DNA of 62,127 bases, filler included. It is 6 parts of 6 records of this genome, joined end to end, with 100 filler letters (N's around TTAATTAATTAA, not from the genome) between each part and the next. Parts side by side here need not be neighbours in the genome. Positions count along the whole stretch, not along the records: positions 26,093 to 39,569 come from SRR31156797_19037; 5 more parts are not named here. One strand, given 5' to 3'. The stretch's first letter is position 1; every line of letters starts with the position of its first letter. Below the pieces are notes generated by a model. That model worked only from the letters and a program-made list of their open reading frames with translations. It was not told where the DNA came from and ran no database searches. The translations under genes were made by a program, and so were the position numbers. Below are positions 1 to 62,127 of this stretch, one piece after another.

Positions 1-535
1 GGCAGAGTTATCAAAGATTAAACAGGCAAAACAAGCAGTAGTTGATGACATTCAGGACAAAATGGACAGAGCACAATCAATTGTATTGATTAACTACATT
101 GGTCTAAATGTAGAAGAAGTAACTAATCTACGTAATAAGTTTCGTGAAGCTAATGTAGAGTACAAAGTGCTAAAGAACACTATGATTAAGCGTGCAGCTG
201 ATAATCTGGAGATTTCTGGTTTGGATGATTTCCTAAAAGGCACTACCGCAATGGCATTCTCATATGACGATCCTACTGTTGGTCCAAAGATTATCAAGGA
301 CTTTATCAAAAAGGAAGAGAAAACTGAGATTAAGTGCGGTATCCTAGGCAAAGATTTCATTGACTGCAAACAGGTTGAAGCATTGGCAAAGGTACCAAAC
401 AAAGAAGTACTGCTTGCTATGATGCTAAGCGTGCTAAACGGACCTATCCGTGGCTTGGCTACAGCACTAAACGGTGTACCACGCTCATTGGCATGTGCTC
501 TTAATGCAGTTAAAGAGCAAAAAGAAGGGGCATAA
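1..535 (+). CDS. rplJ: 50S ribosomal protein L10 (start codon cut by window edge)
   Basis: Frame is open from nt 2 (AELSKIKQAKQAVVDDIQDKMDRA...). L10 motifs GLNVEEVTNLRNK, YKVLKNT, LKGTTA. Lies directly upstream of rplL. Confidence 0.97.
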   Translation, partial: AELSKIKQAKQAVVDDIQDKMDRAQSIVLINYIGLNVEEVTNLRNKFREANVEYKVLKNTMIKRAADNLEISGLDDFLKGTTAMAFSYDDPTVGPKIIKDFIKKEEKTEIKCGILGKDFIDCKQVEALAKVPNKEVLLAMMLSVLNGPIRGLATALNGVPRSLACALNAVKEQKEGA

Positions 536-591
536 TGTAACCCTATAATTACATTAATAAATTATAAATTAAAATTTCGGAGGATAATAAA

Positions 592-975
592 ATGGCATTA
601 ACAAAAGACCAAATGATAGAAGCAATCAAAGAGATGAACGTAATGGAACTAAGCGAACTAGTTAAAGAAATCGAAGAAGTATTCGGCGTATCAGCAGCAG
701 CTCCAGTAGCAGTAGCAGCAGCAGGTGCAGCTCCAGCAGCAGGCGGAGAAGCAGCAGAAGAAAAGACAGAATTTGACGTAGTAATAGCTGAAGTTGGCGG
801 CGAAAAGATTAAGGTAATCAAAGCTGTTCGTGAAGCAACTGGCTTAGGTCTGAAGGAAGCTAAAGCTCTAGTAGACGGCGCTCCTGGAAAGATTAAGGAA
901 GGCATTGCAAAAGACGAAGCTGAAGCACTAAAAGCTAAGCTAGAAGAAGTTGGCGCTAAAGTAGAAGTTAAGTAA
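592..975 (+). CDS. rplL: 50S ribosomal protein L7/L12
   Basis: [19 protein letters not shown] hinge, [36 protein letters not shown] upstream. Confidence 0.99.
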
Positions 976-1005
976 TAGTATTATTACTTATTAAATTAAA
1001 CAATG

Positions 1006-1036
1006 AACCATCATCCAGTTGGGTGATGGTTTTTTT
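1006..1036 (+). terminator. Rho-independent terminator after rplL
   Basis: AACCATCATCC-AGTT-GGGTGATGGTT stem followed by a T run. Confidence 0.85.
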
Positions 1037-1154
1037 GTTGTAAATTTTTAAATTGTTTTAATAATCATATCTAAATACCAATAAAATGCACAAATATATA
1101 AAAAACTAAAGGGGAAGAATAATTTCATAATGAAAAATTAAAAGGAGCCTAATT

Positions 1155-1409
1155 ATGAAAAAGCACAATAAAGACGACAGAAGCGATAATGTGGAAAGAA
1201 TACAAAAAAATATCAATTATACAATAGAAAATATGAGAAAAGCCGATGAAATGATAGACAAGACATCTGATGAAAAGCTAAAGGCTATGCTTGAGGAAAA
1301 AAACGGCAGGCGTCGTGCAGCACTGCGAGGAATGCGTAGTGAAATAAAGGACGAAGCTTTGGACAGAGAAAAGGCATTTCAAGATGATGAACGTAATGGA
1401 TTGATATAG
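1155..1409 (+). CDS. tlp: Small acid-soluble spore protein Tlp
   Basis: DDRSDNVERIQKNINYTIEN...KNGRRRAALRGMRSEIKDEA matches the Tlp family pattern; AAGGAG RBS. Confidence 0.9.
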   Translation: MKKHNKDDRSDNVERIQKNINYTIENMRKADEMIDKTSDEKLKAMLEEKNGRRRAALRGMRSEIKDEALDREKAFQDDERNGLI

Positions 1410-1476
1410 TGGAAGTTGTTAACTGTATACCTGCTAAAACAATATAACTTATTATTTCAATCAGTTGTTTTTCTAC

Positions 1477-1509
1477 CAAAATAATGGCGCACCAAATATA
1501 AGTGCGCCA
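1477..1509 (-). terminator. Terminator of the PadR/DUF1700/DUF4097/peptide operon
   Basis: TGGCGCAC-N9-GTGCGCCA hairpin followed by TTATTTT on the minus strand. Confidence 0.75.
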
Positions 1510-1539
1510 AGTAAATTACTATTTAATTGTATTGTTCTT

Positions 1540-1620
1540 TCAGCTGGCGAACCCTCTGAATGATACCAGCTTATGAAAGAAGTTCGCAATCGATTTAAAT
1601 GCCTTAAATAAACCTACCAT
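1540..1620 (-). CDS. Unannotated 26-aa amphipathic cationic peptide MVGLFKAFKSIANFFHKLVSFRGFAS
   Basis: AAGGGGG RBS 8 nt before ATG. Starts 30 nt after the DUF4097 stop and ends just before the terminator hairpin. Confidence 0.6.
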   Translation of the reverse strand: MVGLFKAFKSIANFFHKLVSFRGFAS

Positions 1621-1650
1621 TATTACTACCCCCTTAATAATGTTATAGAA

Positions 1651-2544
1651 TTATCTTATGGTTAAGTCGCCTGATGTAGTATCTACATTTACTTTGATAC
1701 CGCTTGAGTTGGTGCTGTAGCTGCCATCCACATCACCGCTTACTGAATCAAAGTCAAGGTCTATGTCGCCATCCTGAATGAAATCCAGCTCCACATCACT
1801 GCTGACGGTATCAATATCTGTTGGACATGGATATGCGTATTCTATCTCAATCCTGCCTGATGTTGAATTAGCCTTTACCTTGGAAGCACCTTCAGCAATT
1901 TCTTCTAGTCTCAGGTTACCGCTGACTGAGTCAAAATCCAATGAGTTGTTAACAACAGTATCAACTATTATTTTGCCTGATGTTGTATCAACCTTCAGGT
2001 CGTATATGCTTTTGACACTAGCTGTAACATTACCGGATACTGTATCTAAAGATAGTCTATATAATTCATTGTTTAAGCTGGTTGCATTGACTGCGCTGGA
2101 TACACCGTTTATGATTAGTTCGCCGCCAAAACTTTCCGGAATGCCAAGGCTTAGGTGTGATTCCATAAACCAGACATTGCCGAATTGTGGATACTTAACA
2201 TAGATGTAGAGCATAGTATCTGTTTCTTCAACAATCAATTTTACACCGGAATTAACAGCTCTGCCATTGCCTGAAAATACTACATCTACTGTTTCTGCAG
2301 AATTGTATAGATTAACTTCAGATGTAACAACACTGACTTTGATTGTTTCTATACCGTCTAAGTTATAGCTTTCGTCAAAATCCAGATTGAATTCTTTGCT
2401 GCCCATTGAGCCAAAGCTAAAGATGCTATCTGAATCAATATTTCCCCTAAAAAATAGTCCTATCAGAACTGCTGCTATAGTACCGAATACTATAAATACA
2501 CCTAAACTTATTAATGCTGTTATACCAATTACTTTTTTATTCAT
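1651..2544 (-). CDS. DUF4097 (adhesin-like/toastrack) beta-repeat membrane-anchored protein
   Basis: N-terminal TM helix; repeated D/N-T/S-V/T-S-G motifs (DTVSGN, DTTSGK, DSVSGN, NSTSGR, DSVSGD, DTTSGD). Likely start MNKKV after GAGGG. Confidence 0.85.
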   Translation of the reverse strand: MNKKVIGITALISLGVFIVFGTIAAVLIGLFFRGNIDSDSIFSFGSMGSKEFNLDFDESYNLDGIETIKVSVVTSEVNLYNSAETVDVVFSGNGRAVNSGVKLIVEETDTMLYIYVKYPQFGNVWFMESHLSLGIPESFGGELIINGVSSAVNATSLNNELYRLSLDTVSGNVTASVKSIYDLKVDTTSGKIIVDTVVNNSLDFDSVSGNLRLEEIAEGASKVKANSTSGRIEIEYAYPCPTDIDTVSSDVELDFIQDGDIDLDFDSVSGDVDGSYSTNSSGIKVNVDTTSGDLTIR

Positions 2545-2560
2545 TATACACCCTCTTTCA

Positions 2561-3088
2561 TTATTTACCAGAAAATACATTTACATGTATTTTACCATAC
2601 CATTTTATTACCAGCCAGAAATATTTTGATACATATATCATACCGATACCAGATAGTACTGTTAAACCCAATAGTGCTATACCGCCAGAGAGACCAATAT
2701 ACCATGTCTCTATTATAAATATTCCGCTGAATATTGCTGCAATGCCTCCTACTAGCAATGATACTACTACTGACCATAGACTAATCCATACTGAAAATAG
2801 TGTTGCAACCAGTGCAATGCCTATTATAAGATCAAAGAAAACCAAACCGATACCAGCCATAACCCTTGAGCCTGGTGATACTTTTGATGCCCATGTTGAC
2901 TGCTCTGAACTGTAACCATATTCCTCTGCTATTTCTATTGGTGAGCCTAAGGCTTCAACTATTTCTTCCTCAGTTTTTCCATCAGCTAATCCAGTAGCGA
3001 AGTGCTCCTCAAAATCAATAAGGATTTCATTTACTTCGTTTGCTGGTATTAGGCTTCTCAAACTTGCCATAAACTGTCTCTTATTCAT
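2561..3088 (-). CDS. DUF1700/HAAS-domain membrane protein
   Basis: MNKRQFMASLRSL...EILIDFEEHFATGLADGKTEEEIVEALGSPIEIA followed by TM helices. Confidence 0.9.
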   Translation of the reverse strand: MNKRQFMASLRSLIPANEVNEILIDFEEHFATGLADGKTEEEIVEALGSPIEIAEEYGYSSEQSTWASKVSPGSRVMAGIGLVFFDLIIGIALVATLFSVWISLWSVVVSLLVGGIAAIFSGIFIIETWYIGLSGGIALLGLTVLSGIGMIYVSKYFWLVIKWYGKIHVNVFSGK

Positions 3089-3404
3089 TTGCAAACCCTC
3101 CTGACACGATTTTATCTACACCTGTTTTTAGTGTGCCCCAATCCTCACATAGTTCTACTCGCTTTTGTTCACCTGTAGTTGTAAGTGTATAGTACTTCCT
3201 AGGCGGACCTTCGTTTGACTCCTTTAAATACGTATCAACGTAATCATCGGTTTTTAGTCTGCGAAGCACCGGATATATTCCGCCATCGGAGATATTGATC
3301 TCTCTGGATAGTACACTGGATAGCTCATATCCATACATATCATCCGCCATCAACATAGAAAGTACACACAATTCAATTACACCCTTCTTAAATTGTATAT
3401 TCAT
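3081..3404 (-). CDS. PadR-family transcriptional regulator
   Basis: QFKKGVIELCVL, MYGYEL, GGIYPVLRRL, GPPRKYYTLT; overlaps the DUF1700 start. Confidence 0.95.
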   Translation of the reverse strand: MNIQFKKGVIELCVLSMLMADDMYGYELSSVLSREINISDGGIYPVLRRLKTDDYVDTYLKESNEGPPRKYYTLTTTGEQKRVELCEDWGTLKTGVDKIVSGGFANE

Positions 3405-3418
3405 AACGCCCTCCTTTG

Positions 3419-3477
3419 CTATTGTTTTACCAACAATAGTGATTATACAATACTACTAATTTAAAGTCAATAGTATT
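3419..3477 (-). promoter_or_regulatory. sigmaA promoter (TTGACT-N17-TATAAT) with two palindromic putative PadR operators
   Basis: -35 at 3470-3465 and -10 at 3447-3442. Inverted repeats CTATTGTT-N5-AACAATAG (3419-3439) and AATACTA...TAGTATT (3449-3477). Confidence 0.7.
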
Positions 3478-3591
3478 CTCAAAATAATATTGTTTATCAA
3501 ATATTAGCTTGGATATTTAATTAGGGTAATAAAAAGCACGTAAACTGAATATATATTACTAGGACAAAGCTACAAAAAACGTGAGGCATAT

Positions 3592-4275
3592 ATGAAAGAT
3601 AAAAACAAAATAAATTTAGAAAATATAAAGACAAAGAATATGTCCAATTATGCAAGGAAGAGCTATATCAAAAAGAGGGAAATAAAACCTGAAATTAAAC
3701 CTCCCAAAAAGGAGATAAATCCATTTATTCATAGAGTTATAACAAAGAGTGTAATAAGCATTGCTGTCTGTATAAGTGTTCTTGCTATTTCAACAATAGA
3801 TAATGAAATCTTTAATGAAGCTGAAAAAGGAATTAATTATTTAATAAATCACGAAACAGACTTTGAAGAAACATTTTCAGTTTTTAGTGGATTAAGAGAA
3901 GCTATACCTGTAGTTTCTGACACTCATGTGGAATTTAGCGCTCCCACAAATGGTACTATATTGTCTGATTTACGGGATGAAGATGCTGCTGTGGTAGGTA
4001 AACTATATTCAGCTCCTGATGGATACTGCTATGCAGCAGGTGACGGTGTTGTTTTTTATGTAGATAAAGCCAGTATAGACTGTCCATACATCAGGCTGCG
4101 TCATGAGGGAGGATATGACACAGTTTATATGGGAATAGTATCTCAAGTAGATGTAGGTGATTCTGTAAAAAGGCAGCAGATACTAGGCGAATGTATTGGA
4201 GATAATCTTGGATTTATTTTGATGCAGAATTCTCAGTACATTGACAGCGATAATTATATAGAAACATTTGAGTAA
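3592..4275 (+). CDS. spoIVFA: SpoIVFA-like protein (TM + degenerate M23 domain)
   Basis: Basic N-terminus, one TM helix, M23-like AAGDGVV...IRLRHEGGYDTVY...VGDSVKRQQILG; abuts spoIVFB. Confidence 0.7.
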   Translation: MKDKNKINLENIKTKNMSNYARKSYIKKREIKPEIKPPKKEINPFIHRVITKSVISIAVCISVLAISTIDNEIFNEAEKGINYLINHETDFEETFSVFSGLREAIPVVSDTHVEFSAPTNGTILSDLRDEDAAVVGKLYSAPDGYCYAAGDGVVFYVDKASIDCPYIRLRHEGGYDTVYMGIVSQVDVGDSVKRQQILGECIGDNLGFILMQNSQYIDSDNYIETFE

Positions 4276-5154
4276 ATGGATGGAGTTTCAATAAAGCAGG
4301 AGCAATTTCCAAAGATAAAGGTATCTCCATATGTATTAATAACTGTTTTGGCAAGCTATTTAATTGGAAAAATGCCATTACTATTAATCGGTCTATTCTC
4401 TATTATAATTCACGAATCAGCCCATGCTGTATGTGCAGTACTCTGCGGATTCACCATAAGCAAAATTGAAATACTGCCAATTGGTGCAGTAGCAAGAATT
4501 GAAGGATTGTTTGAGAGCAGCGGACTGTGTGAGATTGCAACTGCTCTGGCAGGACCAATAATGTCCATTTTGTTAGCCTGTATAGGATATTGTTTGTATT
4601 ACTATAATCAGACTGATTTTTTTTACCTCATTATGACTGTAAATATATCAATCGCATCTGTCAATCTGCTTCCTGCTCTGCCCCTTGATGGAGGCAGGGT
4701 ATTTCGTGCAATATTATCATCATATGTTGGAATTCAGAAGGCTACTGTAATCAGCTGTATTATTGGAATTAATGCTGGTATTTTGATATGTCTTGCATCC
4801 CTTGGACTTAGTCTGATGGGATTGATTTCTCCGGCCTTTATCCTGCTGGGAATAGTAATGTCTATATCCTCATACAAAGAGAAGCAAAGGGCAGCATTTC
4901 TCCACATTGCACAGATGATGATGAAAAAGGAGAGATTACTAAGGCAGGGAAGCATGAAAATCAATCAAATAGCTGTACCTGAAACTATCAAGCTATATAA
5001 TTTGGTATCTAGATTTCTGCCAAGAGCATATCATATGGTGGTGGTAGTAGACAGCGAAATGTGTCCTATCGGATATATTTCCGAAGGCGATGTAGTAAAA
5101 ATGCTTATGGAATTTGGTGCACATGAGGAAATAGGACATCTGATAAAGAGGTAA
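4276..5154 (+). CDS. spoIVFB: SpoIVFB M50 intramembrane metalloprotease (pro-sigmaK processing)
   Basis: HESAH (HExxH), ALAGP, NLLPALPLDGGR, C-terminal CBS-like region. Confidence 0.88.
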   Translation: MDGVSIKQEQFPKIKVSPYVLITVLASYLIGKMPLLLIGLFSIIIHESAHAVCAVLCGFTISKIEILPIGAVARIEGLFESSGLCEIATALAGPIMSILLACIGYCLYYYNQTDFFYLIMTVNISIASVNLLPALPLDGGRVFRAILSSYVGIQKATVISCIIGINAGILICLASLGLSLMGLISPAFILLGIVMSISSYKEKQRAAFLHIAQMMMKKERLLRQGSMKINQIAVPETIKLYNLVSRFLPRAYHMVVVVDSEMCPIGYISEGDVVKMLMEFGAHEEIGHLIKR

Positions 5155-5160
5155 TAATTA

Positions 5161-5850
5161 TTATCTTCCTACAGATATAATTTCCTTTTCAGGCCAAAGC
5201 ACAGCACTTAGTATGCCTGTCCTAAAGCATCCGGTATCAATATCTATGGTTTTGTTTACCCATTTGGGAGTATCTATTATCTGGTGACCATACACAACGT
5301 ATCGCCTGCCTGTGTATGTACTGCCCCAGTCTATTCTCTCTGGAAAGCCGTCAATAAATTTACCTGTTGTAACTCCATACAAAGCCCGAGACCTTGCTTT
5401 ATCGCTGCTTTTTTTCTGTAATTCCTCTGGTGCTGCCCCATGAACAATGTAGAGACTGTCATCATCTAGTGACAAATAATATGGCAGAGAGCTGAGGAAG
5501 TCCTTTACCTTATCCACAAAATCACTATCCTCTTTATATATTTTTTCCATAGTGATTTTAAGCTCGTCATTTATTTTTATATTATTTCCTTTTATGCCCC
5601 GATACAGTTTATAATCATGATTGCCAATTACCATTTGAGCTTTGCCGCTATGTACCATATTCATAACCAGCTTTAATACTTCGACAGGCTTGTCGCCTCT
5701 GTCTATTAAGTCACCTACAAATATTATCTGCCTGTCTATTTCATTTTGGGGTTTACAGTCGCTGACCTTCAGTCCTAGTCTGTCTAGAAGCTCAATTAGT
5801 TTATCATAATTGTCGTGAATATCACCTATAATTGCGTATTTGTTGTCCAT
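5161..5850 (-). CDS. Metallophosphoesterase, PrpE/ApaH-like (resembles the Pnkp phosphatase domain)
   Basis: GDIH, GDLIDRG, GNHD, VHG, YGH, DTGC motifs plus ALYG.TTG...GFPER.DW. Confidence 0.88.
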   Translation of the reverse strand: MDNKYAIIGDIHDNYDKLIELLDRLGLKVSDCKPQNEIDRQIIFVGDLIDRGDKPVEVLKLVMNMVHSGKAQMVIGNHDYKLYRGIKGNNIKINDELKITMEKIYKEDSDFVDKVKDFLSSLPYYLSLDDDSLYIVHGAAPEELQKKSSDKARSRALYGVTTGKFIDGFPERIDWGSTYTGRRYVVYGHQIIDTPKWVNKTIDIDTGCFRTGILSAVLWPEKEIISVGR

Positions 5851-5875
5851 CTATATATCCTTAGTTTGATATTAT

Positions 5876-6631
5876 CTACAATAGTTTAAAAAGCAATAAG
5901 TATAGCGTTATTACCCATAATATGCTGTAGAATGTTCCTACTAAATAGTATTCTGCAAATTCTTTATTTTCTGCAATGTTTTTGTATCTTGCAAGGGATT
6001 TGCCTGTAATAACCAATCCAATTGCAGTAAATTGATCAACTAATAGAAAGCCAATTATCAGAATCCTCTCCATACAGCCAATTATTGCTCCTGTGTTCTC
6101 ATACCCATTTGAAATACTATCTTCATATGGGCTTATGTTTTCAAATAATACTTTGAAAGAGATATTAGCAGGTCGTAGAACCAATAGTATATATAATATA
6201 AATTTCAGAATATTTTTTTGAGAATATGGTGTATAGCTTATTAGATTTGATAATGAAGGAAGTAAGCTGATATCAGAAAATTTATCTAGATACAGAGTGC
6301 ATATGATGATATTTGCTGTCAGATGCAGTAATTGGTCTGTCAGAAATATTATTTGATTTTTGCATCTATATTTATCAAGCTTTTTTGCTTTTAGTGCAGT
6401 ATATTTGAAGCTGTCAATGATAAAATGGGATATAAAGGAACTTAGGGCATAGAACACAACTGGTCCTTGACAGTCAAATAGCAGTAGAAGGAAAAAGGGA
6501 ACTATATATATTATGCTGTGAATACATACAGTTATATAGCTGTCTTTTTTCTTCTCTGCAACATTATTACTCTGAAAATAAAAATCTCCGATTATATGGA
6601 TAATAAAAAAAGAAATAAATATTTTACTCAT
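5876..6631 (-). CDS. DUF3307 membrane protein (putative metal-binding hydrolase)
   Basis: HIIGDFYFQ, IHSIIY, SHFIID, DQLLH, GAIIGCMER, KSLARY, EYYLVGT; start overlaps the SatD stop. Confidence 0.85.
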   Translation of the reverse strand: MSKIFISFFIIHIIGDFYFQSNNVAEKKKDSYITVCIHSIIYIVPFFLLLLFDCQGPVVFYALSSFISHFIIDSFKYTALKAKKLDKYRCKNQIIFLTDQLLHLTANIIICTLYLDKFSDISLLPSLSNLISYTPYSQKNILKFILYILLVLRPANISFKVLFENISPYEDSISNGYENTGAIIGCMERILIIGFLLVDQFTAIGLVITGKSLARYKNIAENKEFAEYYLVGTFYSILWVITLYLLLFKLL

Positions 6632-7328
6632 TTATAAACTCCCACATTTGGTTAATATGCTGCTGTGATACGTTGATACAGTGATGATATGTATAGTACC
6701 CTGAGGCTTCTAGTCTGCGGTATACATTTGACTGGGTAATTTTCAGATTCTCACTAATTGCTTTTTGGGTAAAGCCTTTTTCCTTTAATGTTATTGTTTC
6801 TCTTTGTTTATCGCTCCATTTACCCTTGATGAATGCTGTTGCTGATAAATTTGAATTTATTAAATTCATAAGAGTATCAATGTATTTATAATCATATCTT
6901 TTGTAAATTTTGTCATTTTTATTAAAGGAATAGTTTAATACAACTTTTTTTATGGGCTGTTCTTTGCTCTTTTCAGATTTTCGTATAGAGTTTATTGCAT
7001 ATCTTGCATTATAATATGCAGGCCCGTCTGCTCCGATTGATACATTATGGGGAATATGAGTAGTGATTTCCCCAAAACCTATGCCAAATCGAGCTTCCAC
7101 AGGATACACACAGTCCTGAATACGAGAAATGATTTTCAATATTTTTTTAGGTGTCTTAAGTAGAACCTGAAATTCATCTCCTAATGTTATTGTCAGATTG
7201 GATTTAATATCATAGGAATGTGATGAATTTATTTCTTTGAATAATTCATTCAAATTCTGTTGAACTTGGTTTCGGTCTTTAATCTTCTTTGAATTTATTA
7301 AATCTCCGATAATTGCACAATACATCAT
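6624..7328 (-). CDS. SatD-family protein (nucleotide-cyclase-like fold + C-terminal HTH)
   Basis: IIGDLINSK, TLGDEFQ, RFGIGFG, DGPAYYNAR, then HTH TQKAISENLKITQSNVYRRL. Confidence 0.88.
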   Translation of the reverse strand: MMYCAIIGDLINSKKIKDRNQVQQNLNELFKEINSSHSYDIKSNLTITLGDEFQVLLKTPKKILKIISRIQDCVYPVEARFGIGFGEITTHIPHNVSIGADGPAYYNARYAINSIRKSEKSKEQPIKKVVLNYSFNKNDKIYKRYDYKYIDTLMNLINSNLSATAFIKGKWSDKQRETITLKEKGFTQKAISENLKITQSNVYRRLEASGYYTYHHCINVSQQHINQMWEFINE

Positions 7329-7344
7329 AAAAACTCCTGTTTAG

Positions 7345-7456
7345 AGTATATACCATTTATTGGTATATGTCAATATATTATGCAGTCATAATATCATATT
7401 ACATAATTATGCGGTTATAATATGATTTTATTGTAATATGTCATTAAAGGTATATA
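7345..7456 (-). promoter_or_regulatory. sigmaA promoter TTGACA-N17-TATACT with palindromic operator and upstream 29-bp periodic repeats
   Basis: -35 at 7373-7368 and -10 at 7350-7345. ATATACCA-TTTAT-TGGTATAT fills the spacer; related elements at 7377, 7406, 7435. Confidence 0.7.
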
Positions 7457-7529
7457 ATTTGGTGTATTAATTAGTTGAATAGTGTAAATTTGCTATAAAT
7501 GCTTTATTGAGCTATGCAAATAGATTATA

Positions 7530-7688
7530 TCATTCAGACTTTTCTGGATTTTTTCTTACTTTTTTTGGTGGCGGTGGATTGTATGCTGGCGGCTTTATCT
7601 TTTTTCTGGGTACAGTGATAGTTTCTTTATCTTCACTTATATTTGAGTTTATAATTCTCTTTATCCTTTTTTTAATCTTTAAATGCAT
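7530..7688 (-). CDS. Small basic Pro-rich hypothetical protein (52 aa)
   Basis: MHLKIKKRIKRIINSNISEDKETITVPRKKIKPPAYNPPPPKKVRKNPEKSE; ATG preceded by AGGATAAAGGT. Confidence 0.45.
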   Translation of the reverse strand: MHLKIKKRIKRIINSNISEDKETITVPRKKIKPPAYNPPPPKKVRKNPEKSE

Positions 7689-7934
7689 ACCTTTATCCTA
7701 TTTGTTGTAATTGTTTATATACATTTTATACTAATTGTTCAGATATTTCAAATATAGGTTGTTATTATTAAGGCTCTGTTTCCAAACCTTCGCTTAAGGA
7801 AATAATCCCTAAAACATGGTACCAGATAGTATCCCATAGTGGTTTATACGTCCTAGGAATGCGATGGTAAAAGCTGCAAATTGCAATTAGTTGTACTAAA
7901 TAGCTTGGATATATTATAAACGACTTGAATACAT

Positions 7935-8002
7935 AGCACGTGTCAGAGAGTTCTGCGGCACACCTAGAGATCCGCTTAATGCTGCTTCCTTCCGGACCTG
8001 AC
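7935..8002 (-). ncRNA. ffs: SRP RNA, 3' portion (cut by contig end)
   Basis: Minus strand reads GTCAGGTCCGGAAGGAAGCAGCATTAAGCGG...GTGTGCCGC, the conserved helix-8 core. The 3' boundary is approximate. Confidence 0.9.
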
Positions 8003-8102
8003 NNNNNNNNNNNNNNNNNNNNNNNNNNNNNNNNNNNNNNNNNNNNTTAATTAATTAANNNNNNNNNNNNNNNNNNNNNNNNNNNNNNNNNNNNNNNNNN
8101 NN
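8003..8102. other. Artificial contig spacer
   Basis: N44-TTAATTAATTAA-N44 (stops in all six frames). Confidence 0.99.
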
Positions 8103-8210
8103 CATCAGGGTTGGATCGTTTTTAACCACCATTGGTGCAGAAGACACAATCTGGTGTTGTTTTGATTCAAAAAACGACCAAAAGCTTTTTCTTACCTCAG
8201 AAGCATTCAT
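8103..8210 (-). CDS. alaS: Alanyl-tRNA synthetase, N-terminal fragment
   Basis: [36 protein letters not shown] matches the AlaRS N-terminus; not in the ORF track. Confidence 0.92.
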
Positions 8211-8346
8211 AATATTATTGTAAAAATTATTGTTTTAATTTTAAGATTTCCACTAAATTTGGAAGTTGCAAAGGTAGATTATTTCGCTAATTTTGCAGCT
8301 ATTATCATTAAAAATCCTTGATAAGAATATTAATCTTCTTTTCTGC

Positions 8347-9318
8347 ATGGCAAAAGTTAAATTCAGATATAATCCGGAGACCTTAAGTTACGATAAGATT
8401 GAAACTGGCTTTAAGTATTATTTTAGGAAAGTTTTATTCTATTTCTTTTTTGGCGGTGTTCTTGGCCTGGTTTACTTTTTTGCATATTCTTATCTAATAG
8501 ATAGTCCTAAAGAAAAAAGGTTACTTAGGGAAAATACCCGTTTAACAACACAGATAGAAATTATAAGTAAACGTCTGGATGAAACAGTAAAGGTGCTGGA
8601 TGATATTCAACGCCGAGATGAAAATATTTACAGGGTAATTTTTCAGGCAGATTCTATTCCAAATTCTATTCGAAAAGCGGGCTTTGGTGGTGTAAATCGT
8701 TACGAAGGGTTGGAGGATTTAGAAAGTGCTGACTTGGTTATATCTACAGCAAAAAAGCTGGATGTAATTATGAAGCAGACTTACATTCAGTCAAAATCTT
8801 TTGATGAGATTGAAGATTTGGCCAAAAGAAAGGAAGAGTTTTTAAGGTGTACTCCAGCTATTATGCCTATTTCGAATAAAGATTTAAAGCGAACAGCTTC
8901 CGGTTGGGGATATCGTATTCACCCTATTTACAAAACACGTCGATTTCACTCAGGTATGGATTTTACGGCTCCAACAGGAACTGAAATTTACGCCACAGGA
9001 GACGGTACTATTAAACGTATAACCCGCGAAAAAACAGGCTATGGTAACCGAATTGAAGTTGATCATGGTTTTGGATACGTAACACTTTATGCACACTTAA
9101 GTGAGTTTAATGTAAGAAAAGGACAGAAAGTGAAGAGGGGAGATGTGATAGGTTTTGTCGGGAGTACCGGAACTTCAACTGCTCCGCACTTACATTACGA
9201 GGTGCACGTTAAAAACAGAAAGGTTAATCCTTCTCATTATTATTTTAATGATTTGTCAGCCGATGAATATGAAGAAATGATTAATATTTCATCTAATTCA
9301 AACCAGACTTTCGATTAA
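8347..9318 (+). CDS. M23 family peptidoglycan endopeptidase
   Basis: HSGMDF, YAHL, TAPHLHYEV; N-terminal TM and coiled coil. Likely start MAKVKF. Confidence 0.92.
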   Translation: MAKVKFRYNPETLSYDKIETGFKYYFRKVLFYFFFGGVLGLVYFFAYSYLIDSPKEKRLLRENTRLTTQIEIISKRLDETVKVLDDIQRRDENIYRVIFQADSIPNSIRKAGFGGVNRYEGLEDLESADLVISTAKKLDVIMKQTYIQSKSFDEIEDLAKRKEEFLRCTPAIMPISNKDLKRTASGWGYRIHPIYKTRRFHSGMDFTAPTGTEIYATGDGTIKRITREKTGYGNRIEVDHGFGYVTLYAHLSEFNVRKGQKVKRGDVIGFVGSTGTSTAPHLHYEVHVKNRKVNPSHYYFNDLSADEYEEMINISSNSNQTFD

Positions 9319-9334
9319 GAATAATGAAATGCTA

Positions 9335-9661
9335 TTAAAATAATAAATGGTAAGGTCTGGCCAGATCTTCCTTTAAAACCATTAAGCTAAGATTTCTACT
9401 ATAGCGTTTATACTCCTTACCTTGAACATAAATAATAATTGCAGGTGCTGTAAACACACTATTCTGAGCAGCTAATTCGGCGTTGATTTCTATATTACAA
9501 TAATTTAAAATTGCTTTTGGGAATTCTTCAGAAAGTAATTGCTCAATTTTTGGCAATAAAACTTTACATACAGAACATTTATCGTGAGAGAAGTAACTAA
9601 GAACTACCTCTTCTTTGCTTATCATTTGATTAAATGAAGCTAATGATGTAGTAGTAATCAT
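9335..9661 (-). CDS. Thioredoxin-family protein
   Basis: CSVC motif, thioredoxin length and pattern. Confidence 0.85.
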   Translation of the reverse strand: MITTTSLASFNQMISKEEVVLSYFSHDKCSVCKVLLPKIEQLLSEEFPKAILNYCNIEINAELAAQNSVFTAPAIIIYVQGKEYKRYSRNLSLMVLKEDLARPYHLLF

Positions 9662-9677
9662 TTTTCAAAAAGAATTA

Positions 9678-10040
9678 TTAGTATTGCTTAGTACTCAGCA
9701 TAACAAGTGTACATGCATGTAAAACATCAATATTGTGTTGCTGTGCAAAGGTTTCAATTTCGGGATTTTCTGTTCCTGGATTTAAAATGATTCTCTGTGG
9801 TTTTAGTTCTGCAATAACATCGAAATAACCAGGCTGATGTTTAGGACCAACATACATTGTTACTGTATGAATGTCTTCTTTTGTTCCTAGTTCTTTTTGT
9901 ATAGGAATTCCTGCTACATTTCCCGGTCTTAAACCAACTGCCACAACCGGATGATTATTTTCAACCAATTTGTTAATAGCCTTAAAAGAATATCTCTCAG
10001 GATTTTCACTTGCTCCAATTACTAATGTTCTTTTGCTCAT
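9678..10040 (-). CDS. CoA-binding protein (YccU-like)
   Basis: TLVIGASENPERYS, IILNPGTEN, ACTLVML. Confidence 0.9.
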   Translation of the reverse strand: MSKRTLVIGASENPERYSFKAINKLVENNHPVVAVGLRPGNVAGIPIQKELGTKEDIHTVTMYVGPKHQPGYFDVIAELKPQRIILNPGTENPEIETFAQQHNIDVLHACTLVMLSTKQY

Positions 10041-10105
10041 ACATAAAATTATTTGCATGTAAAAATACAAAACACTACTATGTATGCAAATATATAAATA
10101 AGTGT

Positions 10106-10582
10106 TTATTTGATGATTAATACACTTGCATATGCGGCAATTCCATCCTGAGTACCTACAAATCCAAGTTTTTCGGTGGTAGTGGCTTTTATGGCTATAT
10201 CTTCAGAATCAATATTCATTACTTCAGCTAAAACAGATTGCATCTCAGGTATTAAATCCTTTAGTTTTGGTTTTTCAAGGCAGATTGTAGAATCTATATT
10301 GCTAATAGAGTAACCTTTGCTGGCTATTATTTCAACGGTTCTTTTGAGTAGTATTTTACTGTCAATTCCTTTAAAGTCATCAGAAGTATCTGGAAAGTGA
10401 TAACCGATATCTCTCATGTTGGCAGCTCCAAGCAATGCATCGCAAATGGCATGAATCAATACATCTCCATCCGAATGGCCTATTGAACCTTTTATATATG
10501 GAATATAAATACCTCCAATCCAAAGCTCTTCACCTTCGCCAAGTTTATGAACATCATAACCAAAACCAACTCGTATTTTCAT
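10106..10582 (-). CDS. ispF: 2-C-methyl-D-erythritol 2,4-cyclodiphosphate synthase
   Basis: RVGFGYDVH, GHSDGDVLIHAICDALLGA, KATTTEKLGF. Confidence 0.98.
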   Translation of the reverse strand: MKIRVGFGYDVHKLGEGEELWIGGIYIPYIKGSIGHSDGDVLIHAICDALLGAANMRDIGYHFPDTSDDFKGIDSKILLKRTVEIIASKGYSISNIDSTICLEKPKLKDLIPEMQSVLAEVMNIDSEDIAIKATTTEKLGFVGTQDGIAAYASVLIIK

Positions 10583-10603
10583 AATTGTATTTGTTTTTTA
10601 TGC

Positions 10604-10640
10604 AAAAATAAAAAATCCCGGACAGTGATATCCGGGATTT
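10604..10640 (-). terminator. Terminator after porV
   Basis: AAATCCCGGA...TCCGGGATTT stem with a T run on the minus strand. Confidence 0.75.
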
Positions 10641-10663
10641 ATATATTCTGTAATTAATTTATT

Positions 10664-11779
10664 TTATCTTCCAAAAGCTTCGTCAAGATCAAAACCTAAA
10701 CTAAACCTTAAAGTATTAGCTAATGGATTATTCTGAGCAATGGCAATTATATAAGATGCATCTACAGTAAGCATATTAAACTTTAAACCAAGACCTGCTG
10801 TTGCAAATTTTCTATTTCCTACTAGTTCATCTTCGTGATAATAACCGGCTCTTAATGCAAATTGATCATTGTATAGATATTCTCCTCCTGCAGAAATTCT
10901 TAAATCATGAACTTTAAAATCGCCAAACGACTGGAAAAATGAAGCAGGAACAGATAGATCACTTTTATCCTCACCTTCACTATTTTTGGCAACCATTAAA
11001 CGGTTAATATCTATAGTAAATTCAACTTTGTTATATCGATCAACTTCTACTTTATAAGCTGTACCTATTCTTAAGTTAGCTGGAAGAAACTCTTTTTCAT
11101 CTCCACCATTATAGGAAACTTTAGAGCCAATATTGGAAATATTAAGACCAGCAGAAATATCACCTCTTTTTCCTCCCCATTTCACTCTATTGGTATAATA
11201 AAAGTTTAAATCAGCAGCAAAAGCATTACCTGGTTCTGAACCGTCAGAATACGAACCGTTGTTTATGTCTGATCTAATGTATCTAAAAGCAACAGAACCG
11301 GCAAAGTTATCAGATAATTTACGAGAATAGGCTGCATCAAAAGCTAGTTCATTTGGTTTACCTTCAGAAAGAGCTTTTCCTGCATCATCGGTAAATTGAA
11401 TATAGCCTAACGAAAAGTATCTCATAGATGCACTAAAGGTTTGCATTTTGTCAATACGTTTGAAAAAGCTTAAATAATACAAGTTAATATCACCTACTAA
11501 ATCACGTAGCCAAGGGGTAAACGATAAACCAACAGCCATATCTTTATCTAGAAAGGCATATTTTGAAGAGTTCCAATGCTGAGAGTTAACATCTGGCGAA
11601 GTCGCAACTCCAGCGTCACCCATAGCACCCCCTCTGGATTCTGGAGATATAGTTAAAAAAGGAGTTGTAGTTCGTGGAAAAGCTTCCGTTTTGTCTACTA
11701 CATTTTGAGCTGTTATATTAATTGTAGATACGGTTAGTAAAAAAAGTAAACCAACAGATCTTAAAAAAGTGTTTTGCAT
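10664..11779 (-). CDS. porV: Type IX secretion system outer-membrane shuttle PorV
   Basis: PFLTISPESRGGAMGD, SFTPWL, NPLANTLRFSL; porU-porV-ispF synteny. Confidence 0.95.
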   Translation of the reverse strand: MQNTFLRSVGLLFLLTVSTINITAQNVVDKTEAFPRTTTPFLTISPESRGGAMGDAGVATSPDVNSQHWNSSKYAFLDKDMAVGLSFTPWLRDLVGDINLYYLSFFKRIDKMQTFSASMRYFSLGYIQFTDDAGKALSEGKPNELAFDAAYSRKLSDNFAGSVAFRYIRSDINNGSYSDGSEPGNAFAADLNFYYTNRVKWGGKRGDISAGLNISNIGSKVSYNGGDEKEFLPANLRIGTAYKVEVDRYNKVEFTIDINRLMVAKNSEGEDKSDLSVPASFFQSFGDFKVHDLRISAGGEYLYNDQFALRAGYYHEDELVGNRKFATAGLGLKFNMLTVDASYIIAIAQNNPLANTLRFSLGFDLDEAFGR

Positions 11780-11835
11780 GTTTATGTTCGTTTTTTAATT
11801 GGACTACAAATGTAAACTCAAAAAACTTAATTTTA

Positions 11836-14800
11836 TTATGGAGTTACAATAAATTTTCCTGAAACTTCACCTGTTTTTACACTTTGAGAAGATATTACCA
11901 ATTTGAAGAAATATAAACCTGTTCCAAAATTAGAACCATTACTTCCTGATGTTTCTATTGTAATAGGAGGTGTAGTTTCGTTTAATGAGATGATTGATTC
12001 ATTTTGTTGAGCTACTAATTGGCCATCTTTATCATATATAAAAAGTTGAGTATCTAATCTCGAATTAGGTTCGTCATGTTCAAAACTAAAAGAGATTTCC
12101 TGTCCTAATTGTACTGGGTTAGGGTATAATTTAGTATTTAAAATAGTAAGGTTATTCTTAGCCTTAATATTAAAAGTAAGACTTGTCTTAGATGAGTTGT
12201 TGAATGTGTCCCAAGCCTTAACAGTTAAAGTATGACTACCCTTACTAAGGTTACTTAATTGATAATATACACTTCCTTTTTGGTAGCTATTACTGGCAGA
12301 TTCAAAGTAATTGTTTAGTATAATAGGGTTTGAAGAATCTTCGTCAATAATACAAGTAATATCATGGCCTATTCCAGCACCTGTAGTATTTATTCCAGAA
12401 GCATCAGTTATATCTGCAATTAGCAAAGGAGATGATCCAACTACTCCACCATTATTAAAACTTCTATTATTAAGCCATAAACTAATTTCGGGGCCTTCTC
12501 CATCGTTAACTGCATCTTCATTTATTCCTCCAACAATAATATCGCTAAAAGCACCAAAACCTTCTGTACTATCCTCACTTGAATATGCATAATAGCTTAT
12601 CTTACCATTATCGAAGTTGTATCGAATATCTTTAGGAACAATGAACTCTGTTTCAAATTGTCCATTTGTAACATCTGTACTACCTTTAAAAATAATGTTG
12701 TTATAAGTATAGTAAGAAAATGGAGTTGCTCCATTGTTACCTCTTGTAATAACATTATTCTGTTTATCGTACACACTAATATAGATTTCTCCATTGAAGT
12801 TATTAGATGTATTGTTTTGATCATCAGTAATGTTACCTTTAATGTTGACTTTACTCATTGCCTTAAGTGTGTCTGCTGCAAACCATGTTATTTCGTTATT
12901 TTCTATTTTAAATAATGCACTATCATTAATGTGAGTAGTTTGTACATTTGCTTTAGGGTAAATCAAGCTTAGAGCAGGGTCCCCAAGCAAAGTGAAATTT
13001 AATTTATTAACACTTGCAGAGATGTTGTTTTTTGTATGCTGCATTACCTGTCCTAAAGTATATGGAGTACCGTCTTCGTTTTTTTCAAAGATATAATCGT
13101 AAAAACTATTATTTAGGCTATAGTTTAGACTTGAATATACTATACGGGTTGTAGTATATAATGCTATTCCTCCACCATGGCTATTTAGAAAAATCCATTC
13201 TCCAGAAGTTGTTTCTTCATTATCATCAAATCGACTAAATTCACACGTGGCTGTAACAAATACAGGTAATTTATCAATGTTATTCCAAGATTGAATTTTT
13301 TCTTTGGTTATAATTTTTTCAGATGAGAGCACTTCTGTACTTCCATGTCCTGTATAATTAAAGATTAGTGTTCCATCATGTATTCTACTTTCAGTTTTCT
13401 CTTCTAATTCTGGAACAGATTGTCCTGTTGATGTATTTAATTTTTCATAATTATCTATGTAAAACTTTCTAATATCGTATTCAGGGTGAGTATTGTCTAC
13501 TTTAATAGTTAATTTATTTGCGTCATTCATATGAACATTACTATCGCCATCATCAGCTAAAAATGTCAATTGATTCTTCCAGTTTTCTAATGATTGTGTA
13601 TGTAAATATGCATAAGTTTTGTCTACTGCATTTTTAGCCTCTTCTACTGTATTAACAGGAAAACGCCCAATACCAATATCAACCTTATTCGATTTAATAT
13701 TAACTCCTTCACCAGCATCTAGCACCCCCATGTAATCATCAGATACAAAAGAGTTCGTTTGGTGTATTGAATTATCAGATTGATAAGTTGGGATTTTGTT
13801 TGTATTATCTTCGATATTTGGTCTGTTGTCGTAGGAGCCATCACCAAACAGTAACAAGTTCTTTGGCTTATTATCGTTATTATCACCAGCCTTATCGTAT
13901 AACATTTTCACAAAACATCTAATGGCAGTTACATCTGGAATTCCTGATGAAAATTCATTGTAAATTTGTTCTGTAGTGGCAACTACAAAACTAGTCCCAT
14001 TATATTCTTTGTGAATATTACCCAACCTTTCTGCTTGTTCTATAAAATCAGGATGTGATACAATTATATAATCAACAAAAGGAGTTGCATGAAGATCTTG
14101 ATTTTCGATGTTCTCCTTAAACTCAGGACTAGGGAAGTTATCATCCGGATTAAAGGCTACAAATTCTTTTAATTCATTCGCTTGATAAATAAAACTAATT
14201 TCGTCATTAGATTTAGAGGTGCTAACTTCTTGTGGAATCATAGGACTTGTAACATCCCAAACAATAATGTTTTTAGTAGTTTCAATATTGTATTTTGCAT
14301 AATTATGACTTCCAACAATATCTTGATTTCTAAATGATAGGTCTTTTTCTGAAAAGATAAGTTTACAGTCTACATTAACACAAATATAATCTAGGTATCC
14401 GATAGATGAAGATTGCGATGCAGAAAGGTCATAGCTAAGACTTAAGTTTAAATTTGAAGTAGGGTTATTAAAAGAAGTGTTAATTACACCTTCACGGGCA
14501 AAGTAACTTGTATGTTCTGATAAATTTACATTATAGATTATAGTACTGTCAACTAATACATTATTTATATACATGTCAAACCAAGTACGTTGTCCTGATC
14601 TTCCAGCTAGTTTAGCATATGCCTTTCCAACTGAAGATGGTTTCACATTCTCAAAATTAAATTCAAAATCAAGAGATGGAGAACTATAATAATCAAATTG
14701 CTCACCAAACCATACATTTCCTGATTTCAATAGATTAAAATTATCTTCTTCGTGGTAATCATAAGCATTATAATAATCTGTCTCAATATTAAATGTATTT

Positions 14801-15711
14801 GATTGCAGAGTTGACGTTTCGACATTTTTTGATAATTCAGCTTTTTCAGTAATAAAATAGTATGAATTGTCACTAAATTTATGTTTTTGATGGATAAATA
14901 AACCCTGGATGTTATCATATTCCCATACGATAGGGCCTTGTGCATAGAAATATACAGCATTATTATGATGCCATATGCCATTTTCTATTAAATCATCTGG
15001 TCGATATTCATCATTAGATGAAGGAAGCATTTTTCCTCCATTACCATAAATACCGACGTTTTCAGGATTTGAAATCCCCCAATTTTGCAATGTTGAATAG
15101 GATATTTTATGAATTCCGGTCTTTTGAACTTGAACTTTTATCCATTCCCCATTACTTAAAATGGAATTGTCAGCATATGAGTTTGTATAAGATGAAGCAG
15201 ATTTAAGATCAATATTTACATCCTTAATTTTGTATTTTAAATTTATTGTATAAGAAGTTAGTTTTTTAAAAGATGGAGCATCTTTTTCAATAAAAACCGG
15301 CGTAATAATTAAATCAAGAAATTTTTTATCGCCAACTGAAGAGACACTATAAGAATAGTTTATACTATCATTATTTACCTTATCGATGAAATGTTGATGC
15401 TCAACAGGTGTTGGCCATATAAAATCAAGATTATTTAGGTTCAATTTAATACTGGAAATATCAATGTTCTTAGGTAACGGAACTACTTCGGTATGAAAAG
15501 GAATTTCAGTCTCTGAATTCAGATCACCCATGTTGCTGAATTGCAAAAAAACTTTTTCTGAAGAATCACCTTTATTTAATATTGTTGGATCATACCAATC
15601 AATGTTCTTTTTTTCAATAATTGAATGTTGTGCAGTTAAGGATAAACAAACAACATTAAGCATTCCCCACAAAAAAAACTTAAAAAACTGCATATAATTA
15701 ATTGTCTTCAT
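11836..15711 (-). CDS. porU: Type IX secretion sortase PorU (C25 gingipain-like)
   Basis: LLLFGDGSYD, IGIGRFP, NYTGHG, TATCEFSRFD, LLGDPAL, C-terminal YPNP CTD. Start uncertain. Confidence 0.95.
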   Translation of the reverse strand: MKTINYMQFFKFFLWGMLNVVCLSLTAQHSIIEKKNIDWYDPTILNKGDSSEKVFLQFSNMGDLNSETEIPFHTEVVPLPKNIDISSIKLNLNNLDFIWPTPVEHQHFIDKVNNDSINYSYSVSSVGDKKFLDLIITPVFIEKDAPSFKKLTSYTINLKYKIKDVNIDLKSASSYTNSYADNSILSNGEWIKVQVQKTGIHKISYSTLQNWGISNPENVGIYGNGGKMLPSSNDEYRPDDLIENGIWHHNNAVYFYAQGPIVWEYDNIQGLFIHQKHKFSDNSYYFITEKAELSKNVETSTLQSNTFNIETDYYNAYDYHEEDNFNLLKSGNVWFGEQFDYYSSPSLDFEFNFENVKPSSVGKAYAKLAGRSGQRTWFDMYINNVLVDSTIIYNVNLSEHTSYFAREGVINTSFNNPTSNLNLSLSYDLSASQSSSIGYLDYICVNVDCKLIFSEKDLSFRNQDIVGSHNYAKYNIETTKNIIVWDVTSPMIPQEVSTSKSNDEISFIYQANELKEFVAFNPDDNFPSPEFKENIENQDLHATPFVDYIIVSHPDFIEQAERLGNIHKEYNGTSFVVATTEQIYNEFSSGIPDVTAIRCFVKMLYDKAGDNNDNKPKNLLLFGDGSYDNRPNIEDNTNKIPTYQSDNSIHQTNSFVSDDYMGVLDAGEGVNIKSNKVDIGIGRFPVNTVEEAKNAVDKTYAYLHTQSLENWKNQLTFLADDGDSNVHMNDANKLTIKVDNTHPEYDIRKFYIDNYEKLNTSTGQSVPELEEKTESRIHDGTLIFNYTGHGSTEVLSSEKIITKEKIQSWNNIDKLPVFVTATCEFSRFDDNEETTSGEWIFLNSHGGGIALYTTTRIVYSSLNYSLNNSFYDYIFEKNEDGTPYTLGQVMQHTKNNISASVNKLNFTLLGDPALSLIYPKANVQTTHINDSALFKIENNEITWFAADTLKAMSKVNIKGNITDDQNNTSNNFNGEIYISVYDKQNNVITRGNNGATPFSYYTYNNIIFKGSTDVTNGQFETEFIVPKDIRYNFDNGKISYYAYSSEDSTEGFGAFSDIIVGGINEDAVNDGEGPEISLWLNNRSFNNGGVVGSSPLLIADITDASGINTTGAGIGHDITCIIDEDSSNPIILNNYFESASNSYQKGSVYYQLSNLSKGSHTLTVKAWDTFNNSSKTSLTFNIKAKNNLTILNTKLYPNPVQLGQEISFSFEHDEPNSRLDTQLFIYDKDGQLVAQQNESIISLNETTPPITIETSGSNGSNFGTGLYFFKLVISSQSVKTGEVSGKFIVTP

Positions 15712-16090
15712 AAATATCAACCCAGTATTAAAACGTAAAATCAAGTAAGTTGTTTCTAAATTGGAAACAAAAATAAAAAATATCACAACATTTAATCTGT
15801 TGATTATACTATTGTGCTATTTGCAAACGTTATAAGAATATAATTATTGTATAATTATTAGATAGATGTGTTAATTAAATTATTAAATTATGAGGATTTT
15901 TATTTTACCTTGAATAATAATTTTTACTTTTATGCAGTTTTATATATTACAGTGATAAAAAAAGAGAAAGAAAGATTTCAGGATTATAACCTTTTTCTAT
16001 TTTTGCAGTATAAGGCATAGAATTATATCATAAAATTATTGGTATTTTAGTTTTAAATTAAAAAGAAAAAATAAATATTATATTTTCGCT

Positions 16091-17584
16091 ATGAGCTTGA
16101 AAGTTAGATTATTCCACGTTGTTCTTTTGTTAGGTGTTGTTATTGTAACTTCTTGTAGTAAAGGAAGTACAGGCAATGTTTCTTCAGTTACCGGTTGGGA
16201 GTATAACACCCCTGAAAATGGAGGTTTTGAATTTTATGATGGCTACGAACAGGAATTAGGTCCAGGTTTAAGGTTTATCGAAGGAGGTACCTTTATTATG
16301 GGAAGGGTAGAGCAGGATGTTCTTTATGATTGGAATAATGTTCCAAGAAGAGTAACTGTACCATCGTTTTATATGGATGAAACAGAAGTTAAAAATGTTG
16401 ACTATCGAGAGTATTTATATTGGATTAACCGTGTATTTGTAGATTATCCTGAAGTGTATAAAAAAGCACTTCCTGATACATTGGTTTGGCGTAGATCATT
16501 GGCCTTTAATGAGCCGATGATGGAAAATTACTTTCGTCACACAGCTTATAGTAAATATCCTGTAGTAGGTGTTAATTGGTTGCAAGCTAATGATTTTTGC
16601 CAATGGAGAACAGATAGGGTAAATGAAAAAATTCTTGTTGAAAGAGGTATTCTTGAAATGGATGTAAACCAACAAGGTGAAAATAATTTTAATACCGAAG
16701 CCTATTTGTATGGACAATATGATGGTATTGCAGGTAAAAGACCAATGGAAGATTTAGATCCAAATAAAGATAGCAGACGTGTGCGTTGGGAAGATGGAAT
16801 TTTATTACCTCGTTATCGTCTCCCAACTGAAGCAGAATGGGAATATGCTGCTCTAGGATTAATTGGTAATTCCCAAGAAGAAAGAATGACAAATCGTCGA
16901 ATTTATCCTTGGGATGGTCATATTACTCGAAATGCAGATAAAGCTGAGCGTGGTAAAATGATGGCTAACTTTGTAAGAAGTCGAGGTGACTATATGGGTA
17001 TGGCCGGAGACTTAAATGATAAAGGAGATATCACAGTTGATGTCCACTCATATTATCCGAATGACTATGGTCTTTATTGTATGGCAGGTAATGTAAATGA
17101 GTGGGTAGCAGATGTTTATCGTCCGTTGTCATTTGATGAAGTAGATGAATTTAGTCCTTTCCGAGGTAATGAATTTAAAACTAAAGTAGTTGATGAAGAA
17201 GGGTATTTGGTTGAAAAAGATAGTTTAGGTCGAATTCGTTACAGGTTAGAAGAAGATAAGGATATTTTAGATAGAAAAAACTATAGGACTGCAGATAACC
17301 GTAACTATAGAGATGGGGATTCACAAACGAATATTACTGTTGGTGATTCATGGTTAGATACAGAAAATGAGACCAAAGATATGTATGGAAAACATACTGG
17401 TAAAATGGGTTCATTAGTTTCAGATAGAACTAGGGTTTATAAAGGAGGTTCTTGGAGAGATAGAGCATATTGGTTAAGTCCTGGAGCAAGAAGATATTTA
17501 GATGAGCGTGAGGCAAGAGATGATCTAGGGTTTAGATGTGCGATGACAAGAGTGGGTAATCCTGTTATGGGAAAAACTAAATAA
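16091..17584 (+). CDS. gldJ: Gliding motility lipoprotein GldJ
   Basis: Lipobox VTSC, FGE-sulfatase motifs (RLPTEAEWEYAA, MAGNVNEW, GFRC); divergent from porU and upstream of murF. Confidence 0.92.
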   Translation: MSLKVRLFHVVLLLGVVIVTSCSKGSTGNVSSVTGWEYNTPENGGFEFYDGYEQELGPGLRFIEGGTFIMGRVEQDVLYDWNNVPRRVTVPSFYMDETEVKNVDYREYLYWINRVFVDYPEVYKKALPDTLVWRRSLAFNEPMMENYFRHTAYSKYPVVGVNWLQANDFCQWRTDRVNEKILVERGILEMDVNQQGENNFNTEAYLYGQYDGIAGKRPMEDLDPNKDSRRVRWEDGILLPRYRLPTEAEWEYAALGLIGNSQEERMTNRRIYPWDGHITRNADKAERGKMMANFVRSRGDYMGMAGDLNDKGDITVDVHSYYPNDYGLYCMAGNVNEWVADVYRPLSFDEVDEFSPFRGNEFKTKVVDEEGYLVEKDSLGRIRYRLEEDKDILDRKNYRTADNRNYRDGDSQTNITVGDSWLDTENETKDMYGKHTGKMGSLVSDRTRVYKGGSWRDRAYWLSPGARRYLDEREARDDLGFRCAMTRVGNPVMGKTK

Positions 17585-17611
17585 GCGAAAGATATTTGCA
17601 TTTTTTTGCAG

Positions 17612-17642
17612 AAGGCTGATTCAATTGAATCAGCCTTTTTTT
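17612..17642 (+). terminator. Terminator after gldJ
   Basis: AAGGCTGATTCAA/TTGAATCAGCCTT inverted repeat followed by a T run. Confidence 0.75.
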
Positions 17643-17653
17643 ATTTTTGTGAT

Positions 17654-18952
17654 ATGTCTAAAATTAAGGAATTATATCAACTGTATATATCGTCAACAGG
17701 TGTATGTACGGATACCCGAAAAATAAATAAGGGATGTCTTTTTTTTGCACTAAAGGGTGCTAATTTTAATGGTAATCTATTCGCAGAAACAGCGCTTAAG
17801 CAAGGAGCGTATAGGGCTGTTGTGGATGATGCAACTGTTGTACAAGGGGATAATTATATATTAGTTGATGATGTATTAAAAAGTCTGCAAGATCTAGCGG
17901 TTTATCATAGGCAACAATTGAATATTCCTGTAATAGGTATAACTGGCACTAATGGAAAGACTACAACAAAAGAGCTAGCTGCAGCAGTTTTAGCTAAAAA
18001 GTATAATGTACTTGCGACAAAGGGAAATTTAAATAATCATATAGGAGTTCCTTTAACTTTATTGTCAATTAATTCTTCTATTGAATTAGCTGTGATAGAA
18101 ATGGGGGCAAATCATCCCGGAGAAATTGACTTTCTTTGTCAGATTGCTCAGCCGGATTTTGGATTGATTACCAATGTAGGGATGGCGCATTTAGAGGGTT
18201 TTGGATCATTTGAAGGGGTGAAGAAAACAAAAGCAGAACTATACAATTATCTTCAGGAGAATAAAGGATTGATCTTTAAGAATTCAGGAAATAAGTATTT
18301 AAAGGATATGTTGCCAAAGGATTCAAAGTTGTTTAATTATGGCATTGATGAGAATGATAGAATTCGGGTAAGGAATGTTGGTTCTAACACGGTGCTTTCT
18401 TTTGAAGTATTTATTGATAATGAACCTTTAAAGATTGAATCTAATTTAATTGGATCGTATAATTTGGAGAATATACTGGCTGCAATTTCTTTAGGGTGCT
18501 ATTTTGGAGTAAATAAAGAGGATGTTGCTTTAGCCATAAAAGAATATATTCCTGAAAATAATAGGTCGCAATTAGTGTCTACTGAGAAAAACGAAGTATT
18601 ATTTGATGCCTATAATGCTAATCCAGCAAGTTTAAATGCTGCACTTGAAAATCTAATAGGAATTGATAAAAAGAATAAATCAGTTATACTTGGAGAAATG
18701 AAGGAGTTGGGAGACGAGAGCTGTAAAGAGCATAAAAGAGTAGTTGATTTTCTTAAAAAGAATCTGCTTCATAAGGTGGTTTTGATTGGGGAAAGTTATA
18801 AAAAGGTGTTGAATGGAAATGAAGGGTTTTTATGGTTTAAGAATGTAGATGAGTGTATAGAAAGGTTTAATGAAGTAGGATTAAAAGATGCTTTTGTTTT
18901 GGTAAAGGGATCTAGGAGTAATCAATTAGAAAAACTAAAGCAAGTTTTGTAG
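17654..18952 (+). CDS. murF: UDP-MurNAc-tripeptide--D-Ala-D-Ala ligase
   Basis: DTRK, ITGTNGKTTTKE, NNHIGVP, EMGANH, DAYNANP, KGSR. Confidence 0.97.
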   Translation: MSKIKELYQLYISSTGVCTDTRKINKGCLFFALKGANFNGNLFAETALKQGAYRAVVDDATVVQGDNYILVDDVLKSLQDLAVYHRQQLNIPVIGITGTNGKTTTKELAAAVLAKKYNVLATKGNLNNHIGVPLTLLSINSSIELAVIEMGANHPGEIDFLCQIAQPDFGLITNVGMAHLEGFGSFEGVKKTKAELYNYLQENKGLIFKNSGNKYLKDMLPKDSKLFNYGIDENDRIRVRNVGSNTVLSFEVFIDNEPLKIESNLIGSYNLENILAAISLGCYFGVNKEDVALAIKEYIPENNRSQLVSTEKNEVLFDAYNANPASLNAALENLIGIDKKNKSVILGEMKELGDESCKEHKRVVDFLKKNLLHKVVLIGESYKKVLNGNEGFLWFKNVDECIERFNEVGLKDAFVLVKGSRSNQLEKLKQVL

Positions 18953-19984
18953 TTTCTTTACGTGTTCTAGTTCGTTAAATTTGGTATTGTTTTTAATGAA
19001 AAACTGACCTACAATTGATTTCGGATATATTTCGGGGTGATTGTTAATTTTCTCATATTTGAGGTTTGTACGCCTCTTTTTATACATTTTAAAAAAGTAT
19101 TTATAGAAACTTAAGTGGGCTTTTAAAACGGACCAGAAATTAACAATTTCTCCTGAAAAAATAAACTTTATTGCTGCAACACCATCCAGTAACATGCGCT
19201 GAGTAAGCTTAATCCAAAGTTTGTGTTTGGCAATGTTTTTCGTCAGTAAAAATAAGTTGTTTCTAAAGTTTAAATAAACTTTTCTAGGATTCTTGTAGTC
19301 AAGTGTAGCACCTCCTAGATGATATACTTCACTATTATGAATATATTTTATTTTCCAGCCTCTGTTCTTTAATCTCCAACATAGATCTATTTCTTCCATA
19401 TGTGCAAAAAAATCTTCATCCAGCCCACCGCTTTCATAGTAAAGTTCACTTCGGATCATTAGGCTGGCACCACTTGCCCAGAATATAGATGCTGACTTAT
19501 CGTATTGACCGCAATCTTCTTCAATTTGGTTAAAGATCCTGCCTTTACAAAATGGAAAACCATATTTGTCAATGTATCCACCAGCAGCACCGGCATATTC
19601 AAAATGTGTAAGCTGACGATAACTTTTAATTTTAGGAACGCAAATGGCAGTGTCTTCATTGGATTCCATTTCTTTAATCAATGGAAGAAGCCAGTTAATT
19701 CCAGGAGCAACATCAGAATTTAATAAAATAAAATATTCTGCACTTACTTCTTTTAAAGCTCTATTGTATCCACCTGTAAATCCATAGTTTTTATCAAGCT
19801 GAATGATTCTAACACTCGGAAATTTAGTTTTGATAATATCAATAGAACCATCAGTTGATGCATTATCAGCAACAATGATGTCAACATTGGGTAAATCTGA
19901 GTTTTTAATTACTTCTGGAAGAAATTCCGGTAATAGTTTTTCTCCGTTCCAGTTTAATATAACAATGGCAACTTTGGTCATCAT
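18935..19984 (-). CDS. Glycosyltransferase family 2
   Basis: IVILNWNG, DNASTDGS, NYGFTGGYN, LLNSD, HMEEIDLCWR. Confidence 0.93.
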   Translation of the reverse strand: MMTKVAIVILNWNGEKLLPEFLPEVIKNSDLPNVDIIVADNASTDGSIDIIKTKFPSVRIIQLDKNYGFTGGYNRALKEVSAEYFILLNSDVAPGINWLLPLIKEMESNEDTAICVPKIKSYRQLTHFEYAGAAGGYIDKYGFPFCKGRIFNQIEEDCGQYDKSASIFWASGASLMIRSELYYESGGLDEDFFAHMEEIDLCWRLKNRGWKIKYIHNSEVYHLGGATLDYKNPRKVYLNFRNNLFLLTKNIAKHKLWIKLTQRMLLDGVAAIKFIFSGEIVNFWSVLKAHLSFYKYFFKMYKKRRTNLKYEKINNHPEIYPKSIVGQFFIKNNTKFNELEHVKKLQNLL

Positions 19985-20850
19985 TTTTTACTAATATCTT
20001 CAGGTTTGTGCTTCCATCTTTTGTGAGACCACAGCCAGTGTTCGGGCTTCTCTTTTATGATGTTTTCTAGGTGTTTGGTATGTATGTCAGTTATTTCATG
20101 TTCTTTAGTCTCCTTTGGGTGCTCAACCAAAGGCTCAACAATAAGTTTATAATAGCCCCTCTTTATCTTATCAAACCTAAAAAATACCACTGGACTGTTG
20201 GTTTTTATAGCCATTTTTTCAGCTCCTAAATGTAAAGGTGTTACTTGATTCAGGAAATTAGAGAAATACTGAATTCTTTTTCTTGTAGGAGATTGATCAG
20301 AAATCATACCGATAACAAATCTTTTGTTTTCCATTTTTAATTTATACATGGATCGATATGATGATTTCATAGAAAAGTTTAGCGTTCCCCATTTAGATCT
20401 TAGATTAAGCATGTATTGGTTGTAGGCCTTGTTTCTTAATGGTTGATAAACTTCGCAACCTTGTGCTTTAATAAAAAGATTAATGGAAGGAATCCACTCC
20501 CAGTTACCAAAATGACCTAAAACAGCTATTACATCTCTGCCTTCGTCGTAATATCTATTTAGCAAATCGGCATTTTCGATAACGACTCTTTTGCGCATTT
20601 CTTTTTCTGTCATGCTTTGTAGTTTGAATGTTTCAAAAAACAAATCGCATAAGTGATGAAAAAACTTTTTTGCTATATCATTTATCTCTTCATTGGATTT
20701 TTCGGGAAAAGCATTTCTTAGGTTAGTAAGAACGACTTTCTTTCTATAGCCGGATATACGAATGAAATAATAGAATATATCAGATAAAAAATAGAGTAGC
20801 CAAAGTGGTAAATACCCTATGAGTTTTATAAAAAGAATGCCAAATTTCAC
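19981..20850 (-). CDS. Lipid A biosynthesis acyltransferase (HtrB/LpxL family)
   Basis: GHFGNWEW, DQSP, PEHWLWSHKRWK. Confidence 0.92.
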   Translation of the reverse strand: MKFGILFIKLIGYLPLWLLYFLSDIFYYFIRISGYRKKVVLTNLRNAFPEKSNEEINDIAKKFFHHLCDLFFETFKLQSMTEKEMRKRVVIENADLLNRYYDEGRDVIAVLGHFGNWEWIPSINLFIKAQGCEVYQPLRNKAYNQYMLNLRSKWGTLNFSMKSSYRSMYKLKMENKRFVIGMISDQSPTRKRIQYFSNFLNQVTPLHLGAEKMAIKTNSPVVFFRFDKIKRGYYKLIVEPLVEHPKETKEHEITDIHTKHLENIIKEKPEHWLWSHKRWKHKPEDISKK

Positions 20851-20865
20851 TCGTGTAAGTCTTAA

Positions 20866-21654
20866 TTAACTGTTCATTATTCGGTTAATGATGGTTTTGA
20901 ATTCATCAAAAATAAGGGCGTTTCCTGAAATTATTTCTTGTCCAAAAATATAGTTTTGACCGCCCGAATAATCACAATTTTGTCCCCCAGCTTGTTGTAC
21001 TAAAAACGCTCCGGCCGCTACATCGTATGGTTTTAGACCGTACTCGTAAAAACCATCAAATCGACCACAGGCAACATACGCTAAATCGGTGGCTGCAGAT
21101 CCTAACCGTCTAAGTCCGTGCGAATTTTTCATGAAATAATCTAAGGATTCCATGAAACCTTTCATTCTATCAAAATCAGAATAAGGAAACCCGGTAGCTA
21201 ATAAACTATCTGCAACCTTAGGAGCTGATGAAACTTTAATTTCTTCACCATTTAGATATGCTGGAGCTTCTTTCCAGCTATAAAAACATTCATCTAAACC
21301 TAATTCATATACTACACCTAAAACAATCTCTTCTCCTTCGGTAAGAGCAATGCTAATGGCATGAGGAAATAAACCGTGAATAAAATTGGTTGTGCCATCG
21401 ATTGGATCTATAATCCAGTTATATCTTTCTCCTTTTTTATCAGATGTGCCTTCTTCTGCAATAAAACCGGCTTCTGGAAGTAATTCAGATAATTTAGAAA
21501 CCAGTTGTTGTTCTGATCCTTTATCAATATGAGTTACAAAATCATTTTTACCTTTAACTTCAATTTGTTTGCTTTTTGAAGCTTCATCTTTTATGTACTG
21601 ACCAGTGTTTCTTGCCAGTTCAATTACCGAATGACATAATTTTTCTAGATCCAT
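20866..21654 (-). CDS. suhB: Inositol monophosphatase family protein
   Basis: WIIDPIDGTTNF, RRLGSAA, DVAAG. Confidence 0.92.
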   Translation of the reverse strand: MDLEKLCHSVIELARNTGQYIKDEASKSKQIEVKGKNDFVTHIDKGSEQQLVSKLSELLPEAGFIAEEGTSDKKGERYNWIIDPIDGTTNFIHGLFPHAISIALTEGEEIVLGVVYELGLDECFYSWKEAPAYLNGEEIKVSSAPKVADSLLATGFPYSDFDRMKGFMESLDYFMKNSHGLRRLGSAATDLAYVACGRFDGFYEYGLKPYDVAAGAFLVQQAGGQNCDYSGGQNYIFGQEIISGNALIFDEFKTIINRIMNS

Positions 21655-21683
21655 TATCAAAAGTTTAACGCAAAACTAAAAAA

Positions 21684-23003
21684 TCAATCTGTTAATTCTG
21701 CATGAAAAAGCATTTCATCTTCAATAAATGATGTCAGTTTAACTTTTTTGATTTTGTTTTTAAGATTTGCATCATATGGGACTACCACTTTTAGGTAGTT
21801 TTCTGTAAATCCATTCATCATTCCATCACTTTCGCTGCCTTCAAATAGAACAGTGTTTAGTGAGCCTTCAAATTTTTTGTAAAAATGACGGGTTTTCTTA
21901 TCGGAGACCTGATGTAATATCTGACTTCTTATTTTTCTTTCAGATACAGGAACAACATGGTCTATAGTAAGAGCCTTTGTGTTTGGCCGTTCTGAATAAG
22001 TAAAAACATGCAATTGTGAAATGTCCAGTCCGTGAATAAACTCCAATGCTTCATCAAAATGAACCTGTGTTTCTCCTCTCACTCCAACAATAACATCTAC
22101 GCCAATAAAGGCATGAGGTATCAAGGCTTTTATCTTTTCTACTCTTTTAGCAAAAAGTTCACGATTGTATTTTCTTTTCATCAAAGCCAATACCTTATTA
22201 GAACCTGATTGCAAAGGAATATGAAAGTGAGGCATAAATTTATTGGATTGTGCTACAAATTCAATTATTTCATCAGACAATAAATTAGGTTCAATGCTCG
22301 AAATGCGAAAGCGCTCAATACCAATAACTTTATCCAGCTCTTGGACTAATTGAAAAAAGTTTTCATTAGTGCTTTTCCCAAAATCACCAATATTTACACC
22401 TGTTAGAATTATTTCGACAGCACCTTCCGAAGCTGCTTTTTGAGCCAGCTTTACTGTTGTTTTAATATCTGCATTCCGACTTTTACCTCTTGCTAATGGA
22501 ATAGTACAATATGAGCAGAAATAATCACAACCATCCTGTACTTTTAAAAAGGTTCGGGTTCTGTCGCCCATTGAGTAGGAAGGAAAGAATTCTTTGTTGG
22601 TCATTATTTTGCCAGCGTGAATTTCTCCGGATGCCTTCTTTTGTAAATCTCCCAAATAGTCAGCCATTCTGAACTTTTCATTTGAGCCCAATACAAGATC
22701 AACTCCTTCCATTTCAGAAATGGTTTGTGGCTTTAATTGTGCAAAACAACCTGTGACTACAACAAAGGCATTTTCGTTCTGCTTGATGGCTTTTTTGATG
22801 GCCTGACGACATTTTTTATCTGCAATTTCAGTTACAGAACAGGTGTTGATTACATATACATCTGCAAATTCATCATACTTAACTCTGGTAAAACCTTCCT
22901 CAATAAGCGATCGTGCTACAGTGGATGTTTCACTAAAATTCAATTTACACCCCAAAGTGTGAAATGCTACCTTCTTCTCTAAAAATAACGACTTATCAAT
23001 CAT
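21684..23003 (-). CDS. mtaB: tRNA t6A37 methylthiotransferase
   Basis: TLGCKLNFSE, NTCSVT, QDGCDYFCSYC radical-SAM motif, TENY. Confidence 0.95.
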   Translation of the reverse strand: MIDKSLFLEKKVAFHTLGCKLNFSETSTVARSLIEEGFTRVKYDEFADVYVINTCSVTEIADKKCRQAIKKAIKQNENAFVVVTGCFAQLKPQTISEMEGVDLVLGSNEKFRMADYLGDLQKKASGEIHAGKIMTNKEFFPSYSMGDRTRTFLKVQDGCDYFCSYCTIPLARGKSRNADIKTTVKLAQKAASEGAVEIILTGVNIGDFGKSTNENFFQLVQELDKVIGIERFRISSIEPNLLSDEIIEFVAQSNKFMPHFHIPLQSGSNKVLALMKRKYNRELFAKRVEKIKALIPHAFIGVDVIVGVRGETQVHFDEALEFIHGLDISQLHVFTYSERPNTKALTIDHVVPVSERKIRSQILHQVSDKKTRHFYKKFEGSLNTVLFEGSESDGMMNGFTENYLKVVVPYDANLKNKIKKVKLTSFIEDEMLFHAELTD

Positions 23004-23155
23004 TTTAACGCTCTCTTATTATGACACATCTGGGCAATGTTGTTTTTAAAAGCGCACAAAGATAGTGAAAAGTAATGAATTAAGTAGTTGGCAAATAAGG
23101 ATAAAAAAAGAGCCGGTTTTGTGCCGACTCTTAAATTAAATTATTCTATGGATTT

Positions 23156-24478
23156 CTATAATAAATCGCTTGCTAGTTCTGCTAAATAACTTCTTTCTCC
23201 TTTAACCAGATTTACATGAGCAAAGATATCCTGACCTTTCATCTTGTCAGTTAAATAAGCCAGTCCGTTTGAAGTTTTATCCAAATAAGGAGAATCAATT
23301 TGCTCTATGTCTCCTGTGAATATCATTTTTGTACCTGCTCCTGCTCGTGTAATAATAGTTTTTACTTCGTGTGGAGTAAGGTTTTGTGCTTCATCCACAA
23401 TGAAATAGACATCTGATAAACTACGCCCTCTGATATATGCTAAAGGTGTAATCATTAACTGGTCATCACGTTGCATTTCTTCAATTAGGATGTTTTCACG
23501 ACTTTTTAGGCCGTGACTATTTTTAATTACTCCCAGATTATCGAATAGAGGTTGCATGTAAGGTCCAATTTTGTCATTTACATCACCAGGTAAAAAACCT
23601 AAATCTCTATTGGCTAAAGGTACGATAGGTCTGGCCAAAAGGATTTGTTTAAAGCTTTTGTGCTGTTGAAGAGCTGCAGCTAATGCTAATAAGGTTTTTC
23701 CTGTACCGGCTTTCCCTGTTAAAGAAACTAACTTTATATCAGGATTTGTTAAAGCGCTTAATGAAAAAGTTTGCTCTGCATTTCGAGGTTCAATGCCGAA
23801 AGAGCTATGTTTTTCAACTCTTTTAATAAGGTTTGAGAACGGATCGTATGTTGCCAGTACACTTTTGTTTTCGTTACGTAAAACAAAAAACTGATTGGCC
23901 GGTAAATCTTTTAAAGGAAATTCATCTTTGGAAATACCTTCGGAATTATATAAATCTTCAATAGACTTTGCATCAAAATTTTCATGAATCTGAACACCTT
24001 TGTCCAAGACATCAATATCTTTAACTTTATCTGTTGTATAATCTTCGCTATACAACCCTAAAGACTTAGCTTTCATTCTAAGATTGATATCCTTAGTAAC
24101 AAGCGTAACAGTTCTGGTTTTAAACTCCTCTTTTACATGAAGGGCAATTGCCAGAATTCGGTGATCGGCAGATTTTTCAAAAAATGAATCCTGCATGGTT
24201 TGTGTAAAGGGTTTTCCGGTTGCAATAAATAACTTCCCTTGTTTGGAACCAAGCGGAATACCTTCTTTAAAAAGCTTTTCTCCGGCAACCTGATTTAAAT
24301 CCCTTACAAATTCTCTGGCCTGATAATTTATTTGGTCGTTTCCCTTTTTAAATTTGTCCACTTCTTCTAAAACAACAATAGGAATGATTACATCGTTGTT
24401 TTCAAAGTTGTAAATACATTTATGGTCATGTAGAACTACGTTTGTATCCAGAATAAAGATTTTCCGTTTTTTGGGCAT
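23156..24478 (-). CDS. PIN-PhoH family protein (PhoH2/YlaK-like)
   Basis: LDTNVVLHD PIN domain; GKAGTGKT, GFLPG, RGRS, DEAQN. Confidence 0.93.
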   Translation of the reverse strand: MPKKRKIFILDTNVVLHDHKCIYNFENNDVIIPIVVLEEVDKFKKGNDQINYQAREFVRDLNQVAGEKLFKEGIPLGSKQGKLFIATGKPFTQTMQDSFFEKSADHRILAIALHVKEEFKTRTVTLVTKDINLRMKAKSLGLYSEDYTTDKVKDIDVLDKGVQIHENFDAKSIEDLYNSEGISKDEFPLKDLPANQFFVLRNENKSVLATYDPFSNLIKRVEKHSSFGIEPRNAEQTFSLSALTNPDIKLVSLTGKAGTGKTLLALAAALQQHKSFKQILLARPIVPLANRDLGFLPGDVNDKIGPYMQPLFDNLGVIKNSHGLKSRENILIEEMQRDDQLMITPLAYIRGRSLSDVYFIVDEAQNLTPHEVKTIITRAGAGTKMIFTGDIEQIDSPYLDKTSNGLAYLTDKMKGQDIFAHVNLVKGERSYLAELASDLL

Positions 24479-24577
24479 ATGCAGAGGTTTTTATGATTTG
24501 TACATCTTTAAATATATTTATTTTTCTAGGAAATATATGGTGTTATTAGATTAATATTGCAAAAATTAAATTTGCTT

Positions 24578-25861
24578 ATGTCGGCATATCAAAAGGTGTT
24601 GGATTTTCTGTTTTCGCAATTGCCAATGTATCAGCGAACAGGCAAAGTTGCATATAAAGCCAACTTAAATAATACATTAAAATTGGATGAATATTTTCAT
24701 CATCCGCATCAGTCCTATAAAACTATTCATGTTGCAGGAACAAATGGGAAAGGTTCTGTTTCGCATTGTTTGGCATCTATTTTACAAGAAGCAGGATTAA
24801 GAGTTGGTTTATATACCTCTCCACATCTGAAGGACTTTAGAGAGCGCATCAAAATAAACGGAAGTACGATTGAGGAATCGGAAGTGATAGATTTTGTGGA
24901 GCAACATAAAGCTATTATTGAAGAGGTAAAACCGTCTTTCTTTGAGATGACTGTAGCTATGGCTTTTGATCATTTTAAACGAAAAAAAGTTGATATAGCA
25001 GTAATTGAAGTTGGATTGGGAGGGAGGTTGGATTCAACAAATATTATTAAACCAATTTGTTCAGTAATCACTAATATAGGATTAGATCATGTTGCTTTGT
25101 TAGGAGATTCAGTTGCAAAAATAGCGGTGGAAAAAGCCGGAATTATAAAGGGAAATATTCCTGTTGTTATCGGAGAAACGAGTGTTGTAACAAAGCCTGT
25201 TTTTATAGAGAAAAGCAAAGAGGTGGGAACTGATATTTATTTCGCAGACGAAGAATATGATATACCAGTAGCAATGAATAGTGTGAGAAATACTCAGATT
25301 TTGCAGGTGTATCGAAATAATTCAGTTGAGTATGAAGATTTGGAGTTAGATTTATTGGGACATTACCAGAAAAAAAATATTAAGACTGTATTTAAAACAA
25401 TTGAAGTTTTAGAATTAGACATTTCTGAAAAACAAATTAGAAATGGATTCTCCAAGGTTGTTAAAAATACGAGTCTGTTAGGGCGTTGGCAGATTTTAGG
25501 AGCTAATCCTGCTGTGATATGTGATACCGGACATAATGAGGAGGGGGTTCGTGAGATAATGCAGCAACTTAAACAAACGGCATACAAACAACTAAATATA
25601 ATTTGGGGAATGGTAAACGATAAAGATATTTCAAAAGTATTGGCTCTTTTACCAAAGCATGCAAAGTTTTATTGGGTAAAACCAAATATTCCAAGAGGAA
25701 TGGAGGCTGAAGTGCTACAAAATGAGGCCAAATTATGTGGATTAGTAGGAGAATGTTTTAATTCGGTACAAGAAGCTTTAAAAAATGCAAAAAAAAGTTC
25801 GTGTTCTAATGATTTGATATTCATTGGAGGAAGCACCTTTGTTGTTGCTGAGGTTGTCTGA
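24578..25861 (+). CDS. folC: Dihydrofolate synthase/folylpolyglutamate synthase
   Basis: HVAGTNGKGS, YTSPHL, EVGLGGRLDSTN, GRWQ, DTGHN. Confidence 0.96.
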   Translation: MSAYQKVLDFLFSQLPMYQRTGKVAYKANLNNTLKLDEYFHHPHQSYKTIHVAGTNGKGSVSHCLASILQEAGLRVGLYTSPHLKDFRERIKINGSTIEESEVIDFVEQHKAIIEEVKPSFFEMTVAMAFDHFKRKKVDIAVIEVGLGGRLDSTNIIKPICSVITNIGLDHVALLGDSVAKIAVEKAGIIKGNIPVVIGETSVVTKPVFIEKSKEVGTDIYFADEEYDIPVAMNSVRNTQILQVYRNNSVEYEDLELDLLGHYQKKNIKTVFKTIEVLELDISEKQIRNGFSKVVKNTSLLGRWQILGANPAVICDTGHNEEGVREIMQQLKQTAYKQLNIIWGMVNDKDISKVLALLPKHAKFYWVKPNIPRGMEAEVLQNEAKLCGLVGECFNSVQEALKNAKKSSCSNDLIFIGGSTFVVAEVV

Positions 25862-25966
25862 AAAGTGAAAAAAGTTTTGCAGATAAAAAAAAGACTCCTA
25901 TATTTGCATCGCTTTTGAAAACAGGGGCACACAATTACAAAGGTAATTAAGTCAATGTTTAAAAAA

Positions 25967-25992
25967 GGGCGATTAGCTCAGTTGGTTCAGAG
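25967..25992 (+). tRNA. tRNA 5' fragment (probably tRNA-Val; anticodon not in contig)
   Basis: GGGCGATTAGCTCAGTTGGTTCAGAG gives the acceptor 5' strand and D-arm. Bacteroidota-type TAnnTTTG promoter element near 25901. Confidence 0.8.
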
Positions 25993-26092
25993 NNNNNNNN
26001 NNNNNNNNNNNNNNNNNNNNNNNNNNNNNNNNNNNNTTAATTAATTAANNNNNNNNNNNNNNNNNNNNNNNNNNNNNNNNNNNNNNNNNNNN
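25993..26092. other. Artificial contig spacer
   Basis: N44-TTAATTAATTAA-N44. Confidence 0.99.
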
Positions 26093-26217
26093 ATTTGTAT
26101 AAGCAATAGCGGCAAAAGTGCTAAATTTAAAGGTCTGCACACCGCTCAAACTTTATCAAAATTTGATGGTTTGTAGCATGCAAACCGCTACTGCTCATAC
26201 AAGTAGCCGTTAGTTTG
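26093..26217 (+). mobile_element. attC-like recombination site (5' end cut by contig edge)
   Basis: Imperfect palindrome TTGTATAAGCAATAGCGG...CCGCTACTGCTCATACAA with an inner hairpin, ending in core G^TTAGTTTG (26209-26217). Confidence 0.7.
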
Positions 26218-26250
26218 AATTAGAAAAAAACCGCAGATAGAAATATTATA

Positions 26251-26880
26251 ATGGATTTACTATTAAAGACTAAGAAAGAATTAGAACGAAATAATTTTGA
26301 GGTATACATCTCTGAATCATCAAAGGCTGCCTACAAAACCTTTGTTGAAAAGATATTGCCGACATTAACAGTAAAAAGTATCTCATATGGTGATTCTAAA
26401 ACTATGCTTGGAACAGGAGTAATTGATTACATAAGAAATAGCGGATTATATAAATTTATAGACACATTTAATCCAGAGAATAGCTGGCGAGAGCAAATTA
26501 TACAAAGAAAAAAAGCATTAACAGTAGACTTGTTTTTAACTGGCAGTAATGCAATAACAGAAACGGGAATCTTGGTAAATCTTGACATGATTGGGAATAG
26601 AATAGCTGCACTAACTTTTGGCCCAAGAAATGTTGTGTTATTTGTCGGAAAAAATAAGATTGTCAAGGATTTAGATTCTGCATTCAAAAGAGTAAAGGAG
26701 ATTGCTGCAATTAAAAATTCCCAAAGTCATAATAATTTAAAATTACCTTGCCAAGTTACTGGTAAATGTTCTGATTGTAGCAGTCCACAAAGAATTTGTA
26801 ACACATGGACGATTACGGAAAAATCATATCCTAAAAATCGGATTAAAATTATTTTAATTAATGAAAGCCTTGGATATTAA
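26251..26880 (+). CDS. LUD-domain (LutC/YkgG-like) protein, apparently a gene cassette
   Basis: LTGSNAIT.TG.LVNLD..GNR, GKNKIV, Cys cluster PCQVTGKCSDCSSPQRICN. Confidence 0.88.
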   Translation: MDLLLKTKKELERNNFEVYISESSKAAYKTFVEKILPTLTVKSISYGDSKTMLGTGVIDYIRNSGLYKFIDTFNPENSWREQIIQRKKALTVDLFLTGSNAITETGILVNLDMIGNRIAALTFGPRNVVLFVGKNKIVKDLDSAFKRVKEIAAIKNSQSHNNLKLPCQVTGKCSDCSSPQRICNTWTITEKSYPKNRIKIILINESLGY

Positions 26881-26896
26881 GCAATAACGCAAACTA

Positions 26897-26980
26897 ATCG
26901 AATAGGCTACCGATAGACTATTAGTCTACCGGAGAACCTCTGACACTACCGTACGTACGGCTATCGTATACGGCGGTTCT
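26897..26980 (-). mobile_element. Group II intron (class C-like) 3' remnant: domains V and VI
   Basis: Minus strand GAACCGCCGTATACG-ATAGC-CGTACGTACGGTAGTGTCAGAGG (DV, CGC triad), then a DVI hairpin ending CCTATTCGAT. No RT ORF or GTGCG 5' end nearby. Confidence 0.88.
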
Positions 26981-27648
26981 TTACATTAAGAGGGAACAAG
27001 GAAGTACCTTTGCCAACCTGATGCTATTCAGGAATTTCATTGTAGATTTGTTTTATGGGTGTATTTTATCTCTGGAAAATAGACTTCTTTTTCCCAGGTT
27101 ATAGAAGTCAATATACCCTGCAATGTTTTTTGTGAATACTTGGCATTGTATTGTAACAAATCGATTTTAGTCGAGGATATTGGCTTACTCCTGAATTGCT
27201 CTTTTATATAGCTTTCTGAGCTCCCATCTATTTTAACCAACGTCTTAATATTTACTAACTAAATACATAGATGAGAGGCTAGTTCATCCAGCCTTAAAAG
27301 CTTCAATCTCTAAAGTACATTAGACAAATCGACCAGAAAATACTTTCTTTAACCTAGAAGTAGTTATATTTTTTAGTACCCTCCATTATATAAACATCTT
27401 AAACATATGTACAAATACAAATATGCATGCTAAAAGAATGCTTTGTGCAGACATTGATATGTCTCAAATTAGTCATTTATAACTTTTTTTGAGCACTTTT
27501 AATATTAGATACATAAGTGCAATTAAAATACACATACGATCATATTTTTGCTTCTATAATTCTTCATATTGCAGGTATCAATCACCTCACCCCCTTTGAT
27601 ATGTTGTATAAAAATCTAATCTATTATTTTAATTAATACCTGTAGTTT

Positions 27649-30240
27649 ATGAAACAAAAAAACACAAAACTTATTCATTTTAAAACAAACCCCAATAGCC
27701 TGGCGAAGTTTGTATTTATTTTTTTGTTTTGTTTGTCGCTTAGTAGCTTTAATAGCATTAAAGCACAACAAAACATTGCCCCTGATGCAACAGTAACCAC
27801 ATCTTATGTGTCCGGATGGGAATCCTTGGAAGCTGTAAATGATGGTAACGTAGGTAGTAGTTCTACAGATAGAACTTACCCTATTTATGGTAACTGGGAC
27901 AGTTCCGGACAGTATAATTGGATAGAATATGAATGGCCAATTTCCGTTCTAATTCAATCGGTAAAAGTGTATTGGTTTACAGATAATGGAGGCTTATTGG
28001 CTCCTGATGATGCATATATCGAATGTTTTGTAAATGGAGAATGGTCTACAACAACTTATCCGGTATCAAATGTATTAGATCAATTCAATGAAGCAACTGT
28101 AGGCGTTACTACATCTAAAATAAGACTTCAAATGAAAAGCAATACCCAGTCTATAGGTATTGTTGAGTTTGAAGCTTATGGAGATGGAGATGCAGATTTT
28201 GAAGCTCCTACTGCATCTGGAACACCAATCATTGTAAGTACAGATGGAACAAACCTTACTTTAAAATTTGATCCTGCTACAGATAATACAGAAATTGCTG
28301 GATATGATATAGTTATTAATGATGAAGTTTACGAAACTTTAACCGATACCATTGGTACTATTTCAGGAATTCCTTCCAATCAATTGTGTTTATTAAAAGT
28401 AGTAGCTAAAGATGCTTCTGCAAACTCTGCATCTTCAGGTAGTGTATGGGTATACACCGGAGCTGAAACAGATCAGTTGACTTCTTTTGATTGGCCGGCA
28501 TATAGCCCTACAATTGCCTATGATTTCAGAGACGAATTTCCAAATATCGAGGAACCTACTGAGAACCTGGTAGATTGTGATAATATAGAAGGAACCATAT
28601 CTGATCGTTGGTGGTCCTTTGTATGGGGTAAAGATGCTCGTTCTGAGATTACCGAAGCAGCTATAACTCCAATGCTGGAAAGATTAAATACAGACTTTGC
28701 ATACTTTAGAGATGTTATGGGATGGCCACCGGATAAGCGAAACAAAAGAGGATATCGCAGTACTGTATATTTATATGGTTCTGGTTTATGTACTGATGAT
28801 GCCGATACGACTGCTTTAGGCGGATGGCAGGGAGCAACCTGGTTCGAAGATGAATCCTGGCCAATGATTCTGGCTTCTTATTATCCTATATATAGCTTTG
28901 ATCCTGAATGCCCTTATGGAGACAGAGAAGCACAAATGGGTGCGATGGTGCACGAAGGTATTCATGCTGTACTAGCAGATATGCCTGGTTGTAAAAACGC
29001 TGCATGGTTCCACGAAGGTGGAAATACCTGGTTACAACAAGAAATGGAGTCCAGAAGAACTGACGATTACAGCTCTATAGGTTTCTTAAATGCAACAAAC
29101 TTTATTGCTCCTTTTATGCCTATTGAATGTTACACCGGATGGTTACAAGATGGTAGCTTTGGTGGCCCTGCTGCTGAAGGTGTAAATATGTTTGAGGGAG
29201 ATCAACAAATCTGTACCTGGAGAAACTTACTAGGAGGAAACCAATATGGAAATGCTTTCCCTACATTTATGGGACAAGTTTTAGGAGATAAAAGTGTAGC
29301 CTGGGTATGGCGTAATAGTTCCAGTAGAGTTTTGGATGCTATTGCCGAAGGAATTGGCGAAATGCAAATTCGAAAATTAATTATGGAGTATAGAGCGAAA
29401 CAAGCTTTATTAGACCTAAAAGAGTGGACTGGCGCCTATAAAAACCTAATGAATTCTCAAGTAGGTATGACTATTAAAGAAGAATGGGAACCTGCATGGA
29501 TTTATCCGGAACCTTGGGTTGCTACTCCTTATGCCAGAACTGAATATAATAGCGAAACTAAAACATTAACTCCAGAAGCCAGAACAACTCCGGGATGGTC
29601 GGGTGGTAACCAGATTCCGTTAAATACTTCTGGTGCATCTATTGGTGATACCGTTTTAATAGACTTTATGCCCGAAAATAGTAATATGACTTGCCAGTTG
29701 TGTTATAGAGATACGGATGGTAACCCGGTATATGGTAAACCAGTATCTTCTGGCAAATGCGGTATTAAACTTGAAACATTACCTTCTAATAATGTTGTAA
29801 TAGCTGTAATAACTAATACTGACTATATTTATGAAGGTGAGGAAACCAGAAAGGCTCATTATAATTATAAAATACAATTGCTTAAAGGTGTGTACCGCAA
29901 AGCAAGTGTTTACAAAAGATGGTATAATTATGATGAAGCTATTGTTGATGTAGTGGATGATCCATTTACCGCAATTGATGAAGATGGAGAAAACAAGCTT
30001 AATTCATTAACGATTCCAAGCCTGGCTCCAATTAATAACAAAGATTACCAACTTCAAAATTTATCTAATGAAGAAAACTCTATAAAGATATTTGACTTAG
30101 TTGGTAATGTTGTTTATATGGATGTATTTAATGATACAGACTACTATATCAATTCATCGGTACTTCCTAATAGTGGAATGTATATAGTAGTTGCTATGTC
30201 AGCAGGTGAAAAATATACTTACAAAATTAAAAAGAGATAA
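27649..30240 (+). CDS. Secreted HExxH metallopeptidase-like protein (discoidin/F5-8-like + FN3 + catalytic domain + probable T9SS CTD)
   Basis: Signal peptide; LEAVNDG...WIEYEW...EFEAYG; APTA...ATDNTEIAGY FN3; VHEGIH + WFHEGG; IKIFDLVG...GMYIV C-terminus. Confidence 0.7.
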   Translation: MKQKNTKLIHFKTNPNSLAKFVFIFLFCLSLSSFNSIKAQQNIAPDATVTTSYVSGWESLEAVNDGNVGSSSTDRTYPIYGNWDSSGQYNWIEYEWPISVLIQSVKVYWFTDNGGLLAPDDAYIECFVNGEWSTTTYPVSNVLDQFNEATVGVTTSKIRLQMKSNTQSIGIVEFEAYGDGDADFEAPTASGTPIIVSTDGTNLTLKFDPATDNTEIAGYDIVINDEVYETLTDTIGTISGIPSNQLCLLKVVAKDASANSASSGSVWVYTGAETDQLTSFDWPAYSPTIAYDFRDEFPNIEEPTENLVDCDNIEGTISDRWWSFVWGKDARSEITEAAITPMLERLNTDFAYFRDVMGWPPDKRNKRGYRSTVYLYGSGLCTDDADTTALGGWQGATWFEDESWPMILASYYPIYSFDPECPYGDREAQMGAMVHEGIHAVLADMPGCKNAAWFHEGGNTWLQQEMESRRTDDYSSIGFLNATNFIAPFMPIECYTGWLQDGSFGGPAAEGVNMFEGDQQICTWRNLLGGNQYGNAFPTFMGQVLGDKSVAWVWRNSSSRVLDAIAEGIGEMQIRKLIMEYRAKQALLDLKEWTGAYKNLMNSQVGMTIKEEWEPAWIYPEPWVATPYARTEYNSETKTLTPEARTTPGWSGGNQIPLNTSGASIGDTVLIDFMPENSNMTCQLCYRDTDGNPVYGKPVSSGKCGIKLETLPSNNVVIAVITNTDYIYEGEETRKAHYNYKIQLLKGVYRKASVYKRWYNYDEAIVDVVDDPFTAIDEDGENKLNSLTIPSLAPINNKDYQLQNLSNEENSIKIFDLVGNVVYMDVFNDTDYYINSSVLPNSGMYIVVAMSAGEKYTYKIKKR

Positions 30241-30272
30241 TAAATTCACTCAACTGATTTAAGTTTTAACTA

Positions 30273-30300
30273 AAGAGGCTGACCATTTGGGTCAGCCTCT
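30273..30300. terminator. Bidirectional terminator between convergent T9SS cargo genes
   Basis: AGAGGCTGACC-ATTTG-GGTCAGCCTCT. Confidence 0.8.
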
Positions 30301-30318
30301 TCTATTTTTCTGAAAATA

Positions 30319-33300
30319 CTATTTAATAATTAATTTAACGTAATTCGATCCTGCTTTTAAGACATAAATCCCTTTAGCCAGGTTCGCAACATTTATGGTT
30401 TCTTTATCTTGATCAGAAACTTTAACTTGTTTTACTTTTTTTCCAGCAAAATCATAGATATCTACAATTCCACTAAAAGTCTTTGCAAACTGTAGTGTAA
30501 TCTCATCAAATGCTGGGTTTGGATAACACTTAAACACTCCATCATCAATTCCTGTACTTACATTAGAAGTTACCATAAGCAATGTGGTATTAATAGCTAA
30601 ATCTTCTCCTCCAACAATAAAAGCTGTTGATTCCGTTGAATAATAACCATCTTTTCCAACCATATAATTATAAATCCCATCCGATAAGCTTACTACTACT
30701 TGTCCGCTAGAATTTGTCGATCCAACAACATTGCCATTTATTGAAACCTCTGCACCAACTATAACACTAGAGCTTTCTTCATCTTTTATTGTAAAAGTTA
30801 TCAGATGTGAATTCGTTAATTCAATAGTTACCGGACTACTCAAAGGATTAAATAAGCCTACAACCTCCTCTGAGGCATCCGAATACATAAAATCATAGAA
30901 AGTATGAATACTACCTTCTCTGCTGGTACGTTTTATTGGTAATGGCAGCGAAACCTCTCCGCTCTCATTACTGCTAAGTATGGCAATCAGTCTATCTTTA
31001 ACACTATTTTCGTCGTTCCTATATTTGGCAATAATTCCAAAACTAATTGAAGCAGGCGAACCATTAACTAAAGTATTAAAGGTAGTTGGTGTCAGCAAGA
31101 TATCTTCAGATCCATCGCCACTTACATTTAAACTTCCTTGTTTAAAAATATGATCAAAAGGATTGGTATCCGTATTCCCTTCTCCATCAATGTCAAAATA
31201 AGTGAATGTTTCTCCTCCGATGGTTAATGTTTCCGGGGTTCCAAATGTATGAACGGTATAATCATAATCGCCATCAGGTAAATTCATCATTACCTGACCT
31301 GATGCATTGGTAACTTCGGAAATATTTCCGATTGAAATGGTTGCTCCCTGCACTGCAACTCCTCCTGAAGTTAAATTAAAGGTAACATCACTATAAACCG
31401 GAAGTGCAATATTCACAGGACTAACCCCTGGATCAAAAGCACCACTTACATCACCTGTTGGACTTACATACATATAATTATTCAACACCATTAATCCTCC
31501 ATCTTCTACCACTACAAATAAATGCGAAGGCAATGGAATTTCCAGCGAACCATTAGATGCTGTTGTTGCTGAAATTAAGGTTACTTCATGTACTTCCCAG
31601 TTACCTATAGCATCATCTGCCGTAATATTAAATGTTGCTGATGCTGATGATCCTCCAACCGTTGTATTAAAGGTGGTGGTTTGTAAAGCTACACTTTCAC
31701 TGGTAGCACCACTAACAGAAATTGGCTCATTATAAACGAATACATTATCAAATACTTTCAGATAACTTTCGTAATCTTCATTATATGTGATCATTTCGCC
31801 TCCAATGTACAACACCTCTGGTGTTCCTGAGATAAATACCGAGTAATTATATTCACCAGCCGGTAATGATAATACAGCCTGACCTGATGCATTTGTTTGT
31901 GCTGTCAGACTATTAATGCCTACCGACACTCCTTCTACAGCCTGTCCGCCTGCAGTTACAGTAAAAGTAATATCATTCAATCCTGGTAGCATAATATTAA
32001 TTGGGGAATCTGAAGGATCAAATAAACCATAAACAATTCCCGCCAAATCGGTATAGGTATAGCTATAAAATTCTAAAATATTAAAATCACGATTTGTTCT
32101 ATGCGTTGGTAATGGCACTTCTACAACTCCTGCTGAAGAGCTTGATGTTGTTACAATGGTTTTTCGTTTTTGATCTCCTCCCTGATTTACATATGCTGCA
32201 GATATACTAAACTGAAGTTCTGAAGGAGAACCACCAGCACTGGTGTTAAAGGTAGTAGTTTGAAGACTTACATTTTCACTTGTATTACCACTCACATTTA
32301 CTTGTCCTATAGCAAAAACATTATCATAGGCATTAGGATCTCCATATGTTCCATGGTCAAAATAGGAGAATGTCATGTCTCCTAGCTGAATGACTTCCGG
32401 AGTACCATATAGTAACACCACATAATCAATATTTCCTTCCGGCAAATTCATTACGGCAACACCTGAAGCGTTAGTCATAGCTGAGCTATTTTCAGTCATT
32501 ACCGTTATTCCTTCTACAGGTTCTCCTGCTGCAGTAACAGTAAAAGTGACTTCTCTTAATCCACTTACAGCAATGGCAACAGGGTCTGCTGCAGGCACAA
32601 ATGTTCCACTTACAGAACCTGCAGATGCCGAATAAATGTACTCAGTAAACTCATAAACATCTCCTCTTCGGCTATCTCGATATGTTGGTAAGGGAATTGT
32701 TAATGTTCCTTCGGCATTAGTACTTATTGCAATTAACTCTTTTGTTTTACTAAAATCGTAAGTACCAATTACACTAAAATCAGCACTTCCCGCACTACCA
32801 TCAACTGTCGTATTAAATGTGGTTACTGGTAACGTAACATCTTCTGATGTATTACCATTCACAATTAAACCGGCATCATATACAAATATATTATCGTAAG
32901 GATCTTCTCCTTCATTTCCATTTCCATCAGTATCCGAATAGGTAATAATCTCTCCGCCGATAGCAATTGATTCCGGTGACCCGGTTGAATATATCGAATA
33001 TGTATAACTTCCATTAGGAATTTCTAAAACAACCTGACCCGAAGAATTAGTTTTACCTTTTGCTTCACCTACCGCAACAGTAATACCTGATACATTTTCT
33101 CCATTGGCAGTAACAGTAAAGGTAACCTCACTATAGGCATTCAAAGCTACAGCTACAGGACTGGATTCCGGATTAAAAGTATTTGAAAGCGTTTCGAAAC
33201 CATCCCAAAACTGGTAATTATTAAATGCCAAAATATTTCCCTGACGATCTGTTCGATGGGTAGGAATAGGTACACTTATCTCACCTTCTTGATTGCTCAT

Positions 33301-34977
33301 CAATTCAGTAATCAATTTGGATTGGACTATTTCCTGAGCATTTGTATAATCAGCTGTTACTTTAAACTCCACAGATTCTGCAACACCACCAACAGTGGTA
33401 TTAAATGTTGTAGTAGTTAAAGCTACTTCTTCAGTCATTTCGTCTGTAACATCCAATGTAGCATCAAAAACAAAAATATTGTCATAGGGATCATCTCCTT
33501 CATTTCCATTTCCATCAATATCCTGAAAAACAACTACGTTTCCTCCTATAGTTAAAACTTCAGGCGAACCATCAGAAAAAATGGAGTAACTATTTGCTCC
33601 TGCAGCAAGCCAAAGATGTGCATTACCTGAAGCATCCGTTTTCGTTTGCTGATCATCTACAATTACATTAATTCCTTCTACAGCATTGGCTCCCGAAGTT
33701 ACATGAAAGGTGACATCATACAGCATTGGTATATCAATAGTAACAGGACTTGAAAGAGGATCAAAAACATCACTAATCACTCCATTATTGTATGTATAAT
33801 TATATTCTGTGAATTCAAACAAATCTCCTCGCCTGCTATTACGGTGAGTGGGTATAGGTAGTGAAACAACACCTGATTCGTTTGAAGTAACACTAACTAT
33901 TGTTTTATTTTTCGATCCACTATAAGTACCAACTATATCAAACATTAGTGATGCAGCGCTACCTGACAAGCTAGTATTAAAAGTAACGGCTTCTAAAACT
34001 ATATTTTCTGAAACATTTCCCCCTGTAACTGTTATGAAACCCTCATAAATAAATATATTATCATAAGGATCCACTTCTCCTGAGGTTCTACCTGGTTCAT
34101 CCAAATAAGTATATGTTTCGCCACCAATTATTACTGTTTCCGGAGTTCCTTTGGTATATACATTATAGGTGTGTTCTCCATCTGCCAAAGTTAAAGTAAC
34201 CTCTCCAGAACTATTAGTTTTAGCTTTATTCCCATTTATATCTAACGTTATACCTTCAATGGCCTCATCTCCTGCCATTAATGTAAAAACAACCTCATTT
34301 AATACAGGAGCAGCGATACTAACCGGGGATGCAGAAGGATCGAAGGTATTGGAAACGCTTCCATAGATATCATAATACATATAATCAAATAAATCTAAGA
34401 TTTCTCCATTCCGGTCATCTCTTTGTATAGGTATAGGAAGTGAATAATCACCATTACTATCACTCATTCCTATAGATAACAATTTGCTTTTTAAACTTCC
34501 GGAACTATTATAATAGGATGCACTAATATAAAATCCCAAAGCAGCATTGCTTCCTGCTATAGTTGTTTTAAATGTAGTTTCATTCAAAGATACATCTATA
34601 GCAGCATCTGCACTAACGATAAGTTCTTGTTGTGCAACAAAAATATTATCATACGGATCTTCATTTTCATCGCCGTTACCATCGATATCTTTATATTCTA
34701 TGCTTTTGTCTCCTATTTGGATGACTTCCGGTGTACCTTTGGTTTTAACCATATAACTATACTCTCCGGCAGACAAATACATGATGGCTACTCCACTGGC
34801 ATTTGTGGGGATTTCTAAACCTTCGACAGCTACATATATACCTTTAACAGGTTCTCCTCCCGAAGTTACATTAAAGGTTATTTTATGTTGTGAAAAAAGG
34901 TTTGTCGTCACAAAAGACGATACAATCAGAATGATGAACCAGGCAATTATCCTGTTCTTGAGATATAAGTTTTTCAT
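30319..34977 (-). CDS. Large T9SS-secreted surface protein with seven ~195-aa repeats
   Basis: Signal peptide; repeats begin at aa ~31, 227, 421, 617, 809, 1002, 1197; CTD CYPNPA...IYDFAGK...LAKGIYVLK...KLIIK. Confidence 0.85.
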   Translation of the reverse strand: MKNLYLKNRIIAWFIILIVSSFVTTNLFSQHKITFNVTSGGEPVKGIYVAVEGLEIPTNASGVAIMYLSAGEYSYMVKTKGTPEVIQIGDKSIEYKDIDGNGDENEDPYDNIFVAQQELIVSADAAIDVSLNETTFKTTIAGSNAALGFYISASYYNSSGSLKSKLLSIGMSDSNGDYSLPIPIQRDDRNGEILDLFDYMYYDIYGSVSNTFDPSASPVSIAAPVLNEVVFTLMAGDEAIEGITLDINGNKAKTNSSGEVTLTLADGEHTYNVYTKGTPETVIIGGETYTYLDEPGRTSGEVDPYDNIFIYEGFITVTGGNVSENIVLEAVTFNTSLSGSAASLMFDIVGTYSGSKNKTIVSVTSNESGVVSLPIPTHRNSRRGDLFEFTEYNYTYNNGVISDVFDPLSSPVTIDIPMLYDVTFHVTSGANAVEGINVIVDDQQTKTDASGNAHLWLAAGANSYSIFSDGSPEVLTIGGNVVVFQDIDGNGNEGDDPYDNIFVFDATLDVTDEMTEEVALTTTTFNTTVGGVAESVEFKVTADYTNAQEIVQSKLITELMSNQEGEISVPIPTHRTDRQGNILAFNNYQFWDGFETLSNTFNPESSPVAVALNAYSEVTFTVTANGENVSGITVAVGEAKGKTNSSGQVVLEIPNGSYTYSIYSTGSPESIAIGGEIITYSDTDGNGNEGEDPYDNIFVYDAGLIVNGNTSEDVTLPVTTFNTTVDGSAGSADFSVIGTYDFSKTKELIAISTNAEGTLTIPLPTYRDSRRGDVYEFTEYIYSASAGSVSGTFVPAADPVAIAVSGLREVTFTVTAAGEPVEGITVMTENSSAMTNASGVAVMNLPEGNIDYVVLLYGTPEVIQLGDMTFSYFDHGTYGDPNAYDNVFAIGQVNVSGNTSENVSLQTTTFNTSAGGSPSELQFSISAAYVNQGGDQKRKTIVTTSSSSAGVVEVPLPTHRTNRDFNILEFYSYTYTDLAGIVYGLFDPSDSPINIMLPGLNDITFTVTAGGQAVEGVSVGINSLTAQTNASGQAVLSLPAGEYNYSVFISGTPEVLYIGGEMITYNEDYESYLKVFDNVFVYNEPISVSGATSESVALQTTTFNTTVGGSSASATFNITADDAIGNWEVHEVTLISATTASNGSLEIPLPSHLFVVVEDGGLMVLNNYMYVSPTGDVSGAFDPGVSPVNIALPVYSDVTFNLTSGGVAVQGATISIGNISEVTNASGQVMMNLPDGDYDYTVHTFGTPETLTIGGETFTYFDIDGEGNTDTNPFDHIFKQGSLNVSGDGSEDILLTPTTFNTLVNGSPASISFGIIAKYRNDENSVKDRLIAILSSNESGEVSLPLPIKRTSREGSIHTFYDFMYSDASEEVVGLFNPLSSPVTIELTNSHLITFTIKDEESSSVIVGAEVSINGNVVGSTNSSGQVVVSLSDGIYNYMVGKDGYYSTESTAFIVGGEDLAINTTLLMVTSNVSTGIDDGVFKCYPNPAFDEITLQFAKTFSGIVDIYDFAGKKVKQVKVSDQDKETINVANLAKGIYVLKAGSNYVKLIIK

Positions 34978-35117
34978 GTGAATAAATTTTAGAATTCATA
35001 AGCCACATGAATTTACGATAGATATATTTAAATGTAAATAGGAAGTTAATTTCTAAAACAAATGAATTAAAGCATCTTATATTCTAATTTGGATTTTTAC
35101 ATTTGGGAAAATGTACC

Positions 35118-38100
35118 TTAACTTTCTTTGCTTAATGTAAAATTAAAGGTGGTTCCTTTACCTGCCTGACTTTCTACCCAAATTTCACCTTTGTTTTGTT
35201 CCACAAACTCTTTACAAATCACTAAACCTAAACCCGTTCCTCTCTCTCCTTGGGTTCCTTTTGAACTTGAAACCCCTTCTTTAAATAACTTTGGAATTAA
35301 AGTGTCTGGTAAACCAACTCCATTATCTGCAATAGAAACCTGTATTTTATCCTTATGATGTTTTGCTAATATGGTAATTTCACCACCATCTCTGGTAAAT
35401 TTTATGGCATTGCTAAGTAAATTTCTAATTACGGTGGTAATCATATCCTTATCTGCATACACTTTCAATTCTGGATCTATATCAATGTTGTATGCAATAT
35501 TTTTGAGTTTTCTATTGTCTTTTAGTAAATCTGATGTTTCTTGAATAGCTTCATTTAAACTAAAATTTACAGGCTCATATTTAACACTTTTAGACTACGC
35601 TCTTGTCCAAGTAAGTAGGTTACTAAGTAAATTATAAATTCTTCTGCTGGATACCTTTATAGTATTTAACATTTGCATTCTGTCCTCATCCTCTAATTCA
35701 TAATAATCTTCTTTAAATATTTCTATAAAACCTAATAATGAATTAAATGGATTTATTAAATCATGAGCAATGATAGATATTAATCGATCCTTGGTAGTAT
35801 TTAACTTATTAAGTTCAGAATTGGCCTTTTTTAAATTATCAGATTGTTCCAAAAGCAACTTTGATTGCGCCTCAATTTTAGCTTGACGCTTTTCCAGTGT
35901 ATTATTTAGATCTATAAGATATTCTGCCTGACTTTGGAGCTCTGCATTACTTTCTTGCAGTTCCAGTGTTTTTTCTTTCACCTGCTCTTCTAACACAAAT
36001 CTCTGAAGCTCCAAATGTCTGGTTCTCATCCATATAACAAGTGAAAGCATCACTATAATCAAAGCGAATGCGACAACTTTAAAAAGAGGTGTTAAGTACC
36101 AGGGAGGCATAACATCTATTACTAATTGACGATAATTAGGGTTCCAAACACCATCATTATTCGCAGCCATTACTTTAAATATATATTTCCCAGGAGATAA
36201 ATTTGTGTAGGTAACACTCCCTCGTCCTTTAACTTTGCTCCAATTATCATCAAATCCTTCTAATAAATACGAGTATGTATTTTTTTCCGGATTAATAAAA
36301 TTTACAGCTTTAAAGTCAATGGTGAACACATTTTGACTATATAACAATGATACTTTAGGCGCCGTTAAAATACTTTCCTCAATGATTTCCGGATTCTTCT
36401 TATAACTCACAGATTTATTGAACATCCTAAAATCAGTTAATACAACATCTGGTGGTAAATCATTATAAACTAACTCTTCCGGATTAAAAATGGTTAATCC
36501 ATCCACACCTCCAAACATTAAAGTATTTGTATAATCGTTTTTATACATGGAACGCACAATATATTCCGATACACCTAAACCATCATCATAATTAAACTCT
36601 TTCAATTTATTTGTTTGAGGATTTAATTGAAAGAGTGCAGAAGATGTGCTTACCCAAACATTTCCTTTATTATCATCTATAATACCACAAACAGATTGCC
36701 CTTTAAGATAGTTTGTAAAACTATCACTCTGAGAATTATATCTGGATAATCCTCTGGAAGTTCCAACCCATAAAATTTTAGATTTATCCCTAAACAAAAC
36801 AAATACCTGGTTGTCTGCAATGGCATTTGAATCATTATTTAATGTATAATAATTTTTAAACTGACTGGTGTTTTTATCTAATCGACTAAGTCCCCAAGCT
36901 GTTGCCACCCATAAATTATCATGAGGCCCGTACGACATATGAAAAACCCAATCATTACTCAGGTTACTATTTTCAGAGTTGTAGTTATTAAAGGTATGTC
37001 CATCGTAAAAATCAACCCCTTTTCCATGAACTGCAAACCAATAACAACTATCTTGTGTCTTTAAAATACAACGTATATCATTTCCTGATATGGACGAGCT
37101 ATCCTCGTATTCTTGCTTTAATCTTTTTACCAATTGGTAATTCTCATCATAAAAATGTAATCCCTGATCGTATACCGATACAATCATCTGATTTTGGTAC
37201 CCTTTATCAATAGAAATAATGCTACCTTTTTCAAGGCCATCTTTTCCTGATTCCAATCTATCCATTTTGGCATTAGTCCAATCCACAATATCTATACCTC
37301 CATTGTAGCTACCCGACCAAAGCCTGCCTAAATGATCCTCCTGAACTGCAGAAAAATCTATATTTACAGTATGGAAAAATTCATATTCATCACTATTTAA
37401 TACCTGAAATCCTCTGTCTACAACACTTAAGCCTAAACCTCCAGGATAATGCATTACCCAGTAATTTCCCTGTTTATCCTGAAAAACACCTCTACTACCT
37501 CCTCTTATTGAGAAATTACTTTTGCCTGGATAATATCCATAGAAATCCCCTGTTGATTCATCGAAATGCTTAATACCCGTATAATCTGCAGTCCATATAT
37601 TTTCCTGCTTATCTTTATAAATAAACAGTACGTTATTGGTATCTGGATCTGAATTTAGAAGAGTTTTTAATTGCTTTTTTTGCATATCATAAGCGAAAAC
37701 TCCCTGGCCTTTAGTTGAAATATACAGAATGTTATTTTTACTTATCATTCCAGTAACCGCCTCCAAAGGTATACCTTGAGGGATATGGCTAAATTCAAGA
37801 AGTCCGTCCTTTTCACTATAGTAGAATAATCCTGGCGATTTTTCCACTCCAATCCACATTGAATTATCTTCATTTAGTAAAAAACATGTAATTCCTTCTT
37901 TGACCGAGACAATAGTATAAAACGTGTCTTTAACAGCATCGTACCTGTTAATTCCGGAATAAGTAGCCAAAACTACATCCCCATTTTCATCCTCGCTAAT
38001 TTGTTTAATATGGCTTTCTTTAAGCCCTTTAGTATCTTCATTATAAACTATTCGACGAAAATACCCTTTTCTAAAATCATACTTAGCTAAACCGTTTGTA

Positions 38101-38396
38101 CCTCCAACCCAAAGGTCTCCTGCTTTAGTTGTATATAAATCGGTTATGGAAGCACCTGGAATAGTGGTTGAATCATTAGGTATAAAATCAAAAGCCTTTA
38201 TATGGTTTTCACATATTCGGTTTAATCCATTAGTGGTACCAGCCCATATAAATCCCATCGTATCCTGCTCAACACAACTTATATAAATGCTCGATAAACC
38301 ATCCTGTTTGGTAAAATATTTAAATTTTAAATCAATAGAATCTGCATAAACTACACAACCCCAAAGAATAAAAATACTGACCAACAATTTTTTCAT
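35118..38396 (-). pseudogene. Beta-propeller/Y_Y_Y sensor histidine kinase interrupted by one in-frame TAG (35595-35597)
   Basis: Reg_prop repeats, YTNLSPGKY, TM, HisKA IIAHDLINP. After the TAG the same frame continues SKSVKYEP...RNLLSNAIKFT...DNGVG...GTGLGL to 35118. Confidence 0.85.
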
Positions 38397-38508
38397 TTAT
38401 CCCAAACTTTAACACAACTTAATAATGTACGCAATTCAACAAGGAATAGTTCTGATTTATTTAGATAAATAATCGAATGCTATTATTATCCATACTTAAC
38501 TACTAATA

Positions 38509-39432
38509 TTATAATCTAATTTTATATTTTTTTAGTCTCTCATCCAGCATTTTCGATGGTATAATAGACTTTACAGTATCAGCCACAGCATTTATCATTC
38601 TCTCTTTTATAAAATTCTTTTTTATCACTACCGATATTTCTCTGATAGCCGGTGGATCCATAATCTCTCTTACATTCTTTCGCTGTTCCTCTGTAAGATA
38701 ATCCAAATGTAACTCCGGAATAACAGAATATCCGCCATTTATATCTACAATACGCACAAGTGTATCAATACTTCCTGCTTCAAAAGTATGATTATAAGGC
38801 ATTGTTGTGGTACAAAAATTAAAAATCTGATCTCTAATACAATGTCCTTCTTCCAGAATCCAAAGGTTATCCTGAGGCATATCTTCTGCAGAAAGCGGTA
38901 CATCAATATGTGGATGATCTTTAGAAAAATAAGCCACAAATTTTTCATAATAGAGTGGAATTTCATAAAAATCCTCTACCTCCAGTGGTGTAGCTGCAAT
39001 AAACATATCAACTTTTTCATGTTTAAGGGCTTCAATTAAGGTTTCCGTATTCATCTCAGACAAACTCAATTGTACTTCTTTGTATTTCTCCCCGAATGTT
39101 TTTATAAACGAAGGAATCAAATAAGGCGACAATGTTGGAATAACGCCTACATGTAATGGGCCGGATAAAGATTCCGTTTCAGCAAATACCAATTCCGAAA
39201 CTTTTCGCATCTCTCGAATGGTGCTTTCGGCTTGCTCTATAATTCGCTTTCCAATAGGTGTTGGCTCAACCGGATGTTTGGTTCTGTCAAAAATTGTCAC
39301 ATCCAATTCCGTTTCTAATTTTTGAATCATCATACTAAGTGTAGGTTGCTTAACTCCACAAGCTTCTGAAGCAGCCACAAAGTGCCTGTATTTATCGACT
39401 GCTATAATGTATTCTAATTGTTGAAATGTCAT
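38509..39432 (-). CDS. oxyR: Hydrogen-peroxide-sensing LysR regulator OxyR
   Basis: LysR HTH (QPTLSMMIQKLE), GVIPT, redox Cys pair GHCIRDQIFNFC. Confidence 0.92.
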   Translation of the reverse strand: MTFQQLEYIIAVDKYRHFVAASEACGVKQPTLSMMIQKLETELDVTIFDRTKHPVEPTPIGKRIIEQAESTIREMRKVSELVFAETESLSGPLHVGVIPTLSPYLIPSFIKTFGEKYKEVQLSLSEMNTETLIEALKHEKVDMFIAATPLEVEDFYEIPLYYEKFVAYFSKDHPHIDVPLSAEDMPQDNLWILEEGHCIRDQIFNFCTTTMPYNHTFEAGSIDTLVRIVDINGGYSVIPELHLDYLTEEQRKNVREIMDPPAIREISVVIKKNFIKERMINAVADTVKSIIPSKMLDERLKKYKIRL

Positions 39433-39435
39433 GAT

Positions 39436-39471
39436 ATAGATTTTATTTATACAAATATAGAAAATATCTGT
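39436..39471. promoter_or_regulatory. Putative OxyR binding site in divergent promoter
   Basis: ATAG-N7-TTAT-N6-ATAG-N7-CTGT resembles the OxyR ATAG-N7-CTAT tetrad array. Confidence 0.6.
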
Positions 39472-39569
39472 TTGATTGATATCGATAGTCGCAGTATGTT
39501 TGTATCAGAAATAAAACGAAAACACAATTAAAGTTTAATAATCACTAGTGTCCGGTAAAAAGTAACTGG

Positions 39570-39669
39570 NNNNNNNNNNNNNNNNNNNNNNNNNNNNNNN
39601 NNNNNNNNNNNNNTTAATTAATTAANNNNNNNNNNNNNNNNNNNNNNNNNNNNNNNNNNNNNNNNNNNN
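39570..39669. other. Artificial contig spacer
   Basis: N44-TTAATTAATTAA-N44. Confidence 0.99.
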
Positions 39670-40410
39670 ATGATGTTTTAAAACGGTATGTGGAATTTCT
39701 CCGTGCGTAATAATTTGAATTGGGCAGTTATAATTGTTTAACTGATCTTGTGTAATTGTATTACTTCGGTGATAATGTAAATGACCGTTAACACAGGCAA
39801 TTGTTTTTACATAGCTCGAAATGGTTCCCAAGTCATGCGAAACCAGAATAATTGCCATTTCCTTATTAAGTTGACCAAGCCGCTCATATAATTCGCCTTC
39901 AAAACGGTTGTCGACAAAAGTGTCGGGTTCATCTAAAATCAGAACTTTTGGATCGCTGAGCAATGCACGGCATAAAAAAACACGTTGCATTTGTCCTCCT
40001 GAAAGTTCTCCGATGGCTCTGTTTCTTATGCTTTCAATGCCCATTTCATGTAATAAGCTGTCTACTTTATTTTTTAATTCCGAAGATTTTATTTTCTTCT
40101 GACCTTCCATTAAAGAACCCGATCGTACAACATCAAAAACAGTGATTGGGAACTTCCTGTCGATGTGCCTTACCTGTGGTAAGTAGCCAATGGGTTTTTT
40201 CCTTTTATTTATATCTTCTCTGAAAATTATTTTCCCTTCTGTAGGTTTTAATAAACCTAAAACGGTTTTTAGCAAGGTCGTTTTTCCCCCGCCATTCGGT
40301 CCGATTACACCAATGAAGTCATTCTCAAAAATTTCAAGATGAACGTTTTCCAGGACCGGAATTTTATCGTAACCAGCAGAAAGATTTTCTATTTTAATTA
40401 ATGGATTCAT
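39670..40410 (-). CDS. znuC: Zn/Mn ABC transporter ATP-binding protein (3' end cut)
   Basis: GPNGGGKT, LSGGQMQR, ILDEP, VSHD; coupled to the SBP gene. Confidence 0.85.
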
Positions 40411-41288
40411 TAAAAATTATCGATCAGGATTTGAGTAATTAGTTTTAGATTCTCTTCCCAGTTGGGATCTAACGGACTTACCTGAATTATTTCACCATCA
40501 ATTTCATCGGCAAAAACACGGGCGTGGTCGCGGTCGAATTCTGTTTGGATATAAATAACTTTTATATTTTCCGATTTCGCCAAATCAACAACATTCTTTA
40601 AATGCTGGGGTGTTGGTTCTTTGCCACCCGATTCGAGCGAGTATTGTTCAAGTCCGTAATCGCGGGCATAATATGAGAGACTTGGGTGAAAAACAATAAT
40701 TTTTCTGCCTTCAAAATCTTTTAGTTCATTTTTTATATGAACATGAAGGAGATCGATTTCTTTTACAAATTTCAAATAATTGATTTTATATTCCGGTGCT
40801 TTTTCAGGATTCATTTCTGTTAAAACATCGATAATTCGTTTTGCCATTTGTTTTACTAAAACCGGAGAGAGCCAAATATGCGGGTCTACTCCATTCATAT
40901 GCACATGGTCGCCATGCTGTTCCATTTGATCTGCAATTAAATCAAGTCCTTCAGAAAGATCTACAACCTGCATATTTTTGTTGGCCTGCTCAATTTTGTC
41001 CTTCCATGAATATTCAAATCCAATGTAACCAATGCGAAACCACAATACAGAGTTGGCAATGTCTTTTAACTGCGATGGCAAAAGGGTATAAGCAGCCGGA
41101 CTTGCACCCGGTGGTATAAGAACATTTATTTCGAAATCGTCGCCGGCTATTTTTTTGACAAATGTTTTTTCAGGAAGTATGCTTACAGTAATTACTTTCT
41201 TTTCATTGGGATTTTCGTTTTTAGTTTTGCTCGATTGGCATGAAAACAGAACAATTGCTGATGTTATTATTAAAATTAATTTCTTCAT
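40410..41288 (-). CDS. znuA: Zn/Mn ABC transporter substrate-binding lipoprotein
   Basis: Lipobox LFSC, His-rich loop HGDHVH, DPHIWLSP, FHPS, KEPT. Confidence 0.88.
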   Translation of the reverse strand: MKKLILIITSAIVLFSCQSSKTKNENPNEKKVITVSILPEKTFVKKIAGDDFEINVLIPPGASPAAYTLLPSQLKDIANSVLWFRIGYIGFEYSWKDKIEQANKNMQVVDLSEGLDLIADQMEQHGDHVHMNGVDPHIWLSPVLVKQMAKRIIDVLTEMNPEKAPEYKINYLKFVKEIDLLHVHIKNELKDFEGRKIIVFHPSLSYYARDYGLEQYSLESGGKEPTPQHLKNVVDLAKSENIKVIYIQTEFDRDHARVFADEIDGEIIQVSPLDPNWEENLKLITQILIDNF

Positions 41289-41361
41289 AGTTTTCTTTAA
41301 AAAAGTTATCCTCAATAAACAATTAAAGGCAAATTTAGTTTTAATCATTCAGAAAAATATA

Positions 41362-41643
41362 TTATTTAAGTTTCATTTTCTTCACTTTCATTTTTTCATT
41401 TGGAGGTACCGGATCGTAACCATGAGTACCCCACGGGTGACATTTAGAAATTCGTTTTGTTGTTAGCCAGAATCCTTTAAATGGGCCATGTATTTTTATT
41501 GCCTGTAATGCATATTCCGAACAAGTAGGAATATGCCGGCATGAAGCAGGAGTTAATGGCGAAATTGCATATTTGTAAAAATATACCGGAATGAGTAAAA
41601 CCCATCCAAGAATTTTAAAAATCGCTTTAACTATACTTTTCAT
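41362..41643 (-). CDS. yidD: Membrane protein insertion efficiency factor
   Basis: ISP...[11 protein letters not shown]...CHPWG..GYDPVP. Confidence 0.96.
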
Positions 41644-42042
41644 AGCAATAATTCTTCTGCAAAGCTACAATTAATCCCTGAGTTGTATAATATTCGTTTG
41701 CAGGGTTGTTAAAAATTCATAAAAAGAGACATGGGAATATTAGCTTGCCCTTTTAAAACAGTCAATGTAGACGTTTTAAAAATTGTAAGAAGAGCCAGTT
41801 ACTTCTTTGCTTAATCCATTTTTTTCATTTTATTTGTATAGCCTTTAGGTAAGGTGAATTAAATTTTCAACATCCAACTAGAATTACCGGTTTTTGGAAA
41901 ACGGAAAAGGTTTTTTAATTGTTGGTTTGTTGATGTAAGAATAAGCTAAATCAAAACAAATAAAATAATTATTAAAATCAAACCAGAATTCAGGTTCTCA
42001 TTACTTCTAACTGGAATCTGACATCTTATTAAAAAATCATTT

Positions 42043-43329
42043 ATGGAAACTAAAAATCAAAATTACACGGTGCCAATTCTTATGATGATCCTACTTTTTG
42101 GGATGATCGCTTTTGTCACAAATCTTGCTGCTCCGATGGGAGTTGTATTAAAAAGCCAGTTTGGTGCTTCTAATTTTCAGGGAATGTTAGGAAATGCGGC
42201 GAATTTCATTGCTTATGCAGTAATGGGAATTCCCGGTGGTCTTCTTTTACAACGAATTGGTTACAAAAAAACAGCATTAATTGCAATTGCAGTTGGTTTT
42301 GTTGGTGTAGGAATTCAATATTTTTCAGGTCATGCAAGTGAAACTTCTGCATTTACTGTTTACCTGATTGGTGCATTTGTTGCAGGTTTTTCAATGACAT
42401 TACTTAACACTGTAGTAAATCCAATGCTTAATACCCTTGGTGGTGAAGGAAATAAAGGAAACCAGTTAATTCAGGTTGGAGGTTCGTTTAATTCGGTAAT
42501 GGCTACTTTTACTCCTGCTTTTGTAGGTATTTTAATTGGTGAAGCAGCCAGTGCTCGTATTACGGATGTATTTCCTGTAATGTACATTGCTTTAGGAATC
42601 TTTGCGCTTGCATTCTTTGTATTAATGGCTGTTAGAATTCCTGAACCAAGTATTGAATTCGCTTCAGAACCAATGAAAAATCTGATGTCGGGTGCATTGA
42701 AATTCCGTCATTTTATTTTCGGCGCAATAGGTATTTTTGTATATGTAGGTGTTGAGGTAGGAGTACCCGGAACAATGATGCTTTGGTTAACTGATCCATC
42801 TGTAGGAATAGGTGCAGGTACTGCAGGTTCTGTAGCAGGAACTTATTGGTTATTGATGTTAGTCGGACGTTTAGTTGGAGCATCAATAGGGAGCAAGGTG
42901 TCGAGCCGAACTATGCTAACATTTGCTTCATTTGTAGGTATAATTCTAATTCTGGCAGCTATATTACTTCCGTCATCAACTATGGTTGACATGCCTGTAT
43001 TTAAATCAGCCGGAAGCTCACTTTCATTTGGTTTGGCTGAAGTTCCGATTAATGCTATGTTTCTTGTGTTGGTAGGTTTATGTACATCTATTATGTGGGG
43101 TGGTATTTTTAACCTGGCTGTTGAAGGTCTGGGTAAATATGTTGCAGCCGCTTCAGGTATTTTTATGACACTTGTAGTAGGTGGTGGACTTCTTCCTTTG
43201 GTTCAGAATGCTGTTGCCGACAGTGTAGGATTCCAGCCTTCATACTGGGTACCACTTCTCGGATTAGCTTACTTGTTATTCTATGCCCTTGTTGGTAGTA
43301 AAGTAACAAAACGTGCTGATGCAGTATAA
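42043..43329 (+). CDS. MFS sugar transporter (FucP/GluP/NagP-like)
   Basis: ~12 TM helices, RIGYK, YVGVEV, SIMWGGIF, GGGLLP. Confidence 0.88.
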   Translation: METKNQNYTVPILMMILLFGMIAFVTNLAAPMGVVLKSQFGASNFQGMLGNAANFIAYAVMGIPGGLLLQRIGYKKTALIAIAVGFVGVGIQYFSGHASETSAFTVYLIGAFVAGFSMTLLNTVVNPMLNTLGGEGNKGNQLIQVGGSFNSVMATFTPAFVGILIGEAASARITDVFPVMYIALGIFALAFFVLMAVRIPEPSIEFASEPMKNLMSGALKFRHFIFGAIGIFVYVGVEVGVPGTMMLWLTDPSVGIGAGTAGSVAGTYWLLMLVGRLVGASIGSKVSSRTMLTFASFVGIILILAAILLPSSTMVDMPVFKSAGSSLSFGLAEVPINAMFLVLVGLCTSIMWGGIFNLAVEGLGKYVAAASGIFMTLVVGGGLLPLVQNAVADSVGFQPSYWVPLLGLAYLLFYALVGSKVTKRADAV

Positions 43330-43396
43330 GTGTAAACATTAAAATGATTTTAAAGAGTATAAATCGTTTATTAGATTAATTAAAGAATTAAAACGA

Positions 43397-44374
43397 ATGA
43401 AAAAAGTAGCAATTGGTGTTGATATTGGCGGTACAAATACAGCCATTGGTGTTGTTGATCCGGAAGGAAATGTAATGGTAAAAGATAATATCCCAACACC
43501 TTCACATGGGGATATTAATAAATATATATCAGATTTGTCGGATGCAATTAAGGAATTAATTAAATCGGTAAAACTATTAAACAAAGATATTCAGGTTCTT
43601 GGAATTGGAATTGGGGCTCCTAACGGGAACTATTACAGTGGAACCATTGAATATGCACCGAATTTATCGTTTAAAGGAGTTGTGCATTTGGTGAAATTAC
43701 TTCGCAATCATTTTACAGAAATGGAAGCGTTGGCATTAACAAACGATGCAAATGCGGCTGCTATAGGCGAAATGATTTACGGTGGAGCCAAGGGAATGAA
43801 AAACTTTGTAATGTTTACTTTAGGAACCGGTGTTGGTAGCGGAATTGTTGTTAATGGCGATCTTGTTTACGGACACGATGGCTTTGCCGGAGAATGTGGA
43901 CATACAACTCTAGTTCCGGGAGGACGCCTTTGTGGTTGTAGCGCATTGGGGCACCTTGAAGCGTATTGTTCTGCTCCGGGTATGAAACGTACAGCTTTCG
44001 AATTAATGGTACAATATAATGCCACCGACAGTATGCTTGCTGATAAGTCATTTAATGAATTGGATTCAAAAATGATTTACGATGCAGCCGAAAAAGGCGA
44101 CAAAATTGCATTGGAAGTGTTTGAAAAAACAGGTGCATGGCTCGGACAAGGTTTGGCTGATACTGTACACCATTTGAGCCCTGAAGCTGTTTTCCTTTTT
44201 GGTGGACCTACTGCGGCAGGAGATTATATTTTCAAACCAACAAAAGAAAATATGGAAAAGCATTTGCTTCCTATTTTTAATGACAAAATTAAAATCTTAC
44301 CTTCTGAATTAAAACCTGGTGATGCTGCAATTGTTGGAGCAAGTGCTTTGGTTTGGAAAGAATTGGAGAAATAG
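43397..44374 (+). CDS. ROK-family sugar kinase (glucokinase-like)
   Basis: GVDIGGT, NDANAAA, TLGTGVGSG, GECGH, CGC..GHLE. Confidence 0.93.
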   Translation: MKKVAIGVDIGGTNTAIGVVDPEGNVMVKDNIPTPSHGDINKYISDLSDAIKELIKSVKLLNKDIQVLGIGIGAPNGNYYSGTIEYAPNLSFKGVVHLVKLLRNHFTEMEALALTNDANAAAIGEMIYGGAKGMKNFVMFTLGTGVGSGIVVNGDLVYGHDGFAGECGHTTLVPGGRLCGCSALGHLEAYCSAPGMKRTAFELMVQYNATDSMLADKSFNELDSKMIYDAAEKGDKIALEVFEKTGAWLGQGLADTVHHLSPEAVFLFGGPTAAGDYIFKPTKENMEKHLLPIFNDKIKILPSELKPGDAAIVGASALVWKELEK

Positions 44375-44396
44375 ATTTATATCGATATAATTTAAG

Positions 44397-44427
44397 AAGC
44401 GGGCTTTTTGAAAGTCCGCTTTTTTTA
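44397..44427 (+). terminator. Terminator after ROK kinase
   Basis: AAGCGGGCTTT-TTG-AAAGTCCGCTT followed by a T run. Confidence 0.8.
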
Positions 44428-44475
44428 TGCCCATTTAGAATTATGTTTTGCCTGAAACCTTTTTATCTTTGAAAA

Positions 44476-45413
44476 ATGGGAAGGATATTTTTCAATATAT
44501 CGATTTTAATATTATTAACTCTTTCCGCTTTTGCTCAGAAATACGATTCCTTGTTTGTCGATAAAATTGCATCGTACGAAAGTAACAGTCACTCTCTTAA
44601 ATCTGTTTTTCAGGAAAGTGCAAACTTTGGTTTATACGATTTGGTTTATCAACGAATGGAGTGGGAGGTTGATCCCGAAATTCGATATATAAAAGGGAAT
44701 GTTACTTCGTATTTTAAAAGTGAAATAGAAGATCTTTCTGAAATTGAATTTGATTTAAGCAATGTTTTAACTGTCGATTCAATAATTCAAGAAGGGGAAA
44801 AAGTAGAATTTGTTCATTTAAACAATAAGGTACTTATTCAGTTAAGCAGAACAACTGGAATTCAACAAATCGATTCTGTTTCTGTGTTTTATAAAGGCGA
44901 ACCGGCGAATACCTGGTTTGGTTCTTTCACAAAAAGTCAACATAACGGAGTGCCAATAATCTGGACACTTTCAGAACCATACGGTGCATTAGATTGGTGG
45001 CCATGTAAACAATCTCTGGCCGATAAAATAGATTCTATAGATATAATTGTTAAAACTCCTGAATTATATCGCACAGCCAGCAACGGAATCCTTGCCTCTG
45101 AAAAAGCAGGTAGCGGTTTTCGAACTATGCACTGGAAACATCGGTTCCCGATAGCTACTTATTTGGTTGCTATTGCAGTTACAAATTATACCAACTATTC
45201 AGAGTTTTTAGAACTGGATGATAGCAATAAGATTGAGATTTTAAATTTTGTGTATCCTGAAGATGAAGTTTCTGCAAAGGAGAACAGTGGAGTAACATTA
45301 CAAATTATGGAACTTTTCAATAAAAAAATTGGAATTTATCCGTTTGCCAGTGAAAAATACGGGCATGCTCAATTTGGTTGGACAGGAGGAATGGAACATC
45401 AAACCATGAGTTT
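44476..45413 (+). CDS. Secreted M1-family aminopeptidase (3' truncated)
   Basis: Signal peptide, SEPYGA..WWPC, ASNG, YLVAIAV, GGMEHQT. Confidence 0.88.
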
Positions 45414-45513
45414 NNNNNNNNNNNNNNNNNNNNNNNNNNNNNNNNNNNNNNNNNNNNTTAATTAATTAANNNNNNNNNNNNNNNNNNNNNNNNNNNNNNN
45501 NNNNNNNNNNNNN
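45414..45513. other. Artificial contig spacer
   Basis: N44-TTAATTAATTAA-N44. Confidence 0.99.
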
Positions 45514-46314
45514 AAGAATGGAAAATGGGTTGATGAAGCGAACTGTCTTCTTAATTATGCCGTTATTCCGGACGGAGAGTTTTTGATGGGATGCGATCTT
45601 GAGAAAGAGGGTCACTGTGAAGAAAATAATGTTCCGATTCATGAGCTGAGATTGTCAGAATATTCCATTGATAAGTTTGAAGTTACCACTGAAAGATACG
45701 AGCAGTGCATAGCATCAGGCTTTTGCAACAACGATGATGCAGACAAGCCTCACTATGAGACTTCTGCAGAGTCATACAAGTGTAATATTGATAACCCCGA
45801 CAGAGATAATCACCCTGCAAACTGCATAAGCTGGTACGGAGCAAAAGCTTTTTGCGAATGGAATGAAATGAGACTTCCAACAGAGGCTGAGTGGGAAAAA
45901 TCAGCTAGAGCTGGAAATGTACAAATCTATCCATGGGGAAATTCTCCGGAACCTGACTGTGATTATGCTATTATGAAAACAGTTTCTTCCGGCTGTGGGG
46001 ATAATGTTACCTATCCGGTAGGAACAAACCCATTGGGAATCTCACCTTTTGGCCTTTACAACATGGGTGGGAACGTAGCTGAGTATGTGAGTGACTGGTA
46101 TAGCAGCGTTTTTTATGAAGATGAAGCTGCAGAGGCTAGGGACTGTGCCGGGCCTGAGCAACCGGAAACAAGTTACGAAGGATACAAAGTTTGTCGAGGC
46201 GGATCATATCTATACGATGAAAGAAGAACAAGAACAGCATATAGAAGTGCCTGTAAAATTGATGACTTTTCTTCTGATATCGGTTTTCGTTGCGCCAAAG
46301 ACAAAAAGGATTAG
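45514..46314 (+). CDS. FGE-sulfatase (SUMF1) domain protein, 5' truncated
   Basis: Frame is open from the contig start (IPDGEFLMG); RLPTEAEWEKSAR, YPWG, MGGNVAE, RGGSY, GFRC. Confidence 0.88.
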   Translation, partial: KNGKWVDEANCLLNYAVIPDGEFLMGCDLEKEGHCEENNVPIHELRLSEYSIDKFEVTTERYEQCIASGFCNNDDADKPHYETSAESYKCNIDNPDRDNHPANCISWYGAKAFCEWNEMRLPTEAEWEKSARAGNVQIYPWGNSPEPDCDYAIMKTVSSGCGDNVTYPVGTNPLGISPFGLYNMGGNVAEYVSDWYSSVFYEDEAAEARDCAGPEQPETSYEGYKVCRGGSYLYDERRTRTAYRSACKIDDFSSDIGFRCAKDKKD

Positions 46315-46389
46315 TTCTTCAAGCCTCTTTTTCTTTACAGCATTCCTTGGTTTTATATAATGACGAAGCTTTAATTTTACGAGGGCAGT

Positions 46390-48033
46390 ATGAGCTATCA
46401 GGTTGTTGCAAGAAAATGGAGACCTCAGATCTTTGGAGATGTTATCGGTCAGGATCACATTACCGAAACATTGAAGTTTGCCATAACGAAGAACAGGGTT
46501 GCTCCGGTCTATCTTTTTACCGGTATTAGAGGAACGGGAAAGACCTCTTTAGCTAGAATTATGGTGAAAAGTCTGAACTGTCTTGATCTTTCTGCAGGCG
46601 ACGGTGAGCCATGTAATAAGTGCGAGAATTGTCTTGAGATAATGGACAATAGAAGTCCGGATATTGTTGAGATCGATGGTGCTTCGAACAACTCTGTTGA
46701 TGATGTAAGGAACATTAAGGAAAATATCACATATTCTCCAGTAAAATCAAAGTATAAGGTTTATGTGATCGATGAAGTTCATATGCTTAGTAAGTCAGCA
46801 TTTAACGCACTTCTTAAAACTCTTGAAGAGCCTCCTTCACATGCACTATTCATATTAGCGACGACCGATCCTCAGAAAATTCCAACGACTGTTCTAAGCC
46901 GCTGTCAAAGATATGACCTTCGAAGACTTTCGATCGAAGATGTTGCAAAACAGCTGTCAAAAATTCTTGATTCAGAAAAGATAGAATATGACATGGAGTC
47001 TCTTTATTCCATTGCCAGGGAAGGCGAGGGAAGTATGAGAGATAGCCAGACAATTCTTGAGCAGCTTGTCACTTTTGGAGATGGAAAGATCAGCGAGAAC
47101 GAGGTCGCTTTGATTCTTGGAAACTCTGATAAAACTGTTCTTAGGTCAGTTATTGAAAACATCTCTTCAAAAGATGCACAGAGTGCAGTAACTTTGGTCA
47201 GAGATATCTATAAGAATGGTAAATCAGTTGAAAAAGCTTTTAGAGATATCCTTCAGATGCTCCACCATATCGTCCTTTATTCACAGCTTAAAAATGAAAA
47301 TTTCATTGAAGCTCCCGAGGAAGAAAAAACATGGATAAAAACATGCTCAAAAAAAGCTTCTACTCCTGACTGGATAAGGTTGTTCAGATTCTGGAACGAT
47401 GAATATGAAAAGATAAAACTGTCAGAGTTTGCATTGATGGTTTTTGAAGTCTCTGTTATCACAGCTTGCGGTTTTCCGACAATGGCTGATTTTAAAATGG
47501 TAGCAAAGAACATTTCAGAATTAGCTGGTGGCGAAAAAAAAAATCCTGAACCGATCATAGATAAAAAGCCGGAAGCTCCGGCGCTCCAAAAAGAAGCTGA
47601 TCCTGTAAAACCCGCTGAAATAATTGAAGATAAACCAAAAAAGCAAAGTGAGCCGAAGCCTGCAAAAGTTGTTCAAAAGTGGAAATCATTCGTTGAGCAC
47701 ATGAAAAGATCAGATAGTTTTTTCTCAGGAGCTTTAACGAATCTTCCCTACGAAGAAGAGGGCGACAAGATCTCAATTTCTGTAAATATCAACCTTGACC
47801 TTGCCAAAAAGGACATACTTGAGCGATTAAAAAAAGAATTCAATATCTTTTTTAAAGGACTTAAGGAGCTTCAAGTCAAACTGGAGGGAGAGAGCGGGCT
47901 TTCAATTTTCAGCGAAAAAGAAATTGAAAAGAACAATGAAATTAAAAAAAGAACTGAAACAATTAAGGAAAGCTCTGCAGTAAAACAAGCACAGCAAATG
48001 GGTTTTTCACTCAAAAAGATTAACGTAGAATGA
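46390..48033 (+). CDS. dnaX: DNA polymerase III subunits gamma/tau
   Basis: ARKWRPQ.F, G.RGTGKTS, PCNKCENC, EIDGASN, IDEVHMLS, SRCQ. Confidence 0.97.
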   Translation: MSYQVVARKWRPQIFGDVIGQDHITETLKFAITKNRVAPVYLFTGIRGTGKTSLARIMVKSLNCLDLSAGDGEPCNKCENCLEIMDNRSPDIVEIDGASNNSVDDVRNIKENITYSPVKSKYKVYVIDEVHMLSKSAFNALLKTLEEPPSHALFILATTDPQKIPTTVLSRCQRYDLRRLSIEDVAKQLSKILDSEKIEYDMESLYSIAREGEGSMRDSQTILEQLVTFGDGKISENEVALILGNSDKTVLRSVIENISSKDAQSAVTLVRDIYKNGKSVEKAFRDILQMLHHIVLYSQLKNENFIEAPEEEKTWIKTCSKKASTPDWIRLFRFWNDEYEKIKLSEFALMVFEVSVITACGFPTMADFKMVAKNISELAGGEKKNPEPIIDKKPEAPALQKEADPVKPAEIIEDKPKKQSEPKPAKVVQKWKSFVEHMKRSDSFFSGALTNLPYEEEGDKISISVNINLDLAKKDILERLKKEFNIFFKGLKELQVKLEGESGLSIFSEKEIEKNNEIKKRTETIKESSAVKQAQQMGFSLKKINVE

Positions 48034-50165
48034 AGAAAGATAAAGTCTTTGGAATCATTACATCTATTGCTTTCTTTCTGGTCTTCTTTGTTTGGGGAAC
48101 CAAGGGAAAGTTTTGGACGGTTTTCACAGCTTTTTATCCTAAATTTCATATAATTTTTATAAGCACGGCTCTTGTTGCGCTTCTTATCTCTTTTCTTTTC
48201 TCCAAACCGGTTTCCAAAGTTTTTAATGCGGTTCTTGCTCATAGATATAAAATTTTTCCTGTAACAGGGTTTGCTCTTTCAGCATTGATAGCGGTTTTTG
48301 TTTTTCAAAGCATTCCTCATGTCGTTGATGCCAGTCATTTTCTTTGGACAGCGCGAGTTTTTATTGAAACAGGTTCATTTCATATACCTACAAGCGAGCT
48401 TTATGAATATTACAGAAACACTTTTAATGTTGATCTGGGTGCAAATTATCTTTCACTTTTTCTGCCGGGATTTTCAATTTTTCTTGTTCCTTTTGAGCTT
48501 TTTGGCATTTCGTTTCTTTTTACACCGATCTGTAATGGTGTTTCGATCCTGCTTGCAGGAAAGATCGCAGACAGGCAGTTTAAAGACGAAAGAGTTTCGT
48601 TTTTCGCAATGTTTTTCAGTGTTTTCAGCTCTTTTTATCTTTTTATGGGCGCTTCTTTTATGACGCATTCGTTTAACCTCATGCTTACACTTTTTACGAT
48701 CTATATGGTGTTGACAAAAGATAAGAACCGACACTTTCTTCTGGCAGGTGCCAGTTCAGCGATAATGCTTTTTATAAGACCGCAAAATGCCTTTTTTGTT
48801 TATGTATCTACTTTGATCTTTATGTTTTTAAAAGGGAAGAGAAGCTTAAAAAAAGCGGCGATCTTTACTGCTCCGTTTATCGGTGTAGGGTTCTTACTGA
48901 TGTTCTACAACTGGTATTACACTGGACATCCGACGGTTTTCCCTCAGGATATCTACTTTTCGATCAGAGAGCCATATGAGTTTTGTCACCGGATTGGCCT
49001 AGGGAAGGGCTGTCCAAATACTGAAGGGGATTATCTTCCTTTAGGTGGGCTCACAATGGGCTATGCTTTCTGGGTGGCATTAACGAGAATAACTCTGATG
49101 AACTTTAATCTTTGCGGGCACCCGCTAATTTTCATTTTCATCATTATTTCTTTTATCTTTGCCTTTAGGAAAAATTTTGAAGTCTCGATTTATTTCATAG
49201 TGTTTTTCATAGGTTACTACTTCTTTTATTTGCCGGGCAACCTCTTTGGCCCAAGGTATTTCTTTGAAGTTGCTTCACTGCTTTTTATTCCAGCCGGATA
49301 CGGGTTTTTTATGCTTAGAGATAAGGTTGGGAAAATTCCTAAAGCGGTCATAACTGCAGTGCCTATTTCCATTTTTATTTTCCTGTTTGCGGTCATTATG
49401 CCAAGTTTGATGAGGCAGTTCTCAGATACTTTCTGGAGAACAGATAGGGCGATCGAAAGGGCGATAAAAAAGGAAGAGATAAAAAACAGCATCGTTTTTA
49501 TCCCCAAATACTATGCGCCGGTTTTCCTGAATTTGATGACAAAGCCTCCGCATGATGACAACGGGAATCTTATTCTTCTGGACCTTGAAGAGGAAAATAG
49601 TTATGCCTGTTCCTATTTCATGGAAAAAGGGAACTATGAGGGAGCTTATGTCGTTGATTACTATGAAAAGCTCAAAAATAAAACAGCGATCACACCAATG
49701 TATGAGTGTGCCAGAGAAAATATAAAGTTTGAATTTGAAGATAAGAGAATGCCGCTAACAGGCAGACCTGACTACGGAGTTAACTTTGCTCAAAGCGAAG
49801 AAGAATATAAGAAGTTCTACCCGGTTAAAGAGCTCAAGGTCGATGTTTCCCAGGGGAGTCTCTTTGCGATGAAGTTTAAGTTTCTCAACGAAAAAAGTTA
49901 CTATGACTTTTCTCATCCAATCCTTGATGAAGGTGATTACAGCTTTACTTTAAATTATGTTTCGGAATATTGCGGCCCGGAAGTTGAGCTTTATATAAAT
50001 GATATAAAAGTTACAAAGATCAATATGTTCTCAGAAGAGCAGAAAAGAGAATCCATCACTATAGATCATCCCTTTAAAAGAGGAGTATCCACCTTCAAAC
50101 TAGTTCCTCTTGGTGGAAATTCCTGTGTCATGATAGATAATGTTGAAATGACGAGAATTGACTAA
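48030..50165 (+). CDS. Multi-TM GT-C-like glycosyltransferase with soluble C-terminal beta-sandwich
   Basis: ~12-13 TM helices, PHVVD loop, IRPQNA, GPRY; C-terminus with CBM-like pattern. ATGA overlap with dnaX. Confidence 0.6.
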   Translation: MKKDKVFGIITSIAFFLVFFVWGTKGKFWTVFTAFYPKFHIIFISTALVALLISFLFSKPVSKVFNAVLAHRYKIFPVTGFALSALIAVFVFQSIPHVVDASHFLWTARVFIETGSFHIPTSELYEYYRNTFNVDLGANYLSLFLPGFSIFLVPFELFGISFLFTPICNGVSILLAGKIADRQFKDERVSFFAMFFSVFSSFYLFMGASFMTHSFNLMLTLFTIYMVLTKDKNRHFLLAGASSAIMLFIRPQNAFFVYVSTLIFMFLKGKRSLKKAAIFTAPFIGVGFLLMFYNWYYTGHPTVFPQDIYFSIREPYEFCHRIGLGKGCPNTEGDYLPLGGLTMGYAFWVALTRITLMNFNLCGHPLIFIFIIISFIFAFRKNFEVSIYFIVFFIGYYFFYLPGNLFGPRYFFEVASLLFIPAGYGFFMLRDKVGKIPKAVITAVPISIFIFLFAVIMPSLMRQFSDTFWRTDRAIERAIKKEEIKNSIVFIPKYYAPVFLNLMTKPPHDDNGNLILLDLEEENSYACSYFMEKGNYEGAYVVDYYEKLKNKTAITPMYECARENIKFEFEDKRMPLTGRPDYGVNFAQSEEEYKKFYPVKELKVDVSQGSLFAMKFKFLNEKSYYDFSHPILDEGDYSFTLNYVSEYCGPEVELYINDIKVTKINMFSEEQKRESITIDHPFKRGVSTFKLVPLGGNSCVMIDNVEMTRID

Positions 50166-50178
50166 AAAGATCCACAAT

Positions 50179-50206
50179 TTGACAAACAAAAAATCTTCCA
50201 TACAAT
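50179..50206 (+). promoter_or_regulatory. sigma70-type promoter of rpsU
   Basis: TTGACA-N16-TACAAT. Confidence 0.6.
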
Positions 50207-50261
50207 CCTTAAGCTTCATGTTTCGTTAACAAATCTTGAAGTCGAAAGGTGGTGAAAGAAA

Positions 50262-50477
50262 ATGCGTAGACAAAAAATTATCGCTCCTTTGGAAGTTCGT
50301 GTCACTGATGATTTGGAAAGAGCAATTAAGATCCTCAAGAAGAAAATGGCGCTTGAAGGTCTTTACAAAGAGCTTAAGAAACGTCGTCACTACGAGCCGC
50401 CATCAGTACGGAAACGTCTGAAAAAAGAAGAAGCGGAAAGAAGACGCAGAAAGAACATGAAGAAAAAGAGAGGTTAA
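50262..50477 (+). CDS. rpsU: 30S ribosomal protein S21
   Basis: LERAIKILKKK...ELKKRRHYEPPSVRKRLKK..A.RR. Confidence 0.93.
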   Translation: MRRQKIIAPLEVRVTDDLERAIKILKKKMALEGLYKELKKRRHYEPPSVRKRLKKEEAERRRRKNMKKKRG

Positions 50478-50499
50478 TCCTCTTTTTTGTTCTATCTTT

Positions 50500-50528
50500 G
50501 GGCTATCTTCGGATGGCCCTTTTTTTTG
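50500..50528 (+). terminator. Terminator after rpsU
   Basis: GGGCTATC-TTCG-GATGGCCC followed by T8. Confidence 0.85.
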
Positions 50529-50530
50529 AT

Positions 50531-51082
50531 TCAGTAAAAATTCCTAAAGAATTCAGGTCGATGGAAATCGGGCTTTCTGGTATTGATATCAAAAAGGCTC
50601 ATATAGTGTTTATGTGGAGATATGTCTGCGCATTTATAAATGTTAAAAGATAATAAATTCAGACAGTTAATCTCTTTTTTTGAAAAGATTGAAAAAGGTA
50701 GAAGAATTTCAATATTCCACTTGGTTTGCTCATTTCTAAGCTCAAAAGACTCGCTCCCAAGACTGCTTTTAACAGTGATCTTTTCTAAGATGTTACTTTT
50801 AAGAAAAGCTCTATCTTTTCTATTTTTGCCGTACTGTCCTAGCACAGCTCCAATGGCGTTTATTTCAAAGTTGTAGTAATTTTCGCCATCAAAAGAGCAG
50901 AAGAATTCAACACAACTATCCTGCCAGACAGGAGAGTTAAACTCCTTATTTGTGGCGATCACAGAGGGTTCAATAATTTTAAACTTAAGAAGAAAGTTCG
51001 TAGAATTAATCTCAAATGATCCTGAAACTTTAAGATCTTTTGTCGGTTTAGACGACCAACGCTCAGTGAGGGAAAAATCCAA
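50531..51082 (-). CDS. Carbohydrate-binding family 9-like (DOMON-like) protein
   Basis: VWQDSCVEFF, YYNFEINAIG, NIYKCAD, PDFHRPEFF. Confidence 0.85.
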   Translation of the reverse strand: MDFSLTERWSSKPTKDLKVSGSFEINSTNFLLKFKIIEPSVIATNKEFNSPVWQDSCVEFFCSFDGENYYNFEINAIGAVLGQYGKNRKDRAFLKSNILEKITVKSSLGSESFELRNEQTKWNIEILLPFSIFSKKEINCLNLLSFNIYKCADISPHKHYMSLFDINTRKPDFHRPEFFRNFY

Positions 51083-51580
51083 TCAGTTTTCCAGTTTTGA
51101 TTTTATGTAATTTGAAAGGCCGCCTTTTTGCATGATCTGATCAACTTCGGGAGGAAGCGGCGGAAAAGAAACGGTGGATCCGTCAGGAAGAAGAACAGTT
51201 CCTTGTTCAGTATCGATTTCCAAAACATCGCCTTTTTTCACCTTGTCTACAAGACCTTTGATCTCAAGTGCCGGAAGTCCGGCATTAATGCAGTTTCTAA
51301 AATAAATTCTGCTGTATGACTCAGCAATTATAGCTCCCATTTCAAGATATTTAAAGCAGAACGCTGCCTGCTCTCTTGATGATCCGCAACCAAAATTCTT
51401 TCCAGCGATGATAATGTCGCCGGGGCTGACTTCTTTAACAAAGTCAGGGTCTTCATCTTCCATTGCGTGCATTGCTATCTCTTTTGGTTCTGTGACAGTA
51501 TAAGTATATTTCCCGGGGAAGATAACATCCGTATTGATGTCATCGCCATAAACAAAAACTTTTCCTTTTATCACGGTCAT
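51083..51580 (-). CDS. leuD: 3-isopropylmalate/homoaconitate dehydratase small subunit (type 2)
   Basis: GDDINTDVIFPGKY, NFGCGSSREQA, RIYFRNCINAG; GGAGG RBS before MTVIKG. Confidence 0.88.
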   Translation of the reverse strand: MTVIKGKVFVYGDDINTDVIFPGKYTYTVTEPKEIAMHAMEDEDPDFVKEVSPGDIIIAGKNFGCGSSREQAAFCFKYLEMGAIIAESYSRIYFRNCINAGLPALEIKGLVDKVKKGDVLEIDTEQGTVLLPDGSTVSFPPLPPEVDQIMQKGGLSNYIKSKLEN

Positions 51581-51735
51581 AAGAGCCTCCAAAAAAAAAT
51601 AAAAACTACTGAACAATTTAATCTATTTCAAAAATAATTGCAAAGGTTTTATGGTTAGAAAAAAAAGTTTCAGGTTGACATTCAACGACAAGAAACTATC
51701 CTTTTAGGGAGGATCGTTTTTATTCTGGAGGAAGA

Positions 51736-51918
51736 ATGGCTCAGGTGAGGAAACTGCATTTATTACTTATTGTTATCCTTGCAGTTTTTTCCATACTCCT
51801 TCCGCAGGAAAAATCAGCCGTACTTTGTTTTGACGGTGATGGAGACCCCTCAATACGGGAAGCTGGTCATTTTATTTGTAAAGATCTTCATTCTGAGTTT
51901 GAAATATCTGAAGAAGAA
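51736..51918 (+). CDS. Exported hypothetical protein, 3' truncated
   Basis: GGAGG RBS, hydrophobic N-terminus; TTGACA-N16-TATCCT at 51675-51702. Confidence 0.55.
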
Positions 51919-52018
51919 NNNNNNNNNNNNNNNNNNNNNNNNNNNNNNNNNNNNNNNNNNNNTTAATTAATTAANNNNNNNNNNNNNNNNNNNNNNNNNN
52001 NNNNNNNNNNNNNNNNNN
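51919..52018. other. Artificial contig spacer
   Basis: N44-TTAATTAATTAA-N44. Confidence 0.99.
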
Positions 52019-52019
52019 C

Positions 52020-52889
52020 GGTCCCCGGAAATCCGGAACCCAAAAACCCGTAAGTGCACTCTCCTTATCGGTGCTTGAGCCTGAAGAAGTGCCGCGGCTG
52101 AAATCCTTTGCGGCAAACCGACTTCCCCAAAGACTGGTGGAAGACCTTAGGGGGCGTCTCACCTTAAAGCCCACCCTCTCTTTTACAAAGGCCCGATTGG
52201 AAAACAGGCCCTTTCCCATCACCTTCAAAAACGCTCAGATGCAGATGCGGCTCAGCCGATCCCTTCCTTCCATGGACTATTTCCAGACGGATATCATTGG
52301 AGGAACCCTGCTGGGGAGACTGCGCATTCTTGAGCACCATGACCATTACCGCCTTCACATGGACGGGGCATTTTCGGGCCTGGACGCGAACCGGCTGATT
52401 CAGAGGGGTAATGCCGGGAGTCCGGGGGATAAAACAACCGGGGATACCCGGATTTCAGGGCGCATGTGGTTTCAAGTTCCCATCACCGCCCATGCCGGGA
52501 CCGTAATGGGCAACCTGGACGCGGTATTTCGGTTGACCCACATCGGTGCCCGAACCCTGGAGCGGCTGCTCTACGCCATGGACCCCCATGAAAACAATGA
52601 GAGCATGGTCCGGCAGCGGGCCCTGTTGAAAAGAGGAACCCCCCGCTGGATTGAGGTGGTCATCAAGAACGGCAGCCTCTCTTTAACGGGGGAGGTGACC
52701 GTTGCCGGATCCAATATCCGTCTGCCGGCCGTCAAACGCCTGAACATGGCCTCGCTTCCCATTCGACGACAACTTCAAACAGTGGTGGACCGCCTGGTTC
52801 CCCTTCTAAAAGGGTTGAAGATCCTTTCCGCGGACACGCTTCGTGTGGAAAAGGGCGGCGCCATCCATTTTACGGAGGGCGGAAAATGA
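52020..52889 (+). CDS. C-terminal part of a large AsmA/YdbH-like beta-rich envelope protein (5' truncated)
   Basis: Frame is open from the contig start; amphipathic beta-strands (IIGGTLLGRL, FSGLDAN, ISGRM). ATGA overlap with the DUF1318 gene. Family is inferred from composition and synteny. Confidence 0.55.
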   Translation, partial: GPRKSGTQKPVSALSLSVLEPEEVPRLKSFAANRLPQRLVEDLRGRLTLKPTLSFTKARLENRPFPITFKNAQMQMRLSRSLPSMDYFQTDIIGGTLLGRLRILEHHDHYRLHMDGAFSGLDANRLIQRGNAGSPGDKTTGDTRISGRMWFQVPITAHAGTVMGNLDAVFRLTHIGARTLERLLYAMDPHENNESMVRQRALLKRGTPRWIEVVIKNGSLSLTGEVTVAGSNIRLPAVKRLNMASLPIRRQLQTVVDRLVPLLKGLKILSADTLRVEKGGAIHFTEGGK

Positions 52890-53485
52890 AGAAATTCTTT
52901 CTTTTAAGGGGTCTGTTTCCGGTTGTGATCATATCCATCATAGGGGGCTGTACACTGGCCAAGGTGGATGTGAATGTGGTCAGCCAACGGACGGCGCTGG
53001 AAAACCAGGTCCTGGGTTCCTATAACGCCCTTTCAGACGATGTCCTCCTGGTGGCCTCCGTCAGGGGCGTTGACCCCTCGGGGAAAATTAAGACGCCCCC
53101 TCGAAAAAGCCGTGAATACCAAAACGCCGTTACCGCCATGGAGACCCTGGCGTTTCACGGGGACGACGTGGATGCCTTTAAACGGTTGGGCTGGGTGGGT
53201 GAAAACAACTTTGGGTTGCTGACAACTTTTCCCATGAACCGGGAAAAAGCCCCCGATGATCTTGGGGCCTTTGCCGCACGCTTTCCCCGGGATGAGTTCC
53301 TTTCGGTGGTGCAACAGGTGAACCGGGCCCGGGAAACGGTCATGATGCGGGTGGTGGAAACCAATGCGGATTTCACGGAAAAGGACCTGCCCCGAATCAA
53401 AAGGGTGTTTGCGAAACTCAACCGTGAAAAAGCCCTTCCCGGTGAAAAATTGCAGAAGGAGGACGGCTCATGGGTCACGCGGTAG
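52886..53485 (+). CDS. DUF1318 (YdbL-like) lipoprotein
   Basis: Lipobox IIGGC; G.VGENN.GLL, VN..R..., ALPGEKLQ..DGSW as in DUF1318; GGAGGG RBS. Confidence 0.8.
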   Translation: MKKFFLLRGLFPVVIISIIGGCTLAKVDVNVVSQRTALENQVLGSYNALSDDVLLVASVRGVDPSGKIKTPPRKSREYQNAVTAMETLAFHGDDVDAFKRLGWVGENNFGLLTTFPMNREKAPDDLGAFAARFPRDEFLSVVQQVNRARETVMMRVVETNADFTEKDLPRIKRVFAKLNREKALPGEKLQKEDGSWVTR

Positions 53486-56400
53486 CCGGTGGAGGGAAGG
53501 TGCCGGGACGGGCATTCATTGCGGTTCTCTTTCCGGCGGTTTTTGCAATGGTCATTTCATGTGCCGGTCCAAACCCTTCAAAGCCGGCCAAGGATGTCAC
53601 CACGGTGGTGGATTCGGCGGCCATTGGCGAAAAAGATCGTCAACCGCCGCGGCTTCTGCCCGTAAACAGGCCCGTGCAGATCAGTTTTGAGTCGGATCCC
53701 GTTCTCTATGCCGCCATGTCGGGGGATGGCAAAACCTTTGCCCATGTTTTGGAAAATGAGGGAAGATCATCCCTGTGGCTCACTTTGAAGGATCCCCTAG
53801 CCGGGGGACTCCCTCAAAAACGGTTGGAAGGCATGGGCAGAATCTCTGCGCCGACGCTGAACCGGGATGGGGGAGTCCTGGCTTTCACGGCAACGGATTA
53901 TGATGCCAAGGGAGATATCTATGCCCTTTCACGGGATGCTTCAAACCCGTCCCCCCGGCGGCTCACCGGAAGGGATTCGGCCGATGGTGCGCCCACACTA
54001 TCGCCTGACGGGAAACGGATTTATTTTCAGCGGTTGCTCCCCGGCGAAGTGTTGCCGCAACTGGCTGTCATGGATCTGTCCGCCCCCGCGGACAACCGGG
54101 ATATGGAAACCCTGCGGGAAGGGGCCTTTCCCGCCGTCTCCCCAAATGGGGAAAGGCTGGCATTTGTATCTTTCACAGAAGATTCGGGTGGGGACATTTG
54201 GGTGCTCGACCTTGAAAGCGGAGCGGCAAAACCGGTCACCAGCGGTCCTGCCCGGGATCTTTATCCCACCTGGTCCGTGAATGGAAAATGGATCTATTTT
54301 TCCCGGTTTAACGAGGATACCGATGGGGACGGCATCATCAGCGTCATTGATAACGCCCTTATCTGCCGGGCTGCCCCGGAAGAGAAAAATTTAACGGTTT
54401 ATCCTTTGACATCGGGGACTTTTTCCGCCTATCAGCCCATGACAACACCGTCGCGGATCTTTTTCCTTTCCAACATGAACGGCACCGGGAACATCTGGGC
54501 CCTCCCTTTGGGCGGAGAGATTCCTTTGAAGGAAAACGTGCGGGAGCAGATGGCCGTGGCCCGGCTCCTGGCCTCACGCCTCCCCCAAGAAGATTCCCTG
54601 GCAGTGCTCGCCTTTTACAAGGTGCTGGAAAACTTTGGAAAAGATGAGAAGGCCAGCGCTGAAGCCGCCCATGAAATCGGAAAGTTGTACCAGCGCATGG
54701 GGCGGAGGGGCCTTGCCATTCAAGCCTATAGAAGAGTAATTCAGGATTTTAAGGATTCCCATCCCGAAAAGGCGCTGGCAGCCATACGATTGACCACACT
54801 TGAGACGGAAAACGACTGGGAAGCGGCGCCCACGGATTTTAAACGAAAAGAGATCCTTCACCAGGCCCTTATTGGCATTCAAAGGATTTCGAACGCTGAA
54901 AACGGACCATCACCCGGTATGAATCCTTTGGATTCAACGCGGATAAAGGCGAGGGCATGGATCGCCCAGTCACGGTTGCTGGGGGATCTGGGTCAGGATG
55001 CCGCATCCTTGGAAAAAGCCATTTCGCTTCTGGACCGTGTGGTAAAAATGCCGGATCTTGCGCCTGGGTTGAAGGCGGAAGCCCTGTTTCAAAAGGCACT
55101 TCAAAGCCGACGCATGGGACGGGCTTCGGCCGTAACGCCCATCTATCTTTCCATCATCACCGGGTACCCCGGCACCCCATGGGCCGATCGTTCCGTTCGG
55201 CGGATCATTGATATGCAACTGTCCGATTCCACCCATGAAAAGGATGAAAATCGGATGCAAGCCCTGGCCCGGCTGGCCGAAACCTATCGGAAAACCGCCC
55301 CCGGACTCTCCATGGGGGCGCTTAACCGAATGGGGGATACGGCGTTTCAGAAAGGAGACTGGCCCCGGGCCAAACGGTGGTACAGGGAAGTTCTGACCCG
55401 GTATTATGACCCGGGTGAATCTTTTCCGAAACATGAACCGCCCCCCGTACAACTGGCGGCGGCCAGGCTGGCGCTGGCTGAAATCCTGTATAGGGAAGAG
55501 CTTTTCCGTCAGGCCCTGGATCTTTATGAAAAGGAAATGGCCTACAGGCCCTATGAGGACCGGTTTTACGGCCTGGCCCGGGCCGCCTATGTTCAAAAAT
55601 CCCTTGCCGCGGCCAATTTCCTGTTCGGTTTGGGAGAGATTCCAGGGGCCCAAAAAATCTACAATGATCTCATCCGGGAAGACCCCCACCTGGTTCAAGC
55701 CCATCGCGGGTACATCAAATGCGCCGCCCCCATGAAACAGATGGAGCCTGTCCTGGCCCGCTATGAAGCGCAACTGGCAAAAGACCCGGATAATCCCGTG
55801 TACCTTTATGCCACGGGTCTCTGCCTTACCTACCTGGAAGGGAAAAAGTCACTGGATAAGGCGCGCGGCCTCATTGAATCAGCCATCCGGAAACAGGGCC
55901 GGAACCCGTACTTTCACCAGACCCTGGGATACATTTTCGAGGTGTCGGAAACCGTTTATGGTGAACCTGAAGGGCTCGAAAAAGCTCTTTTGAGTTACCG
56001 GAAGGCCTCTTTCCTGAACGATCCGGGAGTGGATCCGCAAAACAGCGCCGACCTGGCCCTCAACCTGGGAAACATCCATTTCCTCCTGGGCCAATACGGC
56101 AAGGCCCTCCAGGAGTACCTGAAAAGGCTGGAATCAAATCTCCCCTTTGACCACGAGGATACGGAAATTCTTTTTTACCGTCGCCTGGGGGGCGCCGCCT
56201 TTCAGGTGGATGACCCCGCCGTATCCATTGGCGCTTACACCCGTGCCCTTGAACTCATCTCAAAACGGATCGATCCCGGGCGGGCATCGGAACTGATGGG
56301 AAAGCTCAACACCTATATTTTCGACCGGATACTGACGCCGGCATTGAAGCGGAGCAAGAATGCCGAAAATGTTCAACTGCCGGTTAATCAACAGCGTGAT

Positions 56401-59400
56401 ATCCATAGGGCCCTCTTCAGTGCCACGGAAAAACCTTTTGGCCCTCCTCCGGATCCGCGATGGGAACATTACAAAGAAGCCATGACTTCCATCATGGCCC
56501 GGGAAGAAAAGCTCATTGGGGATATTACCCCATTGATGATGGAGAAAAAAAATGAAACCGAAAAGACACTCTCTTTCATGCTCATGCGGGCCCGGGATGC
56601 CCTCCGGTTTCCCGACCGCATGATAGGGCTCAAGGCCGAGATGCTGGACCGGCTGGGACTGGCGTACCAGGAGGATCGGAAATGGGATCAAGGGGCCCAT
56701 GCATTTGAAGAGGCTTTTCAATTAAACCTTGCCTTGGGAAAGACGCAAAATCTGGCGGCCAACCGACGATCCGTTGCCTACAATACCTATATGGCGGCCG
56801 GGGAACGCGGTGGCGGGGAGAAGGAGCGTCTCCTCAGGGAAGCCCTCAAACAGTTTCAGGAATTGCAGGGGTTGCTGGATCAATACGGGGTGGTGGATCC
56901 TCAGGAGAAAAAGGCTGGGGGCAAAAGGCTTTCAGGCGGGAGCGGCGGCGCCATGCTGAATGTTTCCCTGGATCTGGCCTTTGATAAAACCGCCGGCTCA
57001 CAGGCCGTTTACGGGTTCGACCGGAAGCAGGAAAATCGGTTGGCACAGGCCTTTATTTCCCGGATCGAAACTGAACTGGGCGTTCTGGCGAAAGCCCGGG
57101 CCGCCATTGAGCGGCAGCTTCTGCCCTATGAAAAGAGAAAGACGGTCAGTGATAAAAACCGCTACGGGGTTTCTCTTCTTTTACACCGGGACGGACAGCT
57201 CCGCTTTGCCCTGAGGCAGCCTGAGAAGGCATTTCAATCATTTCAGAGGTCCGCGGAGCTGGCGCTCAAACTCAAAAATCCGGTCAGCGCCGCCATGAAT
57301 GTGGTGAACATGGCCTGGGCACTTTGCCGCATCCCTTCCCATGATCCCGATTATTCGACCTTGAAAAGCCGGCTTTCAGTCCTTGACCGAAAAACCACAA
57401 CACTGTTGAAACGTTCAGAGGAAGTGCTGGATCCGTTGGTGCTGCCGGATTACCACAATAATATGGGCGTTCTGATGTTGGATGATGGGGAACAATCGGT
57501 GCCCTTATCCCCTGAAAGTGCCGCCCGGAACCTGGCCCCTTTGAAGCGGGCGGGGGTCCATTTCAGCAGAGGTCTGGCGGCAATGAAAGGCGTTGAAATG
57601 GCCGGGGGCCCCATGACCCGAAAGGGACTGGCCCTGGAAGCAGCCCTTCAATTGAACCTGGCCCATGTGGCCCTGGCGCTTCATGAGCCGGCCGGCGCCA
57701 AACGTCATGGGGGAAAAGCCCTGGAAATTGCTAAAAAAGGGTTGCTGCCCCAATATGAATGGCGTGCACGGTTACTCCTGGGAGATCTAAAGGGGGCGCT
57801 CAAAACCCTGTGGGCGGTTCCCCTTATGGGTGCGGGCTGCGGGCCCGGAGAGATCCGCACCGCCTTTGCCGGAATGGTCTCTCATCTGATCCGGAAAGAC
57901 GATGCCGAAGGGGCCCTCAATCTCCTTGAAAAACTTTCCGAAATGGAGCGCTTTCAACGAATGGCGCCCATGGTGGCGGCACGGGTCTCCCTTCCCGAAA
58001 GGGCTCTCCTGCTCAAAATCTTTCCAAGGATCATGACCCTTTTCCGCCTCAAAAGGGAATTGAACGGGGCCCAAAAGGTTCAAAAGCGCCACCTGACGGA
58101 ACGCATGGCCCAGGAGCAGGCCCTCCTGGATCAAGCTCTGGGGAAAAGTCCCAAATCATCAAATGTTGGAAGCACCGTGGGCCTGCCCGCGCAGCTGACC
58201 CGTTCAGGGGCCCTGCAGGAGCAGTTGCTGTTTCTTCTGAGTCTCTCCTTTGAAATGGATCGCGTGGCGGATCTGGTGGCGGCGGAAGCCTCCGAAAATG
58301 ACGGCAGCCCCCAAAGAGTACGTCACCGTGAACTTCTGGCCATGTACGGGCGGACATTGAAAGGGATCAAAAAGCTGGCTGCCCGGGAAGGGTCCCCCGG
58401 GGTGGCGGCCCTGTTCGCTCCGTATCCCGTGGAGGCCATGGATCTCATGGAGAACCTGCCCCATAACGGTCGAGCCGTACGGTTTTTTGAAAAGGACCCC
58501 CGGGGAAAGGGTTGGACCGCCTTTGTGGTGACCCCGGATGATATTTTTGTGAAGCCGTTTTCCCCGGATCATGATTTTTCCCGGGGCAAGGGGGATAAAA
58601 ACATCCTCATTTACGAAAACCCCTGGGCCCTCCCCTTTGAAACGGTTTCTCCCGTGGCCCTGAACGCCACCCATCTGGTACGATCGGTGGAGAACCGTAA
58701 ACCCTTCAAAAGAAAGATTATAGAGATCGCCGGTGCATATGATCTCCCGGAAGATTTTAATGTAACCGCACTGCCGGCTTCAGCCGGAAAAGACGAAATA
58801 TCAGATGTTTTGCCGGGAGCCCAGACGCTTTTGCTGGGCGGTCCCGTCTACACCGCCAACACGGTTCCCACAAGACCGAAAGAGGTTCCCGCCTATGGGC
58901 CGGCCATGGGGCTGGACCGGGGGCGGATCCTCCCCCTTTTCCCCCTTTTCCATGAACTTTCCCATGCGTCCCTGGTCATGGCGCCTCAGGCAGCCACCGA
59001 AGAGACTCCCCTGCTCGGGCACCTCTTTTCCCTCATGGGGGTTCCCACCGTGGTACTGCCGCAAAATCCGGTTCGTCATTCCCCGGTGGTAACGCTTTTT
59101 TTTGACGCCTATGGCAAAAACCCGGTCCAGGAAGCGCTCCGGACGGCTGTTCAAAACAAGGGGGAGCGCTGGGTTTCCCTGGGGTACTGGGGGATGACGG
59201 AAAAAGAGGCCCTCGATCTGGCAAACCGGCGTTTCAAGTCATATGTGAAGGAGGGCATGGCATCTTTTAAGAAAAAGGAACCGGTTTATGCCCTCATTTC
59301 TTTTGAAAATGGACTTATGGTGGCCCGGCAAAGGGAGAAACTCTCGCGCTATGAACCGCAGCTTCTGATCTATGCCCGTGAAAGCGCCTATGCCGCCGGC

Positions 59401-62076
59401 CGTTATGAAACCGCTGCCCGGTATGGGGAAGATCTCGTCAAATTCTGGACCCGGAAGAGACCCGACTCCAGGGACCAGGCGGAAGCCCTGATGAAACTGG
59501 GCCTCATACGTGCCCGCATGGAGCAGTATGATCGGGCCATTCCCGCCCTGGAAGAGGGGGCTGAGATCATGGCCAACCTGGAATTGGAGGAGTTGCAGGT
59601 GGCAGCCCTGAACGACCTGGGGGTGGTACTGGAAAACGCCACCGATTACGACCGGGCGCTTACGCAGTTTCAAACTGCCGCGGAGCTCAGCGAAAGCCTG
59701 GACAAAAAGGAGCGGCTGGCCCGCCAGCATATGCGCATGGGACGGATTTACGACCTCAGGATGAGCCGGTATGCCAAAGCCAAAATCCATTACCTGAAAG
59801 CCTTTGAGCTTTATGAAACCCTCCATAAAACGGAAGATATGGCGCAAGCCCTGCTGGACTCAGGCCGTTGCGACCGGCTCCTCGGGAATTTCAAGGGTGC
59901 CGAAGACCAATATGGAAAAGCACTGAAGCTTCTTAAAGAGGGCGGAGAAGGTGTGCCGGCCCATAATAAGGTCATGGCGGGCATCCTCATGGAACAGGCC
60001 AACAACCACTGGTTTCAGGCCCGTTACCGGGATGCCTTCAAAGGGCGGCTGGAAGTTTACAAAATGGCGCTTAAAAACAACTGGACCCTTGAGCAGGTGA
60101 ACAGCCTCAATACGGCGGGCCTCATCTGGTGGACCCTGGGAGATCACCCCGCGGCCCTCCGTGAGTTGGAAAAAGCGCTCGTTCTGGCCAGAACCCTTCA
60201 TGCCAGGAGGGATGAAACGGCCACCACCTTCAACAACATGGGGCTGGTCTATGGGGATATGGGCCATTACGAAAAGGCCCTTGAAGCACTGGATCAGGCC
60301 CTTGCCATCGACCGGAAAATCAACTCCAAATGGGCCATTGCCTATGACCTCAAAAACCTGGGCCTCACACGCCTCCGCATGAATGATGCGGAAAAAGCCG
60401 TTCCTCTCTTTGAGGAGGCGCTTGCGCTTGCCAAGAGCATCGGGAACCGTATCAACCAGGCCAAGATTCTGGTGGGATACGGCGATGCCCTGGTGGAACT
60501 GAAACGGCTTGAGAATGCGAAAACCCGTTTTCATGAGGCCCTTGATCTTTCCCGTCAAATGGCCCTCCGTGAGGTGGAGTGGCGGGCCCTATTCGGTTTG
60601 GCACAGCTCCGGCTGAAAGGGGGAAACAAGGAAAAAGCCCGAACCCTTCTGGAAGAAGCCGTTAAAGTGATTGAAGGGATGCGGGCCGGGATCAAACTGG
60701 ATCAGTTGAAGGACGGTTTCATTGCCAACAAAATGGCCGTGTATGAAACCCTGGTGAGCCTGTTGGTGGACATGGGACGCGATTCGGACGCTTTTTACGT
60801 GGCGGAACGCTCCAGGGCCAGGAACCTCATTGATCTTCTGGGCAACCAGCGCCTTTCCCTTCACGGCGCCGTAAACCAGAAACTCTACCACGGGGAAAAG
60901 GCGCTTAAGAACCGGATCGCCGAATATGAAACCCTGTTGGCCCAGGCAACCGATCCTGATGAACAAGCGGTTTACGGGCAGGCCCTGGATCAAGCCCGGG
61001 ACCGGCATCGGGACCTGATGCTGGAAATCCAGCTCAAGAACCCGGAATTGGCTTCCATCCTCTCCGTGGATCCCCTGACCTTGCGCCAGGTGCAGGAACT
61101 CCTTGAACCGGGAACAGCCATCCTGGCCTACTATCTGGTGCCGGATGAGATCCTTTGCTGGTTCATTACCCGGGACCAGGTGGAACTTTTCAAAACACCC
61201 CTGGGCCGCGAGACCCTGGCACGGTCGGTTCTGGATTACCGCCGGACCCTTCAGAACCTGGAGCCCGCCGAAAGAGAGTCCAAAGAACTCCATGACCAGC
61301 TCCTCCTTCCTTTGAAAGAGCGGCTGAAAGGTGTTAAGACCGTGGGCATTGTCCCCCACCATATCCTTCACCATCTCTCTTTCGCCACCCTTTTTGACGG
61401 TAAAGAGTATATGGTGGACCAGGTTCCCCTCTTTTCCCTGCCCAGCGCCAGTGTGCTCCGTCACACCGCGCAAAACCGGGATAAGAGCAACAGGGTTCTG
61501 GCCGTGGGCAACCCGGATCTCCAAAATCAGGCCCTGGCACTCCCCTTTACGGAAAAAGAGGTGGCCTCCATCGGTTGGAGATTTCCGGATGTGACCGTGC
61601 TCACGGGGGATAAGGCAACCGAAGGGTGGGTGGTCCGCAACATATCCGATTACGGCATCATTCACCTGGCGTCCCATGGGGAATTTGATCCCGTGAACCC
61701 GCTTTTTTCCTCGGTCAAACTGGCCCGGGGCGATCATGACGACGGTGATCTCCGGGCCTCCGAGGTATTCGGTCTCGACATTCGCGCGGATCTCGTGATG
61801 TTGAGCGCCTGCCAGACGGGGTTAGGGAAAATCACCGGGGGCGACGATGTGATCGGTATGAACCGGGCCTTTCTCTACGCGGGAACCAATGCCATCATGA
61901 GCAGCCTGTGGCGGGTGAGCGATATTTCAACGGCCCTTCTGGTGAAACAGTTTTACCGGGAGTACCAAAACCGGTCCAAGGCCCAAAGTCTGGGCCGGGC
62001 CATGCGCCATGTGAAAAACCGTTACCCCCACCCCGGTTATTGGGGCGCCTTTGTGCTGGTGGGGGACTACCGCTGA
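53470..62076 (+). CDS. Giant lipoprotein: TolB/PD40 propeller - TPR arrays - pseudo-CHAT - TPR - CHAT (caspase-like) protease
   Basis: Lipobox-like MVISC; PD40 repeats (PTLSPDGKRIYF, PAVSPNGERLAF, PTWSVNGKWIYF); many TPRs; IHLASHG and LSACQTG dyad, SLWRV, YWGAF. Confidence 0.9.
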   Translation: MGHAVAGGGKVPGRAFIAVLFPAVFAMVISCAGPNPSKPAKDVTTVVDSAAIGEKDRQPPRLLPVNRPVQISFESDPVLYAAMSGDGKTFAHVLENEGRSSLWLTLKDPLAGGLPQKRLEGMGRISAPTLNRDGGVLAFTATDYDAKGDIYALSRDASNPSPRRLTGRDSADGAPTLSPDGKRIYFQRLLPGEVLPQLAVMDLSAPADNRDMETLREGAFPAVSPNGERLAFVSFTEDSGGDIWVLDLESGAAKPVTSGPARDLYPTWSVNGKWIYFSRFNEDTDGDGIISVIDNALICRAAPEEKNLTVYPLTSGTFSAYQPMTTPSRIFFLSNMNGTGNIWALPLGGEIPLKENVREQMAVARLLASRLPQEDSLAVLAFYKVLENFGKDEKASAEAAHEIGKLYQRMGRRGLAIQAYRRVIQDFKDSHPEKALAAIRLTTLETENDWEAAPTDFKRKEILHQALIGIQRISNAENGPSPGMNPLDSTRIKARAWIAQSRLLGDLGQDAASLEKAISLLDRVVKMPDLAPGLKAEALFQKALQSRRMGRASAVTPIYLSIITGYPGTPWADRSVRRIIDMQLSDSTHEKDENRMQALARLAETYRKTAPGLSMGALNRMGDTAFQKGDWPRAKRWYREVLTRYYDPGESFPKHEPPPVQLAAARLALAEILYREELFRQALDLYEKEMAYRPYEDRFYGLARAAYVQKSLAAANFLFGLGEIPGAQKIYNDLIREDPHLVQAHRGYIKCAAPMKQMEPVLARYEAQLAKDPDNPVYLYATGLCLTYLEGKKSLDKARGLIESAIRKQGRNPYFHQTLGYIFEVSETVYGEPEGLEKALLSYRKASFLNDPGVDPQNSADLALNLGNIHFLLGQYGKALQEYLKRLESNLPFDHEDTEILFYRRLGGAAFQVDDPAVSIGAYTRALELISKRIDPGRASELMGKLNTYIFDRILTPALKRSKNAENVQLPVNQQRDIHRALFSATEKPFGPPPDPRWEHYKEAMTSIMAREEKLIGDITPLMMEKKNETEKTLSFMLMRARDALRFPDRMIGLKAEMLDRLGLAYQEDRKWDQGAHAFEEAFQLNLALGKTQNLAANRRSVAYNTYMAAGERGGGEKERLLREALKQFQELQGLLDQYGVVDPQEKKAGGKRLSGGSGGAMLNVSLDLAFDKTAGSQAVYGFDRKQENRLAQAFISRIETELGVLAKARAAIERQLLPYEKRKTVSDKNRYGVSLLLHRDGQLRFALRQPEKAFQSFQRSAELALKLKNPVSAAMNVVNMAWALCRIPSHDPDYSTLKSRLSVLDRKTTTLLKRSEEVLDPLVLPDYHNNMGVLMLDDGEQSVPLSPESAARNLAPLKRAGVHFSRGLAAMKGVEMAGGPMTRKGLALEAALQLNLAHVALALHEPAGAKRHGGKALEIAKKGLLPQYEWRARLLLGDLKGALKTLWAVPLMGAGCGPGEIRTAFAGMVSHLIRKDDAEGALNLLEKLSEMERFQRMAPMVAARVSLPERALLLKIFPRIMTLFRLKRELNGAQKVQKRHLTERMAQEQALLDQALGKSPKSSNVGSTVGLPAQLTRSGALQEQLLFLLSLSFEMDRVADLVAAEASENDGSPQRVRHRELLAMYGRTLKGIKKLAAREGSPGVAALFAPYPVEAMDLMENLPHNGRAVRFFEKDPRGKGWTAFVVTPDDIFVKPFSPDHDFSRGKGDKNILIYENPWALPFETVSPVALNATHLVRSVENRKPFKRKIIEIAGAYDLPEDFNVTALPASAGKDEISDVLPGAQTLLLGGPVYTANTVPTRPKEVPAYGPAMGLDRGRILPLFPLFHELSHASLVMAPQAATEETPLLGHLFSLMGVPTVVLPQNPVRHSPVVTLFFDAYGKNPVQEALRTAVQNKGERWVSLGYWGMTEKEALDLANRRFKSYVKEGMASFKKKEPVYALISFENGLMVARQREKLSRYEPQLLIYARESAYAAGRYETAARYGEDLVKFWTRKRPDSRDQAEALMKLGLIRARMEQYDRAIPALEEGAEIMANLELEELQVAALNDLGVVLENATDYDRALTQFQTAAELSESLDKKERLARQHMRMGRIYDLRMSRYAKAKIHYLKAFELYETLHKTEDMAQALLDSGRCDRLLGNFKGAEDQYGKALKLLKEGGEGVPAHNKVMAGILMEQANNHWFQARYRDAFKGRLEVYKMALKNNWTLEQVNSLNTAGLIWWTLGDHPAALRELEKALVLARTLHARRDETATTFNNMGLVYGDMGHYEKALEALDQALAIDRKINSKWAIAYDLKNLGLTRLRMNDAEKAVPLFEEALALAKSIGNRINQAKILVGYGDALVELKRLENAKTRFHEALDLSRQMALREVEWRALFGLAQLRLKGGNKEKARTLLEEAVKVIEGMRAGIKLDQLKDGFIANKMAVYETLVSLLVDMGRDSDAFYVAERSRARNLIDLLGNQRLSLHGAVNQKLYHGEKALKNRIAEYETLLAQATDPDEQAVYGQALDQARDRHRDLMLEIQLKNPELASILSVDPLTLRQVQELLEPGTAILAYYLVPDEILCWFITRDQVELFKTPLGRETLARSVLDYRRTLQNLEPAERESKELHDQLLLPLKERLKGVKTVGIVPHHILHHLSFATLFDGKEYMVDQVPLFSLPSASVLRHTAQNRDKSNRVLAVGNPDLQNQALALPFTEKEVASIGWRFPDVTVLTGDKATEGWVVRNISDYGIIHLASHGEFDPVNPLFSSVKLARGDHDDGDLRASEVFGLDIRADLVMLSACQTGLGKITGGDDVIGMNRAFLYAGTNAIMSSLWRVSDISTALLVKQFYREYQNRSKAQSLGRAMRHVKNRYPHPGYWGAFVLVGDYR

Positions 62077-62100
62077 GATAATACGGATGGAGGTGACATC

Positions 62101-62127
62101 ATGAGAGGCTCTATTGCACCAGCCGTC
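62101..62127 (+). CDS. Start of next gene in the same operon (truncated)
   Basis: GGAGGTGA RBS then ATG AGA GGC TCT ATT GCA..., 24 nt after the CHAT gene stop. Confidence 0.6.

Follow-up and report, generated by a model that had tools for sequence, protein, structure and literature searches.

A probable integron-type LUD gene cassette next to the remnant of an attC-homing group II intron in a Bacteroidota genome

Here we describe how a LUD-domain gene, found in a stretch of 62,127 nucleotides of joined contigs (hereafter the window), is bounded on one side by a folded-hairpin recombination site and on the other by the end of a group II intron. With good confidence, we regard this gene as an integron-type cassette at the far end of an array, within a Saccharicrinis-like genome of the Marinilabiliaceae. 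The cassette begins with the TT of the G/TT core (26210) and extends as far as the R'' box that follows the stop codon, and an attC-homing class C intron has entered the bottom strand of the cassette's attC at the GT/T of that box, antisense to the gene. A preliminary description of this locus had already proposed an integron-like cassette with a group IIC intron inserted at the downstream attC core; its observation is confirmed by our analysis and its interpretation supported, with the correction that the intron is a relic and that the body of the downstream attC has been lost.

Integrons are the textbook device for gene capture. Their arrays are made up of co-oriented sites that each come after a single ORF, and the attC site itself is an imperfect palindrome of ~57-141 nt between R'' (..AAC) and R' (GTT..). 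The excerpted parts of two sources regard the extra domain of the integrase as a defining feature that cannot be dispensed with (bioRxiv 10.1101/2022.02.06.479319, PMC8138268). Likewise in excerpt, Bacteroidota are listed among the integron-bearing phyla (PMC8618304; bioRxiv 10.1101/2022.02.06.479319), and genome surveys have turned up hardly any integron in the Bacteroidetes, for which IntegronFinder 2.0 gives a single complete one, that of Salinibacter (PMC9024848).

Results

The locus is located at the left end of one of six contigs, which are joined in the window by five identical linkers of the kind included in Table 1. It had been put forward that the contig breaks inside the hairpin; this break is a true contig end at 26093, next to one of the artificial linkers. 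The landmarks around the gene are where they had been placed beforehand: the hairpin ends in GTTAGTTTG at 26209-26217, the gene begins 33 nt downstream with its start codon at 26251, and the inverse core CAAACTA occupies exactly 26890-26896, 9 nt past the stop codon TAA (26878-26880). On the minus strand, the 3' end of an antisense group II intron (...CCTATTCGAT) is joined directly to this core, reading TAGTTTG.

Table 1. Features of the locus; positions are those of the window
Feature	Position	Strand	Basis or remark
Contig carrying the locus (SRR31156797_19037)	26093-39569		locus at its left end
Artificial contig joint, N44-TTAATTAATTAA-N44	25993..26092	no strand	not biology
attC-like site of the preceding cassette, ~130-nt imperfect hairpin	26093..26220	- (bottom strand = minus)	R1 match
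R' core G/TT with 8 distal bases, AGTTTGAA	26209..26219	+	end of homology and box complementarity
Cassette gene, 209-aa LUD-domain protein	26251..26880	+	PF02589
Left part of the LUD cassette's own R'' box (CGCAAACTA)	26888..26896	+	ends at intron junction
Class C (attC-homing) group II intron, 3' remnant only	26897..27016	-	nhmmer profile
Unassigned non-coding DNA, AT-rich (30% GC), in the place expected for the missing intron part and the attC body	27017..27648	no strand	

R1 is a covariance model derived solely from target sites that 34 related introns occupy in other genomes, and the hairpin of the window forms no part of it. R1 matches the window at 26090-26220 (-) over its whole model length, with 53.4 bits and an E-value of 1.6e-12, against 9.5 bits for the next best match in 62 kb. 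With filters off, the hairpin reaches 50.0 bits against 9.2 for the next best match, and by this measure the window holds no second site besides the hairpin and the R'' stub behind the gene. As a control, 510,232 bases of 69 unrelated LUD loci gave no R1 match. Model positions 130-132, the conserved TGT that is IBS1 of the intron, fall on Ns of the linker, which means that the contig ends 3 nt before the predicted intron junction.

The AAC box of the site is present (GTT in the top strand, 26209-26211), and its stem reads, by eye, as continuous, with two G-T pairs and without obvious extrahelical bases. The site has the length of an attC palindrome, and its R'' end, 3 nt short in the window, is whole in three close copies. 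These were found in metagenome contigs through an exact 29-nt word from the contig start; they are 91-92% identical to the window only from 26093 to 26211/26212, with unrelated flanks on both sides, and score 72-79 bits with R1. All three run on with ...ACAAAT-TGT/T, the TGT/T being what is missing in the window, and their AAC-side boxes all differ. The copies lie in arrays; L184 and L185 carry more co-oriented sites, and one ORF separates the two sites of L184. We conclude that the hairpin at the contig end is well beyond chance, and that it is a recombination site of the folded-hairpin type, from an attC family of Bacteroidota.

The predicted boundary of the cassette lies after G26209. The gene that follows matches PF02589 with an E-value of 1.4e-40 and 139.4 bits (cut-off 22.6), covering profile positions 3-189 of 189. 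The bases beyond R' can pair with those of the next R'': in addition to the GTT/AAC triplet that they adjoin, the distal boxes 26212-26219 and 26888-26895 are complementary at 6 of 8 positions, for which the chance at fixed positions is ~0.9% according to a binomial calculated by hand from the local base composition, as opposed to a tool result. The site and the start codon are 30 nt apart, and the stop codon and the intron junction 16 nt. In an array of the related genome G007, described below, start codons follow their site at a median of 38.5 nt, and the next site comes at a median of 16.5 nt behind the stop codon. The locus agrees with these values. The window presents one whole site and one R'' stub, and full arrays are seen in its relatives. 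On the bottom strand, the R'' box is the 3' exon of the intron, T/AGTTTGCG.

A profile of 45 full-length intron relatives matches the window only at the remnant (E 2.1e-19; 9.7e-19 when the whole window is searched), over profile positions 1833-1952 of 1952. These 120 nt contain the end of domain IV, domain V (~26945-26977) and domain VI (26897-26940). Over its last ~100 nt, the remnant is 83-87% identical to introns of the related genomes G001 and G005, and compared with L082 the helix of domain VI shows a compensatory paired change by which pairing is preserved. As such, the intron piece that had been reported up to 26980 is real (E 2e-19), but it extends to 27016 and comprises only the last 6% of an intron. 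The Rfam scan that had been suggested for it leaves the intron in the window uncalled, both at the gathering score and at E<=10, and an exact domain V pattern has 0 matches in the genome contigs searched. The 62-kb window does not contain a reverse transcriptase (RT), and tblastn with the RT of a relative gives nothing credible. Since the profile matches only the 3' end and no credible RT is found, the window appears to hold a dead 3' remnant without RT, next to a cassette that lacks its own hairpin body as well. The AT-rich stretch to its right gave no intron, RT or R1 signal, and carries a 67-aa ORF without Pfam match. A 19-aa stretch resembling an RT C-terminus at 27263-27316 (-), TLEIEAF-KAG*TSLSSMY (E 4.7), was discounted as noise, since the intron profile gives no signal there; it is ~210 nt out of register with domain V.

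A later deletion would have removed the first 94% of the intron together with the attC body. Without them, excision of the cassette would no longer be possible, and the intron would be dead. A misassembly at a repeat could, in principle, also account for the truncation at 27016/27017. The left end of the contig lies 3 nt away from the equivalent target position of the upstream site, where a full-length multicopy intron would break the assembly. We find it rather probable that such an intron occupies the upstream site and caused the break; the alternative for the contig end at 26093 is strain variation at the cassette boundary. The draft contigs L111, L134 and L161, which consist of intron only, begin with TGT followed by the intron. 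This indicates that the collapsed repeat includes the TGT, and unique flanking DNA would then be expected to begin directly behind it, as the contig does at 26093. A pattern of assembly breaks like that of the window is also seen in the draft genome of M. fragile, where G001:C39:2-134 starts at the junction end of a site and G001:C66:1-86 inside the 3' end of an intron.

The class of the intron was read from its full-length relatives. One of these, L091, scores 118.5 bits with RF02001 (gathering 32) and 37 bits with RF01998 (gathering 35), and stays with 32.6 bits under the gathering score of 40 for RF00029. Its 451-aa ORF has RVT_1 and GIIM domains only, and reaches 367 bits with TIGR04416 (cut-off 300). 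The best structures for this RT are those of class C, 7uim (1.9e-95) and GsI-IIC 6ar1 (6.4e-90), with far weaker matches to LtrA (1.9e-34) and 6me0 (1.1e-31). Judged by these sequence matches, the full-length relatives are class C introns, and their RT is without an endonuclease domain.

Fetching 78 loci that encode relatives of this RT yielded 52 unique insertion sites. The ends of these introns read xTGT/GTGYGCCCTGCAT... and ...CTAYTCGAT/T, and the first base of the 3' exon is T in 43 of the 44 sites for which both ends were found. An AAC lies 120-127 nt upstream of the junction in 36 of the 52 unique sites; among the aligned target sites AAC is invariant, and the TGT before the junction is at least 90% conserved. 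When the empty sites are reconstructed, they fold as one long hairpin with the outer arms ..YAACG.. and ..TGT/TRRRY. RNAalifold predicted no structure for the MAFFT alignment of 34 sites. A helix of 20 pairs was then written by hand, and its pairs were counted against 500 shuffles, resulting in 66.1% paired cells (52.6% in the shuffles) and a covariation of 0.321 (0.139 in the shuffles), with none of the 500 shuffles reaching either value. The true register of this helix beats all slid ones, of which a slide of -1 comes close with 0.301.

An R1 match ends at the junction in 43 of the 52 insertion sites, and in 9 of the 18 sites outside the training set. The expectation that full-length relatives home to attC-like sites therefore holds for the 43 insertions, and the sites missed by R1 comprise one clear terminator, the only one (L138), and several shorter or longer hairpins. 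In L138 (~880-940), an intron relative follows a GC-rich stem and a T-run, which is terminator-like and not attC-like. A longer type of target, of ~190 nt, was seen in L091 (1450-1644), L099 (729-919), L101 (724-919) and L103 (701-896); it includes an inner hairpin, GAGCCAAA...TTTGGC, and is matched only weakly by R1, with 24-45 bits.

The sections available of two papers describe how IIC-attC introns insert into the bottom strand of attC at TTGT/T of R'', in antisense, thereby splitting the gene from its attC, and furthermore that they can use terminators and that a 5'-truncated copy within an array is on record (PMC7923331, PMC3001079). The insertion layout, i.e. bottom strand, R'' and antisense to the cassettes, is found both in the present lineage and at the junction in the window, and the geometry noted earlier for the window is as these papers have it. 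Such introns would recognise a DNA hairpin together with a 3-4-nt IBS1 (TGT) and a 1-nt IBS3 (T). With S.ma.I2 and other IIC-attC introns (Leon & Roy, Quiroga et al., cited in these two papers), our lineage shares the xTGT/T junction, a class C RT without endonuclease domain and a hairpin as target. It differs in that its hosts are Bacteroidota, whereas those of the known ones are mostly Proteobacteria, and in the family of attC that is used; moreover, the window contains only 120 nt of intron. The likeness to the known introns lies in insertion layout and RT class. Terminator-homing class C introns are similar in RT class and in their insertion after a DNA hairpin, as exemplified by an IncC plasmid intron (L183; 39.8% RT identity), but the latter lies among backbone genes, in the sense direction, and outside any cassette site. 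This match had been a candidate for a proteobacterial IIC-attC reference, and was rejected as such, being a backbone intron.

R1 has matches in all five related genomes searched, 24-87 in four of them and 2 in the fifth, so that the hairpin belongs to a multicopy family, in agreement with what had been anticipated. The largest array examined, in G007, contains 88 sites in 77 kb, all of them on one strand. In 84 of these sites both boxes are present, and for these the 8 nt distal to AAC were compared with the 8 nt distal to GTT. When the AAC flank of one site is set against the GTT flank of the next, 76 of 83 pairs are complementary at 6 or more of 8 positions (mean 6.19). Flanks of the same site reach this in only 12 of 84 cases (mean 3.58), flanks in reversed order in 9 of 83, and all other flank pairs in 13.9%. 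Complementarity thus spans the cassette and not the site, which is the footprint of a crossover at G/TT in which the distal box moves along with the next cassette. Of the 87 intervals, 54 have their longest ORF on the strand opposite to the sites and 9 have it on the strand of the sites; the remaining 24 are without an ORF of at least 40 aa. That other copies of the hairpin bound single ORFs with complementary cores, as would be required of cassettes, is therefore seen in the G007 array, and also in the metagenome contigs.

Within this array (G007:C3:2482519-2556910; L178-L182), we observed some two dozen near-identical units of 251 nt, which have no ORF of at least 40 aa and carry the boxes ttgcctacAAC ... 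GTTgttggcga; many of the 24 intervals without ORF are copies of this unit. Two further tyrosine recombinases, one of 311 aa (G005:C1 2504276-2552441 and elsewhere) and one of 301 aa (G006:C1 1273720-1983157 and elsewhere), are present in or beside arrays in many copies of identical score. These repeated recombinases may represent a mobile element that lives in the arrays.

The tyrosine recombinase that had been expected in linkage with such sites adjoins the arrays of the relatives, and none is present within the 62-kb window. In G007 (two arrays), G005, G006 (two) and G008, it lies directly upstream of the arrays and has the orientation of the cassettes. The first cassette of G007 has its partner box in G/TTGTAGCCA, 134 nt after the stop codon of the recombinase. 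The two array-side proteins that were examined measure 583 and 479 aa and score 227 and 192 bits with TIGR02249, below the cut-off of 265, and none of the five related genomes has a TIGR02249 match above that cut-off. The best PDB match is VchIntIA (2a3v; 7.1e-40), in two pieces. Residues 181-243 of IntI4, a segment that we take to carry the IntI-specific insertion, are replaced by 21 residues in the array-side recombinases. Their N-terminal 200-290 aa contain no Pfam family above cut-off, and cannot be aligned between the two proteins.

The genes of the window differ in the relatives to which they point. LysR, on the same contig as LUD, is 77-78% identical to its counterparts in G005 and G006 and 42% to that of Marinifilum, and MiaB, on the neighbouring contig, is 80% identical to G005 (only) and 64% to Marinifilum. 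LUD is 70-71% identical to G005 and G006, and 78-80% to Marinifilum. The neighbouring genes therefore point to a Saccharicrinis-like host and LUD points the other way; LUD would have been acquired horizontally from a Marinifilum-like lineage. In 80 LUD loci that were fetched, the homologues are ordinary chromosomal genes, none is adjoined by a site, and their flanks show no synteny with those of LUD in the window at the DNA or the protein level. Together with its discordant affinity, this absence of sites next to LUD homologues points to the capture of a gene from a chromosome and to its horizontal transfer. Only one of these loci, L001 of M. fragile, has a site at all, at 1362-1489 (-). It is a lone site of 38.5 bits, directly after a 144-aa ORF and 2.5 kb upstream of the LUD orthologue, and relative to that gene it is oriented like the site of the window.

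Discussion

The reading of LUD as a cassette has to be weighed against the possibility that it is a resident chromosomal gene, which merely borders the last attC of an array, and that the intron remnant derives from another hairpin, with a box match due to chance. The absence of sites next to LUD homologues, including the Marinifilum orthologues at 78-80%, feeds this possibility as well as that of capture, and the lone site upstream of the M. fragile orthologue, in the same orientation, would fit a resident gene too. So would the absence of an attC body downstream in the window and the use of a terminator by the intron family at least once (L138), and in the repeat-rich G007 array a box match of 6 out of 8 occurs in 13.9% of non-partner pairs, as given earlier. 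Against this stands the 3' exon, beginning with T + AGTTTG, whose complementarity to the distal box upstream is exact and in fixed register, with a hand-calculated chance of ~0.9% for 6 of 8. Moreover, the distance from stop codon to junction equals the array median, the phylogeny of LUD is discordant with that of its contig, and the intron lineage has made 43 of its 52 insertions in attC-like sites. On balance, we hold a resident gene to be unlikely.

Another explanation would be that a cassette was caught while forming. A hypothesis has been advanced, in the portion seen of PMC7923331, by which IIC-attC introns join a gene to an attC through homologous recombination between two intron copies, and the junction of gene and intron in the window would then be an intermediate of this process. 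The intron does separate LUD from the position where its attC is expected, and the closest homologues of LUD are chromosomal genes outside cassettes. The 5' boundary, however, already has the partner box of the 3' R'', which implies that recombination at G/TT has already happened; in addition, the intron is antisense, as it would be after insertion into an existing attC, and it is truncated, with no attC following it. A forming cassette is therefore highly improbable in our view.

Lastly, a REP-type repeat or terminator with cores by chance, to which the weak z-score of the hairpin fold taken alone (-1.99) and its single copy in the window might point, is refuted by the R1 match with its empty 510-kb control, the metagenome copies and the complementarity across cassettes, in addition to which there is no T-run and the copies are homologous precisely as far as the AAC and GTT boxes, leaving this explanation next to no probability.

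With LUD as a cassette, its movement would have been catalysed by a Xer-like tyrosine recombinase of the kind that is found beside the arrays of the relatives. In the relatives, the likeness to sedentary chromosomal integrons such as that of V. cholerae, with VchIntIA, is extensive: long arrays of same-strand hairpins with AAC/GTT cores, units with mostly one ORF on the other strand, a crossover at G/TT, and a recombinase with an attI-like G/TT junction at the head of the array. The differences all lie with the recombinase of the relatives, which is without the insertion segment, carries an N-terminal extension of 200-290 aa and is co-oriented with the cassettes. Neither in the window nor in the five relatives did we find an IntI with its specific insertion beside an array; as recombinases without that insertion, scoring below the TIGR02249 cut-off, they do not make canonical integrons by the definition of the field. 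Judging from the site and box patterns, the arrays of the relatives would nevertheless work like integrons.

What does this imply for integrons in this phylum? In the parts of the literature covered by our search, we found no account of such arrays, of an insertion-less recombinase or of attC-homing introns in Marinilabiliales, and nothing specific to such arrays or introns for Bacteroidota. We would give an even chance to the broader proposal in which the window belongs, as a single branch, to an integron lineage that spans the phylum Bacteroidota and escapes standard integron searches. Such a lineage would have its own attC family of ~130 nt, a Xer-like recombinase without the insertion that is held to be essential for recognition of attC, and its own attC-homing class C introns. 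LUD would then be a housekeeping-type gene from the chromosome of another family, frozen at the end of an array by invasion of an intron and a deletion.

In this locus, the intron is in effect a biological probe that independently points out a recombination hairpin. A relic of 120 nt opens the way to Marinilabiliales arrays with as many as 88 cassettes, along with a recombinase that lacks the IntI insertion, and raises two testable questions: whether hairpins of the attC type can be recombined without that insertion, and whether attC-homing introns arise repeatedly or travel with the cassettes. Closer by, the locus flags LUD as DNA that the marine Bacteroidota genome has acquired, and offers an explanation for the break of its contig.

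Two observations concern the surroundings of the locus. The preceding contig breaks off (25966-25992) within what looks like the 5' portion of a tRNA gene, GGGCGATTAGCTCAGTTGGTTCAGAG; neither Rfam nor ARAGORN finds a tRNA in the window, and both are silent on this end presumably because the gene is cut off. To the right of the locus, two large proteins are encoded, of 863 aa (27649-30240 +) and 1552 aa (30319-34977 -), which both have Por_Secre_tail sorting domains (type IX secretion), the 1552-aa protein being highly repetitive.

Follow-up and report, generated by a model that had tools for sequence, protein, structure and literature searches.

E. coli YdbH, YnbE and YdbL are described as an intermembrane bridge (PMC11126948; 10.64898/2026.03.16.712125), which surplus YdbL is reported to poison; the protease DegP removes this surplus (10.64898/2026.03.16.712125); a lipidated Cys, a hydrophobic strand and then a helix is the pattern reported for YnbE in the accessible text of the first (PMC11126948). 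Among TPR-CHAT proteins, DdvA of Myxococcus xanthus is a periplasmic anti-sigma factor (PMC11506125), so that the earlier note on the present DNA, which describes such proteins as cytoplasmic, needs widening.

The locus described here resembles YdbH-YnbE-YdbL in having an AsmA-like gene followed by one for a lipoprotein with a hydrophobic strand, a helix and a YdbL fold. It differs in that the YnbE-like and YdbL parts lie in one lipoprotein (a fusion also common among the phylum's generic operons), the putative bridge protein, of about 1220 aa, has no YdbH-named family match, and three protease-related genes are attached. The giant protein encoded next shares with DdvA a TPR-CHAT architecture with a His-Cys dyad and a predicted location outside the cytoplasm. 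DdvA alone has a cytoplasmic zinc anti-sigma domain, a transmembrane helix and an adjacent ECF sigma partner, whereas the giant combines a signal, cleavable or lipidated, with a propeller and a dead CHAT duplicate, and no sigma gene lies alongside; since its short signal is followed directly by the propeller and its upstream gene encodes a lipoprotein, it does not group with DdvA. As in Csx29/Craspase and separase (clan CD), a TPR scaffold precedes a caspase-like domain, but unlike Csx29 the giant is predicted to be exported and has no link to type III-E CRISPR. The pairing of a PD40 propeller with a neighbouring outer-membrane lipoprotein recalls TolB-Pal, but no TolQRA/Pal genes are nearby and the propeller accounts for just the first tenth of the giant's length. 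The two remaining genes, for an SH3b protein and an M48 peptidase, are arranged like the SH3b-M48 pairs found beside CHASE2 cyclases, with SH3b directly before M48; the peptidase has an M48 domain with HExxH like BepA and LoiP, but lacks the TPR tail of BepA.

Locus and gene layout

The window is the whole stretch of DNA that was analysed, 62,127 nucleotides long. Its contigs are joined by N spacer blocks and the operon lies on the last one (52019-62127, 10.1 kb), which carries all genes noted, so nothing upstream of 52019 is a neighbour; GC content is 0.56 on this contig and 0.33-0.38 on the others. A 28,401-bp public contig is identical over 52019-62127, with 0 differing letters and 0 gaps; this DNA may come from it, and it is not independent. 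The features are:

52020..52889, + strand: AsmA-like / repeating-beta-groove protein, 3' end, 289 codons, cut at its 5' end (open frame, stop at 52889)
52886..53485, + strand: DUF1318 lipoprotein ORF, 199 aa (ATGA overlap with the upstream frame)
53470..62076, + strand: ORF of the giant, predicted exported protein, 2868 aa (16-nt overlap with the lipoprotein ORF)
53470..53562, + strand: predicted signal peptide with a lipobox-like ISC end, Cys31 (own heuristic)
53653..54519, + strand: PD40/TolB-like beta-propeller, about residues 62-350 (PD40 E 1.1e-17)
54316-54342, + strand: DxDxDG-type EF-hand-like insert in the propeller (optional)
57742..59205, + strand: internal CHAT domain, catalytically dead, residues 1425-1912 (profile match to the C-terminal CHAT)
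60565..62073, + strand: CHAT module, active-type, residues 2366-2868 (His2736 at 61675, Cys2781 at 61810, Asp2818 at 61921)
62101..62127, + strand: fourth ORF, first 9 codons, ATG at 62101 behind GGAGG (ends with the window)

The three overlapping genes, the fourth start and the motifs FAMVISC (53542), DTDGDGIIS (54316), HLASHG (61663) and SACQTG (61804) all lie where the earlier note had placed them. A promoter and terminator scan of the locus gave signal below shuffle level. The genes are genuine rather than chance frames: of 8000 scored candidates, 465 match the giant with E <= 1e-50, and dozens of genomes show the gene order again.

Relatives contain the complete set: AsmA-like protein (about 1220 aa), lipoprotein, giant, SH3b protein and M48 peptidase, the last two having been overlooked previously. 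The fourth ORF of the window probably lies outside this system in the present clade. The gene 3' of the giant is not constant in the nearest relatives (L001, L003, L004, L006, L117, L119, L121); with the SH3-M48 genes located elsewhere in these relatives, the earlier suggestion that the giant processes a downstream gene product is unsupported for the present contig. No sixth conserved gene was found in 20 extended regions.

The putative bridge-side proteins

By itself the upstream fragment (52020..52889) has no Pfam match; over its last 251 aa it shares 71% identity with the complete L001 ortholog. Orthologs of full length measure about 1200-1290 aa, with a hydrophobic N-terminal helix and a chorein-N-like N-terminal part that corresponds to a region outside the window. 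N-terminal Pfam matches to AsmA/DUF748/YhdP occur in two of six near orthologs (one of the six above an AsmA-type cut-off) and in all three distant ones, and in the ESM Atlas the orthologs fall with AsmA-type clusters. An AlphaFold model of L001 residues 24-1221 (pLDDT 84) is a long, continuous, curved beta sheet made mostly of long strands; its fold matches include the beta-groove relatives LPD-3, the Vps13 N-terminus and JlpA. These matches are weak and generic, with TM-scores about 0.14 and with porins and ApoB100 ranking equally or better: LPD-3, best in Foldseek at E 1.8e-5, has a TM of only 0.14, and model residues 9-226 align with a Vps13 N-terminal fragment at Z 8.7 (rmsd 5.0 A, 168 aligned). 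Three fold searches returned no TamB, YhdP or YdbH chains, from libraries that may lack YdbH, and no YdbH-named family is among the family matches listed for the window fragment or nine orthologs. Pfam, the ESM Atlas, the model and the fold matches together bear out the earlier assignment to the AsmA/repeating-beta-groove class, and by analogy the protein is a putative lipid-carrying groove.

The lipoprotein has its lipobox Cys22 at 52949-52951, invariant in 74/74 distant members, and passes the DUF1318 (PF07027) cut-off at 32.4 bits against 27; PF07027 is matched at E <= 1 by all 74. Its likeness to YdbL, proposed earlier, emerges from the fold search only: mature residues 72-178 superpose on E. 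coli YdbL (28oj) with Z 12.3 and rmsd 1.6 A over 86 of 87 residues, and a PDB sequence search with the family profile gave nothing under E 0.04. Ahead of this domain, an alternating hydrophobic strand (V-x-V-x-V) is nearly invariant in the family and the model has a helix at 16-37, residues 1-11 being of low confidence when folded alone. We interpret the lipoprotein as a YdbL domain to which a YnbE-like strand and helix are joined. No YnbE Pfam match is among the 25 of 63 families listed for the 74 lipoproteins; within the phylum, AsmA-like genes are followed in some cases by split and in others by fused YnbE-like/YdbL forms.

The giant protein

From the N-terminus, a signal is followed by the PD40/TolB-like propeller, after which one TPR array leads to the dead CHAT and a second to the active CHAT. 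Pfam identifies CHAT at residues 2603-2866 (E 3.7e-60), PD40 in three stretches and many TPR families; the TolB model scores 61 bits against a cut-off of 343. A hydrophobic signal core, recognized by our own heuristic, is present in 132 of 138 giants, and on this sequence evidence the family is predicted to be exported. Lipid anchoring, which the earlier note had proposed, holds as a prediction for the window protein and its close homologs but not as a family feature: by our own heuristic (not SignalP), the lipobox-like motif occurs in 12/14 giants above 60% identity, in 11/84 below 45% and in 42/138 overall, and is missing from 96/138. The predicted anchor is therefore typical of a clade. The EF-hand-like insert, likewise real in the window giant, is optional (48/138) and was rejected as a core feature.

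Only one CHAT domain had been counted before; a second, dead one lies internally. Its profile matches that of the C-terminal CHAT module with a probability of 95% (E 3e-8, 268 columns; 0.1-7% for three control regions), and the ten best family-assigned ESM Atlas matches to the region are all CHAT. His-Gly and Ser-Ala-Cys are absent from the aligned places in 138/138 giants. In the C-terminal module, by contrast with the dead copy, the intact His and Cys noticed earlier are invariant: His2736, Cys2781 and Asp2818 (in W-x-V-x-D) are kept in 138/138 giants, and His, Cys and Asp also in 24/24 further giants from a search seeded with a distant member. Conservation along the protein is highest over its last 170 residues. 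The Asp of W-x-V-x-D, which we take to be the counterpart of separase's Arg pocket, is replaced by Ser in both Csx29 chains. Alignment of the catalytic region with Csx29 and separase is weak (E 0.07-0.11). Identification of the giant as Csx29 was rejected, given 43.7 bits against a cut-off of 300 for NF041237, the signal peptides and the lack of a conserved cas neighbour.

Linkage and distribution

Gene order is conserved whether loci are chosen by lipoprotein or by giant, as the earlier note had proposed checking. In 80 lipoprotein-selected loci the AsmA-like gene is adjacent in 73/76 and the giant in 74/76 testable cases, and in 80 giant-selected loci the lipoprotein is upstream in 68/70 and the AsmA-like gene in 63/66; the SH3 gene follows in 40/57 and 34/49, respectively. 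These counts overstate independence, since the loci are kin and the two sets share a few duplicates (L007 = L125). The distant forms L197, L198 and L203 have an identical five-gene order, and operon genes often overlap. Each junction is nonetheless split in some lineage: the SH3-M48 pair lies at a separate place in six close relatives, the AsmA ortholog is on a different contig in G036 and G044, the AsmA-like gene has relocated while the lipoprotein stays with the giant in L065, L076, L158, L161 and L165, and giant and lipoprotein are on separate contigs in G220 and G259, neither of which yielded the SH3 subfamily.

A strong M48 ortholog (E <= 1e-80) is present in 45/50 genomes, and HExxH in 61/61 separate M48 proteins; BepA (97.6 bits) and LoiP (70.7 bits) models both score below cut-off. 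The SH3b-M48 genes of the system form a distinct, giant-tied subfamily, whereas generic pairs lie with a CHASE2 cyclase in 12/16 regions and with no CHAT in 16/16.

The system is patchy: in a sample of 301 genomes from the phylum, 9 have it, and among sulfate- and iron-reducing bacteria a small minority keep the five genes together. In the 301 genomes the giant accompanies the lipoprotein subfamily in 8/8 cases and the SH3 subfamily in 6/6, and is absent from all 71 with generic DUF1318 only. The phylum commonly has bridges, and likewise SH3-M48 pairs, that lack CHAT. A generic bridge operon is also present in 3/5 genomes, indicating that the five-gene operon is a specialised paralog. Four of the five proteins have median identities of 41-56%, with distance correlations of 0.84-0.95 (28 loci); inter-protein mutual information from 90 matched rows was too shallow (effective numbers 38-52) and was not used. 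For the LIC_11026 region, considered as a candidate Leptospira counterpart, there were only weak matches far under cut-off, no named Leptospira match and no papers found. Literature searches found no description of the system, which the earlier note had suggested may be undescribed.

Discussion

The reading preferred here, at a probability of roughly 0.45, is that the five exported proteins make up an accessory machine across the envelope, in which a lipid bridge is controlled by proteases of its own; the parts, export signals and joint inheritance can be read from sequence or model. By the example of YdbH-YnbE-YdbL, the AsmA-like protein would be anchored in the inner membrane and the lipoprotein would cap its beta groove at the outer membrane, the N-terminal strand extending the groove and the YdbL domain controlling assembly. 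By that of separase, Csx29 and DdvA, the giant would be a resting periplasmic protease, whose active CHAT would be gated by the propeller, TPR arrays and dead CHAT, these binding either partners or a trigger. SH3b-M48 would be a portable periplasmic module, serving either as a regulator of the giant or as its substrate. Since the five genes include no evident cytoplasmic effector, the output most likely lies inside the envelope: bridge assembly, dismantling or switching, which would alter lipid flow or remodel the outer membrane, under a condition met by some lineages only. In this reading protease and bridge would be physically coupled. A point on the other side is size, a 310-kDa protease far exceeding the quality-control needs of a small bridge.

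A more specific possibility, judged somewhat unlikely, is that a periplasmic protease cascade gates a membrane contact site. The separase-like giant, with its tandem dead and live CHAT domains, would dock at the outer-membrane end of the bridge and, when triggered, cut after an Arg of the conserved SH3b D-x-x-R-S-x-R linker; M48, thus freed or activated, would open or dismantle the bridge. A [DE]xxR motif is found in the linker of 54/69 SH3 proteins and 9/9 SH3-M48 fusions. What is invariant in the linker is its second Arg, part of R-G-L, which occurs also in SH3 proteins beside CHASE2 cyclases; the distant members L253 and L254 lack the first. The available part of a SAVED-CHAT preprint gives no cleavage site.

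An envelope alarm or defence role is unlikely, but has several points in its favor. The propeller and TPRs would sense a periplasmic intruder or damage (phage entry, a predator, an injected toxin), and a CHAT cascade running through SH3-M48 and the bridge would remodel or kill the cell; the patchy range (9/301), the dead and live protease domains, which fit a gated switch, and the defensive roles of the best-studied bacterial TPR-CHAT proteins (Csx29; DdvA, PMC11506125) all agree with this, as does the presence in L118 and L119 of a Cas3-like gene, its motif read by eye, 2 kb farther downstream. Slow, joint evolution does not, nor does the lack of an evident toxic effector among the five; against PADLOC 2.0 they match a generic TPR model only, and 5/65 flanking proteins match, mostly through generic domains.

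Two other readings are both rather improbable. One is a conduit for export: lipoproteins or proteins, perhaps the giant itself, would travel by way of the AsmA-like groove and the lipoprotein to the outer membrane or surface, where the protease would mature surface proteins. A parallel is AsmA-like GspN, which acts in Acinetobacter lipoprotein surface transport according to the accessible part of PMC12802150, and distant orthologs do have weak GspN and TamB matches; these are confined to the shared N-terminal region and under cut-offs. The lipobox heuristic predicts lipidated giants in some clades but finds 96/138 without the motif, and no conserved outer-membrane barrel, secretin or ATPase gene lies beside the operon in the loci examined. 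The other is that the operon unites two physically separate modules, a set of periplasmic proteases and an extra bridge of YdbH type, co-regulated because both answer one stress. Breakage at every junction, and the abundance of both modules without CHAT, would be expected from this; the almost perfect co-occurrence of the specific subfamilies even when unlinked, the frequent gene overlaps and the five loci in which the lipoprotein remains beside the giant after the AsmA-like gene has moved would not. Contact-dependent attack on other cells with CHAT as the weapon, suggested earlier and compatible with a large exported protease of patchy range, is very improbable, as the proteins are conserved, the C-terminus is no variable tip and there are no immunity-like or delivery genes nearby.

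Fusion of the two parts in one lipoprotein agrees with, and supports, the interface between YnbE and YdbL reported for E. coli. A bridge with a dedicated protease set would allow a direct test of regulated intermembrane lipid transport, and so of how AsmA-like bridges are switched on and off or dismantled; named isolates among the matches (Geomonas, Humidesulfovibrio idahonensis, Desulfonema magnum) make the system open to experiment. Exported CHAT proteases are almost unstudied, the trigger of DdvA itself not being known, and the giant family combines an intact dyad with a dead CHAT duplicate. If the cascade exists, it would be a new type of envelope control: caspase-like signalling entirely outside the cytoplasm.

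The contig and its open reading frames

The finding occupies the last contig of the window (52019-62127), with a GC content of 0.56 vs 0.33-0.38 in the rest. Positions 1-52018 are five other contigs (GC 0.33-0.38), joined by N44-TTAATTAATTAA-N44 spacers and unrelated to the finding; apparent genes spanning a spacer are artefacts. A public contig of 28,401 bp matches the whole stretch with no difference and may be where it comes from. The three overlapping ORFs with their motifs, and the nine codons that open a fourth ORF, all lie where the earlier note had placed them:

52020-52889: gene 1, AsmA-like protein, 5'-truncated here; no Pfam match for the fragment alone
52886-53485: gene 2, 199-aa lipoprotein; Pfam DUF1318
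53470-62076, plus strand: gene 3, 2868-aa giant protein; Pfam CHAT, PD40 and TPR families

Among the best 80 of 173 relatives, the lipoprotein's nearest named ones are NaphS2 and Desulfatiglandales records (83-85% identity), so the contig, judged by sequence, probably originates from that group. The gene 3' of the giant differs among the closest relatives, and the fourth ORF is therefore probably unrelated to the system.

Gene order and distribution

A lipoprotein scan of one genome per species gave 173 relatives, and a reverse scan of metagenomes with a family-specific part of the giant gave 106; the best 80 of each were taken as loci. The recurring order is a ~1220-aa AsmA-like protein, the lipoprotein, the giant, an SH3b protein (~175 aa) and an M48 peptidase (~290 aa). 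The proposed company of the giant with DUF1318 and AsmA-like genes was borne out in both sets, counting only loci long enough for the test: in lipoprotein-selected loci the AsmA-like gene adjoins in 73/76, the giant in 74/76, and an SH3 gene follows the giant in 40/57; in giant-selected loci the lipoprotein is upstream in 68/70, with AsmA-like genes in 63/66 and SH3 in 34/49. SH3-M48 fusions number 10 and 4, respectively. These counts are not independent events, because the loci are related by descent and some are duplicates. No conserved sixth gene was found in 20 extended regions.

Where the order is broken, the parts are mostly present elsewhere in the genome. Of 50 genomes searched, covering 50 of the 80 loci, 45 carry a strong M48 ortholog; six close relatives have the SH3-M48 pair at a separate locus, and genomes G036 and G044 have the AsmA-like ortholog on another contig. 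In G220 and G259 the giant and lipoprotein are on different contigs; there the giant's place 3' of the lipoprotein is taken by a conserved protein of 341-349 aa that matches no Pfam family (L209:2140-3165, L210:2043-3092).

The giant is present in at least 9 of 301 genomes of one phylum (that of G004, itself included; up to 8 candidates scored per genome). All 8 genomes with a full-length lipoprotein-subfamily match and all 6 with the SH3 subfamily fall among these nine, while 71 others have generic DUF1318 only; three divergent carriers (G220, G259, G293) gave no strong SH3 match. The five-gene system is therefore accessory (~3% of sampled genomes) yet tightly co-inherited. In three of five carriers there is, in addition, a two-gene bridge operon of the generic kind. 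In the phylum of G036 (Ca. Magnetocorallium), which we take to be Nitrospirota, the subfamily lipoprotein occurs in 2/151 genomes, and one member, G144, carries the complete five-gene set in the usual order.

The giant protease

The intact CHAT His and Cys belong to a set (His2736, Cys2781, Asp2818) invariant in 138 full-length homologs and kept in 24/24 giants found from a distant member. The lipobox-like motif and EF-hand-like insert are present here but are not family-wide (42/138, by our own heuristic, and 48/138); a hydrophobic signal core, by the same heuristic as the lipobox, is found in 132/138. Residues 1425-1912 form a second CHAT module, matching the C-terminal CHAT profile with 95% probability (E 3e-8; controls 0.1-7%) and assigned to CHAT by ESM Atlas; in distant giants an active-CHAT profile also matches it, with up to 76 bits. 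Its catalytic motif is absent in 138/138 homologs, and the giant resembles TPR-CHAT units set in tandem, of which the first is dead.

TPR-CHAT proteases had been taken as cytoplasmic, which does not hold for DdvA: PMC11506125 describes it as a periplasmic TPR-CHAT protein and an anti-sigma, with a layout different from the giant's.

Further, more distant propeller-TPR-CHAT giants of 2500-2950 aa have the dyad intact (P0402-P0416). Two near-identical close relatives have a Cas3-like HD gene ~2 kb 3' of the giant (L118:9352-11532, L119:18692-20872; read by eye), seen at no other locus.

The AsmA-like protein and the lipoprotein

The upstream protein had been proposed as YdbH/AsmA-like; family matches and a beta-sheet model support AsmA-like, and we class it as that rather than as YdbH proper. 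AsmA/DUF748/YhdP matches were found in 2/6 near orthologs (only 1 above a cut-off) and 3/3 distant ones, and ESM Atlas groups the full-length protein of a close relative (L001) with AsmA-type clusters. The AlphaFold model (56 sequences, pLDDT 84, pTM 0.62) has an N-terminal helix followed by a long beta sheet. Its top Foldseek match is the bridge-like lipid transfer protein LPD-3 (E 1.8e-5, TM just 0.14); VIA-align gives Vps13 for the N-terminus (Z 8.7) and JlpA for the C-terminal half (Z 9.8), both outscored by an ApoB100 fragment (Z 16.7) and porins (Z up to 12.5). Two distant orthologs (L295:5056-8253, L197:2390-6745) weakly match NCBIfam LIC_11026, at 31-41 bits vs a cut-off of 325; Leptospira may have a related cluster.

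The YdbL-like lipoprotein claim stands on the DUF1318 match and on fold: residues 72-178 of the mature protein align structurally with E. coli YdbL at Z 12.3 (rmsd 1.6 A, 86/87 residues; next match Z 4.2). The lipobox Cys is invariant in the family. The front part, modeled as a low-confidence strand with alternating valines plus a helix, fits YnbE as described in PMC11126948 and 10.64898/2026.03.16.712125. Generic bridge operons of the same phylum mostly have a fused YnbE-like and YdbL lipoprotein (L217, L223, L225, L229, L299-L301), and one (L236) has a split three-gene form; whether fused or split, the lipoprotein part lies 3' of an AsmA-like gene. For the lipoprotein of the five-gene system we infer a YnbE-YdbL fusion from pattern and context; no YnbE profile match is among the families listed for it. 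The generic operons, in which the two parts occur both joined and apart, offer an experiment of nature on the E. coli YnbE-YdbL interface.

The SH3b-M48 pair

Both proteins have signal-like N-termini, with a twin-arginine-like motif in 12/61 M48 proteins; HExxH is kept in 61/61 of these and in 7/9 SH3-M48 fusions. In 16 other regions generic pairs adjoin a CHASE2 adenylate cyclase (12/16) and a FadL-like barrel (8/16; Pfam check on 3 and 2 examples, respectively), and none has a CHAT gene beside it. The pair is thus, by its sequence neighborhoods, a portable periplasmic module, and in the five-gene system the giant occupies the cyclase's usual place.

The CHASE2 cyclase, SH3b and M48 genes make up a recurring same-phylum envelope module of their own (L279, L281-L283, L286-L288, L290-L294), often with a FadL/TodX-like outer-membrane barrel; a literature search gave no paper on it. 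In Humidesulfovibrio-type genomes a divergent fused SH3-M48 adjoins the giant (L020:19184-20446, L077:18900-20333, L093, L094), with a second, standard pair elsewhere.

Possible roles

All five products are predicted to be exported, and none is an evident cytoplasmic effector, so the system's output is probably within the envelope. The reading we favour, at a probability of 0.45, is an accessory lipid bridge that the system's own proteases would gate; against this, the fold matches of gene 1 are weak, no substrate or trigger came to light, and the protease is outsized for such a role.

An envelope alarm or defence role, suggested by the patchy range and by what other TPR-CHAT proteins are known to do, is unlikely: the five proteins have no specific PADLOC match, matches occur in just 5/65 flanking proteins (65 of 88 collected, near-duplicates removed by hand), and evolution over 28 complete loci is slow and joint, which indicates shared history, not contact. 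An export conduit, or separate modules that are co-regulated, would each be slightly less likely, and a role in attack is very hard to credit.

No paper on the operon or giant family was found in the mainly open-access main texts covered; supplementary tables of CHAT or AsmA neighborhoods could list it, and the portions consulted of 10.1101/2023.06.23.546230 and PMC8195603 hold nothing bearing on it. The five-gene set is a real, undescribed, strongly co-inherited envelope system made of parts of known kinds. In the boldest reading it would be a caspase-like cascade in the periplasm gating a bacterial membrane contact site, a proposal that we regard as doubtful.
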